64,000 nt of DNA, from IMG/VR virus record IMGVR_UViG_3300043394_000122, positions 2,423 to 66,422 of that record, one strand, 5' to 3'. Of the stretch, positions 1 through 64,000 are shown piece by piece. Every line of letters starts with the position of its first letter. The first letter of the stretch is position 1. Origin of the DNA: a virus (taxonomy: Duplodnaviria > Caudoviricetes). A model generated the notes under the pieces. The model saw only the letters and a list, made by a program, of their open reading frames with translations. It made no database searches and was not told the DNA's origin. A program made the translations under genes and the position numbers.

Positions 1-1040
1 GCGTTCCGCCCCGCACCTGCGATGGCGTTTTTAAGTGCTTCCGCCGTGGCCCCTTGCGCACCAAGCGCGCTTACTGCGCTTTCTCCCAAGCCGCTCAAGG
101 TCGGTCCTGCCAAAGAGCCTACGCCACCCGCAACGGCCCCTTTAAGAAAGTCCCCACCCGAAAGTTCAGACAGCGTACCGCCAACAAGCGCGTTGCCAAG
201 CGCGGATGCAGTCAACCCCTGCGCGCCAAGCAGCTCCCCGATACCTTGCCCAAGGCCCGGGGCGACGGTCATCAACACCTGTGCAGCTTTAAGCAGTTCG
301 TCTTTATCCGACGATTCGCCCCACTTAGGCACGACCATTAACTGGCCGTCAGGGCCTTTGATTACTTCTCCAGAAGTCCAACCACCCCCCTCTGCCGTGC
401 CGAACAATCGGCCCAAAGAGTCGCGGTTTTGATCTTGGTCCTTGAACGCGTATGGATACAGGATCCTATTGAGCGCATCGGGGTCGTCCAGATACTGTTG
501 GCCTTGCCCTGCACCGATGTAGCCGATTTGTTTGGCCTGATCCCCCTCGCCAAACGTCAGATAGTTACGGGCAATCTCCAACTCTTGCGGACTGCCCCAG
601 TCGGTGGTTTCAGGCACCACGACCTTTTCAATGATTGGTGTGCCCAGCTTCAATCCGCCAAGGTCCGTAATCCCTGCGGCTTGCGCCTGCTGCGCAAACT
701 GGTCTGCCAACTGATCGAGTGTTAGCCCCGACTGCTTCAGCGTGATTTGCATGTGCGCAGGATTGATCTGCGACCACTGCGAAAGCAACTGTTGCTTGAT
801 CGCGTTGGTGTCTGGGACTGCGGGTGAGGAAGCAGTCTCTTGCAGTGCAGGTGCTTGATACGGCGTAGTCACCGGAGCAGCCGCGTTATAGCGTGACTGC
901 ACATCGGCCAAAGCAAGCCCAGTAGCTTGCGCCATCAGGTCCGTGGAGACACCGTACTGACCCATCGCAGCACGAATGTCAGCGTCAGTGGCTGTGGGGT
1001 TCGCTGAAAGCCAGCCTTGAATTTCTTGAATGGTCGGCAT
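1..1040 (-). CDS. Virion/ejection-type protein, partial (runs off the left edge)
   Basis: Not in the ORF track because it has no stop in the window. Manual translation: ATG at 1040 overlaps the upstream TAA (TAATG coupling), and MPTIQEIQGWLSANP...AEALKNAIAGAGRN stays open to base 3; G/A/L-rich C-terminal part. Confidence 0.75.
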   Translation of the reverse strand, partial: MPTIQEIQGWLSANPTATDADIRAAMGQYGVSTDLMAQATGLALADVQSRYNAAAPVTTPYQAPALQETASSPAVPDTNAIKQQLLSQWSQINPAHMQITLKQSGLTLDQLADQFAQQAQAAGITDLGGLKLGTPIIEKVVVPETTDWGSPQELEIARNYLTFGEGDQAKQIGYIGAGQGQQYLDDPDALNRILYPYAFKDQDQNRDSLGRLFGTAEGGGWTSGEVIKGPDGQLMVVPKWGESSDKDELLKAAQVLMTVAPGLGQGIGELLGAQGLTASALGNALVGGTLSELSGGDFLKGAVAGGVGSLAGPTLSGLGESAVSALGAQGATAEALKNAIAGAGRN

Positions 1041-1681
1041 TACGGTGCTACCTCAGTGACTTTGGAGCTTTCCGACACGAAGTTAACGGTCAGAATTGCA
1101 GAAGGGCTTTGCGGGGCGGGGGAAGGCAACGCAAGGTTGGCGATATAAACGCGCGTGTCGCTGACCATCCACATAAGCTGGAAGTAATCTCCAGGCTGCA
1201 TCTCCACAAAGAAATTCAGCGCGGCAATGGCTTCTGCAGGGTTTCCGTTGATAACGTACTGACTGGCAGAAAATGGGGCATCCACCCCGTTGCGTCTGAA
1301 CCACACATAGAAGAAGTGTGTAGAGGAGCTTGTCTGAGCAAGCTGCAGCGAGAACGCAAAGTTATAGATACCCGCATGCGTGACATAGATCCGCGTCGGA
1401 TCTGTTCTGTCTTTGTAGACAGAGTTGGTTAGGTATTCACTATCAAAAGCGACTGCGTAGGGCGTGTTTGCCGCAAGCGCATACTGGTCGGTCGTGTCGT
1501 AGAAGGTCGCATGGGGCATGCTGATGAAGCGTCCCCCATCCTCCCCAAGAAGCTCGTTAAGCGTGCCCACCACCCGGTTGAAGAACAGTCGCAGCACGTT
1601 GCTGAACTGCTCTTGGAAACGCTGCGTCCATGACGCTGAAGCCAGCGGCAGGTTTGGGGCTACAACTTTGTCGAGCTTCAT
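1040..1681 (-). CDS. Virion structural (tail-associated) protein
   Basis: 213-aa ORF directly after the 711-aa tail gene; beta-rich C-terminal domain. Assigned from context. Confidence 0.55.
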   Translation of the reverse strand: MKLDKVVAPNLPLASASWTQRFQEQFSNVLRLFFNRVVGTLNELLGEDGGRFISMPHATFYDTTDQYALAANTPYAVAFDSEYLTNSVYKDRTDPTRIYVTHAGIYNFAFSLQLAQTSSSTHFFYVWFRRNGVDAPFSASQYVINGNPAEAIAALNFFVEMQPGDYFQLMWMVSDTRVYIANLALPSPAPQSPSAILTVNFVSESSKVTEVAP

Positions 1682-1693
1682 TAGGGTTTTTAC

Positions 1694-3829
1694 CTAACGC
1701 CTGCCGTCTAAACGCACATCGAGTCGCGGTGCTCCCAACTGCCACATGGTGCCGAGGGAATCAGACTCCATCCGCAGAATCATTTGCCGTCCACGCACGC
1801 GCACGTACACCTGACCCGGCGTGACGTTGCGTTCAAACGCCGTATCTCCGCTATATGCCTCAATCGGGATAGTCGCTGTCCGCGTCACGCGGGCGTTGTC
1901 TGTACCACCGCTGGAGCGCGGAGATGTAAACCCGGAACCCGAGTTGTTCATCGGGATCAGCGTCATCTTGGCAGACGGAGCCGCTGCCGTGGACCCATCA
2001 AAGGTCACATCCGGCAGGATACGCCAGACAAACCCAAACTGGTGGCCATCTTCAATATCGAACTCCGCAGACTCGATGTAGGCAGTGATCGGAGCGGGCG
2101 TACCCGTCTCGTTGTCGTCCACACCTTCTTCATGGTTTACGAGATTGTGACTGTATGTTGCTGCCGCCGGAGTTTTGCGCAGGCCGGAGTCGATCCAAGC
2201 CGTGCGCGACAGCGTACCGTAGTACCAGATGTTTTCAAGGTAGTTGTAGACGACGTATTTATCTACGACGGTGGAATTCTTAGAGCAGTAGAACCACCAG
2301 ACCTCGTTGAAGCCCTCGTTCGTCCCAGCAAATACTTGCTGATTCTGCGAGTTGTTGAAGTCGTTGAAGACATACCGACGAAGGTCACAGTTGAGCGTCT
2401 TAACCGAACCGTCGTACACGTAGAACTTGTCCACACCCATCCAGTACACCACGCCCGAAGCCACCGCCACTGCGTTCTGTCCCTGAATTGAGATGTTGTC
2501 CCCCAGCAACTGCGATCCCCACACCACCGGAGGTCCAAGGTACTGCAGCGAGTACAGCGACGTGTCGGTCCAGACCAGAATCTCTTGCCGGGTCTGCTGA
2601 ACCGCAATGATCTCGGAGCCGTGAGACAGCGTGAGACTGCCTGCTTGGTTGGTCGCCTGTGGGTACCAGTTGACCGCGCTCTCTTGATCCGACCAGCGGA
2701 TCAGCATTGGGTTCTGCACCGCAGAGAAGTAGTCGTTGCACCCGAAGGCGAACACGAAGCGGCTGGTATCCGATACGAAGATCACGTTCTGCACCGTAGG
2801 CACAGCCTCCAGTACCGAAACGGAGTGCACACCGCTTTGCGAGCCCGTCGTGGTAATTGGTGCCCCACCGGAGGTAGCTGACAGATTAGCCGTTAACCCT
2901 TGCACGTTCTCAAGGTAGTACGTGGTACCCGCAGTCAGTCCGGTGGGAAGCGCACCTGTGGTGGCAAGTTTTACCGGCATGCCTGTGGAAAGCGGGGTGG
3001 AGAGTGTGATGACTGCCGGGGCAGCGATGGTGATCGTGACCGTGCCGCCCAAAGAGTTCAGGTTGACGCCACGCACTGCGGTACCGGCAGAAGCGTCCCA
3101 GTAGTACATACCGCCACCGCGAGGGCCGAAGATTAGGTCTTCACCGAAGTCCATTGCGCTCCACAGACGAAGCGCGGAGGTAGATGTAGCACCGACACCC
3201 CAACTGCCAGAACCCCAACCCCCAGCACCCCAGCCGACCAGCGGGAACTGGATTTCAGGGCCAACACTGAGTTGGTAGGCAGTGACAACTGAAGCACCGC
3301 CCCCAGGAGAACCCGCTGCATCGGTTGCGTTGGCCGTGGCACTGACCGTGATCGTGTAGGTGTTGCTGTCCACCAGCGTGATCTGGTGTTCCTTGTTCAG
3401 CACCCCAGCAGTGATGTTGCCGCCAAGCCCTACCGCACCAGAGAACGTGACGAAATCGCCGTTGACACAGCCGTGCGCCGTGTCTGCGACCGTGATGACT
3501 GAAGATCCAAGCGTGGCCGTGAACGGGTTTGTGAGGACAACCGTGGAGCGGATAGGCGTGATGTCGTAGTAGACCCCGCCCTGCTCAATGTAGTACTTCA
3601 GGTTGGTGCCCAGGCCCATCAGGTTCAGCGAACTCAGTGTGACCCAGTTCCACAGGTGACGACAAAGACCTAGAAACGTGCTGCCGGAAATGCGGTTCCA
3701 ACCACCGATGCGCTCAGGCGTACCTTGGCGGAAGCGAATCTTGTCGCATTCATACCACCCATTCTCCGACGCGTAGCGCGTGTTCTCTTTGTTTACGCCG
3801 GGTTTTAGCAGCAGCTTTTTTAACGGCAC
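1694..3829 (-). CDS. Tail protein, probably nozzle/tail tubular B-like (P22 gp10/T7 gp12 analogue)
   Basis: 711 aa, W/G-rich repeats consistent with a beta-propeller, with small T/A/G-rich inserted domains; position in tail block. Confidence 0.6.
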   Translation of the reverse strand: MPLKKLLLKPGVNKENTRYASENGWYECDKIRFRQGTPERIGGWNRISGSTFLGLCRHLWNWVTLSSLNLMGLGTNLKYYIEQGGVYYDITPIRSTVVLTNPFTATLGSSVITVADTAHGCVNGDFVTFSGAVGLGGNITAGVLNKEHQITLVDSNTYTITVSATANATDAAGSPGGGASVVTAYQLSVGPEIQFPLVGWGAGGWGSGSWGVGATSTSALRLWSAMDFGEDLIFGPRGGGMYYWDASAGTAVRGVNLNSLGGTVTITIAAPAVITLSTPLSTGMPVKLATTGALPTGLTAGTTYYLENVQGLTANLSATSGGAPITTTGSQSGVHSVSVLEAVPTVQNVIFVSDTSRFVFAFGCNDYFSAVQNPMLIRWSDQESAVNWYPQATNQAGSLTLSHGSEIIAVQQTRQEILVWTDTSLYSLQYLGPPVVWGSQLLGDNISIQGQNAVAVASGVVYWMGVDKFYVYDGSVKTLNCDLRRYVFNDFNNSQNQQVFAGTNEGFNEVWWFYCSKNSTVVDKYVVYNYLENIWYYGTLSRTAWIDSGLRKTPAAATYSHNLVNHEEGVDDNETGTPAPITAYIESAEFDIEDGHQFGFVWRILPDVTFDGSTAAAPSAKMTLIPMNNSGSGFTSPRSSGGTDNARVTRTATIPIEAYSGDTAFERNVTPGQVYVRVRGRQMILRMESDSLGTMWQLGAPRLDVRLDGRR

Positions 3830-3838
3830 TTTACTACC

Positions 3839-4309
3839 TCATCTTAGCAGCGCGGCTTCAGCTTCTCTTCGACGGGTGAGTCCCCGGAGGATTCTGCCAG
3901 CGGCACGGTTCCATTTTAGGATCTGCTCGCACGCTCCGTCCCAGTCCTTGGCATCAACGCGCTTGCGCAACCGGGAGATGCGGTAGTTACCTAAGCCGCA
4001 GTTATACGCGAAAGAAATGATGGCGGCAAGCCGCCTGGGCGGCTCGTTGACCAACCCAGGCGACAAAGCAAGCACACCCGATGCGAAATACAGAAGGTGC
4101 TTGTCTAAGGCTTCTTCTGCTTGCTGTTCAGTCCAAACAGTGCCTTTTGTGATTCCTGGGCCAGTACTGCCATAGCCAATAGTCCACGGCTCAGCGCCAG
4201 TGCCGGGATCAGGGTAAGCCATGCACCCACCATCAGGTAGTCTTCGATGGTAGCCCTCGAAGGGCTTGACGAGGGCGTTCTTAGCAAGTTGGATCGCATC
4301 ACTGATCAT
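3839..4309 (-). CDS. Endolysin, GH24 phage lysozyme
   Basis: Catalytic pattern FEG...YPDPGTG...WTIGYG; C-terminal SFAYNCG and GL..RR..E typical of GH24. Confidence 0.92.
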   Translation of the reverse strand: MISDAIQLAKNALVKPFEGYHRRLPDGGCMAYPDPGTGAEPWTIGYGSTGPGITKGTVWTEQQAEEALDKHLLYFASGVLALSPGLVNEPPRRLAAIISFAYNCGLGNYRISRLRKRVDAKDWDGACEQILKWNRAAGRILRGLTRRREAEAALLR

Positions 4310-4788
4310 TTCCCTTGGTATTTATCAATACTTCTTGAAACGAACCAGAACGTGATGATCATGTTCAGCATGGCAAAGTCGTCGCCGGTCCAGTTCTCAC
4401 GGATGACTTCGTACCAAGGAGCGCCCATCTGGATGGCGTAGCTGATCATCGTGATTTTGAAGGCGACGTACAGACCGAAAAGAATGTACGTGATGCCGGG
4501 ACGGACCAGCGCAGACAGACTGGCCACCCACTTCCACGCACGCTTGTCGGCTTCACCCTGCTGCTTGAACGCGTCCGCGATGGCGTCGAGTTGGGAGGCC
4601 GAGTGCTCCACATACTTCTCCTCCATGCGGAACGTGCCACGCACCTTCTCCAGATCGGTCTGGAGCGTGAACATCTTCAGTTCATGGGCGCGTTCGTCCT
4701 TGCGGTCGAAGAAGCGGAAGGCTTCCGGAGCCAGACGGAACAGCCCCCCGAACAGGGAGCCGAGAAGGCCAGAGGCTAGTTCGAACAT
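4306..4788 (-). CDS. Putative holin (GTA 3TM-holin-like)
   Basis: Likely start MFELASGLLGSLFGG at 4788; hydrophobic segments (LVRPGITYILFGLYVAF, MLNMIITFWFV); ATGA-overlaps the endolysin start. Confidence 0.6.
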   Translation of the reverse strand: MFELASGLLGSLFGGLFRLAPEAFRFFDRKDERAHELKMFTLQTDLEKVRGTFRMEEKYVEHSASQLDAIADAFKQQGEADKRAWKWVASLSALVRPGITYILFGLYVAFKITMISYAIQMGAPWYEVIRENWTGDDFAMLNMIITFWFVSRSIDKYQGK

Positions 4789-4909
4789 GGTCAGGGCTCT
4801 GTAGAAGTTCGGAAGACGCCCCGCTGGGGCAATCAATTTTAGGGCTTATCTAGGCGCTCGGATTCTGTGATCTGCGTGTTGCCAATCGTTTGTTGGTGTT
4901 ACGCAAATA

Positions 4910-5314
4910 TCAGGTCGGCGCGACGGGCCACTCCACTTCGTACGGGAAGCCGGGCTGCTCAGCGATGTCGCGCAGCGCCCGGCGGTACTGCGCCCATTGT
5001 GCGCGCTGCTCATCGGTGAGTGGGGCGTCAGGCAGCTGAGACCAGTCGGACGCCGCAAGCCGCTTGTTGCGCTGGAGTCGAACGTGCTTGGCGACGTCCT
5101 CGGCGGGCCGCTGCAGCACCTCCCACGCCATGTACCACTTGCCGTCGCGCTGCTCAGGGAACTTCTCCTGCACGTACTGCGTCTCGTAGTTGAAAGGCGG
5201 TTGCGCAACCAGCTCCACTGGCGCGTAGTCCGCCATGCCTGCCGGATCGAGTTCGATGTCCCCGATGTGGCGGGGATACTCCATCGTGGAGAGCTTGATG
5301 TAGTTGCTGGTCAT
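4910..5314 (-). CDS. Tail fibre assembly chaperone
   Basis: C-terminal RN.RLAASDWSQLPDAP...WAQYRRALRDI..QPGFP..VEWP signature; follows fibre/adhesin genes. Confidence 0.85.
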   Translation of the reverse strand: MTSNYIKLSTMEYPRHIGDIELDPAGMADYAPVELVAQPPFNYETQYVQEKFPEQRDGKWYMAWEVLQRPAEDVAKHVRLQRNKRLAASDWSQLPDAPLTDEQRAQWAQYRRALRDIAEQPGFPYEVEWPVAPT

Positions 5315-6768
5315 ACGGTTAAGGCTGAATTGGTTACGGTTGTGGAGGAGAAACTTCTCGATGCCGCCGTCGGCACGATGTCGGCGATCCCCATTCCGAA
5401 GGTGCCCTGCGTCTCCGTTGGCGTTGTGAACGTGGCCGACGCTGCCGCGTACACAAAGGTCACTCCCCCAACGGTGTAGTTGCCCGTCTTGCTGCCGTCG
5501 GTCGGGAGCTTGAGCACAACCGCCTTAAGCTGCGATGGCTCGGCGAAGCCCGTGACGATGAACGAGCCGCCGGAGTTGTTCACCGTGATGCCGTACAAGT
5601 TGAAGCTCACGGCGTTCGTGTTCAGGGCAATGGACCGCTGCCACACCACCGTGCCGGAGGAGTTGTACTTGATGACGGCGTACTTCTGGATGCTGTTCTC
5701 GGCGTAGCGGAGCAGCATGTATGCGTTTTCGGACGCATCAACGGCAAGGTCCTCACAGCTAGCGGCGGAGCTTCCGATGCTCACGGCCGACTTCCAAATG
5801 AAGGTCCCAGCAGAGTTGGCTTTGAGCAAGACAGCGGTGCCCATGGTGTCGCCGCCAAAGTAAGCGTTGCCCGCGCTCGTGGCCTTTACTGCAAACAGCG
5901 AGTACCCAAAGCCGCCATTCTCAAGATACTTCGACCACTGGTGGACGCCGGACGAGTTGATCTTTGAGAGGAAACCACACGGCAGATACTCCTCGTACCA
6001 GTCGTCGTAATAGATGGATTGCCCCGTGTAGAACACGTTGCTGCTGCCGTCAATCGACGCTTCATTGCACGTCACCGTCTCGCTCAGCCATCCGCGCTTC
6101 CCGAGCAAGTGCGTGCCGGCGGCGTTGAACTTGTGCAGATACACGACGCCCGACGAAATGTCGTTGTCGTAATACGACCCAGCAACGTAGACGGTGTCCG
6201 ACGAGTCGATGTTTATGTGCGCATAGTTGTAGTTTGTGATGTTTAGCTTTTTTGACCAGAGCACACTGGTAGGCGACGCTCCGTTCAGCTTGAAGAACGA
6301 GGCCTCGCTGTACGCGCCGTTCGCTACGTAGCCCGCGTAGATGTTGTTCGAGCTGTCAAACGCGAAACTTTGGGCTCGTGAGGCAAGATTGTTATCCGTG
6401 ATGGACCAGGAGACCGAGCCAGTCGGCGAGATCTTCACGAGTAGTGGGTAATTCTCCGAGGCCCAAGTGGCGTTCGCCCCCGCACCAAGAATGACGCTTC
6501 CCGATTTGTCGACAGCAACACTCCAGCCGACTGTCGGCATGTTGGTGTCGCGATTGAGCACAGCAATCCAGTTGGTCTCTGCGGACGTGCCGTAGAAGTG
6601 CCAGATCGAAATGGCGCCGCTGGTGGGCACAGCGCCGTTGGTGCCCGAGGTGCCGGACGGCACGTATGCGCCGCCCGCGTAATACTCGGACAGGCTGATC
6701 GGGTTGGAGCCGCCGAACTCGGTCTGGATGTTCGCGAACGTCAGAGCGCCGGAAGTTGGGAGTGCCAT
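5311..6768 (-). CDS. Tail fibre tip/adhesin with beta-propeller-like repeats
   Basis: N-terminal MALPTSGAL...EFGGSNPISLSEYY module typical of fibre-tip proteins; then repeated blades (..D.S.N.Y..G ... K.NS.G...W). Confidence 0.65.
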   Translation of the reverse strand: MALPTSGALTFANIQTEFGGSNPISLSEYYAGGAYVPSGTSGTNGAVPTSGAISIWHFYGTSAETNWIAVLNRDTNMPTVGWSVAVDKSGSVILGAGANATWASENYPLLVKISPTGSVSWSITDNNLASRAQSFAFDSSNNIYAGYVANGAYSEASFFKLNGASPTSVLWSKKLNITNYNYAHINIDSSDTVYVAGSYYDNDISSGVVYLHKFNAAGTHLLGKRGWLSETVTCNEASIDGSSNVFYTGQSIYYDDWYEEYLPCGFLSKINSSGVHQWSKYLENGGFGYSLFAVKATSAGNAYFGGDTMGTAVLLKANSAGTFIWKSAVSIGSSAASCEDLAVDASENAYMLLRYAENSIQKYAVIKYNSSGTVVWQRSIALNTNAVSFNLYGITVNNSGGSFIVTGFAEPSQLKAVVLKLPTDGSKTGNYTVGGVTFVYAAASATFTTPTETQGTFGMGIADIVPTAASRSFSSTTVTNSALTV

Positions 6769-8570
6769 CAGCAGGCTCCTTTCATTGCAGCCAACTCGGC
6801 GCGAAGTTCCTTGATCGCCTCCACCAGCAGCGGGATCACGCGCTCATAGCGGACGGTCAGGTACTTGTCATCGATCGGTGCCGGGGCGACGACTTCAGGA
6901 AGCGCAGCCTGCAAGTCCTGCGCGGACAAGCCCACCTCGCGCACCGCCTTGTAGCCCAGCGCCTGGGCCGTCTCGTTGGCCTCGTAATAGAAGCCGGTGA
7001 GCGAGCAGACCTTCTCGAGCGCGCCCTCGATCTGGCCGAGGCGCGTCTTCAGCCGGTCGTCCGAGTAGTATGCCGTGATGTTGTTAGTGGCGCGGATCTC
7101 ACCGGCTGTACCAGAGGCAGCAGTGCCAACACCAAGAGAGCTGACCTGATAGCTGTTGCCGGTGTTCAGTGCGTTGGCTGTTGACGCCGTGGTGGCTGAC
7201 GTCGCAGACGAGGCCGAGCCGGCACTGTTCGCGTAGTTCGCGTTGCCGGTGATGTTGATGCCCCAGGTGCCGGAGGCACCGGTCCCATCAGTCGATGGCA
7301 CAGAGAGATTGCTACGCGCTGTCGCCGCGTTTGTTGCCCCGGTGCCGCCGTTGGCCACCGCCACCGCACCGGTCAAGCTGATGTTGGGCGCAGAGCCGCC
7401 AGACGAGGCCAACGGAGCCGAAGCCGTCACCGCAGTAAGCGTACCACCTGAGCCAGTAGCTGACAATGTGCCGCCAGAAAAGCTAATTCCAGATCCGAGG
7501 GTGACGTTGCTGAACCCGCCAGCCCCGTTGCCGTACAGAATTGAAGTGCCAGACGTAGCCGGGGCATAGTCAGTACCTGCCGCAGCCGCCGTGAAGGCGC
7601 TTGTGCCGTTGCCCTTGACCAACCCGGTTAGCGTGGCTGCGCCCGTACCGCCGTTGGCAACAGGCAGCCTGCCCGTGACCTGAGTCGTCAGGCTTACATC
7701 GCTCAGCGTGCCGCCAAGCGTCAGGTTGCCAGTGGAAGTTACTGTGCCAGACAGCGTGATGCCGTTCACAGTGCCCGTACCGCCAACCGAAGTCACTGAA
7801 CCGCCGCCAGTACCAGCACCAATCGCCGTGCGGAAGTCTGCCGCAGACAGGGCAGATACCGTGTTGTCAGCGTTGATGCGCGGGAAAGTGATAGCGCCAG
7901 GGTTTGTCAGCGTGAAGAAGTTCTGACCAACAGTGGTTCCGCCAAGCGACGTGCGCCCCGTCGAAGCGACAAGGTTTGTGCTGCCGCCATCCCACTGCAG
8001 ACGTTGCGTGTAGGCTGCGTCCCAGTTCGATTGGCTGGATGTAGTGGGGATGGAGTATCCGGCAGTCAGTGACAACGCCAGCGTGCCGGAAGACGTTACC
8101 GGAGAGCCAGAAACCGTCAGCCCTGTAGGGGCAGACAGTGCAACCGAAGTCACACCGTCAGGAACACTAGAAGCCACTTTTACGAAGTCGCTTCCGTTCC
8201 AAGCTGCCACACAACGTTCCCCCGCCGCCACCGTGATGCCGGTCGTCGGGCCTGCGCCAACCAACTTGATGCTCTGCGTGCCCGCCGAAGCATTGATGAC
8301 GATGTAAGCCTTGGTCCGCGCCGGAGCCGTGATCGTCCGAGTCGCCGTGCCGTTGGCCGTCCACAACAGAATAGCTTGCCGAGATTGGTTGGCCGCACCC
8401 GTGGTGTCCGTCAGCGTGACATCAGCATCAGAACTGAGCGTCGTCGTACCAGCAATTGCGCTGTCCAAAAGGCCAGTAATTTCTGTGTTTACAACATCGC
8501 CCCAAGTACCTGCTAATTCACCCTGGACAGGGAGAGCAAGACCGAGATTATTGGTATAGCTAGTGGGCAT
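6768..8570 (-). CDS. Tail fibre with C-terminal intramolecular chaperone (peptidase S74-like)
   Basis: G/T/S-rich shaft with ANGGTGAT repeats; C-terminal YSDDRLK...VGLSAQDL...PEVV...Y.R.IPLLVEAIKEL. Confidence 0.9.
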   Translation of the reverse strand: MPTSYTNNLGLALPVQGELAGTWGDVVNTEITGLLDSAIAGTTTLSSDADVTLTDTTGAANQSRQAILLWTANGTATRTITAPARTKAYIVINASAGTQSIKLVGAGPTTGITVAAGERCVAAWNGSDFVKVASSVPDGVTSVALSAPTGLTVSGSPVTSSGTLALSLTAGYSIPTTSSQSNWDAAYTQRLQWDGGSTNLVASTGRTSLGGTTVGQNFFTLTNPGAITFPRINADNTVSALSAADFRTAIGAGTGGGSVTSVGGTGTVNGITLSGTVTSTGNLTLGGTLSDVSLTTQVTGRLPVANGGTGAATLTGLVKGNGTSAFTAAAAGTDYAPATSGTSILYGNGAGGFSNVTLGSGISFSGGTLSATGSGGTLTAVTASAPLASSGGSAPNISLTGAVAVANGGTGATNAATARSNLSVPSTDGTGASGTWGINITGNANYANSAGSASSATSATTASTANALNTGNSYQVSSLGVGTAASGTAGEIRATNNITAYYSDDRLKTRLGQIEGALEKVCSLTGFYYEANETAQALGYKAVREVGLSAQDLQAALPEVVAPAPIDDKYLTVRYERVIPLLVEAIKELRAELAAMKGAC

Positions 8571-8579
8571 TTAATGCTC

Positions 8580-9428
8580 CTAAGTCGTTTGGATGTCGTC
8601 CCAAGTCGGAGTCTGGTCCGTGCTGGGTTTCGCCCATCCTGAGGTTTGTGTGTTGGTTATGTTTTGCCAAGCGGGCGTTTGCGTGTTATCGACTGCACCC
8701 CATCCCGGAGTTTGCGGTGTAGGCACGTTGCCCCACCCAGCCGTCTGCAAATCGTCAATGACTTCCCATAACTTGCGGCCAAGAACCACATCAACGATGT
8801 GGGCAGCTTCATCAAGGGAGGTGGCAAATCTGGCTTGGGCCAGCAAATGCTCAATGGCATTCGCAACCTCTTCGACCTGTGCCTGTACTGTAACAAGCGC
8901 AGAGATGGCGTCAAGCCCCGCAGCAGTCTCTACTACGCGACTTTGAACCGTGATGTTGGTTGAAACCGTATCTGCGCCAGAAGCCGTTTCGCTGACAGAA
9001 GCTTCAAAACCAAAGTTCGCACTGTTCGCATCCGAGATAGTGCCTGCCTCATCGACCACCACGGCCCATTGCAACTGCGCGGCCAGCGCGTCAGTGACAG
9101 CGCCAGTTTCGGCAATACTGACTGCCCAGTTCACCTGGGCCTGCACCGCTTCGCTGCCCGCAGCGGTCTCTGCTACGCTACTTTGGAACTGCGCTTGGGC
9201 TTGGACAGCTTCACTGCCCGTCGCCGCCTCCGCCACGGAGGATTGGAATTCCGCTTGCGCTTGAGCGGTTTCGCTGCCTGCGGCAGATTCGGCTACAACG
9301 GACTGGACGTTTACAGCAGCGGAGGCGGCGTCAGCGGCAACGGAGGATTCATCTGCGGAGCGGTCATATACTGACCCACCCCATGCAGCTTGCCCCCAAG
9401 AGCCGGAACCCCAGCCTCCTTCTGCCAT
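8580..9428 (-). CDS. Virion structural protein with internal repeats
   Basis: About 19-aa repeats (SVAETAAGSEAVQAQ) and C-terminal 11-aa W-containing repeats (QTPGW/QTPAW/QTSGW/QTPTW). Confidence 0.6.
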   Translation of the reverse strand: MAEGGWGSGSWGQAAWGGSVYDRSADESSVAADAASAAVNVQSVVAESAAGSETAQAQAEFQSSVAEAATGSEAVQAQAQFQSSVAETAAGSEAVQAQVNWAVSIAETGAVTDALAAQLQWAVVVDEAGTISDANSANFGFEASVSETASGADTVSTNITVQSRVVETAAGLDAISALVTVQAQVEEVANAIEHLLAQARFATSLDEAAHIVDVVLGRKLWEVIDDLQTAGWGNVPTPQTPGWGAVDNTQTPAWQNITNTQTSGWAKPSTDQTPTWDDIQTT

Positions 9429-9441
9429 TTACACATCCAAT

Positions 9442-10011
9442 TTAAGCGGAAAGAGAGAGACTGTAACTTACCAAGATCACGTCCCCGCTCACCACCGCAC
9501 GGTCGCCAGGAGAGGCAAAATCTGCTGCGCTGAACAGCACCCCGGAAGTACCTGAAGCCACGCTGCACAGGAACGCACCGCCCACCGTCGCGGGCGCATT
9601 GATCGTGAACTGGGCCTTGTTTGCGCTGTTGGTCACCACGGACGGGTTGGCATTGGTCGCCGCAGCAAAGGTCGCCGCCACACGGTTGCCCGCGTAAGGC
9701 GTGATTTCAGTCCACCCACCGTGCAGGGCCAAGGTATCCCCAGCCGCAGGATCGTTCGTCGCACCAGATCCGTACAGACCAATGTACCAAGTCGTCACAG
9801 GCGTCGTACCCGTGAGCGCAGCACCTGCCATGTACTGAAGGCCGACGTTAACCACGAGGTTCTTAGACTCTGCAACCCACTTCAGGTTACCGTCCTTGTC
9901 GAAGCACTCGACCACGTACTTGCCCGTAGCGCTGGCGCTCTCAGCCGCTGCCGTACCTGCAATCAGGCCCCCAGTCATCAGGTCTTTGGCTTTGCCGTTT
10001 TCTTGCATCAT
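9442..10011 (-). CDS. Virion structural protein
   Basis: 189-aa ORF in tail operon, beta-rich; context only. Confidence 0.55.
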   Translation of the reverse strand: MMQENGKAKDLMTGGLIAGTAAAESASATGKYVVECFDKDGNLKWVAESKNLVVNVGLQYMAGAALTGTTPVTTWYIGLYGSGATNDPAAGDTLALHGGWTEITPYAGNRVAATFAAATNANPSVVTNSANKAQFTINAPATVGGAFLCSVASGTSGVLFSAADFASPGDRAVVSGDVILVSYSLSLSA

Positions 10012-10016
10012 GCACC

Positions 10017-10436
10017 TCAGTTGGAGGACCGGATCAGCGCAGAAGTCGCGGTTGCTGCCGGAAGGTTGATTACGAACTTTGGGCCTGCGACTTTATCTGC
10101 CCCAAAATCCAGCACGGCGATGGACCGGTTGGCTTTGCTCGCGTTGTAGATGAGAGCGCAGCGGGCCGTAAAGGCGGCTGGATCCCACTCGGGGTTGTCG
10201 AAGGATACCCAGGCGGTGTACCCATCGGAGGACACAGTAACGCCGGTAACCGTTTTGCCACCTGCGACATATCCAGTGCCTACAACTTCGTTGTCAGTCG
10301 TGTACGCCGTAGTCGCCGCATTCAGGTTAGCGTTGGCGTCGTACAAAGCCAGCTTAAGCGTGTCGTTCGGCAGGTCATGGATGCCCTGGTATAGCTCGGC
10401 CTTGAAGCTGGTGGTCTGTGTCTGAACGATGCTCAT
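10017..10436 (-). CDS. Virion structural (tail) protein
   Basis: 139 aa, ATGA overlap with upstream gene; context only. Confidence 0.55.
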   Translation of the reverse strand: MSIVQTQTTSFKAELYQGIHDLPNDTLKLALYDANANLNAATTAYTTDNEVVGTGYVAGGKTVTGVTVSSDGYTAWVSFDNPEWDPAAFTARCALIYNASKANRSIAVLDFGADKVAGPKFVINLPAATATSALIRSSN

Positions 10437-11089
10437 CTGACGGGCGTCCTAACTTGGCCAGAACGATACGCGTCCTGACGCATCTTGCCATCACCCAGGT
10501 TCTTCAGCAGCGCAAGAGACTCAAGGTACAGCTTCTCGTACATCTGGATCACGTCAGCTTCACCCTTCTGGAAGCGGATCGCTTCAATCAACGCCCCGTT
10601 GAGCAGAGCGGAGTCGAAGTTATCACCCAGCCAAGAGCGGCCATCTGCCGCTACACTGATCGACTCAGGCAGGTAGAAGTAGTGCAGTTCCGCCAGCAGG
10701 TTGTCGCTAGGCGTGGGGCCAAGGATGAAGGTCAGTTCGTCCTCGTTGTCGCTGCGGGGGCCAAAGATCGCGTAGTACTTCGGCACACCAGTCGTGGCAG
10801 GATTAGGATACGCCTCACGAAGGAAGTTCACATCCTTGTTCAGCAGGTACACATACTCGCCCGTGGCCTTGATCACCGCCAGAGAAAACACCGAAAGGAA
10901 ATCCGCAGGGCACTGCAGGTATTTGTTTCCGCTGGTTAGGTTACCCGTGACGTTCTTACGTAGACTTGGAAGCTGAACAGTACTGAATATGCGCTGCTCT
11001 GCTTGTTTCGTGAAGAGCGCAAGCTGATCACTCGTGAAGGGGGCTTCACAAATGTCTTGAATTGCGTCCGTCAACTGGGTGTAATTCAT
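10433..11089 (-). CDS. Tail adaptor/tubular A-like protein
   Basis: 218 aa with helical ends (MNYTQL..AIQ; Y..LY..SL..L) and central beta region; podovirus adaptor-like layout. Confidence 0.5.
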   Translation of the reverse strand: MNYTQLTDAIQDICEAPFTSDQLALFTKQAEQRIFSTVQLPSLRKNVTGNLTSGNKYLQCPADFLSVFSLAVIKATGEYVYLLNKDVNFLREAYPNPATTGVPKYYAIFGPRSDNEDELTFILGPTPSDNLLAELHYFYLPESISVAADGRSWLGDNFDSALLNGALIEAIRFQKGEADVIQMYEKLYLESLALLKNLGDGKMRQDAYRSGQVRTPVR

Positions 11090-11095
11090 GGTGTT

Positions 11096-11389
11096 TTAGG
11101 CCATCGGCCCACGGGCCATCTTGCCTTTCGTCGCCGCACCAGTGCCACGCACTTGAATGCCGGAAGTCTTGGCTGCAGGAGGCTTGTTGCGGGAAATGCT
11201 ACCCACAGACATATTGACCTCATTGGCGCTGCCGCCCTTTTCCGTCTCGGCCAGGGCTTGCTTGGCACTGTAGGGCTTGGAACCCTTGTGCGGAGGTGCG
11301 TAGACGCTCGCAGGGCCGACTTCCTTGCCGCCCTTCTTCATGCTGAACTTCGCCATGTTAGCCTCGCTTCTGTGCAGCGATCTTGGCAA
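11096..11389 (-). CDS. Small basic hypothetical protein
   Basis: 97 aa, K/G-rich, KKGG near the N-terminus; ends GTGAATKGKMARGPMA. Confidence 0.7.
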   Translation of the reverse strand: MPRSLHRSEANMAKFSMKKGGKEVGPASVYAPPHKGSKPYSAKQALAETEKGGSANEVNMSVGSISRNKPPAAKTSGIQVRGTGAATKGKMARGPMA

Positions 11390-11501
11390 GGTTGCGGCCC
11401 ATCTTCTTCATGTCCGCATTCTTCTTGCCCACGCCCGTGCTCTTGCTGGGCTTGCCGCCCATCGGCGCGGGAACCATCTTGTCACCAGCCTTCGTTGCCA
11501 T
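11358..11501 (-). CDS. Small basic hypothetical protein (47 aa)
   Basis: GGAGAAAGC-ATG start at 11501: MATKAGDKMVPAPMGGKPSKSTG...; the longer ORF-track start is unlikely. Confidence 0.6.
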   Translation of the reverse strand: MATKAGDKMVPAPMGGKPSKSTGVGKKNADMKKMGRNLAKIAAQKRG

Positions 11502-11509
11502 GCTTTCTC

Positions 11510-11896
11510 CTAAGTCACCGACACGGTAACTGTACCAACATAAGTCGTTGCGACCAAGTAGTTGGGCGCATTCGACACTGCAGCATTCGCGCCGCCGACC
11601 GGGTTCCAGCCCCACTGGATGTCCCGAGAGCCACCTGATGGAAATCCGCCAGAATTAGTACCTGACGTAACGTACGTGGTGTCGTTTCGAGGATTTCGTA
11701 ACGCTTGCGGATCGTCCACCGGGAACATGCCCAACTGCAACTGCGGGTGATCTGGGGTCCAACACTCTTTACAAGCAAGTACGTTGTACCGCTTTGTCTT
11801 AAGTACTTGCTCTTTCAAGTCCTTTAGCTTAAACCGAAAACCACATACATCACATATCGCGATGGCTCGGGCACCTGCCGCAAAGCGATTACCCAT
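11510..11896 (-). CDS. Hypothetical protein with CxxC...CxxC Zn motif
   Basis: CDVCG...CKECW in a 128-aa ORF. Confidence 0.7.
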   Translation of the reverse strand: MGNRFAAGARAIAICDVCGFRFKLKDLKEQVLKTKRYNVLACKECWTPDHPQLQLGMFPVDDPQALRNPRNDTTYVTSGTNSGGFPSGGSRDIQWGWNPVGGANAAVSNAPNYLVATTYVGTVTVSVT

Positions 11897-12660
11897 TACG
11901 CAACCTCCACCCGGTTGCTTTTCTTAGAGTTCTCTATTCCTGGGATAACTTGTAGGTTAGTAGGAACGTGAAGCCCAGAAACTGTTTTACCACGTAACGG
12001 CAGGATGTGATCTACGTGCCAAGCAAAGCCAAACATTTTTTTACGTAAAGCTGCCAACTCGTACGCTTGTTCTATGATCCAAAGGTCGTCATCCGTAAGC
12101 CACGCAGGGGTACGCTGCATTTTTGCTAGCTGCCGTTGCCTAGTCCAAGCTAGTACACGACTTTTATTTTTCTGTCGCCACGCTTTGCTAAGCGCTCGAT
12201 CTTTATGGACACGTTTTAGCGCTGTTTTTTTAGCTATCTCTCTTACACGCTCTGGGTATTTAAGTCTGTATGCTTTAGCGTATGCGCGTTTCTTTGATAA
12301 AAGCGCGGCCTTATTTTTTTCTTTATACGCTAACGTTACAATTTTGGCGCATTCGCAACACCCGCGACTTGACACTAGTCTGTCAGCAACATGCCCTTGA
12401 GCGCACGGAAGCCCGGTAAAGTATGTTTTGGACCCGCTTAAAATAGCTTGCTGCAACGGAGAAAGCGGCTTAACGGGACGTTCCGCACGAATCGTTTCTC
12501 TTTTTTCTTGCTGCCACGCGTTTTTTCGTGCCTGTACAGTCGCGCGATTTTGCGCTACGTACGTTTTGTCCCGCGCGGCAACACACGCCTTACACTGCCG
12601 CCCCTTCTTTGGGAACAAAGTGTCTGGCTTCTCTATGCCGCACTTAGAGCATCGTAGCAT
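11896..12660 (-). CDS. Free-standing HNH homing endonuclease
   Basis: C-terminal WHVDHILPLRGKTVSGLHVPTNLQVIPGIENSKKSN; N-terminal CxxC fingers; visibly AT-richer than flanks; inserted between two intact late genes. Confidence 0.88.
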   Translation of the reverse strand: MLRCSKCGIEKPDTLFPKKGRQCKACVAARDKTYVAQNRATVQARKNAWQQEKRETIRAERPVKPLSPLQQAILSGSKTYFTGLPCAQGHVADRLVSSRGCCECAKIVTLAYKEKNKAALLSKKRAYAKAYRLKYPERVREIAKKTALKRVHKDRALSKAWRQKNKSRVLAWTRQRQLAKMQRTPAWLTDDDLWIIEQAYELAALRKKMFGFAWHVDHILPLRGKTVSGLHVPTNLQVIPGIENSKKSNRVEVA

Positions 12661-12668
12661 TTTTAGAC

Positions 12669-13361
12669 TTACGAAATAAATTGCTGGCGTGGAACCATTC
12701 TGATCGCCGCTTTTTCTCGATCTTCGTCTGCGGCGAGGCCAAAATCTGCATCGTACTGCGCTTTCAGTACTTGCATGCGCTCCAGCGCACCGGGGATCTT
12801 CATGGATAGGTAGTACGCCAGCCCAGACACCATGCAGGGGATAAAGCGGAACGGCACATCCATCGTGTTCGCGCCATCACCTGCGTCTTGGATCCTGCGC
12901 AGGTACCAGTACACAAAAGTGTACGTTGTCGTGTTGTCGGGCACCGGCCACACCGTGATCGTCGGCGTGGGGCTTTGGCGGTTGATGTAGACCTGAATCG
13001 GGCGTGCTTGTGTCAGCTTGTTGGGGATTGTGGCGTAGGTGGATACGCTGATTCGTGTGATGCTCAGATCAGCCTGAGTAGATGCCGAACCAGCGCCAGT
13101 ACGGATAACATGCTCAAGCAAATCGACAGTATCGTTAGGAAGATTATAAGTAGCCGTTCCAGCAACGAGAGGAATAGATCCTTGAGCCACAGTCCACAGA
13201 TTGATGCCTTGGTTGGCCCATGAAGCAAAAAGTAGATTAAGCGAAATTCTTGCAGTGCGCAAATCCCAGCCTGTGCGCAACTCTGCGCCGCATCTGGCAA
13301 ACGCTTCCTCAACAATGTCTCCTAGATCCATGTTGAAAGTGGTGGTGCCCGATGTCGTCAT
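12669..13361 (-). CDS. Head-tail connector/adaptor (P22 gp4-like)
   Basis: 230 aa, MTTSGTTTF...EEAF.RCG...ARISLNLL; podovirus adaptor-type layout and position. Confidence 0.55.
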   Translation of the reverse strand: MTTSGTTTFNMDLGDIVEEAFARCGAELRTGWDLRTARISLNLLFASWANQGINLWTVAQGSIPLVAGTATYNLPNDTVDLLEHVIRTGAGSASTQADLSITRISVSTYATIPNKLTQARPIQVYINRQSPTPTITVWPVPDNTTTYTFVYWYLRRIQDAGDGANTMDVPFRFIPCMVSGLAYYLSMKIPGALERMQVLKAQYDADFGLAADEDREKAAIRMVPRQQFIS

Positions 13362-13364
13362 GGT

Positions 13365-13556
13365 TTACTTCTTCGCCGTTTTGGCCGACTGGATGAATGC
13401 CTGCTCAGTGGGAGCGCCGGGGACACCGGGCTTGCGCATCTTCTCACCGCGCTTACGCTTCGCATGGATGTTGGCGTAAAGGCCAACACTTCCGCCTTTT
13501 TTCAACGCGGCAATCTTAGTGGGGGACATGGCCCCCATGCCCCGGCTGGCTCTCAT
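13365..13556 (-). CDS. Small basic hypothetical protein
   Basis: 63 aa, KKGG motif, ATGA-coupled. Confidence 0.65.
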   Translation of the reverse strand: MRASRGMGAMSPTKIAALKKGGSVGLYANIHAKRKRGEKMRKPGVPGAPTEQAFIQSAKTAKK

Positions 13557-13852
13557 CGCATCGTGCCTTTGGTCTTGCCCTTCGTGGCACAGCCGTCCGC
13601 ACGGGTCACGCCGCCCTTGGCGTACTTCTTGACGCAGCCGCCCTTCTTGAACTCGGGGTTGGGCATCGCACGGTCATAGGCAGCGCCCATGCGCTCACGC
13701 TCACGCTCACGGCGGGCTTCCTCGACGGCAGCGCGAATTCGCGCGTCAGCAGGATTCTCTTCCCGCGCCATCGGCGGGTTCACTCGACCACGGCCAGCGC
13801 CAGCATCAGAGGTGCTGCGACCGCGCAGCATGTTCATCAGACGTTCTTTCAT
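13553..13852 (-). CDS. Small basic hypothetical protein (paralogous C-terminus with 13849-14145)
   Basis: Ends KKYAKGGVTRADGCATKGKTKGTMR. Confidence 0.7.
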   Translation of the reverse strand: MKERLMNMLRGRSTSDAGAGRGRVNPPMAREENPADARIRAAVEEARRERERERMGAAYDRAMPNPEFKKGGCVKKYAKGGVTRADGCATKGKTKGTMR

Positions 13853-14145
13853 CGCATCGTCCCTTTCGTCTTGCCCTTCATGGCGCAGCCGTCGAGTTTG
13901 CCGCCCTTAGCAAGCTTGGTCAGAGGCTTGCCCTTATGCATCGCTTTTTCATGAGCATGCACAGCCTTCTTCACCATCGCCTTGTCCTGGGCGGTGTCTT
14001 CATGCTTTTTCACATTGCCTCCTTCGGATTTGTGTTGAATGAACTTGTCAGCAACCTTCTTGCTGATGCCCGTCTTCTTTGCCACAGCCGGGTTGTTGGC
14101 TATGGCGTACATGAGCTTGCGTTGGGCGTCAGACTTGAAAGTCAT
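13849..14145 (-). CDS. Small basic hypothetical protein
   Basis: Ends KLAKGGKLDGCAMKGKTKGTMR. Confidence 0.7.
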   Translation of the reverse strand: MTFKSDAQRKLMYAIANNPAVAKKTGISKKVADKFIQHKSEGGNVKKHEDTAQDKAMVKKAVHAHEKAMHKGKPLTKLAKGGKLDGCAMKGKTKGTMR

Positions 14146-14146
14146 C

Positions 14147-14410
14147 TCAGTCCCCTTCCGCAGTGCGATCTACGGCTCTGCGGCCGCCAATCATGGCATC
14201 TAGCTTGCGCTCAAGACGGTCGAAGCGGTCCATCAACTGTGCCATGTCTGCACGAAACTCGGCGCGAGTGATGTGATCACGCGCTACCTCTTCCCTCGTC
14301 TTGTTCAGGAGAATGCTCAGACGGTCGAGTTCAGCGAATTTAGTCGCCATGATATATGCGACAACGCCCAACAAGACCGTCAGGATAGTATTCCAGATGA
14401 CTGACTCCAC
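14147..14410 (-). CDS. Small membrane-anchored coiled-coil protein
   Basis: N-terminal TM (IWNTILTVLLGVVAYIM) followed by heptad-like helix. Confidence 0.65.
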   Translation of the reverse strand: MESVIWNTILTVLLGVVAYIMATKFAELDRLSILLNKTREEVARDHITRAEFRADMAQLMDRFDRLERKLDAMIGGRRAVDRTAEGD

Positions 14411-14419
14411 GCATCACCT

Positions 14420-14674
14420 CTAGCAGTCCCACGCCCGTAGGCTTTTATTGATACGGCTGTTAGGGTCATTAGCTGTCTCTTTTGAAGTCAGCTTTTTCTT
14501 CATGCCTTTCATGCGGGCACAAAATGAATCCCTACGCGGCCCACCTTCAGGTTGGGGGGCTTTAAGCCCTGGCTTGCCCGGATTGGCACGGTTGTAGGAG
14601 GCGCGACCTTTGGCGTTCAAGCCGCCAGATTCAGCCTTGCCTTCTTTCCGCTGCCAAGCCGGGGACTTAGCCAT
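14420..14674 (-). CDS. Conserved phage protein (DUF6321-like)
   Basis: Start MAKSPAWQRKEGK at 14674; GGLN.KGR.SY...LKAP...RR.SFCARM.GM...INKSLR.W.C signature, recalled and not searched. Confidence 0.65.
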   Translation of the reverse strand: MAKSPAWQRKEGKAESGGLNAKGRASYNRANPGKPGLKAPQPEGGPRRDSFCARMKGMKKKLTSKETANDPNSRINKSLRAWDC

Positions 14675-15128
14675 TCTGCGCCTCCACAGGTGCTTCAGGA
14701 AACCACGCCGGATCATACGGCTCAACGGTGAAACCTTCCACCCCGGCCATCAGCGCGTCGTCTGGCTTAGGGAACACCCAGGTGCCTTGTACCGTCTGCA
14801 GCGCCTCGGCCCAGGCGGTGGTGTAGCCTTGCTTGGTTTCCTTGATGCCCGAGGCGGCGTTGACCCCGAACACAGGGAACCGCCTGTTGCTGGCCTCGTA
14901 CTGCACTGCGTCTTCGGGCGTGACTTCCGCGATGGGCACTTCCTGCCCCGTCGTCACATCCAGCAAGTCAGGCGACTGCACGCTGGAAACCATGTTGGCG
15001 TAGATCACCTCCAGCGCCTGCCCAGCTTCGAACTCATCGGGGAAAACAAGGTAAGCATTAGGCGCAACGGGTGAGGCGCTCGGTGCGTCGGTAACAAACG
15101 GTTCCGGGGTCAAGACAGGTTGGTTCAT
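14667..15128 (-). CDS. Acidic hypothetical protein, possible fibre chaperone
   Basis: 153 aa, acidic, directly downstream of the lectin-like fibre gene. Confidence 0.55.
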   Translation of the reverse strand: MNQPVLTPEPFVTDAPSASPVAPNAYLVFPDEFEAGQALEVIYANMVSSVQSPDLLDVTTGQEVPIAEVTPEDAVQYEASNRRFPVFGVNAASGIKETKQGYTTAWAEALQTVQGTWVFPKPDDALMAGVEGFTVEPYDPAWFPEAPVEAQNG

Positions 15129-15130
15129 CG

Positions 15131-16459
15131 TTACACCGTTGGCGGCACGTTTTTAAAGGGGTGATCAGCGGGCAACGTGTTGGCCGCGCCAGAGCCCCAC
15201 CACTTGTGGGCCAAGTAACCTTCGATCCGCTGGCGGTCGGCATTCGACACAGCCGATGGAAGCATGACAATCTCCGCGACTGGGCCGCGCCAGTTCTGAT
15301 TGCTCGCTGTATTGGAGGCACCCAAGTCGTACCCCGTCGCCGCCCCCATGGTGCCCACCTTGTTGTTTTGCGCCACACCGTCTACCCACGGCGCGGCTTG
15401 GGCGCCTGCATTGACGACGGCAAGAACTTTGTTCGTGGCAACAGACGCCGCTGGAGTGTTGGCGAGAAAGTCGTTCCAGCCTGCGTGAAACGATCCGTCG
15501 CCGAAGAACGTCGCGAAGTCGCCCCCCAAGCTGCCAATGAAGCCGTGCGAGCTGGCCGTTGCGAAGCGGTGCATTCGCATCATGGCGCGATACTCGCCAG
15601 CGCTTGACCCCGGGCTGGAAGCCACCGCGAAGAGGCTGACCGGGTCATCAATCGGCATGTTGGCATTGCTCAACATCTGACCGACGCCGAAATCCAGCGC
15701 CGGCAAGCCGTTGATGCCCGTTGCCACTGTGAAGGCAGTCGCCTCCGTGCGCTGGTAGGTGTCTGGCGTGGTTCCCGGGTTGAGCTGCGTGCCCCAAACA
15801 TGGACGGCTACAGGCCCTCCGGTCGTGCAGTTCAACAGGAATCCGCCGCGGCCACTGCTGTCCAACGTGAACGGGTTGTTCACCGTCACGCCCGGAGTGG
15901 TGGCGGTGATTCGCACCCAGGCGTCTGGTAGCTGGGACAAGTCAATATCCCAACGGCCGTTCGTGATCCCGTTGATCGGGTTCTGGACACTGACGATGCC
16001 GCTGGTGCTGATGCGCTTGAGGTAGACGGTGGGCGTGTATGCCGCACCGGCTGTCCCGCGCGTGGTGGTGAAGTAATCGGCGTTGTAGAAGTCGTTGAGG
16101 CCGCTGGGAGACAGGCCAGACACACGATCGGCGGTCAACGTGCCGTCTGGTGCAATGGCGTCGTTTGGTGTGACCACACAAGTCCCGCGCTTGACCCATG
16201 CGCTGTGCGTCAAGTCTTCGCTCCACAGCAGCAGGTTTCGCCCGCGACCCCAAGCTGGCTGATTCGCGGCCGTCGCCTGCACTGCATGCCGCCCGTTGCC
16301 AGACTTGTCAGACCACTGGCTGACGGTGGAGCCGTTGAGGACGATGGTGCTGGCGTCGGCGGCGTCGAGCCACATGGCCGGCGCGAGCTGCGCTGGAGTC
16401 CAGTAACCCCCACGCGAGCCGCGAGAGATTGCCGTCAGCCGAGTGCCGCGCAGCCTCAC
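15131..16459 (-). CDS. LamG/lectin-like fibre or spike protein with nested CBM-like domain
   Basis: WLDAADAST...VSQWSDKSGNGRHAVQ...QP, then an insert beginning RNLLLWSEDL, then GINGLPALDF...GPVAEIV...IEGYLAHKW. Confidence 0.6.
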   Translation of the reverse strand: MRLRGTRLTAISRGSRGGYWTPAQLAPAMWLDAADASTIVLNGSTVSQWSDKSGNGRHAVQATAANQPAWGRGRNLLLWSEDLTHSAWVKRGTCVVTPNDAIAPDGTLTADRVSGLSPSGLNDFYNADYFTTTRGTAGAAYTPTVYLKRISTSGIVSVQNPINGITNGRWDIDLSQLPDAWVRITATTPGVTVNNPFTLDSSGRGGFLLNCTTGGPVAVHVWGTQLNPGTTPDTYQRTEATAFTVATGINGLPALDFGVGQMLSNANMPIDDPVSLFAVASSPGSSAGEYRAMMRMHRFATASSHGFIGSLGGDFATFFGDGSFHAGWNDFLANTPAASVATNKVLAVVNAGAQAAPWVDGVAQNNKVGTMGAATGYDLGASNTASNQNWRGPVAEIVMLPSAVSNADRQRIEGYLAHKWWGSGAANTLPADHPFKNVPPTV

Positions 16460-16944
16460 GACAACTCCGTCACCTCAAGCACCCCATCCACCGACCCCGC
16501 ACGGATCACGGCGATGTTCGGCGTGGCAGGCACGTCGATGTCCAACCGCTCACCCAGCGCAATGAAGTGGCTGGTGGTCGCACTCGCAGTTTGGCTCGTG
16601 CTGCCCACAGCGTAGCGAATATCCGCAGTCCTGGCGTAGATGCTGATGCGCCGCACCGTAGAGGTCAACGCCGTGTTGGCGCTCGCCACACCCGCAGCAA
16701 GCTGTCGGGCCACACCAGGGACACCAAGCGGCTCCACCGGAATGCGGTCGTTCAACTGCGCAGGCAGTTTACCGTTGATGGCCGTCAGCGTAGCGTTGGC
16801 AGTGGTTTGCCCCGCTGCCGTAGCCGCAGCGTACGGGTCGCCAGTAGCCGGATCACTCAGCGCAACAAACGCCGCCCCGTTCTTCGCTTTCCACAGCGAG
16901 GATCTGCCAGTGAGCAGATCAATAAGAGGTGCAAACCCACTCAT
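16456..16944 (-). CDS. Hypothetical virion protein
   Basis: 162 aa; GTGA overlap with the downstream gene; head module. Confidence 0.6.
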   Translation of the reverse strand: MSGFAPLIDLLTGRSSLWKAKNGAAFVALSDPATGDPYAAATAAGQTTANATLTAINGKLPAQLNDRIPVEPLGVPGVARQLAAGVASANTALTSTVRRISIYARTADIRYAVGSTSQTASATTSHFIALGERLDIDVPATPNIAVIRAGSVDGVLEVTELS

Positions 16945-16956
16945 AGGGCACCTCCG

Positions 16957-17274
16957 TTAGGCCGGGGTGATGGTCGTGGAACCGTCCGCCGTGTCGATCC
17001 ACGTCGAAACATCCGTCGCGCCTTGGGCAACATAGATGGTCTTGGTGGTGGTGTTGTAGACCGCCTTGTTGGCAACCTTGCCGGTGGTGTTGATGGCGTT
17101 AGCCTTGGCACCCAGCGCAGCAGACGTGCTGGTCGGCAGTACGAGAGAGGTCGCCGTAACCGCACCACTCACCGCAGACGCCGTGCCAGTAACATCGCCA
17201 GTGACATTACCCGTGACATTGCCTTCGAAGCCGTTGTCGGACTTGACAGGACCAGAAAAAGTCGTACGACTCAT
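16957..17274 (-). CDS. Putative head fibre/decoration protein
   Basis: 105 aa, MSRTTFSGPVKSDNGFEG with G-x-V-T repeats; first gene after the capsid/HEG block. Confidence 0.55.
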   Translation of the reverse strand: MSRTTFSGPVKSDNGFEGNVTGNVTGDVTGTASAVSGAVTATSLVLPTSTSAALGAKANAINTTGKVANKAVYNTTTKTIYVAQGATDVSTWIDTADGSTTITPA

Positions 17275-17290
17275 GGTAAACCCTCAGTTT

Positions 17291-17338
17291 GCACCTGTTG
17301 TCTGTGAGGATCAGTCCGCCGAGTCGGTCAACAGGCTG
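17291..17338 (-). ncRNA. Structured RNA element, possibly Mu-gpT-DE-like
   Basis: Minus strand GCCTGTTG-ACCGACTCGGCGGACTGATCCTCACAGA-CAACAGGT: perfect 7-bp closing stem in an intergenic gap downstream of a Mu-gpT-type capsid gene. Family identity recalled from location, not verified. Confidence 0.45.
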
Positions 17339-17361
17339 GGTGAAATCTCGGACTTGGAAGG

Positions 17362-17390
17362 GTTATAGCACAGGCGCAGTCTCATGCCAA
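17362..17390 (-). promoter_or_regulatory. Sigma70-like promoter upstream of the structured element and 105-aa gene
   Basis: TTGGCA-17 bp-TATAAC with extended TG; the -35 box lies in the last codons of the GIY-YIG gene. Confidence 0.55.
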
Positions 17391-18302
17391 GCCCGCTTTG
17401 CGACAAGCAATGCACGTTCCTTTTGTGAGACGCGGGCTGATGTGTCCGTGACTGCAGGGAAGTCCCGTGAAGTACTCCTTAGCCCCTTCTGCCTTGGCCT
17501 GTTGGCGCGTGCGTGGCAGATGCTTGTATTCGTCAGGAATCACTGGATCCTGCGGGACTTCCTTGAACTCATCTGCGTAGGCAAAGAACCATCCTTCAAG
17601 TTTTCCTTTTGCTAACTTCTTACCTTCTTTACAACACCGTACAAGCATGGTGTACGGTACGCCTAGTTCTTCTGCGGCAGGAGTGAATCCTTTGTAATGG
17701 TGTTGCACGCCGTCAGGAGACACGCCAACCAACGGGCGCATCATCTTTTCTTTAGCCTTTTCGGTGTGGGATTTGCCTTCCCAGTGGCTGTAGCTGCCCG
17801 CAGCGGCTGCAGCACGTATCTTTGCCATGCCTGCTTGACTAACCTTGCGTCCAGGGGCTTTTGGTTTGCCGCGTTGCGTATCGCTTATTTTCTGCCGTAC
17901 TTCTTCACTGACAGTTTTGCCATACCTAAAGTGGTCTGCTCCTGCGGCTTTGCCTTTCCTGTTAATACTAATTAGCGTCTTGCTTTCCTCAGAAAGTTTC
18001 ACGCCTAGACGCGGCGCTGTAGCAAGTGTGTTGACGTTGTAACAGTCCTTTTGACCCACATGCGCACGTAACCACCTATCTTCAAACACTAGCTGGTCTT
18101 CGCTTTCAGGCACTTCTTCAATGATGTCAAAAACGAATGCCGACTCGCCGTACTTATTCCATGCGGCCTGCAGTATTGGATTCTTGTGCTTGTTGCTTCT
18201 AAGCGCATAAACGTGCTGCGCTTTTCGACGATCAAAGCAGTCTGTGCTTCCGATGTAGTACTTACCGTTTGCTGCGTTGGTAATACGGTAGATGACAGCC
18301 AT
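17382..18302 (-). CDS. GIY-YIG homing endonuclease with NUMOD3-like repeats
   Basis: VIYRITNAANGKYYIGST...RRKAQH...E...YN; repeats such as KLSEESK.LIS, KTVSEEVRQKIS, SHTEKAKEKM; C-terminal YFTGLPC..GH Zn module; AAGGAG RBS. Confidence 0.92.
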   Translation of the reverse strand: MAVIYRITNAANGKYYIGSTDCFDRRKAQHVYALRSNKHKNPILQAAWNKYGESAFVFDIIEEVPESEDQLVFEDRWLRAHVGQKDCYNVNTLATAPRLGVKLSEESKTLISINRKGKAAGADHFRYGKTVSEEVRQKISDTQRGKPKAPGRKVSQAGMAKIRAAAAAGSYSHWEGKSHTEKAKEKMMRPLVGVSPDGVQHHYKGFTPAAEELGVPYTMLVRCCKEGKKLAKGKLEGWFFAYADEFKEVPQDPVIPDEYKHLPRTRQQAKAEGAKEYFTGLPCSHGHISPRLTKGTCIACRKAGLA

Positions 18303-18329
18303 GACTAGCTCCTTGGTTGGTACGCTTCG

Positions 18330-18358
18330 ATACTAAGCCACTGAAGGAGGCTTGTCAA
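18330..18358 (-). promoter_or_regulatory. Sigma70-like promoter for the GIY-YIG gene
   Basis: TTGACA-17 bp-TAGTAT, 28 nt upstream of the ATG. Confidence 0.65.
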
Positions 18359-18389
18359 GGGTTCCAGAGCTTTATATTTTTAAGCGCGT

Positions 18390-18414
18390 AAAAAAGCCCA
18401 CCGAAGTGGGCTTT
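18390..18414 (-). terminator. Intrinsic terminator after the major capsid gene
   Basis: AAAGCCCAC-TTCG-GTGGGCTTT-TTT on the minus strand (cUUCGg loop plus U-tract). Confidence 0.85.
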
Positions 18415-18436
18415 ACTGTAGTGTTAACTACGTAGT

Positions 18437-19345
18437 TTAAGCACCGGGGCTGCCAAAAATGCCAAGCGGATCCGACACCCCAAAAACGTACCTTTCGCGA
18501 GCCTTATAGCGAGCATTTCCCGTATCAAAATCACCATCCATGCTAGTTTGCATGGGAATACGGACAAAGTGCTTCATACCGTTGGGCACGTCGGTCTTCA
18601 GGAACCAAGCGTTCGTGTCGGTCAGGAAGTGGTTGACCGTGTAGCCCTCGGGGATCGAGCCGTTGTTCTTGATGGCGTTGATGTCGTTGTCGGCGGTCGC
18701 CACGCGGAGTTCAGTCTCCAGCAGACGGGTCGCAACGAACATCAGGCTCGGCGGAACGATCAGCTTGCGCGGCTTGGCAGCGATCAGCAGACCGCGCTCG
18801 TCCGTCCAGCCAGCAAGCTGAATGACGGCGGCTTCCAGGGAAGTCTCGTTCAGGTCGGCAGCGACGGTCGGACGGTTGCTGTTGGCACCACCAGAAACCA
18901 GCGGGTGATCCGTGGCGAACAGGCTCTTGCCGTCGCCGTAGGTCACGGCACCGTTGAAGCCCTGGTTCAACGGTGCCGCAGCCTTGACTTGCTTCGTGTA
19001 GGCCATAGCGCGAGCCAGAGCCTTGGTGTAGCGAGCCGACAGGCTGTCGTACAGGTTGTCTTCTATCGCCTCTTCGGTGATGGAGAAACCCAGCGCAATG
19101 GTTTCGTGGTTGTAACGAGCCGTCCAAGCTTCCTGACCGTTGTCGTAGGAAATCGCCTGACCTTCGTTCTTCACCGGGGCAGCGCCGAAGCCAGACAGCT
19201 TCGTTTCTTCTTCGAACGAACGCTCGGAAGTCTCGGTTTCGTAGATTTCCTTGTGCTCTTCGCCGTAGCGCTTGTACTCCAGGCCGAACAGCGCGTTCAG
19301 GCCGGGGATCAGTTCCTTGAGAAGTTGGGCACGAGAGATTGCCAT
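18437..19345 (-). CDS. Major capsid protein (Mu gpT-like family)
   Basis: 302 aa, MAISRAQLLKELIPGLNALFG...KARERYVFG.SDP.GIFGS; located after scaffold, followed by a terminator. Confidence 0.88.
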   Translation of the reverse strand: MAISRAQLLKELIPGLNALFGLEYKRYGEEHKEIYETETSERSFEEETKLSGFGAAPVKNEGQAISYDNGQEAWTARYNHETIALGFSITEEAIEDNLYDSLSARYTKALARAMAYTKQVKAAAPLNQGFNGAVTYGDGKSLFATDHPLVSGGANSNRPTVAADLNETSLEAAVIQLAGWTDERGLLIAAKPRKLIVPPSLMFVATRLLETELRVATADNDINAIKNNGSIPEGYTVNHFLTDTNAWFLKTDVPNGMKHFVRIPMQTSMDGDFDTGNARYKARERYVFGVSDPLGIFGSPGA

Positions 19346-19358
19346 GTTCGTTTACTCC

Positions 19359-20207
19359 TTAGATGGCGACCGCGGCCTGATAGGCGTGGTAGCCGAAGTT
19401 CCACTTGACCAGCACTTCTTGGTAGCCCGAGAAGGTCAGCGGCACGGTGCCAGAGGCCGTCGCGTTAGCAGACAGCGTGACAGACGTACCGCTCACAGCA
19501 GCCACGTAGGTGCCAGCGGCAATGCCCGTACCCGTCACCAGCATGCCGACCTTGATGCTGTCATCGGCAGCAGCCAGAGTCACGGCAGTGTTGGCGTTCG
19601 TGGTCGTGCCCGTGGCGGTCACCAACAGGGCGGTTTCCGGAACCATCTGAACGATGCGGAACGGAGCGGTCGTGGTACGACGTACGTTGCCGGAAGCCAG
19701 CATCAGACCGACGTTGGAGTTGCCAACGAGGTTGCCAGCCGTGCCATCGTTGGCGTTGGCGGTGGACATCGGGGTCAGGTTGGTACCCAGAGCCGCAGCC
19801 GGGGCGCAACCAATCACGGGGCCGGTGTTTGCGTCGTACGCAATCATCGCAGCCTTCATGACGACATCGGGGTCATCACAAACATAGGCCACAGCATCAG
19901 CCGCCACGGTGCCCGCCTTCCAGTACTGCTGACGCATCTTGCCGAACAGCGGGCCACCAGCGGGGGTGAACTCGACGCCCAGGAAGACACCCAGCGTGCC
20001 ACCCGTCTCAGCCGCAGCCGAGTCGTAGGCCAGACCAGAGGTGATCAGCGTGCCATCGTTGGTGAACTTGACCGGATCGCCGAAGTAGATGCTGGTGTTG
20101 TAACCGCTCTTGATCGGGATCATGCGGGTCGAACCAGCAAATTGCTGCCCGCCGATCAGGTTGACCGGAATCAGGCCGTAGGGCCCATTAACAGTCGGGT
20201 AAGCCAT
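19359..20207 (-). CDS. Minor capsid/decoration protein
   Basis: 282 aa immediately upstream of MCP, with a T/A/G-rich inserted domain near the C-terminus. Confidence 0.6.
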   Translation of the reverse strand: MAYPTVNGPYGLIPVNLIGGQQFAGSTRMIPIKSGYNTSIYFGDPVKFTNDGTLITSGLAYDSAAAETGGTLGVFLGVEFTPAGGPLFGKMRQQYWKAGTVAADAVAYVCDDPDVVMKAAMIAYDANTGPVIGCAPAAALGTNLTPMSTANANDGTAGNLVGNSNVGLMLASGNVRRTTTAPFRIVQMVPETALLVTATGTTTNANTAVTLAAADDSIKVGMLVTGTGIAAGTYVAAVSGTSVTLSANATASGTVPLTFSGYQEVLVKWNFGYHAYQAAVAI

Positions 20208-20222
20208 TGAAGACTCCTTGGA

Positions 20223-20687
20223 TTAGGAACCACGTCCGAACTTCACCTCGCTACGACGCTCCTTGAAGAGCGGCATACGGGGGTCGTTCTCGCGCATGAA
20301 GTTGTTGTCCACGGACTGCATCTGCCCTTCAGCTTGCTGCTGGTAGTAGGCGTTCCGCTGCTCCGTGAGTTCGACCGGGGTTTTGCAGAGGATCAGGCCC
20401 CCGATCTCAATGCTGTCCGGGAAGCGGCCTTGGCCGGTCCCCATCAGTTGGATCTCAGGGTGCTCAGAAGCCTTGACAGGTTCCCAGCCTTCGCGCAGTT
20501 TGGAGGAGACGTTCATGGGGTCACTGGCCCCAAGCGTGCTGACACGAATCCACCGGAACGCGTAACCGGGCTCCGGATTGGGCGACGGAAGAAGTTCCGG
20601 CGGCATCCACTGCTTGGGCCGCTCGGTCTTAGCACGGGCATCGCTGTCACGCGAGGCACGGGTAAACTTCATTTCTTGGTCAGCCAT
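20223..20687 (-). CDS. Conserved head-module protein
   Basis: 154 aa, W.PP.LLP.P...PGY.FRWIR...LREGWEPV; between scaffold and capsid genes. Confidence 0.6.
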   Translation of the reverse strand: MADQEMKFTRASRDSDARAKTERPKQWMPPELLPSPNPEPGYAFRWIRVSTLGASDPMNVSSKLREGWEPVKASEHPEIQLMGTGQGRFPDSIEIGGLILCKTPVELTEQRNAYYQQQAEGQMQSVDNNFMRENDPRMPLFKERRSEVKFGRGS

Positions 20688-21639
20688 TTTGCTTCCTCAT
20701 TTCTTGCGCAACCTGACGGGCATAAACGTCCAGGGGGACGCCAAGCCGCTTGGCGATGTTGACTTGTGACTGCGTCAGCACGATCTTCTTGGGCGCTGTG
20801 CTGCGCGTGGCGGGGGCGACTACAGACGACTTCTCTTTACGTACTACTTTGTCCGAAGGGAACGCATTCGGGAACATCTGACGCACGTTGTCGTTGATCT
20901 TCTCGTAGTACTCGTCGCTGGTCGGATCTACTCCGTTTTCCACAAGTTCTTCGTGCACTGCAATCGCAAGCGCCGTCATTTTCTTGTCTTTCCCGAACCA
21001 GGGGTTTGACTCTTGCCATGCCCGGGCTTTGGGATCGACTTGCGGAGCAGCAGGTTGCTGTGCTTCTGGGGGCGTTTGTACAACAGGTTTCGGCTGTTGT
21101 AAAGGGGCGGGGCGGAAGTTGTTGATGCGTTCTGCCTTGATCTTCGCGGCAGTAAGTTCTTCCATCGCTGCAATGGTGGCGTCGGTGTCGAACGCTTCCT
21201 GCGCTTCTTTCAGCTTCCGCTTGGCCGCGTCGATCTCGCTGGCCACGGTTTTCTTGGCCTGTTCCAGCAGCACTTGCTGGTTCTGCCCAAGGTTCCCTTG
21301 CAGGCGCTTGTTTTCTTCCAGCACTTGCTGGGCGATGCGCAGAGCTTCTTCCCGCTCACGCAAGGCCGCTTCCTTGGCCCGACGCTCTTCGTGATAGCCC
21401 TTGGAGAAGTGCTGAATGCGCTTCTTCACGCCTTCGCTGTACTGCGCCAACTCTTCGTCGGTCACTTCAGCGGGCGGTTCCTTCATCGGAGCGCGGCCAC
21501 GGTCCTCCGGAGGCGTGTCATCGACCACCTCGATCTCGGGTTTACCCTCACCTTCAACCTCGTACTCGACCTTCTCGTCCGACACAGTCACCGGAGTCTC
21601 GTCCGGAAACTTGAACTCGTCCTTTTTGATGTCTGCCAT
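20680..21639 (-). CDS. Capsid scaffolding protein
   Basis: 319 aa; acidic N-terminus, long coiled coil, C-terminal helix (LTQSQVNIAKRLGV...YARQ); position between portal and MCP. Confidence 0.7.
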   Translation of the reverse strand: MADIKKDEFKFPDETPVTVSDEKVEYEVEGEGKPEIEVVDDTPPEDRGRAPMKEPPAEVTDEELAQYSEGVKKRIQHFSKGYHEERRAKEAALREREEALRIAQQVLEENKRLQGNLGQNQQVLLEQAKKTVASEIDAAKRKLKEAQEAFDTDATIAAMEELTAAKIKAERINNFRPAPLQQPKPVVQTPPEAQQPAAPQVDPKARAWQESNPWFGKDKKMTALAIAVHEELVENGVDPTSDEYYEKINDNVRQMFPNAFPSDKVVRKEKSSVVAPATRSTAPKKIVLTQSQVNIAKRLGVPLDVYARQVAQEMRKQNG

Positions 21640-21852
21640 TTAGTCCTCCTTTACTTGTGCACCTTGCAGCATACGCACCTTTGTTTCAAGGTACTCCACG
21701 TAGCTTTGCTGCTCGCGCTCTCTGGCCTTGAGCGTGTTCTGAAGGTTTTCGACTGTACTCAGCATCTCTTGGATCTTTACCTGAAGACGAGTCAACTCGT
21801 ACCAAGCAAAATCTCCAGTCACGCCTTCACAGTTAACGTTGTCGTAGCTCAT
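21640..21852 (-). CDS. Small coiled-coil hypothetical protein
   Basis: 70 aa ORF filling the gap in the operon. Confidence 0.55.
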   Translation of the reverse strand: MSYDNVNCEGVTGDFAWYELTRLQVKIQEMLSTVENLQNTLKAREREQQSYVEYLETKVRMLQGAQVKED

Positions 21853-21862
21853 TTAAATGCCC

Positions 21863-22267
21863 TTAAGCGCGAGAAATACCACGCGGGTCTTGGACCACAG
21901 CTTCGACGCTATCATCGTTAATGATGCGGAATTCACGGCCATGAATCTTAACGCGAGTGCCAGTATTAGGGCGAACCAGTACAAAGTCACCAACCTTGCA
22001 CGACGGGCCGCTCGGGAAGCGCGTCTTATCAGCATAGGCATCAGGCCCCATTTTGACCACGAAGAGCACAGGCGACATCACTTCTTCGAAGTGCATCGTC
22101 TGTCCAGCTTTCAGCAGGCCGTTGTCGTACGCCTCGTCGATTTGCGGCAGTGCACACAGCAGGTGATAAGTCACCGGATCGGGCAACTGCTTGGCCTTCT
22201 GTTCTGCCGTTTCGGGCAGCGTCGTCGGCACGGCGTTTTCGCCGGTACTCAAGAGGATTTCACTCAT
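21863..22267 (-). CDS. groES: GroES/Cpn10-like co-chaperonin
   Basis: LPDP..YHLL...GLLKA...VVKMGPDAY.D...CKVGDFVL....GT.VKI.G.EFRIINDDSVEAVV. Confidence 0.82.
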   Translation of the reverse strand: MSEILLSTGENAVPTTLPETAEQKAKQLPDPVTYHLLCALPQIDEAYDNGLLKAGQTMHFEEVMSPVLFVVKMGPDAYADKTRFPSGPSCKVGDFVLVRPNTGTRVKIHGREFRIINDDSVEAVVQDPRGISRA

Positions 22268-22460
22268 CGTCGTCTTCCAGTCTTCGCACGAGGTCAGTTA
22301 CGTAGGAATGTGCCAGGGATAGACCTCGGATCTCCCCACACATGAAACGGTACTCCTCAAACGAGTTTGCGGAGCCGTCAGCAAGGGCGTGCGTTAACGC
22401 TGCACGCCTCTCTTCAATCTCTTTCAGCACCACGGAAATCGCAGTGGATGCCATGTTCAC
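22260..22460 (-). CDS. Hypothetical protein
   Basis: 66 aa helical, coupled to the portal stop; F.EY..MCGEIRGL motif. Confidence 0.7.
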   Translation of the reverse strand: MNMASTAISVVLKEIEERRAALTHALADGSANSFEEYRFMCGEIRGLSLAHSYVTDLVRRLEDDDE

Positions 22461-24964
22461 TCCTTGGTTTCAGGCTTGGGTTGCTGCTGTGCACGCGCGG
22501 CCTGACGGGCTTGCGCCTGAGCCTGCTGCCGCAGCTTCATGCGGTGCGCTTGTTCCTTGTGGATCATGTCCTGGCGGGCCTTGGCTTCCTTCTGCGCCAG
22601 TTCCTGTTGTGCACGCGCGGCCTTGACCTGGGGATCTTCGCCCTGCTTGCGCTGCGCATCGATCGCCAGTCGCTTCTGCTCAAGCTGGAGCTTGGCCTGG
22701 GCAATCTGGAAGTCCCGCAGACTGTCAGCTTCCTTGCGCTGAAGTTCCTGGGCCTTCAGTTGAAGCTCCATCTGCTGCATTTGCAACTCAGGATTCATGG
22801 CCTGCTGCTGTTGTTGCATCTGCGCCTGTGCGGCCTTGTTCTGCACCATCGTGCGCTGAGCCGCAGCGGCGATCAGCGGGGCTAGGGCCTTCTCGTCCTC
22901 TGCACTGATCGGGGTATCGTCTTCCTCGTCCAGTTGCGGCAGCGGCACGCCAAGCTGCATCTCGATCTCGGCACGGTAGGCGAACGCCGTGTGCTCCGCG
23001 ATGTGCGCCATCAGGGCAGCGGCCATCTGCTGCGCCATCGGGTTCTGTCCCAGCGCCCCGGCGATCTTTGGGTCTTGCAGGAACGACATGTGCGTCATGA
23101 TGTGCGCTTCGTGGTCCTGATACGCGAACGCCTTGACGGGCTTGCCGCGCAGCACATTCATGTTCTCCGTGATCGGATCACGCGGCTTCTGGTCTTCCGG
23201 CAGCGCCACGAGCTTGTCGGCGTTCTTGATGCCCAGCACCTCCAGCATCTGCCGGTGCAGTTGGGGCAAGTCGTAGATTTGCGGGGCACCTTGGGCCAGT
23301 TGCAGCGCCGCTTGGTACTGCATGATCCGTTGCGCCATCGTGGCGGCGTTCGGATCGCTGACCGGGATGATCTCGACCACGTCATAGTCGGCACGCTTGG
23401 CCTGCGGGTTTCCACCTAGAGGCGTGTACTCGTAGTCTTCCGGCAGGCAGTCGCGGATGATCGCCTTGAGCAGCTTGAACTCGATGCGCAGCGAGGCGTG
23501 CATGCGAGCCTGGACCGCAGACATCGTCTTCAACTGACGCTCCAGCAGCGCCAGGGTGGTGCCCACCGGGGCCTGGGCCGACATGTCGGACATCTTCAGG
23601 TCGGCGATCGCCGCCAGACGCCGTCCGTCTTCCGTGATTTTGTCCAGCAAACCGGCCAGAACCTGTGACGGCTCCTTGTACGGCAGCGGCAGGATGTTGT
23701 CCTTGATCGCGCCAGACGGAACGTCCACATCGCGGAACTCGCCCGGGGCGATCGGCGTGTCGTCCCCCTTGACGCGCAGGCCACGGCTCTTCAGACCGCC
23801 CGGGAGGTTGGCCAGGGTGCCAGCGTCCACCAACTGGCGGATGATCGAGGTGCCCGCACGGGCGTAGCCACCGATGATGTGGATGTAGCCCAGGCCGTAC
23901 GCGCCGAAGCCCGGGACGTAGTTGTACTGGACGAAATGCTGCCGTTTTTGCTTGGTTTCGTCTTCTTCGTCCCAGTTGCGGCGGATCGCCAGCACCTTGG
24001 CCGTGCCACGATCGACCGTGATGACGTACGGCAGCGCGATGCCATCCTCGTCCTCAAACCCGGCCAGATCCCAGTCAACGTGGATCTCCAATAGCTGGAA
24101 CCTATCGTCATCGGTCAGGCTATAGCCCTGATCTTCGGCCTTCTTTTTCTCGATGTCGGAGTGGGTCTGCACCGGTTCGCCCAGGTCCACGTCGCGGTAG
24201 AACCTGGCAACCTGCAGCTTCTTGACCTCGTTCTTGGTCTTGCGCATCACGTGGGTGGCGCGCTCCGCAGCGTAGATGTCGCTGGCCCCGTAGGGCATGA
24301 TGATGTCCTCGGCGGGGACGAACATGGCGACTTGGCGCTTCTTGGTCGGATCCTTGTAGACCTTCTTGAACGCGCAGCCTGCCAGACCCAGCGAGAACAG
24401 CATCCGCTCGTGGTCGGGCCGGTACTCCAGCATCTGGTCGGTGAGCTTGTAGTTCATGTCGTCACGAACGCGCTCAGCCGCCTCCTCCTTGTACTTGTCG
24501 ATCGCACCGACGATCTGGGTCTTCACCGGGCCTTGGGCCGGGAACGTCTCGGTGATCATCTCCGACTGGAACCGGATTGCGGCCTCGGTCAGCAGGGGTG
24601 AGTACACGCCGCACGCGCCAAGCCAGGGCTCAGCACGCTCTTCGTACTTCATCCCCAGCACCTCCAGGCCCTTGACGTACATCTCGACCCAGTCCTTGCG
24701 GCTGGCGATGTCAGCGTCCACGAGGCTGATCAGTTCGGTGCCCAGGCTCTCAAGTTCGCCCTCGTCCATGTACGCGGCGAGGTTGTCATCGAAGTCGGGC
24801 TCTTCTTCGCCCTTGGCCTCCATGTCGATCTGCACCCCGTCCATGTCGAACGTGATGCCCTCGATCGGCTCATCGGAGGCGATCTCGATCTCGATGGCTG
24901 GTTCATCCGACATGAGATCGGGGTCCAGCGGCATCAGTGTGGTGTCAATGTTGGTCGCCATCAT
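22457..24964 (-). CDS. Portal protein (podovirus type)
   Basis: 835 aa directly after TerL; long Q/A-rich coiled-coil C-terminal barrel. Confidence 0.88.
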   Translation of the reverse strand: MMATNIDTTLMPLDPDLMSDEPAIEIEIASDEPIEGITFDMDGVQIDMEAKGEEEPDFDDNLAAYMDEGELESLGTELISLVDADIASRKDWVEMYVKGLEVLGMKYEERAEPWLGACGVYSPLLTEAAIRFQSEMITETFPAQGPVKTQIVGAIDKYKEEAAERVRDDMNYKLTDQMLEYRPDHERMLFSLGLAGCAFKKVYKDPTKKRQVAMFVPAEDIIMPYGASDIYAAERATHVMRKTKNEVKKLQVARFYRDVDLGEPVQTHSDIEKKKAEDQGYSLTDDDRFQLLEIHVDWDLAGFEDEDGIALPYVITVDRGTAKVLAIRRNWDEEDETKQKRQHFVQYNYVPGFGAYGLGYIHIIGGYARAGTSIIRQLVDAGTLANLPGGLKSRGLRVKGDDTPIAPGEFRDVDVPSGAIKDNILPLPYKEPSQVLAGLLDKITEDGRRLAAIADLKMSDMSAQAPVGTTLALLERQLKTMSAVQARMHASLRIEFKLLKAIIRDCLPEDYEYTPLGGNPQAKRADYDVVEIIPVSDPNAATMAQRIMQYQAALQLAQGAPQIYDLPQLHRQMLEVLGIKNADKLVALPEDQKPRDPITENMNVLRGKPVKAFAYQDHEAHIMTHMSFLQDPKIAGALGQNPMAQQMAAALMAHIAEHTAFAYRAEIEMQLGVPLPQLDEEDDTPISAEDEKALAPLIAAAAQRTMVQNKAAQAQMQQQQQAMNPELQMQQMELQLKAQELQRKEADSLRDFQIAQAKLQLEQKRLAIDAQRKQGEDPQVKAARAQQELAQKEAKARQDMIHKEQAHRMKLRQQAQAQARQAARAQQQPKPETKE

Positions 24965-24970
24965 GGCTCC

Positions 24971-26524
24971 TTAATAGTACGCAGCGCGTCGAACGCTGCG
25001 GAAAAGTTTCGGCTCGTCGGGCTGGTCGGAAGGCAGGCGGATGAACCCGCCCTGGCGCACCCGCATAAGCGCTTGCGTGGCAGTATCGACGTAGTCGTCG
25101 TGCTCGCCAGCGGGGAACGCTGCGACTTCCTCGACCACCTCACGAGCCCACCGAGTATCGGGGATCCAGACACGTCCAGAGGTGAACATGTCTGCGACCG
25201 CATTCAGACGCACAACCTTGTCGTTGGATGACCCGAGCTTGGCCCGGGATGGCGAAAACTCGCTGATCGGCACGCCCATTGCGCGCAGTTCTTGGATCAG
25301 GGGTGCACCAGCGGCTTTCTTTTCGATCAGGCAGGAGTCGGGTTCCCACTCCTTGTAGTACTCCAGCGCACGGCGTTTGAGGTCGGGGAATGCCCACCGG
25401 CCCTTGATCGCATCCAGCAGGATGATGTGCGCGTTGTCGTTGTCTTCCTCGTTGAACCAGACGCCCCAGGTGGTGCACGCACTGTAGTCGCTGGTGGTTT
25501 TCGTCTCGTGGGCCGTGTCCCACGACTGGATGATGTACTCGCACTTGGGCGGCTCTTCGTGCTCCCAGATGCGCCATTGCTCACGCTTGATGATCGCCGC
25601 CACCTCGGAGGTGGGGTTTTGCATGTACTGCGCCTGCCAGAAACGCGGATCCATGCCTGCGCGCTTGGCCTGAAGCTGGTCCAGCGGCCACTGCTCGGGC
25701 CACAGGCTCTTCTCCTCGGGCGTGTTCTCGTGCAGGATCGCCGGAAGCTCCACGATCTCCCACTTGTCGGCGTCGGGATTCTTGATCTGGTGGTTGATCA
25801 GCATGCCCGTGAGGTCGATCTGGCTCCAACGGGTCATGATCACGATGATCGCGCCCCCTGGCATCAGGCGCTGCAGCGGGCCGGTCTGGAACCAGTTCCA
25901 CGCGGCGTGAAAAGGCGTGGCCGAACCCGTTTTCATGTCCTGCTCGGAGTGCGGATCGTCAATCACGAACAGGTCAGCACCCCGTCCAGCGATCGAACCG
26001 CCCACACCGACCGCGTAATACTGGCCTCCTTGAGCAGTAGACCATTTTCCCGACGCTTTTTGGTCTTCCGCGACCGTTGTACCGGGAAAAATCGCCTTGT
26101 AATCCTCAGTATCAATGAGGTTTCGAATCCTTCTGCCGAAATCTTCGGAGAGCGAAGCCGTATGCGTACCCATGATGACCTTTTTCTGGGGAAATTGACC
26201 CAGAAAATAGGCTGGGAACAAGTAAGAGGAGAACTCCGACTTGCCCATACGTGGTGCGATATTGATGATGAGGCGCTTTTTCCGCCCTTCGACCACATCT
26301 TGGAATAGAGCGGACAGTTTCCGGTGGTGAGCGCCTTCTTTGAACCCCGGATAGATGCCGTGGGCGAAGCCGAGCGCGCTTGTGCGCGCTTTTTGAATGC
26401 GGTGCCGCTTCTCTTTCTCTTCCAGAAGGTCGAAAAGCTCCATTTTTTCTGCGATCGACAGCGTTGGCAGCGCCTTCATGATGGCGTCAGCCTGCTGGGG
26501 AGACAGAAAATCGGGCAGTTTCAT
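24971..26524 (-). CDS. terL: Terminase large subunit
   Basis: Walker A (APRMGKS), Walker B (FVIDD), nuclease motifs QSWDTA and HDDYVD. Confidence 0.95.
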   Translation of the reverse strand: MKLPDFLSPQQADAIMKALPTLSIAEKMELFDLLEEKEKRHRIQKARTSALGFAHGIYPGFKEGAHHRKLSALFQDVVEGRKKRLIINIAPRMGKSEFSSYLFPAYFLGQFPQKKVIMGTHTASLSEDFGRRIRNLIDTEDYKAIFPGTTVAEDQKASGKWSTAQGGQYYAVGVGGSIAGRGADLFVIDDPHSEQDMKTGSATPFHAAWNWFQTGPLQRLMPGGAIIVIMTRWSQIDLTGMLINHQIKNPDADKWEIVELPAILHENTPEEKSLWPEQWPLDQLQAKRAGMDPRFWQAQYMQNPTSEVAAIIKREQWRIWEHEEPPKCEYIIQSWDTAHETKTTSDYSACTTWGVWFNEEDNDNAHIILLDAIKGRWAFPDLKRRALEYYKEWEPDSCLIEKKAAGAPLIQELRAMGVPISEFSPSRAKLGSSNDKVVRLNAVADMFTSGRVWIPDTRWAREVVEEVAAFPAGEHDDYVDTATQALMRVRQGGFIRLPSDQPDEPKLFRSVRRAAYY

Positions 26525-27102
26525 GCTGCGTCGGCCTGGGGTTTGGCGTCGATGTCAACGATGCTGGCATCCTCGACCGGGAGGAAGCGTGCCAGCTTCT
26601 CCTTGATCTTGGCCTCAAGCTCGTGGTCGGCCATTTCGGTCTTCTTGACCTCCATGCGGTCGGTGAAGAGCGCGACTTCGGTCACACGGCCCAGTAGCTC
26701 CAGTGCGCGCAGGCGGATCCGCGCGTCGGGGTGCTTGGTTTCCTCCACGATCTGGGCTACGGCGTAGCCACGGATTTCCTTGGCCTGATTGACGAACTCC
26801 CAGTCGTAGGCGGTCAGCATGCCCACGAGGTGCTGCACGGCAGCGGGCGTCTTCACGCGCAGCAGGGCACCCTTTTGCTGCGGCGCATCCGCCACAGTCG
26901 CTAGAGACTTAAACGCCGCACGAGCGTTTTGTTGAGCTAGCTCTTCCTCTACCGCATCTGCGGTAGGCGCACCCATTTCCTTGAGCCACTGGGCCGTGCT
27001 GTATTGCGCATCCACTACGTCCTGGGCTGAAGCAGCGTCAAGCGGCTGCACAGCGTCAAGATACGCTGGCGGTGGGTCGTAGTTGATGAGATGGTCGAGC
27101 AT
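26521..27102 (-). CDS. Putative terminase small subunit
   Basis: 193 aa, ATGA-coupled upstream of TerL; first gene of the late block. Confidence 0.6.
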   Translation of the reverse strand: MLDHLINYDPPPAYLDAVQPLDAASAQDVVDAQYSTAQWLKEMGAPTADAVEEELAQQNARAAFKSLATVADAPQQKGALLRVKTPAAVQHLVGMLTAYDWEFVNQAKEIRGYAVAQIVEETKHPDARIRLRALELLGRVTEVALFTDRMEVKKTEMADHELEAKIKEKLARFLPVEDASIVDIDAKPQADAA

Positions 27103-27124
27103 TGTCGAGCCTTTGCGCAGGGTA

Positions 27125-27154
27125 TTGCACCCGGGGATGGCGCGAGTGTATAGT
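27125..27154 (+). promoter_or_regulatory. Sigma70-like promoter divergent from TerS
   Basis: TTGCAC-18 bp-TATAGT. Confidence 0.4.
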
Positions 27155-27208
27155 CAACCCGTCGTCAGATGCAAGACGATCTCCATCCAGGGCGGTCCAT
27201 CCGCTTTT

Positions 27209-27236
27209 AGCCCCGGCACAGAACGGGGCTTTTTTC
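27209..27236 (+). terminator. Intrinsic terminator
   Basis: AGCCCCG-GCACAGAA-CGGGGCT-TTTTT. Confidence 0.75.
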
Positions 27237-27485
27237 TGTCTGCAGTTGTCTAATCTTAGACAGCAGGTATGCAAAATTTTTATAGTGGGGTGGGGGTCTG
27301 CTGCATTGCAGCATAGGGGGGCCTTTTTGTATTTTGGGGGTGGTGGGGTTGAAAACGGTAAAAAATGCAAAGTGTGGTTGTGGATTCGTGTTGTTGTGCA
27401 GCCGCCATGCCTCACCACATACAGGGCTCCCCCGGATACGGTGGGGTCCAGATACCGGACTTTCAGGACTGCAGGAACCCCCTCG

Positions 27486-27502
27486 TGGTAAAATAGTGTC
27501 AA
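27486..27502 (+). promoter_or_regulatory. Extended -10 promoter of the early block, overlapping an operator half-site
   Basis: TG-G-TAAAAT (27486-27494) directly followed by AGTGTCAA. Confidence 0.45.
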
Positions 27503-27535
27503 CGGTTCGGGGCATATCGTCCACGACGTTTCATC

Positions 27536-27554
27536 TAGTGTCACATTGACACTA
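27536..27554. promoter_or_regulatory. Palindromic operator-like site 1
   Basis: TAGTGTCA-CAT-TGACACTA, next to the RBS of the first early gene. Confidence 0.65.
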
Positions 27555-27566
27555 CAGGAGATTGCA

Positions 27567-28046
27567 ATGCTTAAGACCCACGCTGTTATCGCCATGCCCA
27601 CACACGTAAACGCCACGAACGCCATCCAGGTGATGGCGCAGGGCGCGACCTACTGGAGACTCGGAGCGGAGTCTCTGGTGCCTGAGTACCTCGCGGACGC
27701 AGATGCGCTGCGGGCGCGGGTGGTTGGCGAGTTGGCGCAACAACCCCGCTACGCCGGCCAGACGCAAGCCAGCAAAAACGGCGATCGCGTAATCGCCATG
27801 CAAGGCTCCGGCCTGAAGACCATGAGCGACCGAATCCTTCGCGCTGTGGCCTCGCTGGCGGGCACGACGGGCAAAAAGGGCACGAAGGCCGGTCAGAAGA
27901 CAAAGGTCAACAAGGCCGAGACCGAGGACGTCATCATCCCTCAAGAACTCCTGGCCGCTGCCGCGAAGCTCGCCAAGCTGGCGCAGCAATACGAAGACGC
28001 CCGAAAGCTGGCGAGCAAGGCCCTGGCCCAGGCGTTCGCCAAGTGA
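27567..28046 (+). CDS. First early gene, hypothetical
   Basis: CAGGAG RBS with ATG at 27567; K-rich linker near the C-terminus. Confidence 0.75.
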   Translation: MLKTHAVIAMPTHVNATNAIQVMAQGATYWRLGAESLVPEYLADADALRARVVGELAQQPRYAGQTQASKNGDRVIAMQGSGLKTMSDRILRAVASLAGTTGKKGTKAGQKTKVNKAETEDVIIPQELLAAAAKLAKLAQQYEDARKLASKALAQAFAK

Positions 28047-28048
28047 GC

Positions 28049-28067
28049 TAGTGTCACGTTGACACTA
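28049..28067. promoter_or_regulatory. Palindromic operator-like site 2
   Basis: TAGTGTCA-CGT-TGACACTA immediately after the stop codon. Confidence 0.65.
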
Positions 28068-28074
28068 AACCCGT

Positions 28075-28100
28075 GCCCGGCGGTTCCGGGCTTTTCTTTT
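28075..28100 (+). terminator. Intrinsic terminator
   Basis: GCCCGG-CGGTT-CCGGGC-TTTTCTTTT. Confidence 0.65.
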
Positions 28101-28244
28101 GGAGGAAGTCACCATGTCCCGCATTCATCCCCGCGTCTCTGTCGCTGCCTCGCGCCGCATTTATCTAGGCATTCCTTGCATAACCCCATGCAAAAAACAC
28201 ATAGTGGACATCTGTCCCGCAATCCACCAAGCGCGGCCACCACC

Positions 28245-28512
28245 GTGGACGCACTAAGTCCTTGTCCTGCTTCGACTTCTCTCTATATATACATATATAA
28301 CCTATAACCTAGTAGTAGTAGTAGAAGGCTTTTTGTCTTTGTCTGGGGCTTGCTCTTCCCTCTTTCTTTTTTCTTTTCTTTCCTCTTTCTGGAAAGATGC
28401 TGTGCTAGAAAAAGTGCCCAAGCGATACAGACTTGCCCTTTCTTCAAGCGTGACCTAGACTTAGTGCGTCCACTTTGCTGGCCACTTCTGGTCACTTACG
28501 GGACACTTCCGG
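28245..28512. other. Candidate replication origin
   Basis: Perfect 16-bp inverted repeat GTGGACGCACTAAGTC (28245-28260) / GACTTAGTGCGTCCAC (28458-28473) bracketing an AT- and pyrimidine-rich core; CACTT at 28471, 28483, 28493 and 28504. Confidence 0.45.
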
Positions 28513-28554
28513 CTTTCGCTGGACGCAACTTCACATCGTGAAAAGGAGATCGAC

Positions 28555-29319
28555 ATGAAATACCCTTTCCCCCAACCCTACCCGACCTTTCGTGTCTGCC
28601 CGATGTGCGGGCGGCGCATGCGGCTGGTGAATTTCCGGCGCTGGGAAGTCGCCACCAACAAGAGCATGCTGCACGAGGTGTGCAACGACTGCGACCCCAC
28701 GCCCAACCTTTCGGAGATGACTCCTGATCAGCGACAGCGTGCGCTGCGCGCAGGGGCTGCGAACCCTGCGATCGTGGAGCGTATGCACGAGGCGCGCATT
28801 GCGCAGCGGGCACAAGTGGCGAGCACCCGCACGACATCCCGACACAAGGGGGAGCGCATTCGTGCATGGCAAGCGGCGATACTCACTCCACTGCATGAGG
28901 AGATCAAGTGGGCGCGAGTCAATGCGGAGGGCACCAAGCGCATGCAGTCCGACATGGCGGCGCTGACGGTTCGGCATCCGGACTATGACCGCAAGGTGCT
29001 GCGCATTGCAGCGCAGTGGGAGGAGTTCTTCACGGTCTACCTGCAGGTACTGGAGGACATGCGGCGGCGCTGTCGTGCGAAGCTGGGGCAGCGACACCGG
29101 ACCAAGATCGCGCCCACTCAGCCCACGCCCAAGGATGCGGACCCTATGACGTACACATTTCCCGAGACGCTGACCTCGTTGCGCGCGCTGCACCTCAAGT
29201 GCACGCCCTTCCCCAAGCGCAGGCCGTTCCGTGACCCGTGGTTCCTAGAGTGGGACAAGCCAAAACAAACGCAACGCCAGCCCGAGGAGGAGCCCGGTGC
29301 CGATGAGATGGATGACTAA
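28555..29319 (+). CDS. Hypothetical protein with N-terminal Zn finger
   Basis: CPMC...CNDC; AAGGAG RBS; basic and helical. Confidence 0.75.
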   Translation: MKYPFPQPYPTFRVCPMCGRRMRLVNFRRWEVATNKSMLHEVCNDCDPTPNLSEMTPDQRQRALRAGAANPAIVERMHEARIAQRAQVASTRTTSRHKGERIRAWQAAILTPLHEEIKWARVNAEGTKRMQSDMAALTVRHPDYDRKVLRIAAQWEEFFTVYLQVLEDMRRRCRAKLGQRHRTKIAPTQPTPKDADPMTYTFPETLTSLRALHLKCTPFPKRRPFRDPWFLEWDKPKQTQRQPEEEPGADEMDD

Positions 29320-29356
29320 CGCTTTTCGTGGAGGGCTTCGGCCCCTCGTTTCTTTC

Positions 29357-29375
29357 TAGTGTCATGGTGACACTT
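29357..29375. promoter_or_regulatory. Palindromic operator-like site 3
   Basis: TAGTGTCA-TGG-TGACACTT, after a UUCG hairpin and upstream of an extended -10 (TG-C-TATGCT, 29396-29404). Confidence 0.6.
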
Positions 29376-29458
29376 TAATTTTGATGGAGGTTCTTTGCTA
29401 TGCTGATTCGATACACTCAATTCACTGACAATCAATACGCACTGAAGGAGAAGGCCAA

Positions 29459-29659
29459 GTGACCAACCCCGACAACAAGCGATACGCCTTCTACATCAGC
29501 TTGTACCCTGCGCTTCCCTACGATGAGGGTGGCGAGTCTGTGACCGTGCGATGGGAGAACCTGACCCGCACCCAAGCGCAGCGCATGTTCAAGGCAACCG
29601 AGCAGCGCACGCCCAAGGGCGTGTTCGCTTACGGCTGGTCAGAAGAAGGGAGTGCGTGA
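29459..29659 (+). CDS. Hypothetical protein
   Basis: 66 aa, GAAGGAG RBS, GTG start. Confidence 0.65.
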   Translation: MTNPDNKRYAFYISLYPALPYDEGGESVTVRWENLTRTQAQRMFKATEQRTPKGVFAYGWSEEGSA

Positions 29660-29660
29660 A

Positions 29661-29762
29661 ATGAAAACCCGCAACCCGGCAGACCATGCCGCTACTGGCG
29701 ACCTCGCCGTCCTCGTGCTGTTCCTCATCTTCCTCGCGCTCATTGCGCTAGGCGTGGTGTAG
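29661..29762 (+). CDS. Small single-TM protein (33 aa)
   Basis: MKTRNPADHAATGDLAVLVLFLIFLALIALGVV; below the ORF-track cutoff. Confidence 0.5.
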   Translation: MKTRNPADHAATGDLAVLVLFLIFLALIALGVV

Positions 29763-29798
29763 GCACGCACAGAAGGAACAGTCATCAAAGAGCCCAAA

Positions 29799-29825
29799 GC
29801 TGCAGTGACACGCTGTCACTGCAGC
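29799..29825. promoter_or_regulatory. Palindrome, operator variant
   Basis: GCTGCAGTGACA-CGC-TGTCACTGCAGC, 12-bp arms; core AGTGACA-N3-TGTCACT. Confidence 0.45.
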
Positions 29826-29855
29826 GCACCAACCTCAACCCCAAAGGAGAACACC

Positions 29856-30254
29856 ATGTCTGCATTCGTCGTTTCCGACAAGCACATCAACACGCTCATC
29901 ACCTGGGCTTACAACAACAAAGTCCAGTACTACAAAGATCGCTGGGTGGATATCAACCAAACGCCGACGCACGCCGCCAATACCTTGTACGCCGAGAACG
30001 TGCGCTCAGTGAACAGCCGCTACAACGAGCGCAGCAAGACCCAGTACGACCGCTTCCGCTTCGTGCCTGTGCAGGATCTGCCCGATGCCATCGGCATCAT
30101 CAAGCTCTGCCACTGCCTGCAGTACCAAAGCTGCGAGCACAAGGGCTGGGACAAGAGCGAGGCCAAGAAGCTTCTGCAGGCTATCGAGGAGTACGCCATG
30201 CGCGCCCTCCCGGGCTTCGAGAAAGCCTACAACGCTGCCGAGTGGAGCATCTAA
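29856..30254 (+). CDS. Hypothetical phage protein
   Basis: AAAGGAG RBS; MSAFVVSDKHIN...YQSCEH..W; 132 aa. Confidence 0.75.
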   Translation: MSAFVVSDKHINTLITWAYNNKVQYYKDRWVDINQTPTHAANTLYAENVRSVNSRYNERSKTQYDRFRFVPVQDLPDAIGIIKLCHCLQYQSCEHKGWDKSEAKKLLQAIEEYAMRALPGFEKAYNAAEWSI

Positions 30255-30270
30255 CTCAAGGAGAACTGCA

Positions 30271-30633
30271 ATGAAGCTCAAGACAAGTGAACTGATCGGC
30301 CCTGCCCTGGACTATGCAGTGGCGAAGTGTATGGAACAAGGCAAACCCGCTGGGTACTGGACGGGCGCAGTTGAGCGCAAAAACTTCGATCCTTCAGCCA
30401 ACTGGTCCCAAGGCGGGCCGATCATTGAGCGGGAGAGGATCAAAGTCGCCCCGAACCTTAACGGCACATGGCATGGCCAAATCCGCCACACAAAAGCGCA
30501 CCCGCTTGTGGCCCACCCGGTATTGGCTGGATGGACGAATAAGCACGGCCCCACCTCCCTGATCGCAGCCATGCGCTGCTACGTTGCCAGCAAGCTGGGC
30601 GATGAGGTTGATATCCCGGAGGAACTGCTGTGA
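30271..30633 (+). CDS. DUF2591/NinX-like protein
   Basis: MKLKTSELIGPALDYAVAKC...PS.NWSQGGPIIERE.I...GPT.LIAAMRCYVASKLGDEVDIPEEL. Confidence 0.8.
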   Translation: MKLKTSELIGPALDYAVAKCMEQGKPAGYWTGAVERKNFDPSANWSQGGPIIERERIKVAPNLNGTWHGQIRHTKAHPLVAHPVLAGWTNKHGPTSLIAAMRCYVASKLGDEVDIPEELL

Positions 30634-30842
30634 TTGAAGCCTCAACCCCTGGACCCTGGGCGGTAGATAACACGCTCCCCCATCATTGGGCCATCATCAA
30701 CACCAAGACGGGCAGGCGCAAGGTCATCGGCCCTGTGAGCAGGCCACGCCAGAAAAGCAAGGTCAACTACTTCGACCGTGCCTACGAAGAAGCCACCCGT
30801 CGCAACACTGCCCTGGCAGCATCCAAAGGAGAAACGAAATGA
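30630..30842 (+). CDS. Hypothetical protein
   Basis: 70 aa, GTGA-coupled. Confidence 0.6.
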   Translation: MIEASTPGPWAVDNTLPHHWAIINTKTGRRKVIGPVSRPRQKSKVNYFDRAYEEATRRNTALAASKGETK

Positions 30843-31033
30843 GCAAGTACACCAGCAAGGAAGTCTACGACGCCTTCCACCTGATGCACGAAATGGGTGG
30901 CGGTTTTGCACGTCGCCTCGCCGACGCATGGTTCTATGCAGACAGCGAGAACAAGTGGAGGATTGAGACTGCGTTTCCAGAGCTTGTAGATAAGTATGTC
31001 CGACTGATGACCACGGATATTTACAAGGCTTGA
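30839..31033 (+). CDS. Hypothetical protein, paralogue A (64 aa)
   Basis: MSKYTSKEVYDAFHLMHEMGGGFARRLADAWFYADSEN...; AAGGAG RBS. Confidence 0.8.
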   Translation: MSKYTSKEVYDAFHLMHEMGGGFARRLADAWFYADSENKWRIETAFPELVDKYVRLMTTDIYKA

Positions 31034-31052
31034 TCCTGTGCCATAATGGCAC
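31020..31052 (+). promoter_or_regulatory. Promoter-like box with palindrome over the -10 (second copy at 31860-31892)
   Basis: TTTACA-16 bp-CATAAT with extended TG; GTGCCAT-A-ATGGCAC palindrome centred on the -10. Confidence 0.5.
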
Positions 31053-31137
31053 CTCTCTATTCAGTGTTCCCCAACCCGGGGGCTACGGCCCCTTCTCTCG
31101 GGCATCCTGCCCATTCAACTGCAACTAGGAGTTAACC

Positions 31138-31617
31138 ATGTCTGAACTGAACATCATGAACGCCATCAACGCCGCCCTGTCCACGCTCATCGCCGAGCAC
31201 ACCCGACCGCTGGTGGCTCGCATCCAAGAACTGGAGAACAACAATACCGAGAACGAGCGCCGCATCCGCGACCTTGAGGTGGTCAAGAACTCTTTCGAGT
31301 TGTCCCTCGTGGATGCGCTCACCATGATCGCCAAGCAGGACAAGCGGATACACGAACTGGAACAAAACAAACAGTCCGCATACGAGCCCGGTGTGCTGGA
31401 CATCGCACAACTGTGCGCGGCACTGAAGCACGACGACGTGGTGCAGGAGTTGTGGCACCAACTGGAGGACCGTGTCCAAGGTGTCGCCTCTGCCGAGGCC
31501 GAGGAGGCAGTGTCCGATCACACCCGTGAGTACGACCACGACGAGATCGACAGCGACAGCGTGCGCGAGGCAGTGAACGAAGCGCTGGCCGACGCCGAGA
31601 TCCGCATCCGCGTCTAA
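31138..31617 (+). CDS. Coiled-coil hypothetical protein
   Basis: 159 aa, TAGGAG RBS; lies between the two repeat copies. Confidence 0.75.
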   Translation: MSELNIMNAINAALSTLIAEHTRPLVARIQELENNNTENERRIRDLEVVKNSFELSLVDALTMIAKQDKRIHELEQNKQSAYEPGVLDIAQLCAALKHDDVVQELWHQLEDRVQGVASAEAEEAVSDHTREYDHDEIDSDSVREAVNEALADAEIRIRV

Positions 31618-31665
31618 TGGGGCACGGTGTCCCAACAACCCGGGGGCTTCGGCCCCCTTCACCTC

Positions 31666-31939
31666 AAGGAGAAACGAAATGAGCAAGTACACCAGCAAGG
31701 AACTTCACGACGCCTTCCACCTGATGCACGAAATGGGTGGCGGTTTTGCACGTCGCCTCGCCGACGCATGGTTCTATGCAGACAGCGAGAACAAAGGCAG
31801 GATCGAGACTGCGTTTAGTGACCTCGTGGATAAGTATGTCCGACTGATGACCACGGATATTTACAAGGCTTGATCCTGTGCCATAATGGCACTTCCCTAT
31901 TCAGTGTTCCCCAACCCGGGGGCTATGGCCCCCTTCTCT
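31666..31939 (+). repeat. 274-bp direct repeat, copy 2
   Basis: See copy 1. Confidence 0.95.
31679..31873 (+). CDS. Hypothetical protein, paralogue B (64 aa)
   Basis: MSKYTSKELHDAFHLMHEMGGG... Confidence 0.8.
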   Translation: MSKYTSKELHDAFHLMHEMGGGFARRLADAWFYADSENKGRIETAFSDLVDKYVRLMTTDIYKA

Positions 31940-31952
31940 CAAGGAGTTTCAA

Positions 31953-32939
31953 ATGTCGCACGAAATCGCTTTCTTCAATGGCCTCGCTCAGTACGCTTCC
32001 ACCCAACGCGAGTGGCACGGTCTGGGTCAACTCATGCCCGCTGGCCAGCCGCTGGAAGTCTGGGCCAAGCAGGCCGGGATGGAGTACAAGGTCCAACGCT
32101 CCCGCATCCGCTACGCCACGATGCGCCTGGACGAGAACGTCGCCGCCGTCAACCAACTGCGCGCTCTCGATGACAAGATCGTCTTGTTCCGCAGCGACAG
32201 CGGTGCGCCCCTTGGCGTGGTGTCCGACAGCTACAAGGTCGTGCAACCCATCGAGGTGCTGGAGTTCTTCCGTGACTGGGCAGAACAGAACGCAGTGACG
32301 ATCGAGTCGGCGGGCGTGCTCTTCGGTGGCAAGCGCTACTTCGCCACTGCCAAGCTGTCCGATGGTGTGTACGTCGATGGGCACAAGGACAAGGTCGTGC
32401 CCTATGTTCTTCTCAGCACGTCGGCTGACGGTAGCCTCGCCACTGAGGCACGCTGGACCACGGTGCGCGTGGTGTGCAACAACACGCTTCGCATGGCAAT
32501 GGCAGACGCCAGCACGACGCATCGCACCACGCACCGCAGCAAGTTCAAGCCCGAGGCCGCACGCAATGCGATCGAGGCCGCGCATGCTGAGTTCGGCAGC
32601 TTCATGCAGACCGCCCGCACCCTGGCCAACATCAAGATGCAGCGTGACGAGGCCGAGTTCTTCACGGCCAAGCTCTTCGCCAAGGGCACAGATACCGCCG
32701 CTCTTGACAAGGCGCGTGAGACTTCGGGCTTCGACACCATCCTGCGCCTGTTCGATGGCGCTGCGCGTGGCGGTGAGCTTGAGTCTGTGCGCGACACCCG
32801 CTGGGCGTGGCTCCAGGCGTGCACGGAATTTGTGGACCACCACACCCGTGCCAGGACAGAAGAGAATCGTCTGTCCTCATCGCTCTGGGGTGCCGGGGAC
32901 GCCTTGAAGCAGCAAGCCTTCGCACTGATCACTGCGTAA
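31953..32939 (+). CDS. DUF932 (phage/plasmid TIGR03299-like) protein
   Basis: WHGLGQ...AGM.Y.V...LGVVSDSYKVVQP.E...SAGVLFGGKR...STSADGS...T.VRVVCNNTL...RTTH.S. Confidence 0.88.
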   Translation: MSHEIAFFNGLAQYASTQREWHGLGQLMPAGQPLEVWAKQAGMEYKVQRSRIRYATMRLDENVAAVNQLRALDDKIVLFRSDSGAPLGVVSDSYKVVQPIEVLEFFRDWAEQNAVTIESAGVLFGGKRYFATAKLSDGVYVDGHKDKVVPYVLLSTSADGSLATEARWTTVRVVCNNTLRMAMADASTTHRTTHRSKFKPEAARNAIEAAHAEFGSFMQTARTLANIKMQRDEAEFFTAKLFAKGTDTAALDKARETSGFDTILRLFDGAARGGELESVRDTRWAWLQACTEFVDHHTRARTEENRLSSSLWGAGDALKQQAFALITA

Positions 32940-32947
32940 TTTCAACC

Positions 32948-32971
32948 GGGGGCTTCGGCCCCCTTTTCTTT
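32948..32971 (+). terminator. UUCG hairpin/terminator-like element
   Basis: GGGGGC-TTCG-GCCCCC-TTTTCTTT; one of five similar hairpins. Confidence 0.6.
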
Positions 32972-32983
32972 CAGGAGAAAGCT

Positions 32984-33640
32984 ATGGCAATCAAACTCAG
33001 CAAGACCACCAAGCTCGACGGCATCAAGTCGTGGAGCTTGCAAGCGTGGGACACCTGCCCAGGTGCCCGTGTGTACAAGACCGAGGCCGCTGTGCCCGCC
33101 TGCGACGGGTGCTATGCCCGAGGCGGTAAATACCATTTCAAGGACGTCAAGGCCATCCGCGAACACAACCGCGAAGACTGGCAGCGCGACGAGTGGGAGG
33201 CCGACATGATCGACGCCCTGTCCTGCGAGACCTACTTCCGCTGGCTCGACAGCGGCGACCTGTACAGCGTGGATCTGGCATGGAAGGTCTACACCGTTAT
33301 GTGCCTCACGCCACACGTACAGCACTGGCTCCCCACGCGCATGTACAAGTTCGCCAAGTTCACAGAGGTGCTCGACGCCATGCGCGCACTGCCCAATGTC
33401 TCGGTGCGCTTCTCGTCTGACTCTGTGTCTGGTGAGTTCACTCCTGGGGTGCACGGCTCGACCATCGTGGCTGACCGCAGCCAACTGCGCCCGGGCGTGG
33501 CCCTGTGTGGGGCGTATACACGCGGCGGCGTGTGTGACGGGTGCCGTGCGTGCTGGGAAGACAAGGGAACAGTCATCGCCTATCTCGCACACGGGCAGCG
33601 CATGCGCCGCACCATCAAAATCATGCAGGCTAAAGCCTGA
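32984..33640 (+). CDS. GP88-like Cys-rich protein
   Basis: KLSKTTKL...SWSL.A..TCPG...CDGCYA...FRWLDSGDL...HWLPTR...LP.NV.VRFS...C.GCRACW; family recalled. Confidence 0.7.
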   Translation: MAIKLSKTTKLDGIKSWSLQAWDTCPGARVYKTEAAVPACDGCYARGGKYHFKDVKAIREHNREDWQRDEWEADMIDALSCETYFRWLDSGDLYSVDLAWKVYTVMCLTPHVQHWLPTRMYKFAKFTEVLDAMRALPNVSVRFSSDSVSGEFTPGVHGSTIVADRSQLRPGVALCGAYTRGGVCDGCRACWEDKGTVIAYLAHGQRMRRTIKIMQAKA

Positions 33641-33715
33641 GACAACGCGATCACTATCGCTAAGGGCCCCTCGGGGCCCGAGCAGCGCATGCGCCGCACC
33701 ATCAAAATCATGCAG
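33595..33715 (+). repeat. 34-bp exact direct repeat flanking two hairpins
   Basis: GCAGCGCATGCGCCGCACCATCAAAATCATGCAG at 33595-33628 and 33682-33715. Confidence 0.9.
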
Positions 33716-33803
33716 TCAAACGCTTGACTACGGCAACGTAATCGGAACACAATCAATGCCCTCGCCTGCGCTGTGCGGCGATGCTTAACGGAGATATCTC
33801 AAC

Positions 33804-34073
33804 ATGGAATTCAAGATCGAATCGGGCGTGCCCTACAAGTCCAAAGCTGGTGGACGTGGCCGCAAGCCTACGTACTTTCCCCTGGACAAAATGGAGATCG
33901 GCGACAGCTTCCTGATTCCCATCTCTGACTTGAGTGACAAGAAGGTCGTGGAGTCGTGGCGACGTAAGCTGCTGACCTACAAGAAGGCTTTCTACAAGAC
34001 CTTTGACGCTGAAGGTGTCGTGTTCCGCACGGTGCTGGAAGAAGGCGGGATCCGGGTGCACCGGACCAAGTAA
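33804..34073 (+). CDS. Small putative DNA-binding protein
   Basis: MEFKIESGVP...GRGRK..YFPLDKMEIGDSFLIP...EEGGIRVHR. Confidence 0.7.
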   Translation: MEFKIESGVPYKSKAGGRGRKPTYFPLDKMEIGDSFLIPISDLSDKKVVESWRRKLLTYKKAFYKTFDAEGVVFRTVLEEGGIRVHRTK

Positions 34074-34147
34074 GACAACGCAAAACGAAGTACTCAACGC
34101 TCCGCACAGTCGGAGCGTTTTCAATGGACAAACAATAGGAGATCGCT

Positions 34148-34345
34148 ATGAACTGGTTCCCCGCATACAAGAAGATGTTCCGCGTCCCCAGCGCCGAGAC
34201 GCTGGCCGCGCAGGAGCTTGAGGAGGCCAAGCGGCAACTACTGGCCGCGCACACTGCGCTGGACTATGCGCAGTCAATGGTTGAGTACCGCACCCGTCAG
34301 ATCGAGCGCCTGAAGACCATGCTGGTCGTGGAGGGGACGAAATGA
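34148..34345 (+). CDS. Hypothetical helical protein
   Basis: 65 aa, TAGGAG RBS. Confidence 0.7.
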   Translation: MNWFPAYKKMFRVPSAETLAAQELEEAKRQLLAAHTALDYAQSMVEYRTRQIERLKTMLVVEGTK

Positions 34346-34458
34346 AGAAAGAACGCGACATGATCGACTGCTTCATGGAATTTGCGTACTGGTTTATTGG
34401 TGTGTTGATAGGCTTGAGCATGTTGGCCGGTGTGCTTGCGTGGGTGTGGGAGCCATGA
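34342..34458 (+). CDS. Small single-TM protein (38 aa)
   Basis: MKKERDMIDCFMEFAYWFIGVLIGLSMLAGVLAWVWEP; ATGA-coupled on both sides. Confidence 0.55.
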   Translation: MKKERDMIDCFMEFAYWFIGVLIGLSMLAGVLAWVWEP

Positions 34459-34664
34459 GATGCCCCGAGTGCAACGCATGGACCGAAGTGCTGGAGACGA
34501 AGATGCGCGACCGGGGATACAAGTACCGGCGCTATCAGTGCGCCAACGGGCACCGGTTCTCCTCAAAAGAGGTTGTGATGAAGTACCTGCCCAGTGGCCT
34601 TTCCCGACCTATCGGGGTCAACCCCTTCAAGCACCAAGACAAGAAACACGAGCCGAACGGCTGA
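34455..34664 (+). CDS. NrdR-N-like zinc-ribbon protein
   Basis: MRCPEC...TEVLET...RRYQC..GHRFSS.E. Confidence 0.7.
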   Translation: MRCPECNAWTEVLETKMRDRGYKYRRYQCANGHRFSSKEVVMKYLPSGLSRPIGVNPFKHQDKKHEPNG

Positions 34665-34798
34665 AACAACTGGAGGATGCAACATGGTAGACACGAACCG
34701 AACGACTGAACAAACTGGAGGATTCAACATGGTAGACACGAACCTAACGATTGAAGCAATTGCAAAGCCAGTCTTAACAATTGCAAAGCCAGCCTTAA
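34646..34798 (+). repeat. Tandem repeats (45 bp x about 2.4; 21 bp x2)
   Basis: Units at 34646-34690, 34691-34735 and partial 34736-34755, each full unit carrying GGAGG...ATG; CAATTGCAAAGCCAG(T/C)CTTAA at 34757 and 34778. Confidence 0.85.
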
Positions 34799-34932
34799 TT
34801 GTCGGGTGGTGGGTGCTGTATCCAGGGACAACTCCCCAAACAAAACTTGCAATGTACGCTCGACCAACAGACGAGCAGATCAAGAACACAGAAACACTGC
34901 TGGGTTGGGGTTGGGAGGACGCAACATGGTGA
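34684..34932 (+). CDS. Hypothetical protein built from tandem duplications
   Basis: MVDTNRTTEQTGGFNMVDTNLTIEAIAKPVLTIAKPAL...EDATW; alternative start 34729. Confidence 0.5.
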   Translation: MVDTNRTTEQTGGFNMVDTNLTIEAIAKPVLTIAKPALIVGWWVLYPGTTPQTKLAMYARPTDEQIKNTETLLGWGWEDATW

Positions 34933-35060
34933 ACGAACAGTACGAAGGCCCCGCCCGCGAGCTAAAGCGCGCAGCGCAATTGGTCTTTTGGTTTTGGACC
35001 GCTGTGGCTGCAGTGGATCGCCTGTCCGCCGCCATCAAACAAGCGGAGGAACAGAAATGA
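34926..35060 (+). CDS. Small hypothetical protein (44 aa)
   Basis: GGAGG RBS; ends EEQK with ATGA overlap. Confidence 0.5.
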   Translation: MVNEQYEGPARELKRAAQLVFWFWTAVAAVDRLSAAIKQAEEQK

Positions 35061-35359
35061 AAAACACACCAAAGCTACAAGAGTCACTGGATGCCGCTGT
35101 TAATCGAATGACGTTCACCATAGATTCGATCATTGAAATCAACGCACTGAAGGCGGAAGTGATCCGGCTGCATCAAGTCAACAGAAAACTGACGCACGCC
35201 GCGCAGCAGATGCTCACGGTCCTTGAGAGCTTTGTGAAGTGGGCGGACCCCGACTGCGGTGACCCGACATGCGATGACTGCAACGCACTGCGCCCTACAT
35301 GGGCAGCGATTGAGGCTGGCAAGGCAGCGTTGGGCACGACGAAGGAGGAACAGAAATGA
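35057..35359 (+). CDS. Hypothetical protein
   Basis: 100 aa; CGDPTCDDC motif; ends EEQK. Confidence 0.65.
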   Translation: MKNTPKLQESLDAAVNRMTFTIDSIIEINALKAEVIRLHQVNRKLTHAAQQMLTVLESFVKWADPDCGDPTCDDCNALRPTWAAIEAGKAALGTTKEEQK

Positions 35360-43856: not shown

Positions 43857-44521
43857 CAAACGAAGCACGCGTGACATGGTCCCACTCGGGGCTGAAGAAG
43901 TACGAGCAGTGTCCTCGGCAGTACCACGAGGTCACGGTACTCAAGAAGTACCCGTTCAAGGAGACGCAAGCCACCATCTACGGCAAGGAGGTGCACAGCG
44001 CCATCGAGTTGTACGGCAAGGGCGAGGCCGAGTGGGATGAGCGGTATGACATCTTCCGGCCTGCCATCGACGCTGTTCTGTCCAAGCCCGGGCGCAAGCT
44101 GTTTGAGCATGAGATGGGCGTGACGGTGGATCTGCAACCTTGCAGCTTCAACGACGAGAACCGCTGGGTGCGGGGCATCGCAGACTTGCTGATCATCAAT
44201 GACGACAACCTCACCGCCCGGGTGGTGGACTGGAAGACGGGCAGCGATAAGTACCCTGACACCGATCAGCTTGTGCTGATGTCGCTGATGGTGTTCGCAC
44301 ACTTTCCCCACATTCGCAGCGTGTCCTCCGCGCTCATGTTCCTCGTCAAGGGCAGCATGACCAAGCACAAGATGATGCGTGATGAAGCACCTGCCGCGTG
44401 GCAGCGGTACAAAGAGCGTGTGGCAAAGATCGAAGCCAGCCACGCCAACAACGTGTGGAACCCGCAGCAGTCGCCGCTGTGCCGCTGGTGCCCCGTGACC
44501 GAGTGTTCATTCAACGGATAG
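43853..44521 (+). CDS. PD-(D/E)XK (RecB/Cas4-like) exonuclease
   Basis: WSHS.LK.YEQCP...RGIADL...VVDWKTG...QL..C.WCP...C. Confidence 0.85.
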   Translation: MTNEARVTWSHSGLKKYEQCPRQYHEVTVLKKYPFKETQATIYGKEVHSAIELYGKGEAEWDERYDIFRPAIDAVLSKPGRKLFEHEMGVTVDLQPCSFNDENRWVRGIADLLIINDDNLTARVVDWKTGSDKYPDTDQLVLMSLMVFAHFPHIRSVSSALMFLVKGSMTKHKMMRDEAPAAWQRYKERVAKIEASHANNVWNPQQSPLCRWCPVTECSFNG

Positions 44522-44529
44522 GAGGCAGC

Positions 44530-44790
44530 ATGCCTTACAAAGACATGAAGGACCGGGACACGTACCCGGCGTATGACCAGACCGAGAAAGCCAAGACCGC
44601 CCGCGCCGCGCGCAACAAGGCCCGACGCATGCTGACGCAAGAAGGACTGGTACAGAAAGGGGATGGCAAGGATGTCCATCACAAAAAACCCTTGAGCAAA
44701 GGCGGCGTCACTGAGAAGGGGAACTTGGCTGTTGTCCCCGCCAGCAAGAACCGCACGTTCAAGCGCAACAAAGATCACTCGATGAAGTGA
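44530..44790 (+). CDS. Small HNH-fold protein
   Basis: GDGKDVHHKKPLSKGG...NL.V..ASKNR; GGAGG RBS. Confidence 0.7.
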   Translation: MPYKDMKDRDTYPAYDQTEKAKTARAARNKARRMLTQEGLVQKGDGKDVHHKKPLSKGGVTEKGNLAVVPASKNRTFKRNKDHSMK

Positions 44791-44797
44791 GAAGCTA

Positions 44798-47700
44798 ATG
44801 GAGATCGTTGACAACAAACTGCTGGTCTTCAAGACCCGCAACCCGCATAAGTACAACCTGATACCGAAGCACAAAGTCTTACGCCACTTTGAAAATGGCG
44901 GTGCTGAGATTGCAGTCTACTGGTCGCTTGACGAGGTGCGCGTGCTCAAGAACCTGGGCGTGCGCGACGTACCGTCGCCGATCTACGGTCGGTATGACTG
45001 GCCGGGTCGTTACACGCCGATGGCCCACCAGAAGGAGACGGCGAGCTTCCTGACACTGCACCGCAGGGCGTTCGTTCTGTCAGAGCCTGGGTGTGTAGAC
45101 GCTGATACGGAGTACCTATCGCCTACTGGCTGGAAGCGCATTGCGGACTACACGGGCGGGCAGGTAGCGCAGTACCACCCGGACACAGGTGAAGCGGAGT
45201 TCGTAACGCCTACTGAGTTCGTCAAGCTGCCTTGCCAGGACATGGTACGCATCAAGACGCATTACGGTTTGGATCAGTTGCTGAGTCCAGAACATCGCGT
45301 TGTTGTTCGCTCCAACGCTGCCGACAAGTGGTGCGTGATGTCTGCTGCGGAGTTGTTGGACAAGCACGATAAATGGCACGCAGGCATACGCCTGCCGAGG
45401 AACGACGCCAGTATCAGCTTCTCGCACGCAGCAATACCAACGGCGTTTCGCATCAAAGGTGTTGAAGCGGGCATACCGCTAACCGATGCGCAGCTTCGCG
45501 TACAGATCGCCGTGATAGCGGATGCGTACTTTGGGAACAACACGACGTTGTGCACCGTCCGTCTGAAATGCGAACGCAAAGTGCAGCGCATGCGTACGCT
45601 GCTTATTGATGCAGGCATCGAGTACACAGCGCGCGAACAAAACACGGCTACGGCTACTGGGTTCACCATCTTCCGCTTCCGCGCTCCGTGGCACGTTAAG
45701 GAGTTTGACGAGCGCTTCTGGCAAGCAACTCCTGAACAGCTTCGTCTCATTGGGGAAGAAGTGCTGCACTGGGATGGAACGATTCGCGGCGGCAACAAAG
45801 GCGGTTCGTTCTCAACTACATCCAAAGCATCGGCAGACTTCATCCAATATGCGTGGGCAGCAACAGGCACCACAGCGCGCATCACAGAAGATGCGAGGCC
45901 GGATAAGTACAAAGGCGGTGTCTGCTACACCGTGCAGCAACGCGGAGAAGTGCGGGGCGGCGAGCACGGTCTGCTGACGCTGCGAAACAGAAACAGCGCG
46001 ACCATGTACCCCGCGCCGTCCACTGACGGTTACAAGTACTGCTTCATGGTACCGAGCACGTACCTTGTACTGCGCCGAAACGGGTGTGTGTTCTTGACTG
46101 GTAACACCGGCAAGACGCTGTCTGCCTTGTGGGCAGCGGACTACCTGATGCAGCGTGGCGAGGTGCGCCGCGTGCTGATCCTGTGCCCCCTGTCGATCAT
46201 GCACAGCGCATGGATGCAGGACATCGGCAACAGCATCATCCACCGCTCCGCAGTGGTGGCGCATCACGCCCAAGCCGCACGCCGCATCGAGATCATTCAG
46301 CAGGACTTTGAGATCGTCATCATCAACTACGAGGGGCTGAACCTTGTGGCCGATGAAGTGCGCAATGACGGTCGGTTTGACCTGATCATCGTGGACGAAG
46401 CCAACGCGTACAAGAACGCGCAGACCAAGCGCTGGAAGGCCCTGGCGTCGATCCTCAAGCCCGAAACGTACCTGTGGATGATGACGGGCACGCCCGCCTC
46501 GCAGTCGCCGATGGATGCCTTCGGGCTGGCCAAGCTGGTCAACCCCAACGGCGTGCCGAAGTTCATGACGGCGTGGCGAGACATGGTGATGAACAAGCTC
46601 ACCATGTTCAAGTGGGCACCCAAGCGCGATGCAGCCGAGAAGGTGCACAAGGCGCTGCAGCCCGCCATCCGCTTCACCAAGGCCCAGTGCCTGGACCTAC
46701 CGCCCGTCGTGACGATGACGCGTGAAGTCCCGCTGACCCCGCAGCAAGCGAAGTACTACAACCTGATCAAGGATCAGATGGTGGCCCAGGCATCCGGGGA
46801 AACCATCACTGCGGTCAACGCCGCTGCTGCCTTGAACAAGCTGCTGCAAATATCTTGTATTGCGTATAATACCCCGGTGCTGACGAATCACGGCTGGGTT
46901 CCTATTCAATCGCTACAAGCTGACGATCTGGTGTGGGACGGCGTTGAGTTCGTTAAGCACAAAGGGTTACTGCCGCGCGGGCGCAAACGCACGATAGTGC
47001 AGTACGGGGTACGAATGACGCCAGACCATGAGGTGCTTACAAATGAAGGATGGAGGGTCGCTTCAGCGTGCGCTGGACTTGACCGGGCAAGTGTTCGGCT
47101 TCCTGACCGTAGTGTGTCGTCAAGGTACGAGCGGTGGGAAAACCAAAAAGGCCCGCTGGCTTTGTCGTTGTCAGTGCGGCAACGAAGTGATACGAGAGAG
47201 CCAGTACCTTCGTACGAAGCATCGTCAGACGCCACGACATTGTGGCTGTCAGCACGGCAACAAAACGCACAGCATGTCGAAGACCCGGCAGTACCACATC
47301 TGGTCCAACATGCGACGACGCTGCTTGTCACCACAAGACAAAGACTGGCACAACTATGGAGCGCGTGGCATCACAGTGTGCGAGCGTTGGGCAACGAGCT
47401 TCGATTCCTTTTGGGAGGCCATGGGGCCTACATACAAGCCGACGCTATCGTTGGAGCGAGTAGACAACAACGGACCGTATTCTCCGAGCAACTGCCGTTG
47501 GGCAACCGCGCAAGAACAAGCCCGCAACACACGCAACACCGTGTGGTTGGATACGCCAAAGGGGCGAATGACTTTGGAAGACGCAGCCAAAGCGTACGGG
47601 CTGCGGTCAGTTACGTTGGGCGCAAGATTGACACGCTACCAGTGGCCGCTAGAGAAAGCGCTGACGACGCCTGGGAGGAAGACGTATTCGACATCGCGTT

Positions 47701-48313
47701 CTGCGGACCGCGAAGCCGCTTCGTAGTTCAAGGCACTGATGGACAACCGCTCATAGTGCACAACTGCGGCGCTGCCTACACGGACAACAAGGAGGTGGTG
47801 GAGTTCGATGCCACACCGCGCCTGAACGTGCTGCTGGAGGCCCTGGAAGAGACTGACCGCAAGGTCATCATCTTCGCGCTGTTCCGATCGGTGATCGACA
47901 CCATCAGCCAGTTCCTGAACAAGAACGGCATCGCCTGTGAAGAGATTCACGGCGGGGTGACGGCCACCAAGCGGGGCGACATCATCAAGCGCTTCCAGAC
48001 GCAGGACACGCCGCGTGTGCTGGTCATGCAGCCTGCGGCTGCTGCGCACGGGATCACGCTGACTGCCGCCGACACGGTGATCTTCTACGGCCCGCTGATG
48101 AGTGTTGAGCAATACGTGCAGTGCTGCGCCCGGGCAGACCGCAAGGGCCAGAACGCCGACAAGGTCACAGTTATCCACATCCAGGGGTCGCCTGTGGAGA
48201 AGCGTGCGTTCGCTGCGCTGTCAGGCAAGGTGGACGACGCCCAACTGCTGGTGGACCTGTTCACCGCCGAAATTAAAGAAAGGGGGTTGCCAGACTCGAA
48301 AGGCCGTGTATGA
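44798..48313 (+). CDS. SNF2-family DNA helicase precursor with two inteins (about 530 aa after splicing)
   Basis: EPG|TGKT Walker A, IVDEA, MTGTP, FTK..C.DLP, GITLTAA, Q...RADR.GQ. Confidence 0.92.
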   Translation: MEIVDNKLLVFKTRNPHKYNLIPKHKVLRHFENGGAEIAVYWSLDEVRVLKNLGVRDVPSPIYGRYDWPGRYTPMAHQKETASFLTLHRRAFVLSEPGCVDADTEYLSPTGWKRIADYTGGQVAQYHPDTGEAEFVTPTEFVKLPCQDMVRIKTHYGLDQLLSPEHRVVVRSNAADKWCVMSAAELLDKHDKWHAGIRLPRNDASISFSHAAIPTAFRIKGVEAGIPLTDAQLRVQIAVIADAYFGNNTTLCTVRLKCERKVQRMRTLLIDAGIEYTAREQNTATATGFTIFRFRAPWHVKEFDERFWQATPEQLRLIGEEVLHWDGTIRGGNKGGSFSTTSKASADFIQYAWAATGTTARITEDARPDKYKGGVCYTVQQRGEVRGGEHGLLTLRNRNSATMYPAPSTDGYKYCFMVPSTYLVLRRNGCVFLTGNTGKTLSALWAADYLMQRGEVRRVLILCPLSIMHSAWMQDIGNSIIHRSAVVAHHAQAARRIEIIQQDFEIVIINYEGLNLVADEVRNDGRFDLIIVDEANAYKNAQTKRWKALASILKPETYLWMMTGTPASQSPMDAFGLAKLVNPNGVPKFMTAWRDMVMNKLTMFKWAPKRDAAEKVHKALQPAIRFTKAQCLDLPPVVTMTREVPLTPQQAKYYNLIKDQMVAQASGETITAVNAAAALNKLLQISCIAYNTPVLTNHGWVPIQSLQADDLVWDGVEFVKHKGLLPRGRKRTIVQYGVRMTPDHEVLTNEGWRVASACAGLDRASVRLPDRSVSSRYERWENQKGPLALSLSVRQRSDTREPVPSYEASSDATTLWLSARQQNAQHVEDPAVPHLVQHATTLLVTTRQRLAQLWSAWHHSVRALGNELRFLLGGHGAYIQADAIVGASRQQRTVFSEQLPLGNRARTSPQHTQHRVVGYAKGANDFGRRSQSVRAAVSYVGRKIDTLPVAARESADDAWEEDVFDIAFCGPRSRFVVQGTDGQPLIVHNCGAAYTDNKEVVEFDATPRLNVLLEALEETDRKVIIFALFRSVIDTISQFLNKNGIACEEIHGGVTATKRGDIIKRFQTQDTPRVLVMQPAAAAHGITLTAADTVIFYGPLMSVEQYVQCCARADRKGQNADKVTVIHIQGSPVEKRAFAALSGKVDDAQLLVDLFTAEIKERGLPDSKGRV
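45092..46105 (+). mobile_element. Intein 1 (338 aa) with LAGLIDADG-like endonuclease remnant, inserted in Walker A
   Basis: C1 (CVDADTEYLSPTGW), block B SPEHR, IAVIADAYF and VLHWDGT motifs, block F YCFMVPS, terminal TGN with Thr+1. Confidence 0.9.
46856..47764 (+). mobile_element. Intein 2 (303 aa), no in-frame endonuclease
   Basis: C1 (CIAYNTPVLTNHGW), block B TPDHEV, block F VFDIAFCGPRSRF, terminal VHN with Cys+1; excision restores LLQIS-CGAAY. Confidence 0.9.
47043..47726 (+). CDS. HNH endonuclease nested in the +1 frame of intein 2
   Basis: DLTGQVFG.LTV...WLCRCQCG...HCGC...H.MS.T..Y.IW..M..RC...YGARGITVCERW..F..F...MG...SLERVDNNGPY.P.NCRWAT..EQARN; GAGGTG SD 7 nt before ATG 47043 (alternative ATG 47028). 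Confidence 0.88.
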   Translation: MKDGGSLQRALDLTGQVFGFLTVVCRQGTSGGKTKKARWLCRCQCGNEVIRESQYLRTKHRQTPRHCGCQHGNKTHSMSKTRQYHIWSNMRRRCLSPQDKDWHNYGARGITVCERWATSFDSFWEAMGPTYKPTLSLERVDNNGPYSPSNCRWATAQEQARNTRNTVWLDTPKGRMTLEDAAKAYGLRSVTLGARLTRYQWPLEKALTTPGRKTYSTSRSADREAAS

Positions 48314-48329
48314 TGTCAACTCTTTGACA
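48287..48329 (+). promoter_or_regulatory. Sigma70-like promoter with downstream palindrome
   Basis: TTGCCA-16 bp-TATGAT (48287-48314), then TGTCAA-CTCT-TTGACA (48314-48329). Confidence 0.5.
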
Positions 48330-48356
48330 ACTGCCCCGTAGAGGGCAAAGGAGATC

Positions 48357-48758
48357 GTGATGCAAGAAGCTGTAGACAAAGTCCCTATTGACAAGCTCGT
48401 GCGCATCTACATGAAGATGCGTGCCGCGTTGTCGGATCTTGACGCGCAGATGGAGTCCATCAAGGCGCAGCAAGCCGAAGTGAAGAATGCCATCAAGGAC
48501 ACGCTGCGTGATGCAAACATCACGTCAGCGAAGACCGACTTTGGCACGGTGTCGTTGACGCAGAAGACGCGCTACTACACCAACGACTGGGAGTCCTTCA
48601 AGGAGTTCGTGAAGGAGAACGATGCGATTGATCTGCTGGAGAAGCGCATCGCTCAGACCAACATGCGGACCTTCCTTGAAGAGAACCCCAAGCTGCATCC
48701 CCCTGGATTGAACGCCGAGACTGAGTTCGACGTTTCCATCCGCAAGCCCTCCAAGTGA
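48357..48758 (+). CDS. Conserved replication-module coiled-coil protein
   Basis: 133 aa, KLV.IY.KMR...KT.FGTV...Y...DWE.F..F...LLEKRI; AAGGAG RBS. Confidence 0.7.
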   Translation: MMQEAVDKVPIDKLVRIYMKMRAALSDLDAQMESIKAQQAEVKNAIKDTLRDANITSAKTDFGTVSLTQKTRYYTNDWESFKEFVKENDAIDLLEKRIAQTNMRTFLEENPKLHPPGLNAETEFDVSIRKPSK

Positions 48759-48766
48759 GTAATCAA

Positions 48767-49753
48767 ATGAGCAACATTGCACTTTTCTCTGGTTCCAACG
48801 TCCCGGCCTTCGTCAAGAAGGCTGAACTCTCCTCGCTGACCAAGGCCCTGGCCGGTGGTGGCGGCGCGCAAGGCAAGCGCATCTCCATCAAGGGCGGCGT
48901 GTTCCGCCTGATGGTGGACGGCAAGGAGGTCGCCGCGATCGAAGAGCGGTATCTGGACGTGGTGCTGGTCGCTGCTGCCCCCAAGGTCAGCCGCACCTTC
49001 TACATGAAGTCCTACGACTCCGAGAACCCCGCTGGCCCGGACTGCTGGTCTGCCGATGGCGAGACGCCCGACAAGAGCGCTGCCAGCCCGCAGTCTGACC
49101 GCTGCGCTACGTGCCCGCAGAACGTCAAGGGTTCGGGCCAAGGCGACTCGCGTGCTTGCCGCTTCAACCAGCGTCTAGCCGTGGTGCTGGTCAACGACAT
49201 CGAAGGCGACGTGATGCAGCTTCAACTGCCCGCCGCGTCGATCTTCGGCAAGGCCGAAGGGGAGAACATGCCCCTGCAAGCCTACGCCCGTGTCATGGCC
49301 GCGCAGAACGCCAACGTGGACATGGTAGTCACCCGCCTGAAGTTCGACACCAAGAGCGAGTCGCCCAAGCTGTTCTTCAAGCCGATGCGCTGGCTGACCG
49401 AGGATGAGTACGCCACGGCGCAGGAGAAGGGCCAGTCGCCCGACGCCCAGGCCGCCATCACCATGACGGTGGCGCAGATGGACAAGGTGCCGACTCCGAC
49501 CCTGGAAGGCAAGCGCCCGACGCCTGCTACCAAGCCCGCCCCGGCTGCGCAGGAGGAAGAGGACGAGCCGCCCGCACCGGCTCCCAAGCGCGGTCGCCCG
49601 ACCAAGGCTGAAGCGGAAGCCAAGAAGGCTGCAGCGGCTGCGGAGGCTGAAGAAGACACCCCCGAGCCGCCGGTCAAGAAGGAAGCGAAGGAGACGGTTG
49701 CCCCGAAGTCCACGCTTGCCAAGCTGGCTGCGGAATGGGATGACGAAGAGTAA
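48767..49753 (+). CDS. Putative ssDNA-binding/annealing protein
   Basis: RISIKGG.F...R.FY...Y...P.CWS.DG..P...C..CP.N..GS...CR...LAV; P/A/E linker and acidic tail AEWDDEE. Confidence 0.6.
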   Translation: MSNIALFSGSNVPAFVKKAELSSLTKALAGGGGAQGKRISIKGGVFRLMVDGKEVAAIEERYLDVVLVAAAPKVSRTFYMKSYDSENPAGPDCWSADGETPDKSAASPQSDRCATCPQNVKGSGQGDSRACRFNQRLAVVLVNDIEGDVMQLQLPAASIFGKAEGENMPLQAYARVMAAQNANVDMVVTRLKFDTKSESPKLFFKPMRWLTEDEYATAQEKGQSPDAQAAITMTVAQMDKVPTPTLEGKRPTPATKPAPAAQEEEDEPPAPAPKRGRPTKAEAEAKKAAAAAEAEEDTPEPPVKKEAKETVAPKSTLAKLAAEWDDEE

Positions 49754-49764
49754 ATAGTGAGGAC

Positions 49765-49791
49765 GAGGGGGTGCAGAATACGCATCCCCTC
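49765..49791 (+). terminator. GC-rich hairpin after the SSB-like gene
   Basis: GAGGGGGTGC-AGAATAC-GCATCCCCTC, 10 bp with one G-U; weak U-tract. Confidence 0.4.
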
Positions 49792-49805
49792 CCTTGCTTC
49801 AAACC

Positions 49806-50105
49806 ATGCCATACGCCGCTCAAACCATGCCATACGCCGCTCAAACCATCTACCTGATCAACAGGGGGCCGCGCAACCTGGGCAACAAGCTCGGTCGTGC
49901 GGCTGTCCGACTTGACTTTTCGGTAATGCGTATCGCGCAGGCAACGGGGGCAACGCGTCAAACTGTGTACAACTGGATGTCTGGGGGCGAAGTACTTACG
50001 CCCTACCGTCCGCTTGTCGAGCGCTTGATTGCCATCCTGAACGATGCCCGCGATGCTGAAACCGCCTGGAAAAAGACATGTCAAGAATTCAACCTCAATC
50101 CTTGA
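49806..50105 (+). CDS. Cro/XRE-like HTH regulator
   Basis: VMRIAQATGATRQTVYNWMSG; a 21-bp tandem duplication (49800-49841) gives two MPYAAQT starts. Confidence 0.75.
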   Translation: MPYAAQTMPYAAQTIYLINRGPRNLGNKLGRAAVRLDFSVMRIAQATGATRQTVYNWMSGGEVLTPYRPLVERLIAILNDARDAETAWKKTCQEFNLNP

Positions 50106-50263
50106 CACCGGAAGAACTGGTGCGCTACGCCGAACTCAGGAACGTGGACGGCTTGCCCAAGCACTGGTGCAACGAGTTGATCGCCTGCCTGGACGCGTAC
50201 ATCACCAAGTACGGATCGCTGGCTGACGAAGGCTACGCGCAGACCCAAGAACCGCTGTTCTAG
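50078..50263 (+). CDS. Hypothetical protein
   Basis: 61 aa, MSRIQPQSLT.EEL.RYA. Confidence 0.6.
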   Translation: MSRIQPQSLTPEELVRYAELRNVDGLPKHWCNELIACLDAYITKYGSLADEGYAQTQEPLF

Positions 50264-50278
50264 CCGCAGGTACCCCCT

Positions 50279-53194
50279 ATGGCACCGCATGAGTTCCTTG
50301 CGGCTGTGTTGCCGCCACCCGGTCACGGGTACTACTGCGTTGCTGCGTTCAGTGACAAGCGCAAGCAGCACGAGTTCGTTGAAGACTTACCGGAGACAGA
50401 AGCCCACGTAGAGAAGTGGATGAGCAACGGCGCGCAGTACGACGTGTACTTCGCCCTTGCGACGTTCGACAAGGAAGGCCAGCGCACTGCGGACAACGCC
50501 AAGATGATCCGCACGATCGCCATCGACATGGATGGCTACGAGAGCAAGCGCGAGGCAGCGGAGGCCCTGGACGCGTTCCTGGCCAAGACCGGGCTGAATG
50601 AGTTCGGCACCCCGTGGGTCGTCGCCTCTGGCGGCGGTCTGCACTGCTACTGGGCGTTCAAGGCCCCTGTGCCCATCCCGTCGTGGAAGCCGGTGGCTGA
50701 GAACTTCAAGCGCCTGTGCAAGCAGGAGGGCTTGGCCATCGACATGACCGTGACGGCGGATGCGGCGCGTGTGCTGCGCGTCCCTGGCACGATGAACTTC
50801 AAGAAGAAGTACGGCACGCCTCGGCCCGTCAAGCTGATGCTGCATGCGGACGGCACGGTGGAGTTCACCGAGTTCGCCGCGCGTATCAACTCACTTGTGC
50901 GCTCCCCCGTGCTGGAGGTTGCGCCGACCCTGGAGATTGCTGGAGCCCGTCCGACGCCGTCTGCGACTGGCGTGAAGCTCCTTGAGAACAGCGCCACCAA
51001 GTTCAAGAATATCGTCCAGCGCACCAGTGCCGGGACGGGTTGCGCGCAGCTTGCGCACTACATCGAGCACGCCGAGGAAGAAGGCATGGAGCCCCTGTGG
51101 CGGGGCTGGCTGTCGATCGCCAAGGCCAGTGATGACTGTTCCCGTGCTGCTCCGTGGCTGAGCAAGCTGCATCCGTACGACGATGCGCGCATGAACCAGA
51201 AGCTGCGGGAGATCAAGGGGCCGTACCCGTGCCTGAAGTTCGATCAGGAGAACCCCGGCATCTGCGACAAGTGCCCGCACTTCGGCAAGATCACCAACCC
51301 CCTGGCCCTGGGCCGCGAGCTTGTTGCGGACAACGAGGCCAAAGAGATTGAGCTTAAGCCCCATGACCCCGAAGATCCTGATGCGCCGGTCGTCAAGGTT
51401 ATGCGCCCTGCGCCTCCTCGCGGCTTCTCGTACGGGACGACCGGCGGCGTGTATGCCAACCGCATGGTGGAGGATGCTGACGGGTCGAAGCGCAAGCAGC
51501 AGGTACTCATCCTGCCGTACACGCTCTTCGTTGCGGATTTGCTGAACAAGGACGGCGAGCACACCGTGCACATGGTGGCGGACCGCCCGACCGGCTCGGT
51601 GGACGTGCTGATGCCACAGCGGTACTCGGTCAGCAAGGACGAGTGCCTGAAGACCCTGGCGCAGCAGAACATCATCGCTGCGTTCGGTGCGGGCAACGAC
51701 AAGAATCTGTACGACTACGTGCGCGCTTGCGTGGAGGAAGCGTCCTCCAACAAGAACCCGATCAAGATCCCGCAGCAGTACGGCTGGCAAGAGGACGACT
51801 CGTTTGTCTACAGCGGGCGTGTGTTCCTCAAGGACGGCACGACGCGTACGGTGCCTATGCCTGACCTCGCCAACCTCACACGCATCACGCGCAGCCAGGG
51901 CACCATCCAGGGCTGGCGCGAGTTCGTTGGCATGCTCAACGAGAAGCGGCTGTACGAGCACCTGACGATGGGCGCGATCGCCTTCGGCGCGCCGCTGATG
52001 CGCTTCACTCAGATGGCTGCGCTGACGATCCACGCCGGGTCCACCGACAGCGGCACGGGCAAGTCCCTGGCGCTGAGCCTGATGAGTTCTGTGTGGGGTC
52101 ACCCGACCCGCTACCGCACGGGCAAGTCAACCTCGGCGGTCACCATGCAGCAGCGCATGGGCAACCTGAACAGCCTGCCGTTCACGTCGGACGAGATCAC
52201 GCACAAGTCGCGGCATGATTTGGAGTGGTTCCCCGGCTTCATCTTCGACGCTGCGGAAGGCCAGGGCAAGGAGAAGTCCGAGGTGCACCACAACCGCGAG
52301 CGGTTGAACATGGTGTCCTGGGCTACGCTCGTGCTGCTGACCTCCAACACCAACATGCACGACTACATGTCTGGCGCGCGTGGCCATTCGTCGCAGGGCG
52401 AGTTGATGCGTATGCTGGAGTGGACGCCCGAGAAGAAGCTGGAGTGGACCCCGGAGGAAGAGGAGAAGATCAAGCTGCTGGCGCACAACCACGGCGTGGC
52501 TGGCGAGATGTACGTGCGCTGGCTCGTGCAGAACGTGGACATAGCCCGGGAGGTGACGCTATCAACCATCCGCCGCATCAAGCGCGAGTGGAACATGAGC
52601 GGCGACGAACGCTTCTGGGCGGCTGGTTGTGGCTGCATCATCGCCGGGGCAATCCTGGCGTCGAAGCAGTACGCGGGCATCGTGAATCTGCCAGTCGATG
52701 CGATCATGGCGTTCCTGAAGAAGCTCGTGGAGAAGGCGCGGCGCGTGGTGCGTTCCGGTGCTAGAACGGCGGAAGACGTGCTCAACGGCTTCATCCGTGA
52801 CAACTACGGCTCCCTGGTCATCATGAAGCAAAGCGAGGGCAAGCTGCTGGCCAACCTAGGCAACGGCGACCCCATCGACCAGTCGCTCACGCGCAGCAAA
52901 GTCATGGGGCGTGTGGAGCACGAGATACAGCGCAAGGGCTTCATCTCGTTCTTCATTGAGGAGCAAGTGCTCAAGGCGCACTGCGTGTCACTGTCCTACG
53001 GGTTCGACATGTTCAAGCGCAACATCGTGCTGGACGGGTACGATCTGCAGTTCATGCGCAAGGACATGCTGGCCAAGACCAAGGGTCCGCAGATGCGTGC
53101 CCGGGTGATGTGCCTGACGCGCCCCCTGACTGCCTCCGAGGCAGACAACATGCCACTGGGTGAAGACGGTGCGGTTCCCCTGGGAGACGACTGA
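50279..53194 (+). CDS. Primase-helicase (N-terminal primase domain, DUF927-like region, C-terminal NTPase)
   Basis: DMDG...VASGGGLHCYW...D...TAD.ARVLRVPGT.N.K; C-terminal STDSGTGKS and FTSDE; CxxC motifs. Confidence 0.85.
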   Translation: MAPHEFLAAVLPPPGHGYYCVAAFSDKRKQHEFVEDLPETEAHVEKWMSNGAQYDVYFALATFDKEGQRTADNAKMIRTIAIDMDGYESKREAAEALDAFLAKTGLNEFGTPWVVASGGGLHCYWAFKAPVPIPSWKPVAENFKRLCKQEGLAIDMTVTADAARVLRVPGTMNFKKKYGTPRPVKLMLHADGTVEFTEFAARINSLVRSPVLEVAPTLEIAGARPTPSATGVKLLENSATKFKNIVQRTSAGTGCAQLAHYIEHAEEEGMEPLWRGWLSIAKASDDCSRAAPWLSKLHPYDDARMNQKLREIKGPYPCLKFDQENPGICDKCPHFGKITNPLALGRELVADNEAKEIELKPHDPEDPDAPVVKVMRPAPPRGFSYGTTGGVYANRMVEDADGSKRKQQVLILPYTLFVADLLNKDGEHTVHMVADRPTGSVDVLMPQRYSVSKDECLKTLAQQNIIAAFGAGNDKNLYDYVRACVEEASSNKNPIKIPQQYGWQEDDSFVYSGRVFLKDGTTRTVPMPDLANLTRITRSQGTIQGWREFVGMLNEKRLYEHLTMGAIAFGAPLMRFTQMAALTIHAGSTDSGTGKSLALSLMSSVWGHPTRYRTGKSTSAVTMQQRMGNLNSLPFTSDEITHKSRHDLEWFPGFIFDAAEGQGKEKSEVHHNRERLNMVSWATLVLLTSNTNMHDYMSGARGHSSQGELMRMLEWTPEKKLEWTPEEEEKIKLLAHNHGVAGEMYVRWLVQNVDIAREVTLSTIRRIKREWNMSGDERFWAAGCGCIIAGAILASKQYAGIVNLPVDAIMAFLKKLVEKARRVVRSGARTAEDVLNGFIRDNYGSLVIMKQSEGKLLANLGNGDPIDQSLTRSKVMGRVEHEIQRKGFISFFIEEQVLKAHCVSLSYGFDMFKRNIVLDGYDLQFMRKDMLAKTKGPQMRARVMCLTRPLTASEADNMPLGEDGAVPLGDD

Positions 53195-53366
53195 GCGTGG
53201 TCAGGGGTTCTTCGTCCCGGGCCTGGATCTGGAGGCGCTGAAGGAGGAAGGGCTACGAGCAGCGGTACGTGTTCGCGTACTCGATGCTCGTGCCCTGTTC
53301 TGCATACGCCAAGGGTTGCTTGGCGTGCTGTTCTACCGACCGGCGGTTAAGCGAACTCGCCCTTGA
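53160..53366 (+). CDS. Small protein resembling 33804-34073
   Basis: RFPW...G.GFFVP...G...GV.FYR; last plus-strand gene, overlaps the convergent stop. Confidence 0.6.
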   Translation: MKTVRFPWETTERGQGFFVPGLDLEALKEEGLRAAVRVRVLDARALFCIRQGLLGVLFYRPAVKRTRP

Positions 53367-56300
53367 ACTCCCGCGACAGTTCGATCTTGACCTGACGCAG
53401 TTCCTTCAGGGCCTGGGTCTTCTCCTCCCGACTCATGTCAGGCGAGTTCTTGATGGCGTTCTCGGTCTGAGTGATGCGCCCCATGATCTGGCGGAAGCGG
53501 CCTGCAGCGGAGGCCATTGCCAGCTTCTCGACGTTCTCCTCGGCGTACCGTTCAGCCTTGGCCGGATCGCGCTCGGCGAGGCGCTTGAAGGTGGCCTGCA
53601 CCTCCTGCGCTTCCTTCACCCGCTCGTAGGCCATGTTGATGATGCCGCCCGCGTCGTTGGGCTGGAACAGCGTGCCCAGCAGCGGCGTCTCCGACAGCTT
53701 CCTGTACGCACCTTCCGGCCCAGTGGTGGGGATCGGTGCACTCAGCGTCTGCAGCAGCGCCATGCCCATGCTGCCCGTGTATCCGTTGATCAGATACTCC
53801 AGCTTTATCGGCGACAGGTTGAAGCTGTCGCCCGCAGCCTTGGCAAGCTCCGAGGTCTGTGCACGGTAGCGTTCACGCGGCTCAACCGCCTGCTCTTGCG
53901 CCGACTCGATATCACGCCCAGTGAAGAACGACTTGCCCAGGGTAAGCTCCACGAGCGGTTTGACGGCTGCAGGCATGCCGTACGAACTGCCGCCAGGGAC
54001 CGTCTGCTGAGCGATGTGCAGGAACGCCTTACGCGCTTCCTCCGCGCCATCCTCGCGCATCACTGTGTTGACCAGAGCCTCGGGCAGTGCCTTGAAGATG
54101 TAGCCGATTTCGAACGGGATCGGCACGCGTACCGGCTCCTCAACCCCGGGCACGCGCACAAACCAGTTGCCGTACTTCTGCTCGGGTGTGGCGTTCTTGT
54201 ACGCCTCGTCGTCCTGCATCAGCAGCGCGTAAACCATCGACGCGCCCGCCAGCATCAGCCCCCGGGCGTACAGCTTCTCGCGAATCTGCAGCCGCTCGTT
54301 CATCGGCAGCTTGCCAGTGAAGGCGCGGTACAGCATGTCCAGGCCCTGGATCTGCGCGTTGACGAAGGGGATGATGGCGTTGACGGTCTGCACGGTGGGC
54401 GACACGCCGCGCCGCGAGAAGTTCATCGACTCCAGCGACATGAACGTGGCTTCCATCTCGGACAGCCCTTGCTCGATGTAGCTGTTGTACTGAGCGCGGC
54501 GGGTGGCGGCATCCGCCTCCATCGAGATCGTCTCCAGCTTGGCCAAGGCAGTCGCCCAGGCACCGCGCCCCTTCTGCATCTCAGCCAGCAGGCGGCTCAT
54601 GTCCTCGGGCATGCCGGTAAACACCTGACCGCCAGTCACACCGCGCGCATCCAGCACCGACTTCTTGCCGATCTGCTTCAGTGCGCCCAGCACCGGTGTC
54701 ATGTCCGCGCCGCTGGTGATCGCTGCCGACAGCGAATCACGGAACAACTGGCGCGCAGCGTACAGCGGGTTGGCGACGATCGCACGGCGCAGCAACTGCG
54801 CGGGAGCGGCCATCAACCGGAACATGCCAGACAGTTGCGTCGGGATGCCCTGCATGCCCTTGATCAGCAGTTCGCTGGGGATGCCGATGGCGTCGGTGTT
54901 GACGATGGCGTGGTACTTCTCGCCGTCGATCTTGAAGCGCACAGCGCCCTCGGGACCGTCACCCTTGTGCACACGTGCCAACGGCTTGTTCTCCATGCGG
55001 ATGCTGCCAAGCTCCAGCATGGCGTTCTTGGCCGCAAGGTTGCGCATCGACATGTCGAGCAGCATGCTGGTGTTCTGCACGCTGCTGGTGAGGAAGTCCA
55101 AGATCGGCTTGTCGCCGCCCTTGAGCGCCTGGAGGTGTTGGTTGTCCTTCAGGTTGCCGATGCGGATGGGCGTCTCGCCGCCAATCACAAGCTCAGCCAC
55201 GCCGTCACGCTGCCGGTAGTACGGCACGTAGTCGTCCGATGCCAGGAGCTTGGCCGCTTCGTCCTTGCTGATCGAGCCGGTCTGGACAGCGAACTTCAGC
55301 AGGTTGCGGTTGTACGCGTTGTACGTGTTACGCGCGTCCTTGAACGCCTCGCTCAGCACCTCATCGGCTTCGACCTTCTGCTCAACCATGTCAAGCTCGG
55401 CCTGCGTGATGTTGCCGCCAAAGTCGAGCGCATCCAGTCCAACGCGCTTGGCGCGCTTGGCTGCAAGGTACGCCGTGAACAAGCGGTTGGCAGCATCGGG
55501 GCTACCCACTGCCTTGACCACATCCTTGCGCGACAGAATGTCCACGACATCCTTAATCTTGGCACCGGTCTGCGACTCGATGATCCATTCCTTGCGCCCA
55601 TCGCGCCGCGTCTTCTCCACCAGTTCAGGCACACCGTTGCTGATGGCTTGCGAGGTGAAGTGGTTGCGCTGCTCGTACATGCGCAGGTAGTACATCATCT
55701 GCGTGGCTTTGAGCGCCTCCATCGAGGTGTCAGCGATCTTCTGCAGCGGGTCGAGCTTGTCGATCCACTGCGTGCGGAAGCCCATGCCCGCGAAGTTCTC
55801 CTTCAGGCGCGAAATGGCGCTGCGGTCCTTGGCGATCGCTTTGTCGAGGATGCTGCCCACGTCAGCAAACGACTCGTTGTACTGCACAGCGCGAGAGAAC
55901 AGCAGCGGTGCACCCGACTGCTTAGTTGTTGGCTTACCAGCCAACGCAACGTCAGCCGCACCGTAAGCCATGTCCACAAGCTGCTGAACCGTAAGTTCCT
56001 TGGGCGGCAGACCGAACTTTTCCAGTGCCTTGCGGAAAGCGTTTGCAACACGCGTGAGCCACTGTCCCAATGGCCCCTTGCTTGACAGCGTCACGCCTGC
56101 CTTGCGGGCTTCCTCGATGGTGTAGGCCAGGAGTTCATCGCCGCGCTGATCAGCGCTTGTTTTGGCAGCTTGCACACGCGCCAACGCGGCCTTGGCAACT
56201 TTGGACTCCGTCGATCCGTCGTTGCGCGCGGCCCACGCCGATACTGCCTTGACAAGCGCGTCGTACTGCGCCCCGGGCAGCGCCTCCTTCATGCCAACGT

Positions 56301-59300
56301 GCGCGCCCACCTCGTGCAGCAAGACGGCGACACCTTCACCCTTGTTGATGTTCTCGGCCACCATGAAGATGCGCCCAGACTCGGGATCGACAAAGCCTCG
56401 GGTATCGGACGGGATGCGGCCTTCGTACTCAGGGTTGGCCTCAACAAGCGCATCGACCGTGTCGAACACCTCAACGCGATCCGTCTTGCCAAACTCAGCG
56501 TTAAGCTCTTTGCGCAGCGTTGCGCTGGTGCCCGCATCAGCCGCAGCGCCTTGCGAGAATTTGAGCTTTTGCTTTTTAGCCTTAACAGCCGGTTTTGTAG
56601 CTTCGGCTTTTTGCTCTTCGCTACCGGTGCGCAACGGCTTGTTGGCGGCGATCGCCGTGCCGCTGATGACGGTGGCGGGCCCCGTACGACGCGGGCGGCC
56701 TTCTTGTATCGCTTCGATGCGCGCCTGGGCAATCTGCAGATCCTTCGTAGCCTGGGCAATCTCCTGGCCGATGCGGGTCTTACTCTCCTGCGAACGAGCA
56801 CGCTTGAACGCCGCCTTGCCCTCTTCGATGCGGCGCTTGGCATCTTCCACCTTGGCCTCTTCCGCCATGCGCTCTTGCTCGCGCTCGATGGCGGCTTCAC
56901 GCGCCTCTTCACGGGCACGCTCACGCGCCTCTGCCTCACGGGCAGCGCGGGCTTCCTTGGACTCAGCCTGGATCGGGACGAGCTTGCCGTCAACGCGGCG
57001 CACACCGGCCAGCCCCAGGCCCTCACGAGCGCGTTGCTGCGCGGTTACTTGCGCCTCACGCCTAATTGCAGCCTCGTCCATGCCCGCAGCGCGCTGCGCC
57101 TGGGCCAAGGCAGCTTGACGGCGCTCCGCTTCCTTGGCTGTCTCTGGAGTCTTGTACTTGGCAAGTTCGGCTTGGGCTTCGGCAAGCGCCTTGCGCTCAA
57201 ACTCCACCCACTTGTTAGCCATCGCCTTGGGCAAGAACTCCGCAGCATCCACCGCTTGCTCAGCGCGAACGTCAAACGAAGCAATCTGCTTGTACAACTC
57301 CGTGGCCCGAGCGGTGTTCTCTTTGTCAAGCGCAAAGATGCCGTACTTGGTGATCTCGTTCAGTTGCGCCTTCAGCGCCGCAAGCTCTTTGTTTTTCGCT
57401 GCTTGCCGCACCGCAATCACTTGCTGCCTAGCCTTCTTAACCGCAGACTGCCAAGCCGACTGAAGCGCATCGCTACGCTCAGCCACACGGTCTTGCGCGG
57501 CCAGGATGGCTTCGTTTTCGGCGTCGATGCGGTCCAGTTCAGCACGAATCTCGGCGGTCAGTTCCTCGCCCTTGTCGAGGATGCCTTCCCGGCGTTTGCG
57601 CACTTCAGGGGCCTGCTCAAACCGCTTGGGCGTCGTGCGGATGTAGCCCAGATCCTCATCGGCCTCGGGGAACAGCGACTTCTGGCCAGGGGCCACCTCG
57701 GGCTGCGTACGCAGCGCCGTCACGATCTGCCGCACAAGGCGACCGTCGTAGTCCTGGGTCTTGGTGCCGGTCTGCCCGCTGATGACGCGTTGTGCCAGTT
57801 CATTGGCAGCGTCGATCAAGCCGGGGGCAAACCGCTGACCCTGGATTTCAGACACCACGTCTTGCGTACCCAGGCCCTCTTCCAGCGCAGCGCGTGCACG
57901 GGTCAGAGCTTCGCGCACCACACCCGGAGCCTGCCTTGCGGTCAGCGCCTTGTCGATCTGGTCGATGGTGTACTCGCGGGCTCGCACAAGCTCGCCGCGA
58001 CGGGTCGTCGCAGTCTCACCCTTGGCCTCGGCCACCTTGGCGGCTTCAGTCTCAGGGAACTGGATCTTAAGGTCGGAGGTGACGCGTTCGCCGGTTTCCG
58101 GCACCTCGGACAGGCGCGAACTGATCTGCTTCAGTTGCTCCTGCAGCACCTGGGATGCCGCACGGTACGCACCGAACTGGCGTTCCTCCAGCGGACGCGG
58201 GTCTACCAACGCCTGCGCCGCCTTGTCCTGCGCTTGCTTCACCAGCACGAAGAACTCGCGATCAGCACTGGACTCGACAACGCGGCGCGTATCAGGCGGA
58301 AGCTCAGTCTCCGCGCCCTTGAGTTCGGCGGTGCCTTGCAGGATCTCCTGCATACGCTGACGGCCCAGGCGCTTGATCAGGGCTTCTTGCAGCTTCTGCT
58401 TCTTGTACGCGGTGCGGGCGTCGGCCAGCCAGGGCTGTCTCCACGCGCTGGCCCCCGATTCAGCGGCACGGGCGTTGGCTTGCGCAACCAGCCTGTCCAC
58501 CCAGGTCGCGTTCGTGATGGGCTGCGCCATGCTGCGAGTCACCCACTCATCCACCACCTTGTTGATTTCCGCAGTCGCAGCAGCGGCCTCTTCCTTCGTC
58601 AGCGCTTTGCCGAACATGCGGCGGATAGCCGCAGCTTCTTGCACCATCGCCGTGACCAGCGCATCGCGCTTCTTGTTGATCTGGTTGATCAGCGTCTTCG
58701 GCGTGGAGGACGCAGTGCCTTGCTCCGGGCCACCCAACGTGCGGCCTGCCTTGAGGTCATCGGCCAGTTGGGCGATGTCCATGATCGCCGAATCCTGCGC
58801 CTTGCGCAGCGCCAGAAGGGCCCCCGGTGCACCGCCCTGTTGCTCCAGCGTGTTCAGGTTCGCTTGCGCCACTTCGCGCTCACGCATGGCCTGGACACCG
58901 GCCTCCTTGTTGCCGCTGCGGAAAGAAGTATCGGCACGGGCTGCGGCCCCGTTGACAGTGTTGCCCAGCGAATCGATCTGCTGCAGGATGCGCGCAGCGT
59001 CACGCGGCGGCATCGGCTTGAACACGGGGGCGGGCTCCACCGCATCGGTGGGGCGCACAAACGCCTTCTCCGCAATCCCCTCCGGGTAGGTCATCTCCGC
59101 TTCGCGCTCGTACTCGGGCGACGTGGGCGCGGGGCGCGGCTCCGCTTCAGCGGCAGCACGCTCGTCAATGGCTTCAGCGAACAGGTCGGGCTGCATGGCA
59201 GGCGTACCGGCACCGACAGCCGCCATCGTCTCAGCGCGCTTGGCCTGCTCTGCCTCCAGCCGTTGGCGCTCTTCCGCAGCTTTCTGCTTGTCGATCTCGG

Positions 59301-60765
59301 CGAGGCGCAGCTTCAACCCACCGAGCAACGCGCGGCTCTCCTTGGCCGACATCCCAGGCAGTTGCGTTTGCTCCTGCACTAAGGCGCGTGCCTTGGCCTC
59401 GTCCTCCATGAGGTAGTCGGCGATCGTCGCGGCATCCAGCGCACCCACTTGACGCGCAGCCTGGATCTGGCCTTCAGCGTAGGTGTCAAGCTCGGACGGC
59501 TCCTTCACGCCCTCGCCCTGCGCAGCACCCAGCGCGGCTTCTTCGATGGAGGCAGGCGCGGCAGTGGGCGCAGCGGGCTTCATGCCCAGGCCCTCCATCA
59601 TGTACTCTTCCGGGGTCATCCCGGCTACACGCGCGGCTTCAGCCTGCTCAGCCAGCAGTTGCTTGATCTTGTCGATGCCGCCTGCCTCGTTGATCTCCTT
59701 GGACAGCGGGAGGATCGTCTCGCGGTAGTACGCTTTCAGCGCCTCCTGCGCCTCCTGCGCCTGCATCTTGGACGCGGGGTCACCGGCCTTCTTGAGCGCC
59801 TTGATCTGCTCTTGCTGCTGCTTGAACTGCTCCTGGGCGTCTTGGTAGCGCTTGGCCAGATCCGGCAGGTACTCAGGGGCGGCACGGCGCGCAGCCTCGG
59901 CCTCCGCTTCGGCCTTGCGCTGCTTGGCCGCTTCTTCCTGGGCAGCAACGTCTTCTTGGGCGCGTTGTGCACTGCGTGCACGCCGACCCAACGCCAGATC
60001 CATCACGCCTTGCATGAGCGCGCCGGTAGCGCCACCGTAGGCCGCAGACTCGCCCAGGCCCTCGATGAGTTCCTGCTCGGGCTTGTAGATGCCCTTGGCG
60101 ATCAAGTTCTGGGCGAAGTTGGTCGCGGCTTCCTGGGCGGCTTCCTCACCGCCAGCCATGAATGCGCGCTTGACCATAGCAACGCCCTGCGCCTTGGCAG
60201 CGTCAGGGATGCGGCCCATGATGCGCATCGGAGCAAAGACCTCGGCCAAGCCTGGAAGCACGCCCGCTGCCGTGGCTGCAGCACGTTGATCCTCCGTAGC
60301 ACCGGCCTGCTCAGCGCGCAGACGCGCTTCACCGGCACCGGCTGCACCGGCCATACCGGTCAGGCCGACACGCCCTGCAAGACCCAGCGGGCCCATCGCA
60401 AGGAAGGGCGCAGTGGAGCCAAACGCCTCACCGAACTTGCGTCCAACGGACTGTTCGTACCCAGGCGCAGCTTCAAACGGCGCACGGGCGGCGGTAGCCG
60501 CGCCTTGGATCTTTTCTCGGACAGCCTTCTCGGCTGCTTCAGGCAGGATGGCGGCAGCGCCAACGCCTGCCGTCTCGGCTAGGCCGATAGCCCCCGGGAC
60601 CAAGCCCTTGAAGAACTCCTTGACCTGTCCACCGACCGTGGTTTCAGGAGGGGCTGCAGCAAGTTGCTGCTGGATTGCCGCATACGCCTGGGCGTCAGAG
60701 AGGGGTACGGGGGAGTCAACGCGGAACGTACCCTTCCCCGGGACTGTGATCTCGTATTGCGGCAT
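53347..60765 (-). CDS. Giant internal virion/ejection protein, polyvalent type (HExxH peptidase-like and LPD38-like domains)
   Basis: 2472 aa; A/E/Q-rich helical N-terminal half; VLLHEVGAH motif; C-terminal W..R.PG...RVPIPFEIG..FK.LPE resembling LPD38. Confidence 0.75.
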   Translation of the reverse strand: MPQYEITVPGKGTFRVDSPVPLSDAQAYAAIQQQLAAAPPETTVGGQVKEFFKGLVPGAIGLAETAGVGAAAILPEAAEKAVREKIQGAATAARAPFEAAPGYEQSVGRKFGEAFGSTAPFLAMGPLGLAGRVGLTGMAGAAGAGEARLRAEQAGATEDQRAAATAAGVLPGLAEVFAPMRIMGRIPDAAKAQGVAMVKRAFMAGGEEAAQEAATNFAQNLIAKGIYKPEQELIEGLGESAAYGGATGALMQGVMDLALGRRARSAQRAQEDVAAQEEAAKQRKAEAEAEAARRAAPEYLPDLAKRYQDAQEQFKQQQEQIKALKKAGDPASKMQAQEAQEALKAYYRETILPLSKEINEAGGIDKIKQLLAEQAEAARVAGMTPEEYMMEGLGMKPAAPTAAPASIEEAALGAAQGEGVKEPSELDTYAEGQIQAARQVGALDAATIADYLMEDEAKARALVQEQTQLPGMSAKESRALLGGLKLRLAEIDKQKAAEERQRLEAEQAKRAETMAAVGAGTPAMQPDLFAEAIDERAAAEAEPRPAPTSPEYEREAEMTYPEGIAEKAFVRPTDAVEPAPVFKPMPPRDAARILQQIDSLGNTVNGAAARADTSFRSGNKEAGVQAMREREVAQANLNTLEQQGGAPGALLALRKAQDSAIMDIAQLADDLKAGRTLGGPEQGTASSTPKTLINQINKKRDALVTAMVQEAAAIRRMFGKALTKEEAAAATAEINKVVDEWVTRSMAQPITNATWVDRLVAQANARAAESGASAWRQPWLADARTAYKKQKLQEALIKRLGRQRMQEILQGTAELKGAETELPPDTRRVVESSADREFFVLVKQAQDKAAQALVDPRPLEERQFGAYRAASQVLQEQLKQISSRLSEVPETGERVTSDLKIQFPETEAAKVAEAKGETATTRRGELVRAREYTIDQIDKALTARQAPGVVREALTRARAALEEGLGTQDVVSEIQGQRFAPGLIDAANELAQRVISGQTGTKTQDYDGRLVRQIVTALRTQPEVAPGQKSLFPEADEDLGYIRTTPKRFEQAPEVRKRREGILDKGEELTAEIRAELDRIDAENEAILAAQDRVAERSDALQSAWQSAVKKARQQVIAVRQAAKNKELAALKAQLNEITKYGIFALDKENTARATELYKQIASFDVRAEQAVDAAEFLPKAMANKWVEFERKALAEAQAELAKYKTPETAKEAERRQAALAQAQRAAGMDEAAIRREAQVTAQQRAREGLGLAGVRRVDGKLVPIQAESKEARAAREAEARERAREEAREAAIEREQERMAEEAKVEDAKRRIEEGKAAFKRARSQESKTRIGQEIAQATKDLQIAQARIEAIQEGRPRRTGPATVISGTAIAANKPLRTGSEEQKAEATKPAVKAKKQKLKFSQGAAADAGTSATLRKELNAEFGKTDRVEVFDTVDALVEANPEYEGRIPSDTRGFVDPESGRIFMVAENINKGEGVAVLLHEVGAHVGMKEALPGAQYDALVKAVSAWAARNDGSTESKVAKAALARVQAAKTSADQRGDELLAYTIEEARKAGVTLSSKGPLGQWLTRVANAFRKALEKFGLPPKELTVQQLVDMAYGAADVALAGKPTTKQSGAPLLFSRAVQYNESFADVGSILDKAIAKDRSAISRLKENFAGMGFRTQWIDKLDPLQKIADTSMEALKATQMMYYLRMYEQRNHFTSQAISNGVPELVEKTRRDGRKEWIIESQTGAKIKDVVDILSRKDVVKAVGSPDAANRLFTAYLAAKRAKRVGLDALDFGGNITQAELDMVEQKVEADEVLSEAFKDARNTYNAYNRNLLKFAVQTGSISKDEAAKLLASDDYVPYYRQRDGVAELVIGGETPIRIGNLKDNQHLQALKGGDKPILDFLTSSVQNTSMLLDMSMRNLAAKNAMLELGSIRMENKPLARVHKGDGPEGAVRFKIDGEKYHAIVNTDAIGIPSELLIKGMQGIPTQLSGMFRLMAAPAQLLRRAIVANPLYAARQLFRDSLSAAITSGADMTPVLGALKQIGKKSVLDARGVTGGQVFTGMPEDMSRLLAEMQKGRGAWATALAKLETISMEADAATRRAQYNSYIEQGLSEMEATFMSLESMNFSRRGVSPTVQTVNAIIPFVNAQIQGLDMLYRAFTGKLPMNERLQIREKLYARGLMLAGASMVYALLMQDDEAYKNATPEQKYGNWFVRVPGVEEPVRVPIPFEIGYIFKALPEALVNTVMREDGAEEARKAFLHIAQQTVPGGSSYGMPAAVKPLVELTLGKSFFTGRDIESAQEQAVEPRERYRAQTSELAKAAGDSFNLSPIKLEYLINGYTGSMGMALLQTLSAPIPTTGPEGAYRKLSETPLLGTLFQPNDAGGIINMAYERVKEAQEVQATFKRLAERDPAKAERYAEENVEKLAMASAAGRFRQIMGRITQTENAIKNSPDMSREEKTQALKELRQVKIELSREFKGEFA

Positions 60766-60771
60766 GGTGGC

Positions 60772-62619
60772 TTACCCAATCTGTTCGACCATAACGCCCT
60801 TCGGAACCGTTACCGAGGCGGGGCCTTCACCCACCGTGGATGGTACGCCATGCGCCTTCTCCAGAATACGCATCCGCTCGCGGATTCCGGCCAATGCGGA
60901 GTCACGCTGAGACTGCGTCAGGCCGCTTTCAAGCATCTTTTTGAATGCCTGGAGTTCAGGGTCGCGGTTGATGGCGTTGAGCAAATCCGCAGCCTTGTCG
61001 TCTCCCTGACGTGCCGCCGCAGCGATCCGCGCCACTTGCAGTTGAATGTCGTGCCCGCGTGCGGATTCAGCGACCTGTGCCATGCCCAGACCGGTCTGCG
61101 CTTCGAACTTGGCCTGCTGGGCGTTGAGTTCCGCGATCTTGAGGTTGGCGTTCTGCAGCGCGTTGCGATCGCCCGTGAGGATGGCCATCTCCTTCTCTTG
61201 GTTGGCGATCTCAAGCTGCCGGTTCAGGCTCTGCATCTGGCGCACTTCCTTCTTCGACGCGCCGAACTCCTTCTCGGCTTCCGCCATAGCCCGCCGACGC
61301 TCGTTCAGGATGCTCGACAGGCCGCGACCGGCGCTGCCCATGAGTTCACCCTTGCGTGTGCTGATGGCCCCGGCCAGTGCCGCCAAAGACTCAGGATCCG
61401 AGAAGATGCCCGGGCGGTTACGCGCCTTCTCCAGCTTGGCGGCGGCTTCCGCCTCCGCGTCCGTAACATCCTTCTGTGCAGCTTCAAGCTGCTTGGCGCG
61501 CAGCCCGCTGATGATGCCGCGCTGCTTCTTCTCTTCTTCGGTCGGCTCTGCACCCTGGCGCAGCAAGGCGGCATTGGCGGCGTTGTAGCCACGGCTGGCC
61601 AGCATCGAGTTGCGAATGTCACCGAACATGTCGGGGCGCGGGATGCCTGCAGACGGCGTAACCGTCTTGCGCGTTTCACTGGCGCTTGCACTGGCGCTGC
61701 CACCATCGGGGCGCTGCACAGTGATCAGGCGCGGGTCGTTCGGCATGGTCGGGCGCTGGTTGACGATACCCGTGCTTTGCGGTGCAGGGGCCAGCATCTT
61801 GGCACGCTGGTCCGGTTTGGAGAACGCTGCTGCCGCGCTCGCCCCGTAGGACCGGCGCGCAGTGTCGAAGGCGTTAGCGAGGGCGTCGTACTCAGCCTTG
61901 GCGCGCTTAAAGCCTTCCGGGTCGCGCTGCCGCTGCACCGAGCCGTAGCTGTACAACGCTTCCTTGGCCTGCAGCAGGCGCTGCTTCAGTGCGTCAATGT
62001 CCTGGCCAAACGACTCCACCGAAGCGGCATCCTGCACGACCGGCGCGGGTTGCTCACCGCCACCAAAGATGTTGCTGATCGCGTCCCAGATAGACACAGG
62101 CGCGATCTCCGGATCCACCATGCGGTCGCCCTGCCGGTTGCTGACGTAGCGCACGCCGTCTTCATCCGCGCCGTTGCTGAAATGCTGCACCGGCCCACCA
62201 TGAGCGCGCATCTGCACCGGAGGCTGGGCGGGGGCCGCCTCGGTCATCACCATGTCCTTGACCGTCCCCTGCTGACCCGCCGCCTGCTGCATAGCCAACT
62301 GGTTCTGCACAGCCTGCGCCGCACGGCGCTGCTTGTTCTTCTGGTCGAGCGCGGACAGCACCGCGTACTTCGGGTACTGGCTGTTGGGGTTCAGCAGTTC
62401 GCGCTGCAGCGACATCGGGTCCAGCATGGACAGCGGCTTCACCATCGACGCGACCGCGCCTTGCGGTTCCGCAGGCTGCTGCGGTTGACCGGCCAGCACG
62501 CTGTTGAGCGCCCCGGCCTGCGCCTGCCCAGGCATGAGTTGCTGGATGCCTTGCGGAGGAGCGCCTGCGGGCGTCGGCATGCCCGGGGCGGTTTGCGCGT
62601 TGGGGGTCGGCGTGAACAT
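60772..62619 (-). CDS. Internal virion/ejection protein
   Basis: 615 aa, Q/A-rich, helical; MRAHGG motif; upstream of the giant protein. Confidence 0.65.
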   Translation of the reverse strand: MFTPTPNAQTAPGMPTPAGAPPQGIQQLMPGQAQAGALNSVLAGQPQQPAEPQGAVASMVKPLSMLDPMSLQRELLNPNSQYPKYAVLSALDQKNKQRRAAQAVQNQLAMQQAAGQQGTVKDMVMTEAAPAQPPVQMRAHGGPVQHFSNGADEDGVRYVSNRQGDRMVDPEIAPVSIWDAISNIFGGGEQPAPVVQDAASVESFGQDIDALKQRLLQAKEALYSYGSVQRQRDPEGFKRAKAEYDALANAFDTARRSYGASAAAAFSKPDQRAKMLAPAPQSTGIVNQRPTMPNDPRLITVQRPDGGSASASASETRKTVTPSAGIPRPDMFGDIRNSMLASRGYNAANAALLRQGAEPTEEEKKQRGIISGLRAKQLEAAQKDVTDAEAEAAAKLEKARNRPGIFSDPESLAALAGAISTRKGELMGSAGRGLSSILNERRRAMAEAEKEFGASKKEVRQMQSLNRQLEIANQEKEMAILTGDRNALQNANLKIAELNAQQAKFEAQTGLGMAQVAESARGHDIQLQVARIAAAARQGDDKAADLLNAINRDPELQAFKKMLESGLTQSQRDSALAGIRERMRILEKAHGVPSTVGEGPASVTVPKGVMVEQIG

Positions 62620-62637
62620 GTATGGTGCCCTTCTGAT

Positions 62638-64000
62638 TTAGTTCGTCTTGCCCTGGTTGGCGAGCATCAGCCCCAACAACCCGCCCTGCAGCGCCGATGC
62701 CCATCCGGAGGTGCCGTCGCTGTACGGCGCGGCTTGCAGCGGCAGGCCCTGCAGCAGACTCTGCATGTAGGTCGCTTGTTGGTACGGGTACTTCATCGAC
62801 TCTTGCCACTGCTGGTAACCGAAGTCCAACGGCTGTTGCATGAAGCTTTGCTGCGTAGCGCCGCCAGTAAGTTGCGCCTGGAGATTCGCCAGCCCAGCAG
62901 TATTTTGCGCCGTGCCGATACCAGCCAACGCTTGCGCCCCTTGTATGCCAGTCTGCAGACCTTGCAGCCCGTAGGTAGCGCCGAACTGGTTAGCGGCTTC
63001 TTGTGCACGCTGCGTGTCCAGGCCGTACTGCGCCGCTTGCTCCGCTGCACGAGAGGCTTGCTGTGCGCCGAACTGGCGAGAGGCTTCTTGCGCCTGCTGC
63101 GCCGATAGACCGTACTGAGCCTGCAACTGCGCGGCAGTCATTCCCTGCTGAGCGCCAAACTGCTTGGACTGCTCTGCAGCTTGCTGTGCCGCCAACGCCC
63201 GCTGCTGGTCAGTCATGAACGCTTGCTGCCCCACATCGAAGGCCGTCTTGTATCCTTGCGACAGCACGTCCGATTGTCGATCCAACAGGCTCCTACGTCC
63301 CTCCGACTCCATGATGGCCTGACGTGAGCCACCAAACGCACCAGCCTGCGCCAAACGCGCAGCATCCGCTTGGCGAGCAATGTCTGATTGCCGCGTAAGC
63401 TCCCGCAACTGTGGATCAAGCGCCTGCTGCAGGAACGGGTTCATGTACTGCTGCGCAGCCTGGGCATTCCACTGCTGAGTGGTGATGTCGGTCGGCTTGT
63501 ACGCGTCGGGCGCAGTGAACTGGTTACCGAACTGCCCAGCGGTGTACGCTTGTGGTGCTTGGTACTTGTCTTGGAACTGCGTGGGGGTGTAGGCTAGATT
63601 GCCAACACCTTGCAGCGCCTTGTTGATGGAAGCAGATGCTTGCCCGTACTGTTCAGGAACGTTCAGTCCAGCAAGACCTTGGAACGCTTGTTCTTGCAGT
63701 GCGCCGGGACCGGCGAAACGCTCGCCCTCGTACGGCTGGAACGGCTGCATAGCCGCTTCCTCTCCACGAGCAAGCATCTTGTACACGTAGTCCGCAAAGT
63801 TGGAGCTGAGCGTGGACTGCGACGGATCAATGGCCACACCAGTGTAGCCAACGTTTGCACCCCCACCTGCGGGCGTACCAGTCGTACCAGTCGTACCAGT
63901 CGTACCAGTCGTACCAGTCGTACCAGTCGTACCAGTCGTACCAGTCGTACCAGTCGTACCAGTCGTACCAGTCGTACCAGTCGTACCAGTCGTACCAGTC
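62638..64000 (-). CDS. Internal virion/DNA-transfer protein, 5'-partial
   Basis: The ORF-track GTG at 63837 is preceded in frame by (TTG)n-TPAGGGANVGYTG, open to the window end; Q/A/G-rich with AFGGSRQAI motif and 22-aa QFGA repeats. Confidence 0.7.
   Translation of the reverse strand, partial: TGTTGTTGTTGTTGTTGTTGTTGTTGTTGTTGTTGTTGTTGTPAGGGANVGYTGVAIDPSQSTLSSNFADYVYKMLARGEEAAMQPFQPYEGERFAGPGALQEQAFQGLAGLNVPEQYGQASASINKALQGVGNLAYTPTQFQDKYQAPQAYTAGQFGNQFTAPDAYKPTDITTQQWNAQAAQQYMNPFLQQALDPQLRELTRQSDIARQADAARLAQAGAFGGSRQAIMESEGRRSLLDRQSDVLSQGYKTAFDVGQQAFMTDQQRALAAQQAAEQSKQFGAQQGMTAAQLQAQYGLSAQQAQEASRQFGAQQASRAAEQAAQYGLDTQRAQEAANQFGATYGLQGLQTGIQGAQALAGIGTAQNTAGLANLQAQLTGGATQQSFMQQPLDFGYQQWQESMKYPYQQATYMQSLLQGLPLQAAPYSDGTSGWASALQGGLLGLMLANQGKTN
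63874..64000 (-). repeat. 9-bp perfect tandem repeat (GTCGTACCA)n, at least 13 copies, encoding Thr-Thr-Gly
   Basis: Read directly; runs off the window end. Confidence 0.97.

Follow-up and report, generated by a model that had tools for sequence, protein, structure and literature searches.

The helicase gene of a virus known from metagenomic sequence contains a second intein, intein 2, that very probably harbours, in the +1 reading frame, a complete nuclease gene translated on its own, the product of which probably drives homing of the intein. We base this prediction on observations in a 64,000 nt stretch of IMG/VR record IMGVR_UViG_3300043394_000122 (the window) and in related loci: the anatomy of the intein, its conservation across a family, selection that is specific to each frame, stop codon avoidance, recurrent start sites and a patchy distribution. 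From these we infer intein splicing, internal initiation, nuclease activity and the target of cleavage.

Organization of the helicase gene and its inteins

The helicase gene is a single uninterrupted ORF of 1171 aa, which would yield a mature protein of 530 aa once two inteins are removed (Table 1), and which matches the Pfam domains SNF2-rel_dom (E 4.9e-25) and Helicase_C (E 3.3e-17). Intein 1 lies outside the dual-coding element. Its middle is in frame and LAGLIDADG-like, with a weak match to LAGLIDADG_3 (E 0.0016, under the curated cut-off), and it is absent from locus L004, the closest relative, which has SEPGTGKT.

Table 1. Features of the helicase gene, its inteins and the nested gene (positions in the window; a slash marks a splice junction).
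Feature	Position	Strand	Basis
SNF2-family helicase precursor gene	44798..48313	+	ORF list, translation, Pfam
Intein 1, 338 aa, within Walker A motif (SEPG/C...GN/TGKT)	45092..46105	+	
Intein 2, 303 aa, class-1 type	46856..47764	+	Cys1, block B TPDH, block F, terminal HN, then +1 Cys
N-terminal HINT splicing half, residues 1-80, blocks A and B	46856..47095	+	pLDDT 93-98
Shine-Dalgarno-like GAGGTG	47030..47035	+	block-B His-Glu-Val codons (CAT GAG GTG)
Nested gene for a 227-aa HNH-like putative homing endonuclease, including TAG stop	47043..47726	+	phrog_374, AF2 model, wobble pattern
Intein-frame linker, residues 81-271, core of dual-coding stretch	47096..47668	+	open, pLDDT 38-67
C-terminal splicing half, residues 272-303, blocks F and G, terminal HN	47669..47764	+	pLDDT 91-97
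+1 Cys codon of C-extein, trans-esterification nucleophile	47765..47767	+	sequence

Intein 2 spans 909 nt from its initial TGT codon to its final AAC and reads LLQIS/CIAYNTPVLT ... MTPDHEVLT ... DVFDIAFCGPRSRFVV ... LIVHN/CGAAY. The preliminary description of this DNA had reported intact splicing motifs, and this is borne out: residues C1, T55, H58, D279, H302 and N303 are invariant in 57 relatives, and the two ends of the intein, residues 1-80 and 272-303, to which the confident fold of the intein-frame model is restricted, are modelled in a HINT fold with mini-inteins as the best Foldseek matches (probability 1.00). Intein-less alleles place the insertion point exactly between LLQIS and CG, and a Cys at the +1 position is also present in 65/80 of them. 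Intein 2 is likely to be a functional class-1 intein capable of splicing. The middle of the intein frame, approximately 190 aa, has no confident fold in the model and no family match in Pfam, PHROG or NCBIfam, in agreement with the earlier observation that this part of the helicase frame is without nuclease motifs.

A nuclease-family gene in the +1 frame

An open +1 frame extends from 47019 through the TAG at 47724-47726 and contains ATG codons at 47028 and 47043. The upstream ATG has no Shine-Dalgarno (SD) sequence, and the second lies 7 nt downstream of a GAGGTG formed by block-B codons, as had been noted before. The N-terminal splicing half is single-coding as far as 47042. At the other end the TAG falls on the F-V-V codons of block F, the block in which it had already been placed. 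The nested gene is located between blocks B and F, the usual seat of intein endonuclease domains. The CAYGAGGTN-N7-ATG layout is repeated in many relatives (e.g. L003, L041, L050, L062, L079 and L093), and the family as a whole has three recurrent layouts of ATG or GTG with an SD-like string, two of these strings being built from block-B codons. No promoter-like site was found within the gene.

The nested product matches phrog_374, annotated 'HNH endonuclease', with an E value of 1.3e-58 (family names phrog_374 / 'PVL ORF-50-like'), and has no match in Pfam or NCBIfam. Its AF2 model has a mean pLDDT of 89.1 and finds 152 BFVD matches at E<=1e-3, while Foldseek against the PDB returned nothing at E<=0.001. 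The best structural match is PacI (PDB 3m7k), which aligns weakly to the central domain, residues 73-166 (Z 6.0, rmsd 3.1 A over 79 residues), and there is a similarly weak profile match to I-HmuI (PDB 1u3e; E 0.035) over the beta-beta-alpha segment, in which both Asn residues are conserved. In this weak alignment the canonical Asp-His of I-HmuI corresponds to Glu/Asp-Arg139 in the nested family, the general-base His being replaced by Arg139, so catalysis by this putative nuclease, if any, would be non-canonical. PacI likewise lacks the His and uses a Tyr instead; Tyr146 is invariant in the nested family, as is a Cys/His pattern that fits two Zn sites. The C-terminus forms a helix-turn-helix-like module. 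The earlier designation 'phage HNH endonuclease' holds as to a complete nuclease-family gene, but the HNH label is soft, resting on annotation and weak matches with a catalytic His that seems to be Arg.

Selection acts on different frames in different parts of the intein

Counted at positions 1/2/3 of intein-frame codons, the substitutions that separate the window from L004 number 6/8/32 in the N-terminal end, 103/42/43 in the middle and 2/2/8 in the C-terminal end, and the corresponding mismatch fractions over 200 family pairs are 0.26/0.21/0.56, 0.50/0.28/0.27 and 0.19/0.17/0.58. At the two splicing ends, wobble variation tracks the intein frame; in the middle it tracks the nuclease frame. 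In the nuclease frame, 76% of amino acids are identical to L004, versus 49% for intein-frame residues 58-290 and 47% for the stop-filled third frame. These sequence comparisons indicate that the N-terminal splicing half is selected in the helicase frame, that the nested gene is under purifying selection and that the linker is free of amino acid selection in the host frame.

The linker does nevertheless stay open, and this can be followed in the codon usage of the nuclease. Nested genes end a codon in T in 0/3675 risky contexts as compared to 20.4% of other contexts, whereas free-standing homologues do so in 25.7% of risky and 27.4% of other contexts and have 3-36 stops in the frame equivalent to the intein frame. 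For the nested gene of the window the figures are 0/47 and 35/179. Selection would thus preserve the nuclease protein while barring T at nuclease wobble positions before codons starting with AA, AG or GA, a rule that by itself keeps the helicase frame open at zero amino acid cost to the nuclease. The pattern agrees with the expectation, put forward earlier, of selection on the HNH frame and only stop avoidance in the linker. The same preliminary description suggested that GC-rich codon use eases keeping the frame open. G+C content (0.595 in the window, 0.564 in the intein) is insufficient to explain it, since synonymous shuffling of the window nuclease ORF produced a mean of 7.2 intein-frame stops and 0/1000 shuffles free of them; the median zero-stop probability for the nested genes of the family is likewise 0 in 1000.

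Distribution and mobility

We retrieved 80 IMG/VR loci by intein alignment and added APSE-1, Caulobacter phage GB2A and Shewanella phage SFCi1; all have 0 stops in the host frame and a +1 ORF of 195-251 codons at an equal offset. Of the related loci examined, 84/84 have the two-frame layout, with 72 distinct nested ORFs among them; the host genes encode SNF2 helicases and PolA polymerases and include those of cultured APSE, Caulobacter and Shewanella phages. All 84 +1 ORFs match protein P0002 at E<=1e-38, and 83 are intact over a range of 37-100% identity, the exception being the degraded L076. The intein-frame translation matches 299 protein clusters, and nearly all of the best 120 are full-length. 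The layout is real, under selection and common to hundreds of phages.

The intein has a patchy distribution. None of the 80 closest helicase homologues (76-85% identity) has an intein at LLQIS/CG; the same site is occupied in P0036 by a mini-intein of 145 aa from which the nuclease gene has been deleted; the family occupies several insertion sites across two genes; and the polymerase intein has been differentially lost among APSE phages (PMC7313666). Patchiness together with several sites in two genes requires some engine of mobility. In the window lineage there is no sign of recent transfer, because the intein is no more similar to that of L004 (76% amino acid identity for the HNH, 81% for the N-terminal splicing region) than the helicase segment is among close relatives (76-85%). 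The nuclease tree has one single helicase clade, which would fit long vertical co-inheritance as well as homing.

Proposed mechanism and alternatives

We propose two modes of translation for the helicase mRNA. Ribosomes that stay in the helicase frame would pass through the whole intein and make the HINT halves joined by an unstructured linker whose sole role may be to contain no stops, and excision of the intein by splicing would restore the SNF2 motif KLLQIS-CG. Other ribosomes would initiate internally at ATG 47043, using the GAGGTG supplied by the block-B His-Glu-Val codons, and make the 227-aa product, predicted to comprise an N-terminal Zn-ribbon/beta-barrel, a central PacI/I-HmuI-like beta-beta-alpha domain and the C-terminal helix-turn-helix. 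The most likely activity of this protein is cleavage of intein-less helicase alleles in co-infecting phages, after which repair would copy the intein into them.

An alternative is that homing of the intein is not the task of the nested protein, although it is made: it might bind DNA, serve the phage in some other way or act as a nuclease on a different target, with the linker as a harmless seat. The Arg aligned to the canonical HNH His, the labels AP2/ERF or 'DNA-binding domain protein' on some of the BFVD structural relatives, the helix-turn-helix-like module and the lack of recent transfer between the window and L004 would all suit such a protein. We nonetheless consider it unlikely, as the free-standing relatives are typical phage homing-endonuclease-type genes, the nested gene is placed exactly as intein endonuclease domains are, the intein is patchy among close helicase alleles and at several sites in two genes, and the decay forms L076 and P0036 match what is expected of a homing cycle. 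The same degraded and deleted forms might suggest that an endonuclease domain once in frame is now decaying in the +1 ORF, the element being reduced to a mini-intein with a long junk linker and the nuclease no longer being made. This is very improbable given that wobble variation follows the nuclease frame both between the window and L004 and in the 200 family pairs, that 83/84 ORFs are intact despite their divergence, that start codons are kept with their SD sites, and that no in-frame version of the nuclease was found among the 84 loci or about 120 best protein clusters.

The nuclease could also be reached by a programmed +1 frameshift near block B, giving an N-extein-N-intein-nuclease fusion. 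The +1 ORF does extend open 8 codons upstream of ATG 47043 and the overlap starts within a conserved block, but what recurs in the family is an ATG or GTG with an SD-like string in three layouts and positions, not a single fixed shift site; RNA folding around the start is no better than in shuffled sequence (z 0.75), and free-standing homologues start at the equivalent position, so that we give a frameshift hardly any credence. Finally, the genome is a metagenome-assembled record, in which two compensating indels could in principle have displaced an in-frame HNH intein, an error the preliminary description had allowed for. Such an artefact is effectively refuted and we reject it: the frame relation is identical in 84/84 loci, among them the APSE, Caulobacter and Shewanella isolate genomes, and the alignment of the 909-nt intein with L004 is gap-free. 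A separately initiated homing nuclease is thus our preferred reading.

Comparison with known systems

This kind of arrangement is already known, as out-of-frame intein endonucleases are the subject of Gogarten-lab preprints of 2025-26. Gosselin, Arsenault and Gogarten described them in actinophages (bioRxiv 10.1101/2025.01.02.630785), the survey to which the preliminary description had referred, correctly in kind. Those cases resemble intein 2 in having, on the same strand, a nuclease gene that lies between the splicing blocks but out of frame with the intein, an in-frame reading without recognisable structure, and a proposed origin from a free-standing endonuclease gene that invaded an intein. 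They differ in that the nucleases are endonuclease VII-like (IPR004211) in 'frame 3', whereas that of intein 2 is phrog_374/PacI-like in the +1 frame, and in that their hosts are terminase, minor capsid, thymidylate synthase and Pol III alpha genes, as opposed to PolA and SNF2 genes of non-actinophages. In the cyanobacterial dnaX intein the LAGLIDADG endonuclease is out of frame (Phillips, DeSimone and Gogarten, bioRxiv 10.64898/2026.09.14.751524), as Gorbalenya had first noted in 1998 according to that preprint. This intein shares with intein 2 an overlapping endonuclease ORF, sporadic distribution, mini-intein derivatives, low dN/dS in the endonuclease frame and relaxed constraint in the host frame, but the LAGLIDADG is in a +2 ORF, the host gene is cellular and the intein is unrelated.

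The DNA polymerase P45 of Hamiltonella phage APSE-1, with its nested P46 (NC_000935), belongs to the same intein and nuclease families as intein 2, and its layout is also found in APSE-2 to -7, Caulobacter phages GB2A, RW, RLK and KcrB, and Shewanella phage SFCi1. In this group the nuclease gene is likewise in the +1 frame with equal offset, 190-196 nt from the intein start, and the intein-frame translation is 30-37% identical to intein 2 across 100% of its length. The host gene is PolA (YGGKL/CEN and neighbouring sites) instead of an SNF2 helicase, and the P46-type start is a GTG or ATG behind a block-B GAAGGNTGG string instead of CAYGAGGTN. RefSeq annotates P46 inside P45 as 'HNH endonuclease' in truncated form, and we found no description of it as an out-of-frame intein endonuclease in the literature searched.

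ShiLan (2025, PMC11855218) likewise conceals an HNH gene: its insertion is kept free of stops in the host frame and encodes the HNH in an alternative one. Intein 2 is by contrast a bona fide intein with a strong SD in front of its nested gene, while the ShiLan insertion is devoid of a splicing domain, is thought to stay in the host protein and shows no detectable RBS. Canonical bifunctional inteins with an in-frame LAGLIDADG or HNH domain, such as intein 1, also have their HINT domain split by an endonuclease-coding insert between blocks B and F and likewise occupy conserved motifs of replication proteins. Their nuclease is a domain of the excised polypeptide, so it is produced in the same amount as the host protein and can bind DNA through the splicing domain; the nuclease of intein 2, in contrast, would be a polypeptide of its own, translated from a dedicated initiation signal.

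Anatomy of intein 2 and of the gene nested within it

The source virus record, 66,422 bp long and bounded by direct terminal repeats, is a phage genome assembled complete from a metagenome. Its SNF2-family helicase gene is interrupted by two inteins, whose removal is predicted to leave a helicase of 530 aa. Coordinates of these and related features are collected in the first table; a slash in a motif marks a splice junction. Intein 1 has Gly in place of His before its terminal Asn, is unrelated to intein 2 and is absent from the closest relative, L004. A canonical and a non-canonical intein thus stand side by side in one helicase gene here.

Features of the helicase gene and of related loci (window coordinates for the first four rows, locus coordinates for the others)
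Feature	Position	Strand	Description
SNF2-family helicase precursor, 1171 aa	44798-48313	+	ORF with SNF2-rel_dom and Helicase_C domains, interrupted twice
Intein 1, 338 aa	45092-46105	+	Walker A motif, SEPG/C...GN/TGKT; in-frame middle weakly LAGLIDADG-like
Intein 2, 303 aa	46856-47764	+	Cys1, block B T-P-D-H, block F, terminal His-Asn, +1 Cys
Nested nuclease gene, 684 nt including stop	47043-47726	+	+1 frame, between splicing blocks B and F
Nested gene of APSE-1 (L001)	1685-2353		
Nested gene of Caulobacter phage GB2A (L002)	1685-2344		
Nested gene of Shewanella phage SFCi1 (L003)	1685-2362		
Intein of L005, 338 aa	2230-3243	+	IMGVR_UViG_3300044295_000254; PolA intein, PAFQ/C...VVHN/T; +1 ORF at 2489-3139, same nuclease family
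Intein of L076	1201-2118		IMGVR_UViG_3300002732_000012; APSE-like polymerase intein

Intein 2 begins with Cys1 (TGT at 46856), carries the block B TxxH motif as T55-P-D-H58 and ends in ...LIVHN/C; Cys1, T55, H58, D279, H302 and N303 are each invariant among 57 aligned relatives. The insertion is precise and in frame, as all 80 close helicase homologues read uninterrupted through KLLQIS/xG, where x is Cys, Ala, Ser or Thr. By sequence and model criteria intein 2 is a class 1 intein with a HINT splicing domain, predicted to splice autocatalytically. Its middle, read in the helicase frame, had no match in Pfam, PHROGs or NCBIfam, in agreement with the preliminary description of intact splicing motifs around a segment that lacks nuclease motifs.

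No stop interrupts the +1 frame between 47019 and a TAG at 47724-47726, which overlaps the block F Phe-Val-Val codons. A GAGGTG formed by the block B His-Glu-Val codons lies 7 nt upstream of the ATG at 47043, the likely start; the earlier ATG, at 47028, lacks one. The gene is wholly contained in intein 2, and its product gave full-length profile matches to phrog_374 ('HNH endonuclease', E 1.3e-58) and phrog_3377 (E 2.5e-49), with no match in Pfam, its HNH families included, or in NCBIfam. Profile searches of both frames bore out the description of a complete reading frame for a phage protein of a family annotated as HNH endonuclease; its Shine-Dalgarno (SD) sequence is borrowed from block B.

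Putative start sites recur across the family in three layouts. The window type has an ATG 7-8 nt behind CAYGAGGTN, again the block B His-Glu-Val codons; the APSE and Caulobacter type has an ATG or GTG behind GAAGGNTGG, the block B Glu-Gly-Trp codons; and other helicase inteins have an ATG behind GGAGGA. We found no promoter-like sites within the helicase gene and no RNA structure at the internal start beyond that of shuffled sequence. The most economical reading is that the nuclease would be initiated internally on the helicase mRNA.

The two-frame arrangement is conserved in a large intein family

A nucleotide-level search of phage records with 46600-48000 gave no match, and relatives, which may be too diverged in nucleotide sequence, were found at the protein level only. 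Over its full length and at 30-37% identity, the intein-frame translation matched DNA polymerases of the Hamiltonella phages APSE-1 to -7, of four Caulobacter phages and of Shewanella phage SFCi1. The nuclease-frame translation matched these polymerase loci too, with a shared offset, 190-196 nt downstream of where the intein begins. Searching 5.8 billion proteins with the intein frame yielded 299 clusters; among the best 120 of these, which we inspected, nearly all covered all 303 residues. The matches sit in SNF2 helicases at KLLQIS/C...HN/CG, at three neighboring sites within the YGGKLxEN motif of DNA polymerase (PolA), and in a small number of further proteins.

Scanning IMG/VR with the alignment of the intein family confirmed 162 loci, 80 of which were retrieved and combined with the window, APSE-1, Caulobacter GB2A and Shewanella SFCi1 into a set of 84. 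The host frame, that of the helicase or polymerase and its intein, has no stop in any of the 84, and the third frame has many stops in every one. A +1 ORF of 195-251 codons is present throughout, except at L076 (169 codons), and all 84 ORFs, 72 of them distinct, match the window nuclease at E<=1e-38. In APSE-1, RefSeq annotates a shortened nested ORF, P46 'HNH endonuclease', inside the polymerase P45. This annotation starts at an internal ATG (locus 1931-2353), and an SD-backed GTG lies near 1703. The nested gene is unannotated in Caulobacter GB2A and Shewanella SFCi1. Deposited annotations thus under-call the gene, which gene callers miss.

An arrangement of this kind might be thought to arise from an indel error that has displaced a nuclease fused in frame with its intein, and the preliminary description had named such an error as a result that would overturn it. 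The data do not bear this out. The closest relative, L004/L055, is the same helicase lacking intein 1, and its 909-nt intein aligns to that of the window gap-free, which excludes two compensating sequencing indels; the +1 ORF is moreover present in 84/84 loci. No in-frame versions of the nested nuclease were found in this intein family among the 84 loci or the approximately 120 clusters. The matches of partial coverage proved to be a mini-intein (P0036) and a polymerase that combines a mini-intein with a second intein whose middle differs (P0095).

The middle of the intein varies as a nuclease gene

We counted substitutions between the window and L004, and mismatch fractions in 200 family pairs at 60-97% nucleotide identity, by codon position of the intein frame.

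Variation at intein-frame codon positions 1/2/3
Region	Substitutions, window vs L004	Mismatch fractions, 200 pairs
N-terminal splicing region	6/8/32	0.26/0.21/0.56
Overlap	103/42/43	0.50/0.28/0.27
C-terminal splicing region	2/2/8	0.19/0.17/0.58

The wobble position of the nuclease frame coincides with intein-frame position 1; variation therefore tracks the intein frame in the two splicing regions and the nuclease frame in the overlap. The nuclease-frame proteins of the window and L004 share 76% amino-acid identity, compared with 49% for the intein-frame middle and 47% for the stop-filled third frame. Given this wobble-position pattern and a host-frame identity no better than that of the third frame, the middle appears to be selected as a nuclease gene, with the host frame there selected solely to remain open. 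The preliminary description had expected purifying selection on the HNH frame and stop avoidance only in the linker, and both sets of counts agree.

A stop in the host frame requires a nuclease codon ending in T followed by a codon that begins with AA, AG or GA. Across 71 distinct nested genes T occurs in 0 of 3675 such risky contexts, with 20.4% of codons ending in T elsewhere; for overlapping-gene evolution this is an unusually clean and countable signature. Ten free-standing homologues have T-ending codons at 25.7% in risky contexts vs 27.4% in others, and 3-36 stops in that frame. The window gene itself has T in 0/47 risky contexts vs 35/179 others. GC-rich codon use, which had been suggested to make the frame easier to keep open, proved insufficient as the cause: 1000 synonymous shuffles of the window gene gave a mean of 7.2 host-frame stops with 0/1000 stop-free, and nested members span 39% to 65% G+C. 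Selection on synonymous sites explains the open host frame. At the +1 offset, by our reasoning, all host-frame stops should be removable with no change to the nuclease protein, and at the other offset Met (ATG) followed by a codon starting with A would create an unavoidable TGA.

Predicted structures of the two products

The nuclease-frame model, built from a 68-sequence alignment, has a mean pLDDT of 89 and three parts: an N-terminal small beta-barrel with a CxC...CxC cluster, a central domain and a helix-turn-helix-like C-terminal tail. In a VIA-align search the central domain (residues 73-166) had as its best solved match PacI, an HNH restriction enzyme (Z 6.0, rmsd 3.1 A, 79 residues), and a Foldseek search of the model against the PDB gave no match at E<=0.001. 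In the model, strands at 136-139 and 151-154 are followed by a helix at 156-161. By sequence, the family profile aligned weakly (E 0.035) to the beta-beta-alpha segment of I-HmuI, a homing endonuclease of the HNH type, and a PDB sequence search to E 10 found nothing beyond I-HmuI and two helix-turn-helix proteins. This weak alignment keeps two Asn positions, N150 being invariant and N162 present in at least 90% of sequences, and places Glu/Asp-Arg139 at the catalytic Asp-His, a correspondence too weak to call the His absent for certain. Invariant residues of the family include C43, C45, C69, H76, C94, Y146 and N150. In PacI a Tyr serves in place of the catalytic His, which would fit the invariant Tyr146. 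The BFVD held 152 matches to the model at E<=1e-3, labeled HNH endonuclease, PVL ORF-50-like, HTH homing endonuclease and AP2-domain protein.

The intein-frame model (AF2, 57-sequence alignment) is confident over residues 1-80 and 272-303 (pLDDT 91-98), with pLDDT 38-67 between them. The top Foldseek matches of the splicing segments were mini-intein structures, those of Ssp DnaB, gp41-1, Npu DnaE and Mtu RecA, with a probability of 1.00 and E of only about 1e-3.

Mobility and history

Intein 2 is absent from every one of its 80 closest helicase homologues in IMG/VR (76-85% identity), which read KLLQIS/CG or variants at the +1 residue: 65 have Cys there, 9 Ala, 3 Thr and 2 Ser. The window, L004 and at least 10 distinct helicase loci carry the intein, which is sporadic among close alleles. 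At the KLLQIS/xG junction of the intein-less alleles (L099-L178), Cys is replaced by Ala, Ser or Thr in 15 of 80; the alleles with Ala could not support splicing if invaded, and hence might be immune or lethal targets.

At the same KLLQIS/C site, the 670-aa SNF2 helicase P0036 has a 145-aa mini-intein (residues 347-491) from which the nuclease gene is cleanly deleted, and both ends are 60-66% identical to those of intein 2. In sequence terms, P0036 demonstrates naturally that the intein middle is dispensable. At L076 the host frame is open around the short +1 ORF, which reads as a decaying nuclease gene within a still-open intein, and differential loss of the APSE polymerase intein was noted by Rouil et al. 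(PMC7313666). Intein-less alleles, the P0036 deletion, the L076 truncation and the APSE loss are the stages expected of a homing cycle, in which the nuclease would cut intein-less alleles and the element would be copied into them.

The 1154-aa PolA P0095 has two inteins of the same splicing-domain family, at residues 470-777 and 936-1074: respectively a 308-aa intein with a middle unalignable to the nuclease overlap, which may hold a different nested or antisense gene, and a 139-aa mini-intein.

In the nuclease protein tree 71 nested genes all fall on one side of a branch with support 98. The helicase inteins form one clade (support 97, 10 rows) and the PolA inteins another (support 100, 57 rows), the latter having moved repeatedly among neighboring sites of PolA. 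The overlap is therefore older than the split between host genes, and one extein switch suffices. Comparison of the window with L004 gave no indication of a recent transfer. The L005 intein occupies another PolA site and has a splicing domain with no detectable similarity to the intein 2 family. Its nuclease groups with free-standing genes and not with the other nested ones (weak support, 80), and L005 is possibly an independent capture of the nuclease at the same +1 offset.

Significance and comparison with known systems

On present evidence intein 2 is best described as the helicase branch of a large conserved intein family with a separately encoded, overlapping HNH-like nuclease gene. The original observation is confirmed and its first reading supported. 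Splicing, internal initiation, nuclease activity and the target of the nuclease are predictions made from sequence. A broader interpretation, which we offer tentatively and hold at somewhat below an even chance, is that this is one old overprinted family (160 or more viral contigs, some 300 protein clusters) in which an intein and a nuclease gene of the free-standing type have co-evolved to give two separately translated products. The +1 relation would then be non-accidental, +1 being the sole offset at which every host-frame stop (a nuclease wobble T before AA, AG or GA) is synonymously removable, and L005 would be an independent capture under the same rule. If true, this gives a testable rule for the frame in which a captured endonuclease gene most likely settles. 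For intein origins the family supports 'splicing domain first, endonuclease captured later', since it is a large natural sample of captured genes that have long been separate cistrons. A separately translated nuclease would also uncouple nuclease dose from host-protein dose, which is impossible for canonical inteins. Cultured relatives, the Caulobacter CB15 phages, open the idea to testing.

The concept of an out-of-frame intein endonuclease is already published (2025-26 preprints), and the APSE-1 member is annotated in GenBank; in the searchable literature we found no paper on PolA and SNF2 inteins that carry a phrog_374/PacI-like nuclease at +1. Kelley et al. 2016 do not mention out-of-frame endonucleases (PMC5050341). 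Gosselin, Arsenault and Gogarten described actinophage inteins with an endonuclease VII-like gene on the same strand, in 'frame 3' (bioRxiv 10.1101/2025.01.02.630785), whereas the intein 2 nuclease is phrog_374/PacI-like and lies at +1. Phillips et al. 2026 reported a cyanobacterial dnaX intein with a LAGLIDADG endonuclease in a +2 ORF, noted as out of frame by Gorbalenya in 1998 according to these authors (bioRxiv 10.64898/2026.09.14.751524); the host genes here are instead SNF2 and PolA. The ShiLan domain of Arsenault et al. 2025 also hides an out-of-frame HNH (PMC11855218) but does so with no intein, in contrast to the present family, where the nested gene lies inside one.
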